Source of the DNA: a virus
Lineage: Duplodnaviria; Caudoviricetes
Virus record (IMG/VR): IMGVR_UViG_3300038316_000276
Coordinates: 1 to 30,637 of that record
Length of the DNA stretch: 30,637 nucleotides
Direction: 5' to 3' (one strand)
Part shown: positions 1 to 30,637 of the stretch, piece by piece
Numbering within the stretch: position 1 is the first letter of the stretch
Layout of the letters: every line of letters starts with the position of its first letter
Position numbers and translations under genes: made by a program
The notes under the pieces: generated by a model
Told to the model about the DNA's origin: nothing
Databases searched by the model: none
Seen by the model: only the letters and a program-made list of their open reading frames with translations

Positions 1-31
1 TCCAAGGAGAAGGCGATGGTTAAAGAAAAAG

Positions 32-76
32 TGGGCGCTAGAGGACTCGAACCTCCGAACCTCACGGATGTGAACC
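32..76. repeat. att core, left copy (displaced 3' part of tRNA-Val)
   Basis: TGGGCGCTAGAGGACTCGAACCTCCGAACCTCACGGATGTGAACC, identical to 30535-30579. Identity ends just past the anticodon loop. Confidence 0.96.
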
Positions 77-97
77 CAAAGCGCGTTTTTATAGGGA

Positions 98-110
98 TGA
101 GATAGCAAGG
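98..110 (+). repeat. att-flanking 13-bp motif (inverted copy at 30491-30503)
   Basis: TGAGATAGCAAGG is the exact reverse complement of CCTTGCTATCTCA at 30491-30503. Confidence 0.6.
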
Positions 111-194
111 CTCGTTTTTTGAGCTTACCGTGCTGGTTGAACCTTCCTTCATCCGTGATGCCCTAAAAGCGCACCAGTATCTATGTTTACTATG

Positions 195-1079
195 TCAAAG
201 TGCAGTTGCATCTTCGAGCAATGTAAAGAAGTCATCTTCTGACAGAATTTCAATAGTTCCACCCTCGTCAATCAATTTTTGGGCCATCCTCTGTTTCGAG
301 GTCAGCTTTTGTTCCCGAATATGTGTATAAGGTGGAATACCGACAACCAGGTAGTCGGTCTCCGCAATCACACGATCCCAGACCTTGAGACCAGCAGCAG
401 CAGCCATTTCTGCACAATCTTTTCGAGGTTGGCTGAGGGTCCCGGTGAATACCACAGTCTTGCCTGACAATGGCATGTTTTCAGCGCCTTCCTTGCGGAT
501 ACGCTCAGGGTATCTTTCAGAAATACGGCGTTTCTTCAGGCGGTCAACCCAGTCAAGTATCTGGGTGCCACTTTCTTCCATGAGTATAACAACCAGCTTT
601 CCGGCCATTTCTGCATCAAGGACGGCGTCATGATGTCCATCAGTGCAAATGCCATAATGGAGGCAGGCATTTTCCAACCCGTAGCCTGAAGTAAGGAATG
701 CAGAATTAGCTCTGCGTAGGATCCTGGCGGAATCGAGGGTTAGTGTCAGCGGATTATCCATATCGTGAACAATACAGGCTTTTTGAATTGCCGAGCGATC
801 ATAATGGGTATGGTGGACGACCGGTTTGTCCTGAATGTAAACTGCAAGCATCTGAATCGCTTGGGGGACCAGGGGAGCATCTTTGACAGTTATTTCGTTG
901 ATGCCGTGAAGCCAGGTGTTTGAGAAATGCGTTTGAGGATTAACATAGGTGCCCCACTTACCGACAACCTTCCCCTGGTTGAAGGCAACGATCCCAATCT
1001 GGCAAATGCTAGCATAGTCTTCATTGGCCGTCTCAACATCGAGGGCGATGAAGTCAATTTCTTTCGGCCAGTCTTGCAT
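195..1079 (-). CDS. DEDDh (DnaQ-like) 3'-5' exonuclease with C-terminal BRCT domain
   Basis: ExoI ALDVET, ExoII HH..YD, ExoIII HHDAVLDA. C-terminal LSGKTVVFTGTL...TDYLVVG...ILSEDDF is a BRCT pattern. Confidence 0.9.
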   Translation of the reverse strand: MQDWPKEIDFIALDVETANEDYASICQIGIVAFNQGKVVGKWGTYVNPQTHFSNTWLHGINEITVKDAPLVPQAIQMLAVYIQDKPVVHHTHYDRSAIQKACIVHDMDNPLTLTLDSARILRRANSAFLTSGYGLENACLHYGICTDGHHDAVLDAEMAGKLVVILMEESGTQILDWVDRLKKRRISERYPERIRKEGAENMPLSGKTVVFTGTLSQPRKDCAEMAAAAGLKVWDRVIAETDYLVVGIPPYTHIREQKLTSKQRMAQKLIDEGGTIEILSEDDFFTLLEDATAL

Positions 1080-1675
1080 TACAACCTCCGGCGGATTTCG
1101 ATGACCTTTCCGATGATGGTAACGGGAAGGGTGGCGACCTGGTCGGAATCGAAGAAGACCGGGTCGTAGGCGGGGTTGCTGGGGATGAGCATGAGCCCCT
1201 TGTTGGTTAGTTTGACACGTTTGAGGGTGACGTCTTCACCATTGACACGGATCACAGCGATGTCACCATTTTCAATAAACTCCTGTTTTTCAATGATGAC
1301 AATGTCCCCGGAGCGCAGATCTGGCTCCATACTGTCACCCTGGACACGGAGAGCAAAGAGCTCGCCATGTTTGACGAAGCGGGGGTAGATATCGATGTAC
1401 TCTTCGACATCTTCAATGGCTTCGATCGGGACGCCGGCTGGGACGGATCCGAGAAGGGGGACAACTCTGTTACTTGTTTGGTTTCCGTGATCTCTTCCCA
1501 ATAAGTAATCAACCGATACATCAAAATAGTTGGCAAGTTTTCGCAGGTTATCAGATCCAGGGTTGCGCTCGCCCCGTTCATAATAACCATACGCTTGAGA
1601 TGTAATCCCAAGATAGTCCGCGACTTGTTTTTGACTAAGATTTCGTTGCTCTCTTACCATCCGTAAACGTTCCAT
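1079..1675 (-). CDS. CI-like repressor (XRE HTH plus S24 autopeptidase)
   Basis: N-terminal HTH LSQKQVADYLGITSQAYGYYERG, AG cleavage site (VPAGVP), GDSM catalytic Ser and TLKR catalytic Lys. Divergent from a cro-like gene. Confidence 0.93.
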   Translation of the reverse strand: MERLRMVREQRNLSQKQVADYLGITSQAYGYYERGERNPGSDNLRKLANYFDVSVDYLLGRDHGNQTSNRVVPLLGSVPAGVPIEAIEDVEEYIDIYPRFVKHGELFALRVQGDSMEPDLRSGDIVIIEKQEFIENGDIAVIRVNGEDVTLKRVKLTNKGLMLIPSNPAYDPVFFDSDQVATLPVTIIGKVIEIRRRL

Positions 1676-1698
1676 CGGGTCCTCTCTTTATAGTCTAA

Positions 1699-1818
1699 TG
1701 TAACAAACCGTTACAGACAATATATTAATCTATAAAAAAACTATTTGTTACACCAGTTTCGATTTTCACCTTGACAATGTAACATTCTGTTGTTATCCTT
1801 ATGTAACTTAGAGTTTCA
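1699..1818. promoter_or_regulatory. Immunity region: four operator-like sites of consensus TGTAAC-N5-GTTACA
   Basis: 1699-1715 TGTAACaaaccGTTACA (perfect); 1736-1752 aaaAACtatttGTTACA; 1778-1794 TGTAACattctGTTgtt; 1802-1818 TGTAACttagaGTTtCA. Confidence 0.8.
1771..1799 (+). promoter_or_regulatory. Rightward lytic promoter (PR-like)
   Basis: TTGACA-17 bp-TATCCT with extended TG. Overlapped by an operator and followed by an AAGGAG RBS for cro. Confidence 0.75.
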
Positions 1819-1827
1819 AGGAGTAGC

Positions 1828-2040
1828 ATGACCAAAAGTAGTTGGCTCAAAGAGATCAGAGAAGAGAAATCCCTAACACAAGAACAAGTTGCTTCGCAAG
1901 CTGAAATCGAGCGGGCATATTACACAATGATCGAGACCGGTATCAGGCGCCCTTCCCCGGAAGTGGCCATGCGGCTTGGAAAAGCACTCGATTTTGACTG
2001 GACCCGATTTTACGAACCTGAAAAACAAACCGAAGAGTAG
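1828..2040 (+). CDS. Cro-like XRE HTH regulator
   Basis: LKEIREEKSLTQEQVASQAEIERAYYTMIETGIRRPS HTH; divergent from CI. Confidence 0.9.
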   Translation: MTKSSWLKEIREEKSLTQEQVASQAEIERAYYTMIETGIRRPSPEVAMRLGKALDFDWTRFYEPEKQTEE

Positions 2041-2059
2041 GCAAAAGGAGCCTGGTGAG

Positions 2060-2287
2060 ATGAACAAACGGAATGAGAAGTTCGAGTTCAAAGTAAAGCT
2101 GGCTGACACCTGGGAAGGTTCCCCGGTTTTATGCACCAAGAAGATCCGTGTTTCTCACGGAGCGCCTGAAGTGCATGCTTTCGCACAACAACTGTCCAAT
2201 ATGATCGGCAAAGAGGTGCGCTGGCAATTTGCCTGGGGAGCCAACGGACACTACGTCTTTCCTGAAAATGAACCCACCGAGCAGTAA
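2060..2287 (+). CDS. Hypothetical phage protein (75 aa)
   Basis: ORF in the early operon. Start moved to ATG 2060, after AAGGAG, to avoid overlap with cro. Confidence 0.6.
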   Translation: MNKRNEKFEFKVKLADTWEGSPVLCTKKIRVSHGAPEVHAFAQQLSNMIGKEVRWQFAWGANGHYVFPENEPTEQ

Positions 2288-2299
2288 GAAAGGATTGCC

Positions 2300-2440
2300 A
2301 TGCTGGAAGATATCCGAGATGTTTTAGTGCTCTCATTACCCCTTCTGGTTTTTATCGTGCCGATGGTCCTGCATGCTTTTTGGCAGGAAGAGATCCAACC
2401 CCGATTGAATAAAACCATAGCTGATCTCCATGTCAATTGA
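2300..2440 (+). CDS. Small membrane protein (46 aa, not in the ORF track)
   Basis: MLEDIRDVLVLSLPLLVFIVPMVLHAFWQEEIQPRLNKTIADLHVN. AAAGGA RBS, one hydrophobic helix, stop overlaps the next start. Confidence 0.55.
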   Translation: MLEDIRDVLVLSLPLLVFIVPMVLHAFWQEEIQPRLNKTIADLHVN

Positions 2441-3386
2441 CGAAAACAAGCGGATCGCCTGGAGGGATGCGGAGAAGCTGTGGTTGAGCCGGCAGAACAG
2501 CCGGCAAACAGCCCAGTCTTACGGATCCAGCCTGAGAGGGCTGCTCTTATTCTGCGGTAAGCCCGCCTGGGAGATCAGCCGGAAGGATATTGCCGCCTGG
2601 CTGGCTGACATGCACAAGGAAGGCAAAGCGGATTCGACCATTGCAACGCGGATCAGCGGAATCAAGAGCTTTTATAACTTCGTGATCCGGGAGTATGTGA
2701 GCATGGACATGGACGGTGAGGAATACCGGCTGCGAGAAGACAACCCGGCAAGCTCGTTCAAGGCTCCCAAGGTAGAACGATATGGCAAGGCGATCTGCTG
2801 GGATGAAGAGCAGGCTGGAGCATTTTTGCGGGCGATCGGCACTGACAACCTGCCAGGCTTGAGAAACAAGGCATTATTCACCGGGTACCTGCTGACGGGC
2901 CTGCGTAATTCAGAGCTGCGGATGCTGCGATATGAGGACCTGGAAGTTCTGCCCGGGGGAATCGTGATCATGCGATACCAGGGCAAAGGAAAACCCAACC
3001 AAACCAAAGAGATCTACCCGCCGGTGTATGAAGCGATCATGGCTTTTGCGGATGCAGAGCAAAAGTACACCGGGTTTGTTTTCCATCGTTATAGCCAGAT
3101 GGGTGATGTTATTGACCTGCCTATCTCAGACCAGACGGTCAGGGACAGCCTGAAGTATTACGCCAGGAAGGCCGGCTTGCGCACCAAAGATCTGAAGGTG
3201 CACAGCTTGCGGCATACGGCAGCGTACTTGCGGGCACAGGCAGGAGATGATGAAGACACGATAAGGAGGTTTTTGAAGCAAAACAACGTTGAAACTACCC
3301 GAATTTATTTACAGAAGATCATGCCAAATCCAGACAAGACCTGGATGACTGTCAGTGAAATGCTGGGCTTGTCAACTGAAAAGTAA
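2430..3386 (+). CDS. XerC/D-like tyrosine recombinase (second recombinase, in the early operon)
   Basis: SAM-like N-domain, TGLRNSEL, GKGK, HSLRHT and TTRIY. The usual LGH motif reads LKQ. Confidence 0.9.
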   Translation: MSIDENKRIAWRDAEKLWLSRQNSRQTAQSYGSSLRGLLLFCGKPAWEISRKDIAAWLADMHKEGKADSTIATRISGIKSFYNFVIREYVSMDMDGEEYRLREDNPASSFKAPKVERYGKAICWDEEQAGAFLRAIGTDNLPGLRNKALFTGYLLTGLRNSELRMLRYEDLEVLPGGIVIMRYQGKGKPNQTKEIYPPVYEAIMAFADAEQKYTGFVFHRYSQMGDVIDLPISDQTVRDSLKYYARKAGLRTKDLKVHSLRHTAAYLRAQAGDDEDTIRRFLKQNNVETTRIYLQKIMPNPDKTWMTVSEMLGLSTEK

Positions 3387-3422
3387 GAGTTGATCGCTGT
3401 CAGAAAAAGACCAAATAAGAGC

Positions 3423-3450
3423 ACTTGGGATAATACGCATTATCCCAAGC
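3423..3450. other. dif/res-like recombination site
   Basis: ACTTGGGATAA-TACGCA-TTATCCCAAGC has an 11-6-11 layout with an ATAA-N6-TTAT core, 37 bp after the recombinase stop. Confidence 0.65.
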
Positions 3451-3464
3451 AATGAGAGAAAAAC

Positions 3465-3740
3465 ATGGAAAAACCCTTTGCTTTAAGAGATATCCATTAT
3501 CAACTTTTAGGTTGTATAGAGACCTTTTTTCAATGGAACGGTTATTCTCCTTCCGTCCGTGAACTGGTGGAGATAATGGGCAGATCGAGCACATCCCATA
3601 TTCAGGGCCTTCTAAGTGATCTGGAGAGCAAAGGTTTGATCAGGCGGACGCCAGGCATCGCACGAAGCATAGTGCTTGAGCGTCTGCCTGAGGTAATTAA
3701 AAGACCTGGCCAACAGTCAGGAGCCGTCGGCCAGGGTTAA
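3465..3740 (+). CDS. Stand-alone LexA-type DNA-binding (winged HTH) domain protein
   Basis: GYSPSVRELVEIMGRSSTSHIQGLLSDLESKGLIRRTPGIARSI matches the LexA N-domain. No peptidase domain. Confidence 0.85.
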   Translation: MEKPFALRDIHYQLLGCIETFFQWNGYSPSVRELVEIMGRSSTSHIQGLLSDLESKGLIRRTPGIARSIVLERLPEVIKRPGQQSGAVGQG

Positions 3741-3776
3741 TGAAAGTTCCGATCAGGAACTCCCCTAATTATAGCA
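3695..3776 (-). ncRNA. Putative antisense sRNA unit (OOP-like) opposite the 3' end of the LexA-domain gene
   Basis: Minus-strand extended -10 TGCTATAAT (3768-3776), hairpin AGTTCC/GGAACT, then GC hairpin 3705-3735 followed by TCTTTT on the minus strand. Confidence 0.5.
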
Positions 3777-3785
3777 AAGGAAATC

Positions 3786-4160
3786 ATGGAAGAACAAAAG
3801 ATGTTGACTGATTTGGAAAATCATATTCTGGAGCAGCTGGAAAACCGCGGTTATGAATACCCGGTGAGCCGGGAAGACCTGGCAGGAAGACTACGCTGGC
3901 GCAAACTGATCCTGGGACGTGATGACCGGGCAATGCGAGGGGCGATTGAGAGCCTGCGGAAGAAGGGTCACCTGGTATGTCATCGCAAGGGTAAGGACGG
4001 AGGGTATTACCTGGCGCGGTCTAAAGAAGAATATGAAGATTTTCGGAGCCGGGAATACAAATCGAGGATCATCAGCCTGGCTGACACGCTGCGAGAAATG
4101 GACAAAAGCGCCGAAGTTCAGTTTGGTGAAGCAATTCAATTATATCTGTTCAGAATTTAG
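3786..4160 (+). CDS. Winged-helix DNA-binding phage protein
   Basis: VSREDLA...DRAMRGAIESLRKKG...GGYYLA pattern; AAAGGA RBS. Confidence 0.65.
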   Translation: MEEQKMLTDLENHILEQLENRGYEYPVSREDLAGRLRWRKLILGRDDRAMRGAIESLRKKGHLVCHRKGKDGGYYLARSKEEYEDFRSREYKSRIISLADTLREMDKSAEVQFGEAIQLYLFRI

Positions 4161-4167
4161 GAAAATC

Positions 4168-4956
4168 ATGGCAAGGCAAAACTTACCGCCACGATATGTA
4201 AACATCCCTGCTGGACCTGCCTATGATGAAGGATTGCCTGATGGCGTTTTTCGGACCTATGTGCAGCTGCGAGGGTTGGCATGGGGTAAGGACAGGCTGG
4301 ATGAGATAACTGTAAAAGAGATAGTGGAGGCGACCGGGAAGTCACGTTCCACCATTTATGGACACTTGGGAATATTGAGAGATCGGGGTTGGCTGCTGTT
4401 CAACGCTGCTCACTATTCCTGGCTGACCGTGGAGTTTTGCGGAAGTGGACCTGATGGGGAAAAAGACAATAAAGATCCTGCGGAAAACTTGTCCAGAAAT
4501 CTGGACTGCCTTAATGAGGAGGTTAAAGATTTTAATATCTTTAATCAAGATGTTAACCTACCTCCTCCTAATAATCTTGTTAATCCGCGCGAGGAATTTG
4601 TCCGAAAATCTGGACAAGCAGTCCAGAAATCTGGAAAAGAGCCGGGGAAAGACCGATCAAACGGCTGGCACGATGTGATCAAGCCGGACCTGGAACGAAA
4701 ACTGGAGAGAATGGGCGTTTTTGCACCCGTGTACCGCCAGGTGGCAGACGCAGTCCGATCCGGAGATTGGAGCGTTGAGCAAGTGCACCAGCTGGCAGAC
4801 CAGATTATCGGGATGGGGGATAGTGCTGGCCCAGGTGTGTTTGTGTTCCGGTTGAAAAACAGGATCCGGCCGGAAAATGAAACTAAAAAACGAGAAAAGT
4901 CGGTTGAGCGGTTCAGGAAGTTGTATGTGGAGCAGAAGCAGGAGGTAACGAAATGA
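4168..4956 (+). CDS. Putative replication initiator (N-terminal HTH, internal iterons)
   Basis: HTH ITVKEIVEATGKSRSTIYGHLGILRDRGWL and a central low-complexity region with repeated DNA motifs. Start placed at ATG 4168, after the upstream stop. Confidence 0.7.
   Translation: MARQNLPPRYVNIPAGPAYDEGLPDGVFRTYVQLRGLAWGKDRLDEITVKEIVEATGKSRSTIYGHLGILRDRGWLLFNAAHYSWLTVEFCGSGPDGEKDNKDPAENLSRNLDCLNEEVKDFNIFNQDVNLPPPNNLVNPREEFVRKSGQAVQKSGKEPGKDRSNGWHDVIKPDLERKLERMGVFAPVYRQVADAVRSGDWSVEQVHQLADQIIGMGDSAGPGVFVFRLKNRIRPENETKKREKSVERFRKLYVEQKQEVTK
4491..4636. repeat. Putative replication origin: three 16-bp palindromic iterons around an AT-rich tract
   Basis: GTCCAGAAATCTGGAC (4491-4506), GTCCGAAAATCTGGAC (4600-4615), GTCCAGAAATCTGGAA (4621-4636). 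The intervening AT-rich stretch has a TTAAAGAT/ATCTTTAA inverted repeat. Confidence 0.7.
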
Positions 4957-5165
4957 GTGACCAGGGAACCAAAATAATCAATTTTGCCCATGTTGCCCAG
5001 ATGGAACGCTTCACGCCAAACATCATCCGGGTGCAATTTTCGAGTGGTGACGTGAAGTGTTACCAGTTTGCAGAGGTTGAGAATGCGGATGAACTGATGG
5101 ATGCCTTTGATAACCATCTGGACAGAAATAAAGGGTATCGATTGCGAAAAGGAGCGTTTGCATGA
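4953..5165 (+). CDS. Hypothetical protein
   Basis: AGGAGG RBS and ATGA overlap coupling on both sides. Confidence 0.7.
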   Translation: MSDQGTKIINFAHVAQMERFTPNIIRVQFSSGDVKCYQFAEVENADELMDAFDNHLDRNKGYRLRKGAFA

Positions 5166-5377
5166 GCCAGGACTGGAAACTGCCCATCAATCACGATTAT
5201 GGCAGGAATTTGAGATGCCCGAAGTGTAATTACACCCTGGTGCTGAAGCAGGCGATAACAGGACCTTTTTACGGCTGCCCGCACTGCGCCTACACCTGCC
5301 CATCGAACAAACATGCCCGGGATGAATATTTTGCTAAACGAAAAAATGGAGACCAGGAGGTTGGAAATGGCGCGTAA
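5162..5377 (+). CDS. Zinc-ribbon protein (topoisomerase C4-type)
   Basis: CPKC...GPFYGCPHC motif; AAAGGAG RBS. Confidence 0.7.
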   Translation: MSQDWKLPINHDYGRNLRCPKCNYTLVLKQAITGPFYGCPHCAYTCPSNKHARDEYFAKRKNGDQEVGNGA

Positions 5378-5684
5378 GGAGGATGTGATCATCCGGGTGT
5401 TGGTTGAGAGTTCAGCTGAGATCGGGATCGTGAAAGGACTGCAGGCATTCGCAGGGAAGATGGCGCCGCTGATCATGAAGCTGGAACGGGAAGGCAAGCT
5501 GAACGAGTTCCAGATCGCCCTGGTGCTGGGTTGGGATGGGCCATTTATCTACGGCAACCGGATCAACCGTAAGCGCTTTGCAAAGATCATCCTGGACAAA
5601 CTGCAGCTGGCACTGATCGCAAACGAGAACCCTGGAAGCGCTCTGGCTAGGCACCAGCGAGAGAAGCAGATGCAGTTATGGTAG
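5367..5684 (+). CDS. Hypothetical protein
   Basis: AGGAGG RBS before ATG 5367; in operon. Confidence 0.65.
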   Translation: MARKEDVIIRVLVESSAEIGIVKGLQAFAGKMAPLIMKLEREGKLNEFQIALVLGWDGPFIYGNRINRKRFAKIILDKLQLALIANENPGSALARHQREKQMQLW

Positions 5685-5803
5685 CCCTGGCACTTGAAAC
5701 CATTGGAGCTGTGGTTATGGTCTGGTCGGTGTTATTTATCAGCGTAGAAATCGCTATCGCAATTTGGAAATTGAACAAGGAGAGTAATGAGCAGGAGAAT
5801 TGA
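5678..5803 (+). CDS. Small membrane protein (41 aa, not in the ORF track)
   Basis: MVALALETIGAVVMVWSVLFISVEIAIAIWKLNKESNEQEN fills the gap and overlaps both neighbours. Confidence 0.5.
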   Translation: MVALALETIGAVVMVWSVLFISVEIAIAIWKLNKESNEQEN

Positions 5804-6074
5804 AATAAACCGGAGTGAACCTTCTGAAGCGGAAAAAATATCGAAGTTGATCGATGATTTTTACGTGAAGAACAGCAAAAAGGATGGTGAAGCCTACCAA
5901 ACTGTATCTGAAGCGGATTGGAAGCTGGCATGGGCACTGCAAAGGCTGGCTGAAAGCCATGACAAGCTGACTGCAACTGTCGATGTCCTGGCTGGGGTGG
6001 TGAACAAGCTGGCTGGGGTGGTGAACAAGCTGGCTGGGATGGTCGACCAGGCGAGCAGAGAGGGGGAGCGATGA
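5787..6074 (+). CDS. Hypothetical coiled-coil protein
   Basis: AAGGAG RBS; heptad repeat LAGVVNK x2 plus LAGMVDQ. Confidence 0.7.
   Translation: MSRRIEINRSEPSEAEKISKLIDDFYVKNSKKDGEAYQTVSEADWKLAWALQRLAESHDKLTATVDVLAGVVNKLAGVVNKLAGMVDQASREGER
5988..6050 (+). repeat. 21-bp in-frame tandem repeat (two exact copies plus one degenerate)
   Basis: CTGGCTGGGGTGGTGAACAAG x2, then CTGGCTGGGATGGTCGACCAG. Confidence 0.9.
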
Positions 6075-6646
6075 TCATCGAGAAAAAGAGCACTAAGGCA
6101 AAAGTGCCACTGGAGAGCGCGGCGATCCTTGCGAGAAGGCTGAGAGACTGGCTGGAGCCGGCATGTGAGCGAATCGAGATCGCAGGATCCATCAGGCGGA
6201 GAGCGCCTGAAGTAAAAGATATCGAGCTGGTAGCGATCCCCAAACCAACCAGGGATCTCTTTGGGAACCGCAATCGGGACAGCCACACCATCATAGCCAA
6301 GGTTTATGACCTGGCTCAGAACGGTAACTTATTGCTCAGCCCTGAAGAGCCGCTTTTTACCAAGCGTGGGGACTGGTACGCCCAATTCAATTGTTTTGGG
6401 ATGAAAGTGGATCTGTTCATGACCACGCCAGAGAAATGGGGCTGCATCTACCTGATCAGGACCGGCTCTGCCGATTTTTCGAAGAGAATGATGACCAAGG
6501 TCTCAAGAGGCGGCGATTGCCCCGATCACTTGTACTTCAAAGATGGCCGGTTGTGGGAAGGGGAAAACGCCCTGGAAACGCCGGAGGAAGAGGATGTGTT
6601 CAGACTTTTGGGTGTGAATTGGCTCGAGCCGATTGAGAGGTTTTGA
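6071..6646 (+). CDS. Minimal family X DNA polymerase (palm plus thumb)
   Basis: IAGSIRR...KDIELV, KVDLF, RTGSADF and ETPEEEDVFRLLGVNWLEPIER motifs. Confidence 0.88.
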   Translation: MIIEKKSTKAKVPLESAAILARRLRDWLEPACERIEIAGSIRRRAPEVKDIELVAIPKPTRDLFGNRNRDSHTIIAKVYDLAQNGNLLLSPEEPLFTKRGDWYAQFNCFGMKVDLFMTTPEKWGCIYLIRTGSADFSKRMMTKVSRGGDCPDHLYFKDGRLWEGENALETPEEEDVFRLLGVNWLEPIERF

Positions 6647-6686
6647 TGCACGGTGAATGGATATTGAGGAGAAAAGAGGGTGAGCG

Positions 6687-6911
6687 ATGTTAGTTTATGG
6701 CAGTATTGGGCTTACTGAGATTGTGAAAACCGACAACGGTTGGACCCGCAACGTGGAATTCAACCGGGAGACAGTGGCCGTGATCACCGGCGGTGGGAGG
6801 GGTTTTCATGTCAGGATCAGGTGGAAGAAGTATTCGATGACCGGTGACGTGTTATTGCGCATTGCGGACCTGGTGAGCCAACTGGATAAGGAAACAGGAG
6901 AAAAACCATGA
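6687..6911 (+). CDS. Hypothetical protein
   Basis: GAGG RBS; ATGA overlap with the ASCH gene. Confidence 0.6.
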   Translation: MLVYGSIGLTEIVKTDNGWTRNVEFNRETVAVITGGGRGFHVRIRWKKYSMTGDVLLRIADLVSQLDKETGEKP

Positions 6912-7402
6912 AAGCAATCAGCATCAAACAGCCCTGGGCGTGGCTGATCGCCAATGGTTACAAGACTGTAGAAAACCGCAAGTGGTACACGGCTCATCGT
7001 GGTGACATCCTTATCCATGCCAGTAAGAACAAGGCAGACCTGGAGCGGGACATCGAAGCAGTGCAGCAGAGATTTGGGATTGGAATCGATGCGAACCAAC
7101 TGATTTTCGGCCAGGTGCTGGCTGTGGCTGATCTACTCGCCTGCACTACGGAGCCTAAGGAGCGGATCGACCAGCACTGGCATGACAAAGGGAAGTTCGC
7201 GTGGATCCTGCGGAAAATCCGACAAATCGAACCTTTTGAAGTGAGGGGCAGGCTGAACCTGTTCGAAGTATCATTTAGCTGGGATGAGTATCCTGAGCAA
7301 ATCAGGGAGCCGATCCCGATGGTGATGGATGCCCTGGGGTTGTTGGATTACACCTCAGTGGACATTGATATTCCAGCATACACACGCCGTGAGAAGTCCT
7401 AA
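6908..7402 (+). CDS. ASCH domain protein
   Basis: MKAISIKQPWAWLIANGYKTVENRKW...RGDILIHAS signature. Confidence 0.92.
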   Translation: MKAISIKQPWAWLIANGYKTVENRKWYTAHRGDILIHASKNKADLERDIEAVQQRFGIGIDANQLIFGQVLAVADLLACTTEPKERIDQHWHDKGKFAWILRKIRQIEPFEVRGRLNLFEVSFSWDEYPEQIREPIPMVMDALGLLDYTSVDIDIPAYTRREKS

Positions 7403-7416
7403 AGAAAAGGAATTTT

Positions 7417-7629
7417 ATGCCAGAAGAAGTGGTTGTGATTATCGAGTGTCAAAAGTGCGGCCGGGAGGTCGGAAAATTGAGTGACTTCAAAGGCCGGCAA
7501 ATACTGATCGTGAACGGGATCGCGACCACTTTCTGGCGGGGTGTTTGTGTTGAGTGCGGCCGGGAGTTTCACTGGGATATGGGCACGAAAGCGCTGGCGG
7601 AGTTGATCTGTAAAAAGGAGAAAAAGTAG
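7417..7629 (+). CDS. Small zinc-finger protein (possible regulator)
   Basis: CQKC...CVEC; last gene of the early operon. Confidence 0.7.
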   Translation: MPEEVVVIIECQKCGREVGKLSDFKGRQILIVNGIATTFWRGVCVECGREFHWDMGTKALAELICKKEKK

Positions 7630-7659
7630 TTGTAATATTTAGATTTTCGATAGTATACT
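7630..7659 (+). promoter_or_regulatory. Sigma70-type promoter of the accessory gene
   Basis: TTGTAA-18 bp-TATACT upstream of a GGAGG RBS. Confidence 0.55.
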
Positions 7660-7697
7660 AAATCTCGGGAGTCGGAATCATATTACGGGAGGGTAAT

Positions 7698-7982
7698 GTG
7701 AATTTTTATCTTGTTACTTATGACCTAAATGCAAGGGGACAAAACTATACAGAATTAATAGATAAGATCAAAGAAGGCGGGAAATGGGCAAGGTTATCAG
7801 AATCTTCTTATGCAGTTGGAACTGAAAAGACACCACAGCAACTCTTTGATAGGCTCAAGACTAGCTTGGATTCAAACGATCAACTTTACATCGTAACAAT
7901 TGGAAAACCTTTTATCGGACGTGGTGATAGAGACGTAAATAATTGGCTTGAGAGCAATTTGACAACAAGCCATCATTTTTAA
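7698..7982 (+). CDS. Cas2/VapD-like ferredoxin-fold protein (moron)
   Basis: YLVTYDL N-terminal strand with acidic residue, ..RLSESSY.., ..LDSNDQLYIV... AT-rich, with its own promoter and terminator. Confidence 0.65.
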   Translation: MNFYLVTYDLNARGQNYTELIDKIKEGGKWARLSESSYAVGTEKTPQQLFDRLKTSLDSNDQLYIVTIGKPFIGRGDRDVNNWLESNLTTSHHF

Positions 7983-8007
7983 TATTAGCCAATAATAACC
8001 GATTCCT

Positions 8008-8050
8008 ACCAACCAACGGCCCCTCTCTAAGACCGCTGGTTGGTTTTTTA
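8008..8050 (+). terminator. Intrinsic terminator
   Basis: ACCAACCA.CGG...CCG.TGGTTGGT followed by a T-run. Confidence 0.7.
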
Positions 8051-8112
8051 ATTGATGATTCAGACGGTATAATGGTTACGCAACTTAGGCATTTTTTCCA
8101 GGAGGGCTGTCT

Positions 8113-9738
8113 ATGAACACACTTTATTATGGGGATAATCTGGATATTCTTCAGCGTTATATTAAAGATGAGTCAGTAGATCTGGTTTATTTGGATCCAC
8201 CTTTCAATTCCAACGCGAACTACAATGTGCTGTTTGCCCAAAAGGATGGGTCGCAATCCAGTGCCCAGATCCAGGCTTTTGAAGACACATGGCAATGGGA
8301 CCAAAATGCCATTCAAACCTATACCCGTGAGGTGGAAAGGGGCGGCCCTGTTGCAGACGCATTGAGGGCGTTTAACTTGATTTTAGGCGCCAGCAACATG
8401 ATGGCATATCTGACGATGATGGCGCCGAGATTGCAGGAATTAAGGCGCGTATTGAAACCCACTGGAAGCCTTTACTTGCACTGCGACCCCACCGCAAGCC
8501 ATTATCTGAAGGTGTTATTGGATATGGTGTTCGGTGCGGAGAATTTCAAGAATGAAATTGTGTGGAAAAGGAATTTCACCAAGAAGGGTTCACAATTTGA
8601 TATGACCCGTTTTGCAAATAACGCCGATATCATACTTTTCTACTCGAAAACAGATAGAGCACGTTTCAAAACAGTAAAAGAAAAGAATTTGAATGAGGAT
8701 TTAGAGAAAAAATACAATCTGGTCGACGATAAAGGGAGAAGGTTCAAGTCAGAACCCTTAGAGCTTCCCCATATGATGGCACGCCCAAACTTGGTTTATG
8801 AATTTATGGGTTATACGCCAAAATGGGGATGGATGATGTCAAAGGAGAAACTCGAAGAACTTCAAAACCAAGAGAAAATATATTTTACATCTACAGGGAA
8901 ACCAAGAAGGAAAAATTTCTTGGCTGACTATTCTGGAACCGAGGTTGATAATATTTGGATCGACATTCATCCTCTAGGTCAAAAACAATCTGAGTCTATG
9001 GGTTATCCAACCCAAAAACCACTTGCTCTATTGGAGAGAATTCTCAAAGCCTCCAGCGAACCTGGAGATGTGGTTCTAGATCCATTTTGTGGTTGTGGGA
9101 CGGCGATCGCCGCCGCTCAAAAATTAGGACGAAATTGGATCGGGATCGACATCACCCATCTTGCGATTAGTCTGGTAAAAAGACGAATGGAAGATGCTTT
9201 TGGCGAATCTATCCAATACGAAGTGGTTGGTGAGCCAACAACAGTGGATGGAGCACGAACACTTGCAGAACAAGATAAATACCAGTTTCAATGGTGGGCA
9301 TTGGGGCTGGTTGGAGCAAGACCTGCAGATCAGAAAAAAGGTGCGGATCATGGCGTGGACGGTCGGCTGTACTTCCATGATGACGCGTCAGGAAAAACAA
9401 AACAGGTCGTTCTTTCAGTAAAGGGTGGCCAGCATGTCAGCGTCAGCCATATCCGTGATCTGAAGGGTGTTTTGGACCGAGACAAGGCGGAAATTGGCGT
9501 TTATATTTCCCTCGAAGAAGCAACCAAACCGATGCGAGCAGAAGCTGCTCAAGCTGGTTTTTATCAGTCGGATATTTGGAACCGGGATTACCCGAAAGTA
9601 CAAATTTTGACCATTGCCGAATTATTGGACGGTAAGCAGATTGACATGCCACCGATCCAGCAGGTGAACCAGACCTTCAGACGGGCAAAGAGGGAAAAGA
9701 AAAATGAAGGTGGGCAGCTGGCAATCGATTTGGAATAA
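8113..9738 (+). CDS. N6/N4 DNA methyltransferase (beta class) fused to a C-terminal Mrr-like endonuclease domain
   Basis: YLDPPF precedes YPTQKP and LDPFCGCGT. C-terminal GADHGVDG...VLSVKGG is PD-(D/E)xK-like. Confidence 0.88.
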   Translation: MNTLYYGDNLDILQRYIKDESVDLVYLDPPFNSNANYNVLFAQKDGSQSSAQIQAFEDTWQWDQNAIQTYTREVERGGPVADALRAFNLILGASNMMAYLTMMAPRLQELRRVLKPTGSLYLHCDPTASHYLKVLLDMVFGAENFKNEIVWKRNFTKKGSQFDMTRFANNADIILFYSKTDRARFKTVKEKNLNEDLEKKYNLVDDKGRRFKSEPLELPHMMARPNLVYEFMGYTPKWGWMMSKEKLEELQNQEKIYFTSTGKPRRKNFLADYSGTEVDNIWIDIHPLGQKQSESMGYPTQKPLALLERILKASSEPGDVVLDPFCGCGTAIAAAQKLGRNWIGIDITHLAISLVKRRMEDAFGESIQYEVVGEPTTVDGARTLAEQDKYQFQWWALGLVGARPADQKKGADHGVDGRLYFHDDASGKTKQVVLSVKGGQHVSVSHIRDLKGVLDRDKAEIGVYISLEEATKPMRAEAAQAGFYQSDIWNRDYPKVQILTIAELLDGKQIDMPPIQQVNQTFRRAKREKKNEGGQLAIDLE

Positions 9739-9803
9739 TTCAAGGTTATAAGGGAGTGGTTTTGTGGAAAACAGTAGAACGATGGTGTAGAATATTTATA
9801 CAT

Positions 9804-9876
9804 CTCCCCGTAACTCAATGGATAGAGTAGATACCTGCTAAGTATAAGGTTGCGCGTTCGAATCGCGCCGGGGAGA
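9804..9876 (+). tRNA. Phage tRNA with anticodon GCT (Ser codons) on a class I, Arg-like body
   Basis: Acceptor CTCCCCG/CGGGGAG; D arm ACTC-AATGGATA-GAGT; anticodon arm GATAC-CTGCTAA-GTATA; 5-nt variable loop AGGTT; T arm GCGCG-TTCGAAT-CGCGC; discriminator A; no encoded CCA. Confidence 0.9.
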
Positions 9877-9889
9877 TTGTAAATTCCGT

Positions 9890-9918
9890 TTGCACATTTA
9901 TCATAAAAATGCTATACT
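9890..9918 (+). promoter_or_regulatory. Sigma70-type promoter with no protein gene directly downstream
   Basis: TTGCAC-17 bp-TATACT with extended TG. Confidence 0.65.
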
Positions 9919-9924
9919 ATTTTT

Positions 9925-10073
9925 TAGCAGGTATCTAGCCTATTGAGTTAGACCAAAAATGACAAAAAGCCCCATGCCGCTTGTCAGCCCCGCCCCAAGA
10001 GTCCCAAACTCGAGGGGCGGTGTGCATTTAAGGAGGGGATACGGCCGGTGTCCTTTCCGTATAGTTGTTTTTT
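9925..10073 (+). ncRNA. Putative structured small RNA
   Basis: Four successive hairpins (9934-9952, 9960-9986, 9990-10020, 10032-10058), then a T-rich tract. Confidence 0.4.
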
Positions 10074-10085
10074 CCCCATGAAAGC

Positions 10086-10114
10086 TTGTAATCAGCCCCC
10101 ATATATGGTAATAT
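10086..10114 (+). promoter_or_regulatory. Putative late promoter
   Basis: TTGTAA-17 bp-TAATAT with extended TG, about 105 bp before the holin. Confidence 0.55.
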
Positions 10115-10153
10115 ATTAGGTAGAAAACCGTATATCTGGCGTTTGTTGGCTCC

Positions 10154-10203
10154 AACCAACCATTCATCTTGAGAGAGATGCCGTGGTTGGTTTTTTGTTT
10201 TTA
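10154..10203 (+). terminator. Terminator/attenuator in the late-operon leader
   Basis: AACCAACCA..CATCT..AGATG..TGGTTGGTT followed by a long T-run. Confidence 0.65.
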
Positions 10204-10220
10204 AGTCCTGGAGGATAAAG

Positions 10221-10622
10221 ATGGAATGGATGCCAATTTTGAGTAAAGTGGTTGAGGCGGTGCTGGTGGCGATTTTGCCGCCATTGGCAGTCGCACTTAT
10301 TGCATGGTTGATCGGGCTTGCGAAAAAGGCCTGGGCAGAGTTCAAGTTGATCAACCCGACGGTGGCAGATTACCTGGAATATGCTGCCAGGTTTGCCGTT
10401 GAAGCTGCTGAACAAGCGGGTGCCGCTAAACTGATAGAAGACAAAAAGGAATACGCTATCAGAATCGCGGAGGTCTGGCTTGCAGAATACCACGTAACTA
10501 TTGACATTGATCTGATCGATGCCGCGATTGAGAAGGCAGTACGTGAAATGAAGCACCCGGAAACGGCACCGCAAATCGGCGATGTTAAGCAGGTCAAGGC
10601 AACCCGCAACCTGGCAGGATAA
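10221..10622 (+). CDS. Phage holin, LL-H-like
   Basis: Single N-terminal TM helix, then AVEAAEQ...KKEYA...IDAAIEKAVREMK. GGAGG RBS. Confidence 0.82.
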   Translation: MEWMPILSKVVEAVLVAILPPLAVALIAWLIGLAKKAWAEFKLINPTVADYLEYAARFAVEAAEQAGAAKLIEDKKEYAIRIAEVWLAEYHVTIDIDLIDAAIEKAVREMKHPETAPQIGDVKQVKATRNLAG

Positions 10623-10625
10623 AGA

Positions 10626-11132
10626 GTGGATCTGTTACAGATCATCCTGGTACTGATCCCTGTGGCGCTGGGAAGCGGCGGCCTTGGTTCAGTGATCGCG
10701 ACCAATATTGCAAACCGCAAAAAAACAGAAGCGGAAGCTGAGAAAGCTGAAGCTGAAGCAGCGAAGATCAAAGCTGAAGTTGAAAAGGTCAAGGCGGATA
10801 TAGTCGATACGTTGGCAGAGCATTATGCCTTCGAACTGACTGCGTTACGTAACGAATCAAAAGATATGAAATGCCAGATCGCCAACCTGAATATCGAAAT
10901 CGCCCAGCTTAAATCAGAACGAAAATCCGGCGAGGTCACAATTGAAACATTGACAAAGAAGAACATGGAGTTGACCTCACAAGTCCGGGAGTTGACAGAA
11001 GCATCTGAAAAGAAAGATGCGCGGATCCTGGAACTTGAGAAACAGGTGGCTGTAATTCCAGGACTTGAGAAGCGCATTGCTGAGCTCACTGCTCGGCTGG
11101 ATGCTTTCAATGGGAAGAGTAACTGTGACTAA
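10626..11132 (+). CDS. Membrane-anchored coiled-coil protein (possible lysis accessory)
   Basis: N-terminal hydrophobic helix plus GSGGLG, then a long heptad region. Follows the holin. Confidence 0.7.
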   Translation: MDLLQIILVLIPVALGSGGLGSVIATNIANRKKTEAEAEKAEAEAAKIKAEVEKVKADIVDTLAEHYAFELTALRNESKDMKCQIANLNIEIAQLKSERKSGEVTIETLTKKNMELTSQVRELTEASEKKDARILELEKQVAVIPGLEKRIAELTARLDAFNGKSNCD

Positions 11133-11469
11133 TCGCCCGTTACGCCCGTGCTCGTACCCTGGCTGCCCCAACCTGGTGACAAGTGGACGTTGCCCGGAGC
11201 ATACTTCCTTGCCAGGTGGATGGACAAGAGACAGAGGCAGGCAGAGGTTGTATGACCGAAGATGGCAGAAGTTTCGAGCTGCATACCTGGCGTCACACCC
11301 TTGGTGCGTTTCGTGTGAGCGTATAGGCATAACAACACCAGCAGAACATGTGGACCATGTAATTCCGCACAAAGCCGATGTCAAAAAGTTCTGGGATGGA
11401 CCATTCCAGGCTTTGTGCCCGAGCTGTCACTCGAGGAAAACGATCGAAGAAACAGGGAGGGGGGGATGA
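11125..11469 (+). CDS. HNH endonuclease (terminase-associated, HK97 gp74-like)
   Basis: RPCSYPGC, HPWCVSC, VDHVIPH and QALCPSCHSRKT; directly before the terminase. Confidence 0.92.
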   Translation: MTNRPLRPCSYPGCPNLVTSGRCPEHTSLPGGWTRDRGRQRLYDRRWQKFRAAYLASHPWCVSCERIGITTPAEHVDHVIPHKADVKKFWDGPFQALCPSCHSRKTIEETGRGG

Positions 11470-11530
11470 AAAAGTCTCAGCTTGGAGGATGTCGAGCGCA
11501 GGTGGTCAACAGCGCGAAAAAATATCCCAA
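11455..11530. other. Probable cos region
   Basis: G-run at the HNH gene end, a GC-rich core and an A-run between HNH and the small terminase. This is the usual cos position in HNH/cos phages; the exact cut site cannot be determined. Confidence 0.4.
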
Positions 11531-11544
11531 TGTGGAGAATTCCG

Positions 11545-12189
11545 ATGCCTGCTAAAAAACCAGCTGATCTGGTGGTCAGACACGAAACTTTGGAAGAAAA
11601 AAATCAGCGAATTTCAGGAGAAATCGCGAATAAAACGGGCAGAAATTTGCCGTCTTCGGCTCCCAAAGAGCTCAAAGGCCACACTTATGCGAGGGAAAGC
11701 TGGCGAAGATTAATGCGTGAGTTTGAAAGCCTGAAAGCTGATCGGGTTGATAGCCAGGATCGGGATCTGTTGATTGCTTACTGCCTTACCTTGGAAGAAG
11801 AACAGGATTTGCTGGTCATGCGGGCAGCCGCGCTGGCAGATTGGAAGGACCGACGCGAGGATGTACTCCTTCACAGACGCCACATGGTTGATTACAAAGA
11901 GAATGAAGATGGTACCTGGGATGTACTGGCAAAGCAGCTAGTTCAAATAGTGAACAAGGTGCAGCCGGCCTACAAGACCGTTCTGGATATCGATGCCAGG
12001 CTGGACCGAAAGCGATCGAGCTTGCTTGGCTACCAGCAGCAGATGTACCTTACACCACGGTCCAGAGCTGGAGTAGTTCCCGAACGAGCTGATGAAGAAG
12101 ATTCGATGGACGAGATGGAAAAGCTGTTGGGTGATCCAACAGTCCAGTTCGAAGCCATTGTGAACAAGGGGAGCAGCCATGCCGTTTGA
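11545..12189 (+). CDS. Terminase small subunit (P27-like)
   Basis: APKEL...ARESWRRL...DRDLLIAYC...LTPRSRA; located before TerL. Confidence 0.8.
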   Translation: MPAKKPADLVVRHETLEEKNQRISGEIANKTGRNLPSSAPKELKGHTYARESWRRLMREFESLKADRVDSQDRDLLIAYCLTLEEEQDLLVMRAAALADWKDRREDVLLHRRHMVDYKENEDGTWDVLAKQLVQIVNKVQPAYKTVLDIDARLDRKRSSLLGYQQQMYLTPRSRAGVVPERADEEDSMDEMEKLLGDPTVQFEAIVNKGSSHAV

Positions 12190-13756
12190 TCAGGCAAAAG
12201 CTGACCGCGCTTGCGCATTCTTTTCCATGTTGAAACACACCGATGGGAAGTTCTATGGTCAGCCATTTAAACTGCTGCCCTGGGAAGAGAAAATCCTACG
12301 GGATGTGTATGGAACGATCAAAGAGGATGGAACACGACAGTACCGGTACATCTGGGTCGAAGTTCCCAAAAAAAACGGGAAATCGGAGCTTGGAGCAGGG
12401 GTTGCTCTATATCATCTGTTTGCTGATGGAGAAATCAATGGTGAGGTGTACGGATGCGCAGCTGATCGGGAGCAGGCATCGATTATCTATGATGTAGCCA
12501 GCAAGATGCTTGAACTGGTTCCAGCAATGCTGAAACGGTCAAAAATTCTGCCTTCTTATAAGAAAATTACCGATAAGGTAAGCGGAACGCGATACAAGGT
12601 CATGTCTTCTGAGGCATACACAAAGCACGGGTACAAACCCAGTGCAGTGCTTTTCGATGAGATCCATGCCCAGCCCAATCGTGAACTGTGGGACGTGATG
12701 ACCCACGGATCCGGCGCTTCTCGCGCCCAGCCTATCTGGTGGAACTTTACCACCGCGGGCAAGGACCCTGATCGGGTCAGCATTGGGTGGGAGCTGCATG
12801 ACTACGCCATGAAGGTTGCCTCTGGAGAGATCTCGGACCCATCATGGTATGTAGCTATCTATTCCTACGAAGGAGAAGATATCTACAACGAGGAGAACTG
12901 GTATGAAGCCAACCCTTCGCTGGGCGTGGCCAAAGATATCGAGTCAATGAGGGATGCAGCCAACCGGGCAAAAAACAGCCCGGAAGTGGAATTGAACTTC
13001 CGTTGGCTGGACTTGAACCAGTGGGTTACCACCAAGCTGACCAGCTGGATCGATTTGAGTGTTTACGACGAAACGGAAGAAGAAATTCCGGATGAACAGC
13101 TACTTGGTAAGAAGTGCTTTATCGGTCAAGACGCTTCAACCACCACCGACCTTTCCTCAATCGTAAGGCTGTTTCCACCCCAACCAGGGCTGGATCACTG
13201 GCATTTCAAGACAGACGCCTGGATCCCGCGCAATTCCCTGCAGGATCGGGTACGTAATGACAAGGTGCCCTACGACAAATGGGAAATGGGCGGGTATGTG
13301 CATGTGACAGAGGGAGATACGATCGACCATTGGGCAATCCTGGAGAAGGTCCTGGAATACAAAGCCATGTATGAAGTGATTGAGCTGGTATCGGACCCGG
13401 CATTCGCAGTAATGCTGACCCAGGCAGAGATGAAAGAAGGGATCAACGTGGTCACCCAGCAGGGCACATTCGCGGTGCTGACAGACCCGATGAACACTGT
13501 TGAAACTCTGATGCGGTCAGGCCAACTAACCCATGAGCACAGCCCGCTGTTACGCTGGACCTTTGGGAACGCGTCAATTGCGACCAATGGATCCGGCTTG
13601 AAGAAACTGGTCAAAGAGACCAAGGGTAAGAGTGTGATCAGGACCAAGAGGATCGACCCGGTCATGGCGCTGGTTCTGGCAATGTGCAGGGCTCGATTCT
13701 ATAACCAGGCGGATAACCTCGAAGAACGGATTATGTCGGAAGGATGGGGCATGTGA
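12179..13756 (+). CDS. terL: Terminase large subunit
   Basis: Walker A VPKKNGKSE, Walker B VLFDEIH, TTAG, and nuclease GQDAS...DL and RIDPVMA. Confidence 0.97.
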   Translation: MPFDQAKADRACAFFSMLKHTDGKFYGQPFKLLPWEEKILRDVYGTIKEDGTRQYRYIWVEVPKKNGKSELGAGVALYHLFADGEINGEVYGCAADREQASIIYDVASKMLELVPAMLKRSKILPSYKKITDKVSGTRYKVMSSEAYTKHGYKPSAVLFDEIHAQPNRELWDVMTHGSGASRAQPIWWNFTTAGKDPDRVSIGWELHDYAMKVASGEISDPSWYVAIYSYEGEDIYNEENWYEANPSLGVAKDIESMRDAANRAKNSPEVELNFRWLDLNQWVTTKLTSWIDLSVYDETEEEIPDEQLLGKKCFIGQDASTTTDLSSIVRLFPPQPGLDHWHFKTDAWIPRNSLQDRVRNDKVPYDKWEMGGYVHVTEGDTIDHWAILEKVLEYKAMYEVIELVSDPAFAVMLTQAEMKEGINVVTQQGTFAVLTDPMNTVETLMRSGQLTHEHSPLLRWTFGNASIATNGSGLKKLVKETKGKSVIRTKRIDPVMALVLAMCRARFYNQADNLEERIMSEGWGM

Positions 13757-14967
13757 AAAAGAACGTGATCAAGGATGCGGTAATGACCCCGATCCCAACG
13801 GAGATGCAACCTGGTGACAACAGTTATCTGCTCTATTGGCCACCGATGGCGACGATCGGTACCATTACAGTTGAAACCGCTAAAAAACTGTCCACAGTGT
13901 ACCGGTGTATGAACATTTTGAGCGACGATATCGCCGCTTTGCCTTTCCAGCAATTTGAGAGACTGGAACGCGGCTCCAGAAGAGTCAAACCCGATGGAGA
14001 CAGCCGTAATGTGGCGTATCTGATTGAGATTGAGCCTAACAGGTGGCAGACACCTTTTGTCTTCAAAAAACGCCTGATTTTGGACCTGCTGAGCATGGGG
14101 AATGCCTACATCTGGCGACCGGTGAGCGCTTACCCTGAGCTGTATCACCTGGAGGCAGGCAAAGTTCGGCCGGTATTTGATAAGCGGGGCAACCGATACT
14201 TCCAGGTGCTGTTTGACAATGGCGAAGTCAAGGATATTCCGGATCCTGAGATCCTGCACCTGATGATCAACCCGGACAAAAAAGGGGTATTCGGTAGATC
14301 TGTACTGGGTTATGCCCAGGATACGATCAACCGGCAGATCGGTGCAAATAACTCAAGAAACACTCTGATGGGCAATGGATTACTGCCTACTGCGATTCTC
14401 AAAGTGAATGGGCAGATCGGTGAAGAAGCCCGGCAAAAAGTCAAAGAAAGTTACCTCAAATCTGCAGAGGATGGGGTAATGGTCCAGGACAATGCCATTC
14501 TTGATTTCAAGCAGATCACGATGAACGCAAGCGATGTTCAGTTTTTGGAGAGCGTACAGGCAACAGAGACCGAGATTGCCAACTACTTTGGGCTGCCACA
14601 GTACAAGCTCAATTTGGGAAAGCAATCTTACCAATCGAACGAACAACAGCAGCTGGATTACCTGGGAACTACCCTGAACCCCTACCTGGTGCAGTTTGAA
14701 CAGAGTGCCAGGCTCAAATGGCTGGCAACTGAGGAGCAGGATGCCGGCTTTTTCCGGTTTGAGCGCAAAGCTCTTATGCAGCTGGATACCAAAACACAAG
14801 CGGAATTCCTGCATACCCAAATTTTGGACGGTATTTATTCACCCAATGAAGCCAGGGCAATCAATGACCTGGAACCCTACCCAGGCGGAGATCAGCACTA
14901 CTTCCCTGGCAATATGGCAGTGATCACTGAAAAAGGGCTGGTTATGCCCGGCAAGGAGAAGGAATGA
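13744..14967 (+). CDS. Portal protein, HK97 family
   Basis: VYRCMNILSDDIAALP, PNRWQT, GNAY, EIANYFGLP, SPNEARAINDLEPYPGGD. Confidence 0.95.
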   Translation: MGHVKKNVIKDAVMTPIPTEMQPGDNSYLLYWPPMATIGTITVETAKKLSTVYRCMNILSDDIAALPFQQFERLERGSRRVKPDGDSRNVAYLIEIEPNRWQTPFVFKKRLILDLLSMGNAYIWRPVSAYPELYHLEAGKVRPVFDKRGNRYFQVLFDNGEVKDIPDPEILHLMINPDKKGVFGRSVLGYAQDTINRQIGANNSRNTLMGNGLLPTAILKVNGQIGEEARQKVKESYLKSAEDGVMVQDNAILDFKQITMNASDVQFLESVQATETEIANYFGLPQYKLNLGKQSYQSNEQQQLDYLGTTLNPYLVQFEQSARLKWLATEEQDAGFFRFERKALMQLDTKTQAEFLHTQILDGIYSPNEARAINDLEPYPGGDQHYFPGNMAVITEKGLVMPGKEKE

Positions 14968-15809
14968 AATTGAACAGAACTGCAGTACAAGAAAACTCCA
15001 TTGAAACCAGGAAAACCCTGGCATTTGATGCCGTGGGGAATGGTGAGGTGGAAATCTACTGCTACGGCGACATTTGGGACAGTTTCTGGTTCTGGGATCC
15101 GGCCAATCCTCCCCCGGGGTATGTGACCCAGGACGCGATCAAGGAAGCATTGGGCCAGGCAGGCGGAAAGCCGATCTTGTTCCGTATCCATTCCTCGGGT
15201 GGGGACATGATGGCAGCCAGCGCAATCCGTGCCCTGCTGATGTCTTACCAAGGAAGGGTGACCTGTCAGGTTGACGGGTTGTGCGCAAGCGCGGCAACCT
15301 ACATCGCCACTGCAGGTGCAAAGGTGACGATGCAGGACAGCGCCTTTTTCATGATCCACGACCCCTGGACGATCACGATTGGGAATGTGGACGACCACCG
15401 GGTGACGATTAGCATGCTAAAAGAGCTGAAAAAAGGGATTGTTGAAGCATACATGGCAAAAAGTACGCTTGAACAGAGTCAGATTGAAAAAATGATGTCA
15501 GATGAGACCTGGATGAGCGCACAAACGGCGCTTGAGAATGGTTTTGTAGATGAAATCATCAGCCAGCCTGCATCCGCAAGAGCGGCTGTTATGGCAAAGG
15601 ATTCACTGCCGGTGATGAATCACGCCTTGAAGGGATACCGAGAGGTACCGGAAGCGGTGAAGGAAATGATGAATGTTACGGAGGAGCCGGCAACCAGCGT
15701 GCCGGAGAAAGCCGCCGATACAGAGCCCGACGAGGGCGAAATAGAACGCGAGGGAGCCGTCCAGGCACTGCGCGAAAAAACCCAAAAACTCAAGGAGATG
15801 AGAGTATGA
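14964..15809 (+). CDS. Head maturation protease, ClpP-like
   Basis: IHSSGG, GLCASAAT (catalytic Ser), MIHDP, ETWMSAQTALENGFVD. Confidence 0.95.
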   Translation: MKLNRTAVQENSIETRKTLAFDAVGNGEVEIYCYGDIWDSFWFWDPANPPPGYVTQDAIKEALGQAGGKPILFRIHSSGGDMMAASAIRALLMSYQGRVTCQVDGLCASAATYIATAGAKVTMQDSAFFMIHDPWTITIGNVDDHRVTISMLKELKKGIVEAYMAKSTLEQSQIEKMMSDETWMSAQTALENGFVDEIISQPASARAAVMAKDSLPVMNHALKGYREVPEAVKEMMNVTEEPATSVPEKAADTEPDEGEIEREGAVQALREKTQKLKEMRV

Positions 15810-16174
15810 CCACATTCAAAAGTGCGTACGACCTGGCTCAGAAACGAATCCAGGCCGTCAATGACAAGGCTCAGGAGATTGAAAATCTCCTGGGTGGCAC
15901 CGAGGAAGACGTCAATGCTGCTCTGGCTCTTGAGCCCGCGCTGGACGAGGCTCAAGCCGAAGCACAAAAGGCGATCGACCTTTACAACAAACTGACCAAA
16001 GCCGGCGATCTCGCTGATAGCACTGCCAGTTTGTTTGTTCCTGTATCCGAGGCAGCTGCTGAAATTGAAGCAGCTAAAAACACAATGACCCGCGAGGAAT
16101 TCGACGGGATGAATATCAGTGAGAAGGCTGCGTTCATGAGACGCGGTGGCAAAGTCACTGAAGAAAAGGAGTAA
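15806..16174 (+). CDS. Putative scaffolding protein (helical, acidic)
   Basis: Ala/Glu-rich coiled coil between the protease and the capsid. C-terminal MTREEFDGMNISEKAAFMRRGG resembles a coat-binding helix-turn-helix. Confidence 0.6.
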   Translation: MTTFKSAYDLAQKRIQAVNDKAQEIENLLGGTEEDVNAALALEPALDEAQAEAQKAIDLYNKLTKAGDLADSTASLFVPVSEAAAEIEAAKNTMTREEFDGMNISEKAAFMRRGGKVTEEKE

Positions 16175-16177
16175 AAA

Positions 16178-17326
16178 ATGCCTGATTCTTTAGCAAGTTT
16201 GTTCCCGACCCTGTATGCCGGCATCGCGGAGTTTCCGCGCCGCCAGTTTGGGATGATCCGCGCCGTCCAGGTGGACGGACAGCTCTCCCGGGCGACATTG
16301 GGTCAAAGCGTGGTTTGGGATGTACCTCAGGTCGGTGCCGCGGTTGACGTTGCACCTTCTGCAACCCTGCCAGATCCCGCCGCCGATGTTGCTGCCCCGC
16401 TCACCTACACGATGGCTGCCCGCAAGGCAGTGCGCATTCCGGTGACCGGTGAAGCTTCTGAAGCGCTCGGCGATGCCGCAATGGCAACCCGCCGACAAAA
16501 CCAATATCTGCAGGCATTCGACAAGCTTGCAGCCGGGATCGAAAGTTACCTGGCAGGCGTGGCGATCCTGAATGCCAGCCGGGCTTTTGGCACTGCTGAC
16601 ACTGTGCCCTTTACAGCAGCCACTGTCAACATGGAGTACTTCGCCAAGTTGTGGGGTATCCTGGCCAAAAACGACCGCTCCAACGGTGAGCTTTCGCTGG
16701 TGCTGAATACTGCAACTGCAGAAGCCATGCGTGCCTATATGGGCATGCTTTGGAAAGCCAACGAGTACGGCGACGACCAGATGATGAAAAACGGCTACCT
16801 GACCCGGATCCAGGGCTTCAACCTGTACGAGTCCAACCAGTTTACCAAGCACACCAAGGGCACTGGCGCTAATTACGTCATTGATGGTGCGCTCGCTGCA
16901 GGTGCAACCGACATCAAGGTCAAAACCGGTACCGGAACCATCCTGGCAGGGGATGTGATCTCCATCGCGGACGAGCCTTCCGGTTCGAAGTACGTTGTAA
17001 CCAAAGGCATTGAGTCTGCAGGAACCTTCACGATCGGCAAACCCGGTTTGTTGGGCGCGGCTGCGGATGCCAAAGCGGTGAGCATTCACCAGTACACACC
17101 GAACTTCGCTTTCAACCAATCGGCCCTAGGCCTGGGCGTAAGATTGCCCGAGGTCCCCAGAGAAGGCGATGCCGCCATCGATGCCACCAGCATCAAGGAC
17201 CCTTACACCGGCCTGGTGTTTGAGGTCCGGCGCTACGCAGAATACCGCCAGATCGTGGACGAAGTCTCGATCATGTACGGCGCAATTGTATTGGACCCAG
17301 AGGCGATTGCCATTGGGTTGAGCTAA
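16178..17326 (+). CDS. Major capsid protein (P22 coat-like, with insertion domain)
   Basis: Position and size; NGYLTRIQGFNLYESNQ; insertion TGTILAGDVISIA; C-terminal MYGAIVLDPE. Confidence 0.85.
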   Translation: MPDSLASLFPTLYAGIAEFPRRQFGMIRAVQVDGQLSRATLGQSVVWDVPQVGAAVDVAPSATLPDPAADVAAPLTYTMAARKAVRIPVTGEASEALGDAAMATRRQNQYLQAFDKLAAGIESYLAGVAILNASRAFGTADTVPFTAATVNMEYFAKLWGILAKNDRSNGELSLVLNTATAEAMRAYMGMLWKANEYGDDQMMKNGYLTRIQGFNLYESNQFTKHTKGTGANYVIDGALAAGATDIKVKTGTGTILAGDVISIADEPSGSKYVVTKGIESAGTFTIGKPGLLGAAADAKAVSIHQYTPNFAFNQSALGLGVRLPEVPREGDAAIDATSIKDPYTGLVFEVRRYAEYRQIVDEVSIMYGAIVLDPEAIAIGLS

Positions 17327-17333
17327 GGCTGTC

Positions 17334-17522
17334 ATGGCTGAGGTGAAGTTGATACCCGTGACCAAGGATGGATATCGCATGGATGTCCATCCAGATGCCC
17401 TGGAAGGCTATCTAAAGACTGGATGGGTTGTCATGGAGATTAAAGAACAGACGGGAGGTGGTCCAACTCTGAAGGACACCACCGCCGAGTCTGGCCAAAA
17501 GAAAAGCGGCCAAAAAGGCTGA
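17334..17522 (+). CDS. Small head-associated hypothetical protein
   Basis: ORF between the capsid and connector genes. Confidence 0.6.
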   Translation: MAEVKLIPVTKDGYRMDVHPDALEGYLKTGWVVMEIKEQTGGGPTLKDTTAESGQKKSGQKG

Positions 17523-17533
17523 GGTGAAATGGA

Positions 17534-17854
17534 ATGGGCATCCTGACTGCAATCGAGGCAGCAACCGTTTTGCGGTGCGAAACTAATGATGACAATATGC
17601 TGGATCTGCTGGACCAGGTAGACGCGTACATTGAAAACGCCACCGGGTGGAAGTGGTCCCAGGATTCTGCGATCAACCCGGCTGCAAAGTCAGCAGCCAG
17701 GATGCTTTTAGTGCAATGGTACGAAAATCCAGGTCAGTTGGGTTATGAATCAGGACGTTCTGAAACGATACTCGGCTTTGGTTTGAATGCCGTGTTGCTG
17801 CAGCTGAAGGCTGAAGCGAAGCGGCTCACGGAGCTTGAGGAGCTGAGTTCATGA
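17534..17854 (+). CDS. Head-tail connector (gp6-like)
   Basis: YIENATG...AARMLLVQWYENP. Confidence 0.88.
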   Translation: MGILTAIEAATVLRCETNDDNMLDLLDQVDAYIENATGWKWSQDSAINPAAKSAARMLLVQWYENPGQLGYESGRSETILGFGLNAVLLQLKAEAKRLTELEELSS

Positions 17855-18198
17855 GAATAGGCAATGCGATCACCAACCCAGGCGAGCTGCGAACAAGAAT
17901 CGAACTGCTCAAGCGAGAGGATGTCGCCGATGCCGGCGGGTTCACGACACAAGTGGATGTTTTGCTTGCGACGGTCTGGGCACGATGGCAGAGTTTGTTT
18001 GGTGATGAAGTCTGGACAGCTGCCGCACAAGGTGTGAAGGTGGGAGCCACGGTCAGGATCCGGTATCGGACCGACCTGGATGCCACCATGCGGATCCGCA
18101 AGGACAACCAGGTATATGAGATCGTTTCGCACCCGGAAGATATCCAGGAACGGCATGAATATCTTGAATTCAAGGTATCGAGGCTGGAGGCGGGATGA
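17851..18198 (+). CDS. Head closure protein (SPP1 gp16-like)
   Basis: PGELRTRI...TVWA...IRYRTDLDATMRI...YEI. Confidence 0.9.
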   Translation: MRIGNAITNPGELRTRIELLKREDVADAGGFTTQVDVLLATVWARWQSLFGDEVWTAAAQGVKVGATVRIRYRTDLDATMRIRKDNQVYEIVSHPEDIQERHEYLEFKVSRLEAG

Positions 18199-18593
18199 AA
18201 GCGAGTTTGAGCATGCCCAAGAAATTGCAGGAAATGATGGAGCAGCTGGCCGCCCTGGAAGCAGGCAGGATTGACGAAGTTGCCGGTGAAATGCTTGAGG
18301 CCGGGGCTGATGTGGCTTTGAAAGGGATGCAGCGGCGAGTGCCGAAGGATACCAGGAAACTACATGGGCACCTAAAAAAGGGTCCGGTCAAGCGGGACGG
18401 CAACCGGTCATCCATAGAGATCGGATTGATCGATGCCCCAGGAGAAGTAGTTCGATACGGTACGGTCCAGGAATTTGGATCAAGCAGTGTCAGCCCACAA
18501 TCGTACCAACGGGCGACAATGAAAGAAGACAAAAGCAAGATCACGAAAGCCATGAAAACCGTGCTTGAGGAAGAACTGGATAACCTGACATGA
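18195..18593 (+). CDS. HK97 gp10-like tail component
   Basis: VPKDTRKL...YGTVQEFGSSSVSPQSY. Confidence 0.85.
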   Translation: MKASLSMPKKLQEMMEQLAALEAGRIDEVAGEMLEAGADVALKGMQRRVPKDTRKLHGHLKKGPVKRDGNRSSIEIGLIDAPGEVVRYGTVQEFGSSSVSPQSYQRATMKEDKSKITKAMKTVLEEELDNLT

Positions 18594-18937
18594 CGATCTG
18601 GCAAAAGGTTCAAAGCGCCCTGGCGCCGCTGTTGATCAGGACGGCCAATAACCGGCTGCCTCTAAAAACCGGCGAGACCTGGCCTGATCAGTACATTACC
18701 TTCCAGGTGCCCTCTGCCGGTCCGGAAAAGTATATCGATGACCATGAAACAGCACGGAGCTATCTGGTTCAGCTGAATTTATGGTCACGAAGTGGATTTG
18801 AAAATTTCCCTGATGTGGAAACAGCCATGCTGGCAGCCGGGTTTTACTTCCAGGCTGAAAGAGACATGGATTACAACGACAAAACAGGCCACTATGGCCA
18901 AAGTAAGGATTTCCTCTTTTACGAGGAGAAGGAGTAA
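18590..18937 (+). CDS. Tail terminator-like protein
   Basis: PDQYITF...VQLNLWS...AMLAAGF; located before the major tail gene. Confidence 0.7.
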   Translation: MTIWQKVQSALAPLLIRTANNRLPLKTGETWPDQYITFQVPSAGPEKYIDDHETARSYLVQLNLWSRSGFENFPDVETAMLAAGFYFQAERDMDYNDKTGHYGQSKDFLFYEEKE

Positions 18938-18940
18938 AAA

Positions 18941-19561
18941 ATGCCAATCGGATCAGGAGAATATAAGAGCCAGATCGGGCTTGACAAGTTGCATTACGCG
19001 CCGATCACGGTGGATGATGCCACCGCGTATACCCCGGGTGCCCCGGTGGTGCTTGCCCCGGCTGCCAGCGCAAAACTGAGCACAACCAAAAGCATCAGCA
19101 CCCAATATGCAGATGATGGCGTGTTTGATATGTCGACTGCAGAGGGAGAGACCAAGATTGAGATCGAGGTCACAAACCTACCGCTGGCTACTATCGCAGC
19201 ATTGACCGGAAGGACTCTAAATGCGACCAATGGGATGTTGATCGAAGGCACTGCAGCCAACGCGCCAGATTTTGCGCTCAGTTTCAGGAGTAAGAAATCG
19301 AACGGTAAGTATCTCTACATCCAGTACCTAAAGGGCAAGTTTGAAATCGGTGATGCTGAATTTCAGACCCTGGAAGCCAACCCATCACCCAAGCTGGCAA
19401 AACTGACCTTCACCGCTGTGAACACAATCCACAAGTTCACGACCAAGACAGGTGTGAGTGAATCGGTAAAGGTCACGAAGGTGGACGAAGATGTAGCCGC
19501 ATCGGCCGCCCTTGTGACAGGCTGGTTTACCCAGGTGAACGTGCCGGCAACGGTGGTGTAG
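18941..19561 (+). CDS. Major tail protein (phi13 family-like)
   Basis: IGLDKLHYA...YADDG...PDFALSFRSKKSNG...KGKF...WF. Confidence 0.9.
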   Translation: MPIGSGEYKSQIGLDKLHYAPITVDDATAYTPGAPVVLAPAASAKLSTTKSISTQYADDGVFDMSTAEGETKIEIEVTNLPLATIAALTGRTLNATNGMLIEGTAANAPDFALSFRSKKSNGKYLYIQYLKGKFEIGDAEFQTLEANPSPKLAKLTFTAVNTIHKFTTKTGVSESVKVTKVDEDVAASAALVTGWFTQVNVPATVV

Positions 19562-19580
19562 TAGTGCAATCGACAATGAA

Positions 19581-19602
19581 GGGGCGGTCATGGAACCGCC
19601 CC
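19581..19602 (+). terminator. GC-rich hairpin after the major tail gene (attenuating or stabilising)
   Basis: GGGGCGGT-catgga-ACCGCCCC; no U-tract. Confidence 0.45.
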
Positions 19603-19616
19603 CCTACAGGAGAAAT

Positions 19617-19940
19617 ATGGCAAAGTTTGCTATTGAATTAATTTTGTACGATGAGGACAGCGAACCAAAAGCAACCTACAGGCAGAGCTTTGTGCCCTTC
19701 CGATTGCTGAAAGAAGCAGTCAAACTTCAAGAGTATGTCGGTGAGTTGCAGAATCCGCAAAAAACGAAGCCGGAAACGATCGATAACCTGGCAGATTTTG
19801 TAGTGGCGTTCTTTGGAGACAAGTTCAGCAGAGAAGATCTGATGGACGGCGCCGAGCTGTCTGAAGTGATGACGGTGATTAACCAGATTGTCACCAAGAT
19901 CGATGGTGGCGCAAACCCTACCCTTCCTCCGGTGAAATAG
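19617..19940 (+). CDS. Tail assembly chaperone (gpG-like)
   Basis: AGGAG RBS; FVVAFFGDKFSREDL; lies between the tail tube and tape measure genes. Confidence 0.85.
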   Translation: MAKFAIELILYDEDSEPKATYRQSFVPFRLLKEAVKLQEYVGELQNPQKTKPETIDNLADFVVAFFGDKFSREDLMDGAELSEVMTVINQIVTKIDGGANPTLPPVK

Positions 19941-20128
19941 AGCCGGAGGATGATGAGCGGGGCATGCTAGAAGTTCTGCTGGATATGCAGCTGACACTGA
20001 TCCAAGTGTTTGGCTGGTCCCTGGCAGATATTGACAGGACAGATGCAGTGAGCCTGTTTGATCTGATGAGGCATATCGGCAGAAGTCATGAGCCAAAACA
20101 AGTTTTTGCTGATGAAGTGGAGTGGTGA
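19913..20128 (+). CDS. Tail chaperone -1 frameshift extension (gpGT-like)
   Basis: Slippery heptamer A AAC CCT at 19913-19919. The -1 frame is open to TGA 20128 and encodes FGWSLADIDRTD..LFDL. Confidence 0.75.
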   Translation, partial: KPYPSSGEIEPEDDERGMLEVLLDMQLTLIQVFGWSLADIDRTDAVSLFDLMRHIGRSHEPKQVFADEVEW

Positions 20129-22662
20129 TGGCAGGTAAAGACGCGCTCAGTGCCAACATGGCACTAGATTCAACTGACTTCAAGGCTGGAATAAACCAGG
20201 CAAACCGGGAATTAAGAACCCTTGAGTCGGGTTTCAAGGCAGCTTCTGCTTCTTTAGGAGACTGGAGCAAAACGAGCGAAGGACTGGAGATGCGCATCAG
20301 CTCGCTTACCAAACAAATGGAAGTCCAGGAGAAGAAGGTTGCTGCTACACGGACGGAATATGAGCGGATCGCTGAAGAAAAGGGAGCAACCAGCCAGGCG
20401 GCTCAAGAACTCGAAATCAAACTTAACAGAGAGACCGAAGCTCTGGGGAAAATGCAAGCAGAGGTCCGCAAGAGCGAACAAAGCCTTAAAGAAATGGGGG
20501 ATGAATCCGGAAAAACCGGGAAAGAGGTCGGGAAGGTCGGTGATGAATCCAAGAAAGCTGAAAAAGAAGTAAAGACCTTTGGAGACCGGCTGAAGGATCT
20601 TGGTAAGGGTGTGGCGGATGGCCTGGCTGGCGTGGGTGATAAAATCGCCGGCATTGGAAAGGCAGCTGGTATCGCTGTCGGGGCAGTTGTCGCCGGCGCC
20701 GCAGCTGGAGCCGTCAAACTTGGTCAGGCAGTCATCAATCAATTCGGAGAGCTTGAACAAAACCTTGGTGGATCTGAAGCTGTGTTTCAAGACTATGCAG
20801 ACCACATGCAAAAGATCGGTGAAGATGCCTACAAAAATCTGGGTGTAAGCCAAAGCCAGTACCTGGCAACTGCCAACAAGATGGGGGCACTTTTCCAGGG
20901 CTCTGGTCTTGATGTTCAGAAATCAGCTGAATTGTCCGAAAAAGCAATGCAACGAGCTGCCGATATGGCAAGTGTGATGGGCATTGACATGCAGACAGCA
21001 CTGGATTCGGTTACCGGAGCTGCCAAGGGCAACTTCACCATGATGGACAACCTTGGTGTGGCCATGAATGCAACGACCATTGAGGCTTACGCAGCTTCAA
21101 AAGGTCTGGATTTTGTCTGGGCATCTGCCAGCCAGGCTGAAAAGTCTGAGATGGCAATGCAGATGTTCTTTGAAAACACGGAACAATATGCGGGCAATTT
21201 TGCCAAGGAATCCACCCAGACGATCACTGGCTCAATTGGGCTGCTGAAGGCATCAGTCGGGTCCTTTGTGGCGGGTCTGGGGAATGCTAATGCAGACATG
21301 ACAAACCTGACAGAAAACGTGGTGGACGCGTTTGGAGCAGTGGTTACGAACATCGTACCGGTCCTGCAAAATGTTGTAAAGGCACTGCCAAAGGCAACAG
21401 ACGGGCTCCTAAAGGCGATTGGAGATTTGGTTCCGGCACTCCTGCCGGTCATTACTGGCATCTTCACACAGGTTTTGACCACGATCGTCGATCTGCTTCC
21501 AGGGCTTTTGGGTGTTCTTGTAACCGCCCTATCACAGTTGTTTGGAGCGATCGTAGATCTATTGCCGGACATTGTTGACCTCGGTGTGGAAATGGTTGGA
21601 GCGTTTGTAGAGGCGATCGGAACAATGGGACCTCTCTTACTGGCAGCGGCTCCAGGATTGATCATGCAGCTGGTAAACGGGATAGTAAGAATGCTGCCAC
21701 AGATGGTGAAAACAGGGACGGAATTAGTGTTTGCATTGATTGAAGGAATTGGGCAGCTCTTACCACAGCTTATCCCAGCAGCCGTTGAGATGATCGTCAC
21801 AGTCATCAATGGAATTGCCCAGGCATTACCCCGGCTGATGACGATGATCGCAGAAATCATCCCCCAGGTCGTAATTGTATTGATTGAGAACCTGCCCTTG
21901 CTGATAGGTGCCTCCCTAGAGATGATCGCAGCGTTGGTGGATGGGCTTGTGAAGGCCTTGCCAGTTTTGGTTGGATACACACCAGAGATCATAGTCGCGA
22001 TCGTCGGCGCACTTGTGCAATCATTACCGATGATCATCAATTCCGGGAAACAAATTATTACAAGTCTTATCAATGGAATTACGAGCTTGTTTTCAGCCCT
22101 TCGAGGGAGCGGGTCAGATTCGATCAAGAACTTGGTGGATGGTATAGGTACCTGGATGAGCACGATGGGCTCAAAGGGGCGGGAACTTATGACCAATTTG
22201 ATCAACGGAGTCAAAGGAGCTTTCAGTAACCTTGTGGAGCTGGGGAAAAATATTGTAGACGGTATTTGGCAGGGGATCAAGGATGCCTGGGGTAATCTGG
22301 TAAGTGGCTTTAAGGATCTTTTAAGAGGGCTTTTTAATTCAGGACAGGAAGAAATCGATGCAAATTCGCCATCCAGAGTTTGGGCCAAGGGAATTGGGGC
22401 TCCGATGGCTGAAGGCATTGGTTTTGGTTTTCTGGGCGAAATGGATGCGGTTGAGCGGTCAATGCGGATGACGATCGCCGGGTTGATGCCGGCGGTTGAA
22501 TCAGCGTTCCCCGCAGGAGGCATGCAACCTGCTTTTGCCGGAGTTGGTCAAGCAAACGTAGTGGACAGAGCCCCCGTCACCATTAATGTCAACCCTAGTG
22601 AACCTATTGATTACGAATTATTGGCAAACAAGGTTGCCAGGAAAGTAGCAGAGGGCTGGTAA
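20128..22662 (+). CDS. Tape measure protein
   Basis: Long helical protein: N-terminal LDSTDFKAGI coiled coil and amphipathic Pro-punctuated repeats. Confidence 0.93.
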   Translation: MAGKDALSANMALDSTDFKAGINQANRELRTLESGFKAASASLGDWSKTSEGLEMRISSLTKQMEVQEKKVAATRTEYERIAEEKGATSQAAQELEIKLNRETEALGKMQAEVRKSEQSLKEMGDESGKTGKEVGKVGDESKKAEKEVKTFGDRLKDLGKGVADGLAGVGDKIAGIGKAAGIAVGAVVAGAAAGAVKLGQAVINQFGELEQNLGGSEAVFQDYADHMQKIGEDAYKNLGVSQSQYLATANKMGALFQGSGLDVQKSAELSEKAMQRAADMASVMGIDMQTALDSVTGAAKGNFTMMDNLGVAMNATTIEAYAASKGLDFVWASASQAEKSEMAMQMFFENTEQYAGNFAKESTQTITGSIGLLKASVGSFVAGLGNANADMTNLTENVVDAFGAVVTNIVPVLQNVVKALPKATDGLLKAIGDLVPALLPVITGIFTQVLTTIVDLLPGLLGVLVTALSQLFGAIVDLLPDIVDLGVEMVGAFVEAIGTMGPLLLAAAPGLIMQLVNGIVRMLPQMVKTGTELVFALIEGIGQLLPQLIPAAVEMIVTVINGIAQALPRLMTMIAEIIPQVVIVLIENLPLLIGASLEMIAALVDGLVKALPVLVGYTPEIIVAIVGALVQSLPMIINSGKQIITSLINGITSLFSALRGSGSDSIKNLVDGIGTWMSTMGSKGRELMTNLINGVKGAFSNLVELGKNIVDGIWQGIKDAWGNLVSGFKDLLRGLFNSGQEEIDANSPSRVWAKGIGAPMAEGIGFGFLGEMDAVERSMRMTIAGLMPAVESAFPAGGMQPAFAGVGQANVVDRAPVTINVNPSEPIDYELLANKVARKVAEGW

Positions 22663-23969
22663 TGGGCAGCAACCTGACATTTGTTTCAGGATCTACAAGG
22701 ATAGATCTCAATGATCGTATTGTGTTCTTCCTGCAGTCCGGATATTATCCGACGATCGATGTAAAAGCGAAGACTGTAACTGAGTCGGTGAAAGTGCAGT
22801 TGCGGGGCTCAATCTCAGCAAATATTCAACATTTGAATCAATGGTTCGAGCTTGCCCGGTCAGATGATCCCGCCCAGGAAAAGGTTTACCTGGAATACAA
22901 GGTTGCTGACAGTGAAACCGCCTGGAGGAGCCGGGTATATGACGGAGCTGTAACGTTGGGCAAGTCTGTGAGCACGGAGTACAAACGCGGTCGTGTGAAT
23001 GTGGAGATCGCTTTCGAAAGGGATCCGTTCTGGGAAGGCCCGGAAACGGCCCTGCCAATTGGCAACCTCAACTCGAGCAGTCCAGCACGTGTCTATAATG
23101 CAAATGACGGAACGGGCACAGAACCAAACAAACGGATCAATTCAGCGTATGTGACTGCTAATCTGATCCTGGGGGATCTGCCAACACCAGTGAAGCTGAC
23201 AATAGATAACCTTTACACGTCAAATCTTGGGCATTTATGGATCGGGATGAACAAGACCAGACCAAACTGGAACAGCGGATGGATGCTGGAAGCGGAAAGC
23301 GCCATCGGAATAACCCCGGTCACTACAACGGATGCCAGCGGGGGTGCTTTTGCTCAGGGGCAACTGACTTATGGGACATCATCACCCATCCTGCGATGGC
23401 CAGTGACAGACGCGCTGGTTTCTGCAATGCGGGGTCAACGTCTGCGGATGTTATTGCGAGCGTATTTCACCGGTTCATATTCCAGTTTCAAATACAAGCT
23501 GAGGATCGTGTCTGGAGTAACGCTGATTTGGGAATCGGATTGGGTCCGTGAATCTGAGGCCTATTCCAGAAGTTGGCTGGATCTGTTTGAATTTCGCATG
23601 CCGCCCTGGTTGGAAGGGAAAGACAATTTATCAGGGCTAATCTTGGAGCTATGGGCAACGCCGATAAAGGCGGGTACATGGACCTGGGCTTTTGATGATG
23701 TGATGCTTTTTGCTGAAGATGGTTTTGTGAACCTGGACACTTCAGTGGTTCCAGGGGGGAAACTGATTATTGATGGTGATACTGGGTGGAGTGAAGATAC
23801 AACCGGGAAAAAGAGTGGGTTAAAGAAGATGATAGGCTCACTGATGCTTACCCCCAAGGCATTTCACCTTTTCTATTTCGCAATGCATAGGACCATAATG
23901 GATAGCGCGCCGACGGACTTCTTGCTTGGCATCTCTGGCAGCTACAGACCGCGTAGGTGGTTAATATGA
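22662..23969 (+). CDS. Distal tail (Dit-like) protein with inserted domain
   Basis: Follows the TMP; FERDPFWEG and GDLPTPVKLTI motifs; C-terminal YRPRRW. Confidence 0.65.
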   Translation: MGSNLTFVSGSTRIDLNDRIVFFLQSGYYPTIDVKAKTVTESVKVQLRGSISANIQHLNQWFELARSDDPAQEKVYLEYKVADSETAWRSRVYDGAVTLGKSVSTEYKRGRVNVEIAFERDPFWEGPETALPIGNLNSSSPARVYNANDGTGTEPNKRINSAYVTANLILGDLPTPVKLTIDNLYTSNLGHLWIGMNKTRPNWNSGWMLEAESAIGITPVTTTDASGGAFAQGQLTYGTSSPILRWPVTDALVSAMRGQRLRMLLRAYFTGSYSSFKYKLRIVSGVTLIWESDWVRESEAYSRSWLDLFEFRMPPWLEGKDNLSGLILELWATPIKAGTWTWAFDDVMLFAEDGFVNLDTSVVPGGKLIIDGDTGWSEDTTGKKSGLKKMIGSLMLTPKAFHLFYFAMHRTIMDSAPTDFLLGISGSYRPRRWLI

Positions 23970-25498
23970 GACAGGTCCGATTTCTACAACGTAATCTGAT
24001 GAACGAACAGGTCCTGCCTGCAGGGCTCAAGGTTGAAGTGACCCGCTACACCAAGACAGTCTTTGGTGGATGCGACAAAGCTGAAATTGAGGTTACCGGT
24101 GAGCCAGAGAGACTGCTTGAGCTGATCAATTATCTACGGGACGGCGTGGAAATCTATGACGGGAATGGGAACCCAATTTGGTGGGGATACGTACAACGTG
24201 TCGAGATCCCGCATGAGAAGGTTATGGTTGTTGTAGATCTGGACGAGATGAGTAATCAGGTCGCCATTGCCTACAATCTGATCTCAGCCGGTGGTAACAC
24301 GATTGGGATCCGCGGTACTTCTCCCTGGATCATAGACGAAGACTCAATCGCAAAATATGGCATAAAGGAGCTGCTGGAAAGCGGCGGCTCGATGAATGCT
24401 GTTGAAGCGCTTTCGATGGCAACCCGACTACGGAATGAATTGAGCTTTCCCAGGGCCTATGTCGTTTCTAGCCAGCAGATAACCGCCCGAATTGAATGTT
24501 ATGGCTGGTGGCACACTCTCGGCTGGCGATATTGTTACGTCCCCACAGAATTAGCCCTTTCGTTTCAGACTATCGGTAATGCTGCTGTAGCCTTGTTTGA
24601 CGGCGTGAAAATCGCCCAAAGTTTCATCGCTTCCTCGGATATCAATCTCGCTGAAGTGGGTATTCATGTACGAAAGATCGGTGGGCCAGGGGATATCAAT
24701 ATCGCCCTGTGTAAAGTTGATCCAGATGGTTTGCCAGGGGACAATATCCGCAGCGCAACTATCAACGCGGCGCTAATCAGTTCAACAACTGGATGGGTCA
24801 AGGCGCCTTTTACAGAAACCGTTCTCCTGACCCCCGGAGAAAAATATTTCCTCACCTTAGAGTCCGCATGGTCTACTGAGTCCAGTTACCAGATTGTCAC
24901 CCTGGATCCAAACAATGGTTATGGGGGTGGGAAATACTTCAAGCTGGTCGATAATGTATGGGTCGAAACAGCAAAGGATATGCCATTCAGACTCTACAAT
25001 AATGTTCTCACGGAAACATCTCAACAACTTCAGAACTACCTGACAGATTCAGGACAATTCTTTTCCCAGGTGATTGTAAATGACCGCAGCGGCTTGTATG
25101 CTGAGAGTTACCGTAACGGAGATACCACTGCAATAACAGAAGCAGAGGATCTTCTCGCAATCGGGACATCAGACTATCTCCGGCTCTTGGCTAGGGTAAA
25201 CCCGGACAGATCAGTGGAAGTTTGGAAAGAACCTGAAGAGCCGCTCAATCCAGCAGTCGAAATCCGGTCTGACAACAAGCTTTACTACAGGACGGGGGCA
25301 CCGGTTGAAGAAAACTTTGACCCTACAGGAAAGTGGATATCAATTGAACCAATCATCTGGGGCATAGCAGAAAACACAACACTGTTGGGAACCAAAAACT
25401 TCTTCTGCGATGGGATGGAGTGGACCAGAGAAAATGGCGTTCAGATGAAACCAGCAAACTGGAAAAACCCTCTCAACCTAAGGATAACTAATGGCTAA
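23966..25498 (+). CDS. Tail tip/baseplate hub protein
   Basis: Position; IWWGYV and DSIAKYGIKE motifs; central beta-sandwich insertion. Confidence 0.6.
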   Translation: MRQVRFLQRNLMNEQVLPAGLKVEVTRYTKTVFGGCDKAEIEVTGEPERLLELINYLRDGVEIYDGNGNPIWWGYVQRVEIPHEKVMVVVDLDEMSNQVAIAYNLISAGGNTIGIRGTSPWIIDEDSIAKYGIKELLESGGSMNAVEALSMATRLRNELSFPRAYVVSSQQITARIECYGWWHTLGWRYCYVPTELALSFQTIGNAAVALFDGVKIAQSFIASSDINLAEVGIHVRKIGGPGDINIALCKVDPDGLPGDNIRSATINAALISSTTGWVKAPFTETVLLTPGEKYFLTLESAWSTESSYQIVTLDPNNGYGGGKYFKLVDNVWVETAKDMPFRLYNNVLTETSQQLQNYLTDSGQFFSQVIVNDRSGLYAESYRNGDTTAITEAEDLLAIGTSDYLRLLARVNPDRSVEVWKEPEEPLNPAVEIRSDNKLYYRTGAPVEENFDPTGKWISIEPIIWGIAENTTLLGTKNFFCDGMEWTRENGVQMKPANWKNPLNLRITNG

Positions 25499-27716
25499 CC
25501 GAGACAAACTAACCCACCTGATAAAAAAGGCAGCTCCTTTCATTGCCAATGTTTCAGGGGATGTAAACGAGGAAACCGTCAGCCAGGATATTCAAGCAAT
25601 CCTGATGGCAATGGAAACGCATAAGGCCGGGGCTGATCATGAGCCCTACGATCATGCCTGGGCGGGAAACAACAGCTTCCTTAAAGATATTTTAGTCAAT
25701 ACTATCCTTCCACTGATGCCTGACACGTACGATATAGGCTCTGATACCTACCGCTTCAGGAAAGGGTTCTTTTCCGAGTTATCCAGCCTGATCTTCAAAA
25801 AAGAGAATGTTGTGATCATGGATGGACAGTTCCTGGTAACAAAAATGGCAGGGGCACTACCAGCCGACACAATGCTTGGTACCACGATTGACTTCGGAAG
25901 AACCATGACTGTAGGTGATTTCGTTTTGTTCAGGAATGAAGGACAAGTCGAATATATGAAGATCACCTTTGCAGCTGGTGGCACACTCTATAGAGTGTTA
26001 CGCAACCTGGATGGTAGTGGGGCAAATAATTGGTTGGAAGGTACACCCTTTGCAGTCCTGGGCAGTGAGGGAGAGGGCTGGCTTGAACTCAACGCTGTCG
26101 ATCGCAAGCGGTTCAGTGTCTGGGCACAGGGCAGCGCTTACAACAACAGTTTGGAGATCGGCAGGTACGGCGATATCACCGGCTGGCAGAACGCTACTTT
26201 CACCGGAATAGGAATCGCCCTTGGTGATTATGCCAATGGCAAGTACCTGGTTTACACAACTGTAAATGGGATGGTGATCAACGGTGGAACCATCATAGCT
26301 GGCAATGGCAATGTAGTTATTGATCAAAATGGCTTACGTATATATTCAAACACTGTGTACAACGCGTTTGTTGACCCTTCCTCCATAAAATTCATTCATG
26401 ATGGAACCACATTCGGTGCGATTCAGGGCGCTGGCTCTCCTTCAGATGTTGGTATCAGTATGAAAATCGAAGGAGCTCCAGGACAGGCGGTAAGCGATTT
26501 GGACATCGCCATAGCCAAAGGTACTGGAATAGCTCGTAAGCTCCTGAACACTTTCAGGGAGTCAACTTCTTCCCCCTACGTTTTGGATAAGGCGACCTAT
26601 AATAACAAAGTTTCCGAATCGGAGTCATTGATAGAGATTGAAGCTGAACATAATCATTTGAATTCGGATCCAGTCCATTACCACACTGCTCTTCTGAAAT
26701 TGTGGGCGACTATCGCGGAATCATTGATATCCCTTTCTGCTGACAAGGTAGAAATCACTGCTCCAAATGGGATCACTGTCAACAACCCAATCATCTTGCC
26801 GGCGACGGACCCAACCCTGCCCAATCATGCAGTCAGAAAAGCTTATGTCGACATGATGGCTGGCGGCGGAGGTGGTGTAACAGATCACGGAGCTCTTTCA
26901 GGGTTGCTTGACAATGATCACCCTCAATACTTGCTTGCTGGCAGCCAGGCAGCAGATAGCAACAAACTGAATGGTCAGCTGGCCTCTTATTATGCCATTG
27001 CAGCTCATAATCACGCTGGGCTATATGTGGATCTGACTTCTGGGCAAACAATTGCTGGCACGAAAACGTTCAGTGTCTTGCCAGTATTGCCTACCAGTAC
27101 GCCGGGTGTGAACAACCCTGTCAGGAAAGGGTATGCCGACGCGACATATGTGGGCTTGACCGGAGACGAAACCATTGCGGGCGTCAAAACTTTTTCATCC
27201 ATTCCGGTGCTGCCGGCAACTAACCCGACACTTGCAAACCAGGCGGTAAGAAAAGGGTATGCAGACGCGGCATATCTCAGTATCAGCGGAAAGGCGGCTG
27301 ATGCTGACAAACTGGACGGAGTTGATAGCTCAGCTTTTGGCCGTCCCGTCTTTTTGACAACCCCACTCACTTCTACCGCTTGGGACGGTGACGCTTATTC
27401 CACCACACTTAAGACGAAGATTGACCTGAGTAGCGTGTTCAGTGTTCCGGCGGGAGTAAAAGCGGTGCTGGTGCAATTAATTGCACGTGATTCTGGGAGC
27501 GCCGCTTCAACTAACATATTTTTTGGCATTAGTCCGAATAACACGGATGCGTCCTGCCCTGTCATGGCAGTCGGACGCGGATTGCCTAACGACACGTTAG
27601 TCTATGCGACTGGCGTATGTCCTTGCGATGCTAACGGTGACATCTATTACCAGATTGTCGCAAGCGGTGTGGGCACAATGGACTGCTACATCAGAATCTG
27701 GGGGTACTGGCTATGA
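25491..27716 (+). CDS. Tail fibre / receptor-binding protein
   Basis: Gly/Thr-rich with fibre motifs (DHGALSGL.DNDHPQY, AADSNKLNG, TIAGTKTFS, AADADKLDG) and a C-terminal beta domain. Confidence 0.82.
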   Translation: MANRDKLTHLIKKAAPFIANVSGDVNEETVSQDIQAILMAMETHKAGADHEPYDHAWAGNNSFLKDILVNTILPLMPDTYDIGSDTYRFRKGFFSELSSLIFKKENVVIMDGQFLVTKMAGALPADTMLGTTIDFGRTMTVGDFVLFRNEGQVEYMKITFAAGGTLYRVLRNLDGSGANNWLEGTPFAVLGSEGEGWLELNAVDRKRFSVWAQGSAYNNSLEIGRYGDITGWQNATFTGIGIALGDYANGKYLVYTTVNGMVINGGTIIAGNGNVVIDQNGLRIYSNTVYNAFVDPSSIKFIHDGTTFGAIQGAGSPSDVGISMKIEGAPGQAVSDLDIAIAKGTGIARKLLNTFRESTSSPYVLDKATYNNKVSESESLIEIEAEHNHLNSDPVHYHTALLKLWATIAESLISLSADKVEITAPNGITVNNPIILPATDPTLPNHAVRKAYVDMMAGGGGGVTDHGALSGLLDNDHPQYLLAGSQAADSNKLNGQLASYYAIAAHNHAGLYVDLTSGQTIAGTKTFSVLPVLPTSTPGVNNPVRKGYADATYVGLTGDETIAGVKTFSSIPVLPATNPTLANQAVRKGYADAAYLSISGKAADADKLDGVDSSAFGRPVFLTTPLTSTAWDGDAYSTTLKTKIDLSSVFSVPAGVKAVLVQLIARDSGSAASTNIFFGISPNNTDASCPVMAVGRGLPNDTLVYATGVCPCDANGDIYYQIVASGVGTMDCYIRIWGYWL
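26790..27280 (+). repeat. Internal tail-fibre repeats
   Basis: LPATDPTLPNHAVRKAYVD / LPTSTPGVNNPVRKGYADA / LPATNPTLANQAVRKGYADA, plus two copies of YV.LT...TIAG.KTFS. Confidence 0.8.
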
Positions 27717-27823
27717 CACAAGCATTCGGCATTGTGTCATTAGCAAGCAATATGTTTACAGCTCAAGTACAAGCTCTGGCTACAACGGCAACTGACATTC
27801 AGATATTTGGATATTTTACGTAG
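27713..27823 (+). pseudogene. 36-codon remnant resembling an alternative tail-fibre C-terminus
   Basis: MTQAFGIVSLASNMFTAQVQALATTATDIQIFGYFT* ends like the fibre (..DCYIRIWGYWL*). Its stop overlaps the endolysin RBS. Confidence 0.5.
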
Positions 27824-27831
27824 GAGAACCA

Positions 27832-29295
27832 ATGACCTTACCTTATGGCGTTGACATTTCATCACACCAGTATTCAGCCGATGGCAGACAGAAGGTGAAT
27901 TTTGCGATGTTAAACCCGTTGATCAAGTTTTGCGGCGTACGTGCAGGGATCAGCTGGGGATACACCGACCGCTGGTATGCCTATTCAAAAGCCAACCTGA
28001 CCGTGCCCCGAATGGACTACCATGTAATCTATCCAGGTGAAGATGCGAACCGGCAAATGGATCACTTTTTGCGAATCACCAACCCACAGGAACACGACCG
28101 ACTGGTGCTCGACCTGGAGCTGGATCACGGGTACAGCAAGTACCGGATCACTCAGACCGTGAACGCTTGTTTGCAGCGCCTGCATACTGAGGCTGGCAGA
28201 TACCCGGTCATCTATTCGAGAGCCTACTGGGTGAATGAGCACTTGAATGTCGCAGATATGCCCCCTAACCTGGATTGGTGGATCGCGCATTACTTGACCC
28301 AATTGCCGGCACCTGCTTACACTCCGGAAAAGAATCCGCCGCCGTTTTTGCCGAATGGCGTGAATACCTGGTTGATTCATCAGACCGGAGACAGAGCCAA
28401 CGGCGCGGCGCATGGTGTGGCAAGCCATTACATTGATACCAATCGCTGGAATGGTACGGAGGATGATATCAAAGCGTACTTTGGGGTTAAAGAGGAATCG
28501 CATGAGGTGTATCTGCCAATCGTTACTGTTCCAGAGCCCGATCCAGAGGGAAAGCCGGAACCGGAGCCTGAACGTCCTTTGTATAAGGCGACTGTGAAAA
28601 AGATAGCTCCGGTCAGGTTGAAGGTGAGACCGAAGCCAGGATCAACCAAAGTTGTCGGATCACTTACGGCTGGGGAGCAAGTGAATGTGTACGAGGAGTA
28701 CGAACGCTGGGCACGGATCGGCATAGGGGAATGGTTTACGGAGCGATACCTGCAAAGGATTGTTGAAAAAGATGATCGCAATTTGCTAACTGTGCCGCTC
28801 TGGAATCAGCGGGATCCACGTTGGGAGTGGTTGAAAATGGGGAAATCCGGGATCACGATAGGTCAACAAGGTTGTTTGGTGACGGATACAGCTGCCTGCC
28901 TTTCCCTGTTACTTGGTAGAGAAATGACACCCCTGGAATATGCCCAGTTATTGAATTCCAAATACGGGTATGAGCCGAATGAGGATGGCTCGCCATCCAA
29001 CAGAATGTATTGGCAAATGCCGCCATTACACTATGGCACCCCGCTGATTTGTTTCAAGGCATTTCCTTCCGGAAGAGGTTGGGAGAGTACGGTCCAAGGA
29101 TTGATCGATCAAGGTTTGCCGGCGATGGGCAGAGTGGATATGCTGCCTGGTGCCGGGTATCTGCAGCACTGGATCACGTTTTTGGGCAGAACTGACAATA
29201 CCTGGTGGATCCATGATCCCTGGTATGGCACTGTAGCTGCTTTGACGGCGAGGTACGACAAGGTATTTCATATTTCTGCGTATGGCAGGGTATGA
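27832..29295 (+). CDS. Endolysin: GH25 muramidase + SH3b + C39-like peptidase
   Basis: GVDISSHQ, LVLDLE, WLIHQ..IDTN (GH25); Pro/Glu linker; LKVRPKPG..WARIG (SH3b); NQRDPRW..GCLVT..QHWI..IHDPW (C39-like). Confidence 0.9.
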   Translation: MTLPYGVDISSHQYSADGRQKVNFAMLNPLIKFCGVRAGISWGYTDRWYAYSKANLTVPRMDYHVIYPGEDANRQMDHFLRITNPQEHDRLVLDLELDHGYSKYRITQTVNACLQRLHTEAGRYPVIYSRAYWVNEHLNVADMPPNLDWWIAHYLTQLPAPAYTPEKNPPPFLPNGVNTWLIHQTGDRANGAAHGVASHYIDTNRWNGTEDDIKAYFGVKEESHEVYLPIVTVPEPDPEGKPEPEPERPLYKATVKKIAPVRLKVRPKPGSTKVVGSLTAGEQVNVYEEYERWARIGIGEWFTERYLQRIVEKDDRNLLTVPLWNQRDPRWEWLKMGKSGITIGQQGCLVTDTAACLSLLLGREMTPLEYAQLLNSKYGYEPNEDGSPSNRMYWQMPPLHYGTPLICFKAFPSGRGWESTVQGLIDQGLPAMGRVDMLPGAGYLQHWITFLGRTDNTWWIHDPWYGTVAALTARYDKVFHISAYGRV

Positions 29296-29330
29296 GAAGG
29301 TCTCCTTATTAGTTCAAAACAGTTGCAAAC

Positions 29331-29365
29331 AGAGATTGAACCCCCCATAGGGGGCCTCAATCTCT
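29331..29365. terminator. Hairpin between the convergent endolysin and integrase genes
   Basis: AGAGATTGA.CCCCC-cata-GGGGG..TCAATCTCT. Confidence 0.65.
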
Positions 29366-29432
29366 ACGTTTTCCCGGAAACGACCGAAAGCGGAAATCCC
29401 GCGTACACGAGGGCATAAATAACAGAGGGGGG

Positions 29433-30356
29433 TCAGAGCCCCCAATTTGTGACAGGGCTTGCGCGGCGGTGGGCGGCCTGGATGTCGACCTGAGCGATAG
29501 ACAGATACCGCTTGACCATGTCCAAGGTTGAGTGTCCCAAAATCCTCTGGAGTGTGTAGATGTCTCCGCCATTTCTCAAGAAGTTGATGGCGAAGGTATG
29601 GCGGAATCGGTGGACTGTTGGATCCTGAACACCAGCGCGCTCACCCAGGCGGTAGATAGATTTGAGGAAGTTGTCGCGGTGAATATGAGTCCCATTCATA
29701 GTCGCAAAGGCTGGTGAATTGATGACCATATCAGGGCGTGTCGAAAAGTAAGTCCACATTGCCTGGGAGGTTCTGCTTGAGATCGGGATCTGTCGCTCTT
29801 TTCTGCCTTTTCCCATCACCATGATGTTTCGATTGCGCAGATCCACATCCTTAAACTTCAGGTTGCAGTACTCACTTACTCGGATCCCGGTATCGAGAAG
29901 CAACAGCAAGCTTGTTTTCAGGCGCTTTCCTTCCGGGAAATCAGTTGCAGACTCTCGCTGGCCTGGAAGCAGGTAAGCCTTCCTTTTTTCACAGCTGGCC
30001 AGCATTGCTTTGATGTCTGATTCTGTATAAGGCACTATGGCCAATTGATCCGGCCGAGGAGGTGTGTATTGTTGGGGCACTTTTTCATCCACCAGCTTCT
30101 GCTGGTATGCCCAGGTCCAGAGAGCTGAAAGCCCCGTATGGTAGTTTTTCAGGGTTTTTTTGCTGAGATGCTGGTGCTGGCTGATAAAACCAGCAATATG
30201 CTCAACGTTGATCTCATTAATCAGCAGATCATCGCCGATAAAGCGTTGGAACTTGCGAAAGGTGTTGAAGTAGTCCGCCAGGGTATTTGGTGAGAGCTTT
30301 GGCTCTGCAAAAAGGATATAACCTTCGAGTGCTTGAGTAAAAGTAAGTTGTTTCAT
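29433..30356 (-). CDS. int: Phage integrase (tyrosine recombinase)
   Basis: TGIRVSE, GKGRKER, HRFRHTF and LGHSTLDMVKRY; adjacent to att. Confidence 0.95.
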   Translation of the reverse strand: MKQLTFTQALEGYILFAEPKLSPNTLADYFNTFRKFQRFIGDDLLINEINVEHIAGFISQHQHLSKKTLKNYHTGLSALWTWAYQQKLVDEKVPQQYTPPRPDQLAIVPYTESDIKAMLASCEKRKAYLLPGQRESATDFPEGKRLKTSLLLLLDTGIRVSEYCNLKFKDVDLRNRNIMVMGKGRKERQIPISSRTSQAMWTYFSTRPDMVINSPAFATMNGTHIHRDNFLKSIYRLGERAGVQDPTVHRFRHTFAINFLRNGGDIYTLQRILGHSTLDMVKRYLSIAQVDIQAAHRRASPVTNWGL

Positions 30357-30421
30357 GTCCGTGCTGCCTCCTGAACAGCAAATAGTGGTTGGTGTAACGC
30401 ATGGAGCACTTGGGAATAATA

Positions 30422-30457
30422 AAAGAGCACCAGCTTTTTTTTATACTGGTGCCCTTT
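30422..30457 (-). terminator. Intrinsic terminator downstream of tRNA-Val (phage-supplied)
   Basis: Minus strand AAAGGGCACCAG...CTGGTGCTCTTT followed by TATTATT. Confidence 0.6.
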
Positions 30458-30534
30458 CTTACTTTAGCCTTGCTGTTCGAAACTTCTTATCCTTGCTATC
30501 TCAAGGTATATTCCCCTCGTTGAGAGGGGCAAAA

Positions 30535-30609
<75 letters not shown>

Positions 30610-30621
30610 CAGAGTGTCAAG

Positions 30622-30630
30622 ATTATAGCA
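30622..30630 (-). promoter_or_regulatory. Extended -10 promoter element of tRNA-Val
   Basis: TGCTATAAT on the minus strand, 12 bp upstream of the tRNA. Confidence 0.65.
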
Positions 30631-30637
30631 AACCCAT

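Follow-up and report, generated by a model that had tools for sequence, protein, structure and literature searches.

What does a tRNA gene do in a temperate prophage when its anticodon and its body point to different amino acids? The gene in question lies at 9804-9876 on the plus strand of the window (the whole stretch of viral DNA analysed here, 30,637 nucleotides), was called tRNA-Ser(gct) at 9803-9877 by ARAGORN and matched Rfam RF00005 over 9804-9876 with 61.3 bits in a local scan. The whole-window Rfam scan at the gathering threshold missed it, and filtered scans can therefore overlook members of this tRNA family. By direct reading, the tRNA forms a 7/5 cloverleaf with a perfect acceptor stem of 7 bp (C1-G72, U2-A71), an 8-nt D loop with A15 (9818) and A20 (9822), U33, the anticodon GCT at 9837-9839 that begins with G34 and reads AGC and AGU, a 5-nt variable loop (9847-9851) whose last base, U48 (9851), belongs to the A15-U48 pair, and the discriminator A73 (9876). 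All pairs were kept except for the G27.A43 mismatch (9830/9846). No CCA is encoded, and the same is true of the host tRNA-Val at the attachment site. An earlier sequence-only reading of this DNA had reported the cloverleaf, GCT, the 5-nt variable loop, A20, A73, A15-U48 and G27.A43, as well as a TAGAAT box at 9788-9793, and each of these was present. The box serves as -10 element of a predicted tRNA promoter (9765-9793, plus strand; -35 at 9765-9770) with 9 of 12 consensus matches, and the region upstream of the tRNA resembled that of an Anaerolineales member (L005), with 9 of 500 shuffles scoring as high.

The letters of the tRNA were unchanged in the contigs of all four DNA runs (four studies) that span the gene, three of these runs being possible sources of the window DNA itself. 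A sequencing error at G9837, the position for which a check of raw reads had been proposed earlier, is rejected on this agreement. The four RNA-labelled runs were available as contigs only, and the sole contig covering the tRNA was 261 nt long and came from a run marked as probably DNA. Long contigs of a relative with a different cassette were found in two metatranscriptome runs. These contigs count neither towards expression of the cassette nor against it.

In bacteria, arginine identity is given by A20, C35, U or G at position 36 and A or G at position 73, according to Table 1 of PMC9976931, and serine identity mainly by the long variable arm, according to the same source. The window tRNA carries the whole arginine set (A20 at 9822, C35 at 9838, U36 at 9839 and A73 at 9876), and the one arginine feature from which it departs is an anticodon for an arginine codon, since the anticodon is GCT. 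Of the serine features, the long variable arm is replaced by the 5-nt loop, and G73, G1-C72 and G2-C71 are replaced by A73, C1-G72 and U2-A71. The earlier description of an arginine-type body with a serine anticodon was thus borne out, and its prediction that the tRNA would be charged with arginine agrees with the tabulated identity set of PMC9976931. Among 64 tRNAs from the loci of three host MAGs, the closest was tRNA-Arg(TCT) with a score of 52, and the top five comprised four Arg tRNAs and another member of the family, versus scores of 29.5-33 for the long-arm Ser(GCT) tRNAs. An A20-type D loop alone is not specific for arginine, because it was also found in phage tRNAs assigned to Lys(UUU), Thr, Met and Asn (L142-L261). 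These are probably ordinary for the most part, with truncated acceptor stems in a few.

The sequence-only reading had argued against a clean reassignment of the code, pointing to catalytic serines encoded by AGT at 1331-1333 on the minus strand in CI and by AGC at 15288-15290 in ClpP; both codons are as described, and the terminase led to the same conclusion. In an alignment of the window protein with 119 of 120 listed homologues, the nine AGY columns contained 46.7% serine and 2.2% arginine, and the TCN columns 46.6% serine. The long-arm tRNA-Ser(GCT) was kept beside the short one in 3/3 host MAGs. On these two grounds, a reassignment of AGY to arginine was rejected. A "lock-and-key" need for arginine at AGY codons was likewise rejected in the terminase and in 11 IS1-like neighbours, transposases with 28% serine and 5% arginine in the alignment at their AGY positions; the check as a whole covered the terminase, the 11 IS1-like and five IS1595 proteins. 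Since the normal Ser(GCT) tRNA is kept and AGY sits in serine columns, charging of the short tRNA with arginine would be an error in competition with the correct tRNA.

A second gene, at 9890-10073, had been overlooked by the sequence-only reading. A predicted sigma70 promoter (9890-9918, plus strand) with a -35 box at 9890-9895 and an extended -10 box TATACT at 9913-9918 is followed by a 12-nt stretch at 9926-9937 (plus strand) that is the exact complement of tRNA positions 9828-9839; the full match is 14 nt long (9924-9937 against 9828-9841). This seed, which starts 8 nt after the extended -10 box, so that the predicted RNA begins with AGC at 9926, covers the anticodon loop and the 5' strand of the anticodon stem, and its first codon-like triplet is the serine codon AGC. 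Nowhere else in the 30.6-kb prophage but in the tRNA does the seed have a complement of at least 10 nt. A second block at 9942-9950 (plus strand) matches, as an exact complement, 9 nt of the tRNA D arm (9811-9819), including the unusual A10 of this copy, and is modelled as part of the first hairpin of the predicted sRNA. The predicted antisense sRNA, a candidate antitoxin of about 150 nt (9926-10073, plus strand), consists of the seed, hairpins and a T-rich tail at 10062-10073, and we infer both of its ends. Its last hairpin (10032-10058) was not called by the terminator scan. The fold of 9924-10075 had a z-score of -3.76, with 0 of 200 shuffles as stable, and Rfam scans returned no family for the sRNA region. 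The tRNA and this promoter-led structured RNA are 49 nt apart, and of the short ORFs there, the one that was scanned gave no Pfam match. No terminator was called between the tRNA and the seed in the window, and cis pairing on a read-through transcript is therefore possible there. A related contig over 9853-9958 contained 9 differing letters, of which the 7 listed ones all fall at 9887-9904 and miss both promoter boxes and both complementary blocks. A middle hairpin domain (9987-10025) is common to the predicted sRNAs of three members, those of the window, L118 and L012, in the last two downstream of the seed, and is absent from the others. Given the antisense gene, the locus is therefore read as a two-RNA module instead of the lone mistranslator proposed before.

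Relatives of the tRNA were collected by sequence patterns. The first pattern, this body with GCT, matched 4 viral stretches, and in GTDB genomes the same GCT pattern gave 10 matches, from Anaerolineales, Acidobacteriota, Deltaproteobacteria, Flavobacteriaceae, Paracoccaceae, Planctomycetaceae and Saccharibacteria. A variant with a 9-nt D loop matched 82 metagenome stretches; this metagenome pattern covered 9-nt D loops and GCT only, and therefore the 8-nt form and ACT members were beyond its reach. A GCT/ACT pattern matched 45 viral stretches, 27 of them distinct. In total, the family comprised 108 distinct GCT/ACT tRNAs including that of the window, from mobile elements of many phyla; the L005 tRNA was left out because its contig ends inside the gene. 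Among 401 genomes of the class of G001, the single match was this seed genome itself, and in two other phyla 2/401 and 1/401 genomes matched. In phage and plasmid collections, BLAST matches were partial and confined to the level of the tRNA. The members, which are not phylogenetically independent samples, were classified as intact (at most one acceptor mismatch, 65) or truncated (outer acceptor pairs lost, 43).

The stems of the family showed paired changes. Both-side changes were detected in 18 of 21 pairs among 51 of the 55 intact GCT sequences, a set that excludes the four with one acceptor mismatch. The anticodon stem was 89% paired and the T stem 97.6%, with compensatory changes, and neither stem was selected by the patterns. 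The corresponding figure for the acceptor stem is circular, as that stem was selected by pattern. The main search patterns also required A20 and the loop sequence, whose conservation throughout the family is therefore no separate line of evidence. Inner anticodon-stem mismatches occurred in 20/65 intact members, compared with 3/101 Arg(CCT) and 0/104 Arg(TCT) controls. Before the tRNA, -10 boxes were weakly enriched: 17 of 65 intact members have one (8.1 expected), as do 20 of 98 controls (12.3 expected). The sequence-only reading had named a GCT unique to this copy as a result that would refute it; this refutation failed, as GCT or ACT recurs in 108 distinct relatives whose stems covary.

The antisense complement was also found across the family. 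An exact complement of at least 10 nt covering the anticodon, within 300 nt downstream, was present in 11/60 intact members with enough flank, in 14/3496 swapped pairs and in 1/42 truncated members. A relaxed four-flank score exceeded the 99th percentile of swaps in 17/65 intact and 0/43 truncated members, and the 95th percentile in 20 intact members and 1 truncated member. For a non-circular test, sites were chosen by a promoter followed by AGYAG, with stem complementarity unused. Such sites adjoined 17/65 intact members, 1/43 truncated members and 4/102 Arg(CCT) controls (a promoter followed by AGGAG, 0/102 Arg(CCT) controls), and pairing at 5/5 positions with the stem of the adjacent tRNA was seen for 12 of 19 sites beside intact members, versus 0.33% of swaps. 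The 20 partnered members have 19 different anticodon stems, with a median of 24 differing positions; the acceptor stem is intact in all 20, and position 73 is always A or G. Two of them, L119 and L134, are ACT members, and their seeds start with AGT, not AGC. When L062, a near copy of L045, was excluded, 19 partners remained; a -10 box preceded the seed in 16 of them (background 10.9%) and a full promoter in 12 (background 1%). Four partner arrangements were observed, namely downstream, upstream, convergent and divergent.

A prospective search made after the hypothesis had been formed, in which A20 was not required (802 genomes of two phyla), returned one new member, L700. It has A20, G73 and, 58 nt downstream, a 13-nt seed with an 8-nt D-arm block behind a promoter-like site; this single prospective case agreed with the prediction. 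No partner was detected for 45/65 intact members, some of which have short flanks, and therefore either the tRNA is often tolerated alone or the search misses other forms of partner. In L048, a 9-nt complement of the anticodon arm lies in a leader hairpin about 40 nt upstream of the tRNA, and L057 looks similar; the L048 leader is a possible cis-acting version of the complement.

These data bear directly on the reading of the tRNA as a decaying or freshly mutated tRNA-Arg(CCT/TCT) beside an inverted duplication that arose locally by chance. A single change separates GCT and ACT from CCT or TCT, and 45 viral stretches is a small number beside estimates of roughly 310 for CCT and 13,000 for CCT and TCT together. 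The G27.A43 mismatch and the missing CCA would also fit decay, an option that the sequence-only reading had listed, finding the mismatch and a weak anticodon stem in keeping with it. However, a 27-43 mismatch was found in 9/101 Arg(CCT) and 9/104 Arg(TCT) controls, the host tRNA-Val also lacks an encoded CCA, and the window copy has only one broken pair although no relative or control is closer to it than 18 differing positions. The compensatory changes in the anticodon and T stems and the covarying antisense partner speak against decay as well, and a chance origin would not explain why, in four arrangements, the complement follows a -10 box at a distance of 5-8 nt. Among the CCT controls, matches of at least 10 nt occurred in 4/91; all were on the opposite strand and upstream, none lay at a promoter start, two were att-like direct repeats and two covered the 3' side. 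The decay reading is largely refuted, and we regard it as scarcely credible. Of the overall interpretation given earlier, the arginine-type body, the sequence-based prediction of arginine charging and the absence of reassignment stood, and the decay option was not supported.

The specificity of pairing was evaluated by duplex energy. By this measure, 16 of 19 sRNAs paired best with their cognate among the 19 tRNAs, and 12 of 19 tRNAs with their cognate sRNA. The window duplex reached -31.5 kcal/mol versus a mean of -22.2 kcal/mol; the predicted co-fold comprised about 23 bp, and its net gain over the folded RNAs was modest (about -6 kcal/mol). The polarity of the pair could in principle be the reverse, with the sRNA as an effector that blocks host tRNA-Ser(GCU) through its 5' AGCAG and the phage tRNA as a sponge. 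The first five sRNA bases do fit the loops of many host tRNA-Ser(GCU), and tRNA-sequestering RNA toxins exist, CreT being described as one. Against this, the seeds follow the stem of the extra tRNA; those of G002 and G005 match the extra tRNA and not the stem of host Ser(GCT), and the window sRNA gave -18.0 kcal/mol with Anaerolineales Ser(GCT), used as a proxy for the host, compared with -31.5 kcal/mol for its own tRNA. The reversed polarity is, in our view, very improbable.

The truncated relatives raise another possibility. Among controls from the same scan design, this class accounted for 1/102 Arg(CCT) and 0/104 Arg(TCT) tRNAs. The 43 truncated tRNA-like genes (for example L008:3990-4062, L098:2986-3058, L099, L104 and L123) have GCT or ACT loops and retain three arms (D, anticodon and T) as well as about 4 inner acceptor pairs, but have lost the outer 2-3 pairs and stand without an antisense partner. 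They group together, about 33 of the 43 having another truncated sequence as nearest neighbour, and are possibly a separate decoy or mimic class. As 43/108 relatives are without the outer acceptor pairs, a role without charging is therefore indicated for part of the family. Extended to the window, this would make the tRNA a non-decoding decoy or mimic aimed at an anticodon nuclease, ArgRS or a modifying enzyme, with an sRNA that only times its availability. Besides the truncated class, such a role would suit the TIR, AAA_21 and Abi_2 domains of some neighbours, which are often seen in defence islands. The window copy, however, has a perfect acceptor stem, the partner tracks the chargeable form (by the relaxed score above), and a harmless RNA would need no sequence-specific silencer, so that a decoy role in the window is improbable. 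That partners accompany chargeable and not truncated members is as a poison-antidote pair predicts.

The match between seed and tRNA changes in step across distant microbes, so the pair likely forms a poison-antidote module. We are highly confident that the tRNA and the sRNA are a functional pair, and we consider it probable that they form an all-RNA module of a Ser-to-Arg miscoding tRNA as toxin and an antisense sRNA as antitoxin. Once expressed, the tRNA would be processed, supplied with CCA by the host and arginylated by host ArgRS, and would then insert arginine at AGC and AGU serine codons. Toxicity of such errors has precedents, because natural missense tRNAs arrested the growth of E. 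coli in the experiments described in PMC5389517 and PMC10404621. Neutralisation would start with pairing of the single-stranded 5' AGCAG of the sRNA to the anticodon loop, after which the sRNA may displace the anticodon stem from its 5' side and open the D arm as well, giving the predicted duplex of about 23 bp; the G27.A43 mismatch could ease this invasion. The cloverleaf would be opened, the anticodon and A20 hidden, and the tRNA kept inactive. The presumed trigger is an end of sRNA synthesis, through loss of the prophage or shut-off by another phage, upon which the more stable tRNA would poison translation, with addiction or abortive infection as the outcome.

The same two RNAs could instead provide regulated, non-lethal mistranslation, in which arginine is inserted at AGY and the sRNA acts as a rheostat that permits a low level of variation in the proteome under stress or prophage induction, with neither addiction nor abortive infection. 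The many intact members without a detected partner are compatible with this, and the inner stem mismatches enriched in the family could weaken decoding. Tolerance to carbenicillin was raised by Pro-mistranslation according to PMC10404621. Inner mismatches, however, were not significantly commoner in unpartnered members (16/45 versus 4/20 partnered, p = 0.26), and the module is found in prophages and transposon cargo and is swapped between relatives. Addiction and defence cassettes are typically exchanged in mobile elements. We consider the rheostat unlikely, and we favour the toxin-antitoxin module. For the family as a whole we lean, by a small measure, towards a widespread class of RNA-only selfish modules, each with a miscoding tRNA toxin and a trans-acting anti-anticodon sRNA antitoxin; changes of stem and seed would create specificity groups that do not cross-react and are exchanged by prophages like immunity cassettes, and other miscoding tRNAs may share the design.

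Type VIII toxin-antitoxin systems (CreTA and SdsR-RyeA, as described in PMC10767807) are similar to the predicted pair in having two adjacent non-coding RNA genes, one a predicted neutraliser here, and in their mobile setting; they differ in that the predicted toxin here is a tRNA acting by miscoding. According to the same description, CreA, a guide flanked by CRISPR repeats, works through the CRISPR Cascade at the level of transcription, whereas the window partner complements the tRNA directly, and SdsR and RyeA overlap on opposite strands, whereas separate genes in four arrangements are found here. No Cas domain was detected in the 40 window ORFs, and no CRISPR repeat family by Rfam. The type VIII heading would apply only if toxicity and rescue were shown. 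The tRNA-ProX genes (ProA, ProN and ProT of Streptomyces and Kitasatospora; PMC10404621, PMC11415595) share the conflict of body and anticodon and the mistranslation, which PMC10404621 presents as dedicated and toxic in E. coli. As described in these papers, tRNA-ProX has A33, A34 and A15-A48 on its Pro body and is encoded together with ProRSx, in contrast to the Arg body, U33, G34 and A15-U48 of the window tRNA; unlike ProX, no synthetase domain was found by Pfam in the 40 window ORFs, and the antisense partner and the spread through mobile DNA of many phyla set the window tRNA further apart. The window tRNA does carry C1-G72 together with A73, but C1-G72 is found in only 4 of the 20 partnered members.

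The allo-tRNAs (Mukai et al., PMC5389517) resemble the family in causing missense and in lying near transposons and toxin-antitoxin genes. They are described as having an 8/4 or 9/3 acceptor branch and mostly serine identity, and the window tRNA, with its canonical 7/5 branch and arginine identity, is their mirror case; the words "antisense" and "complementary" are absent from the main text of PMC5389517. The tRNAs with which phages oppose anticodon nucleases, for example those against PARIS (PMC11464382), are also phage-borne with altered features of the anticodon arm. They replace a cleaved host tRNA, whereas the feature here is a conflict of identity and anticodon with a silencing partner. 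In type I antitoxin RNAs such as Sok, a free 5' transcript end nucleates pairing on the target loop. Sok-type antitoxins target the mRNA of a toxic peptide, and the target here is the anticodon arm of a tRNA. The window tRNA lacks the defining features of tRNA-Ser, ProX, allo-tRNA and CreTA. Searches of the open-access literature brought up no paper on a family of Arg-body GCT/ACT tRNAs, on a small RNA antisense to a miscoding tRNA or on a toxin-antitoxin system with a code error as poison or a tRNA-aimed small RNA as antidote; the supplementary tables on allo-tRNAs or tRNAscan-SE may list members of the family. If the proposal is true, an error of the genetic code would be the poison and a tRNA-aimed small RNA the antidote of a toxin-antitoxin system. 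It would offer a testable reason why mobile elements keep harmful miscoding tRNAs, a question left open for allo-tRNAs, and it would mean that such genes pass for ordinary tRNA-Ser under anticodon-based annotation. Nature would then offer about 20 tRNA/anti-tRNA pairs, each specific for its own partner, for switchable codon reading and for containment circuits in laboratory strains.

The window is a complete temperate prophage, bounded by a 45-bp core at 32-76 that is repeated at 30535-30579 within the host tRNA-Val(CAC) (30535-30609, minus strand), its integration site. It encodes CI/Cro, terminase, portal, ClpP, tail and lysin proteins and an integrase (29433-30356), and because the named best terminase matches are Anaerolineae, its host is probably an Anaerolineaceae bacterium. 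The slot of the cassette is non-coding; upstream of it lies a DNA methylase gene whose product has an Mrr-like domain (8113-9738, plus strand; PF01555, PF04471), and the first gene after it encodes a holin (10221-10622, plus strand; PF09682). In related phages (runs X16 and X17), 9711-9794 and the sequence from 10085 onwards were kept with 311 other letters between them, and another related phage kept only 9960-9989 of the slot 9795-10084. The slot is modular and may hold other tRNA/anti-tRNA pairs. Among 12 holin relatives in IMG/VR, none had a tRNA just before the holin. The structured holin leader at 10085-10220, with a promoter-like start of its own, is kept in related phages.

The neighbours of family members often belong to prophages or encode recombinases, methylases and IS1-like or IS1595 transposases; many are without a Pfam match, and no conserved protein partner was found among them. 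The largest neighbour clusters were IS1-like (13 proteins), DNA methylases (7 and 5) and IS1595 (7). Ten intact members (L027, L042, L045, L048, L051, L054, L061, L067, L125 and L133) adjoin an IS1-like DDE transposase of about 280-380 aa, with the tRNA mostly upstream on the same strand and most without a detected partner, and other intact members adjoin IS1595 transposases. Elsewhere in the window, the CI repressor is immediately followed by a DnaQ-like exonuclease with a weak BRCT match (195-1079, minus strand). The early region also encodes a second tyrosine recombinase (2430-3386), which contains 11 AGC codons and reads LKQ where the integrase reads LGH, presumably the motif near the catalytic Tyr of tyrosine recombinases.
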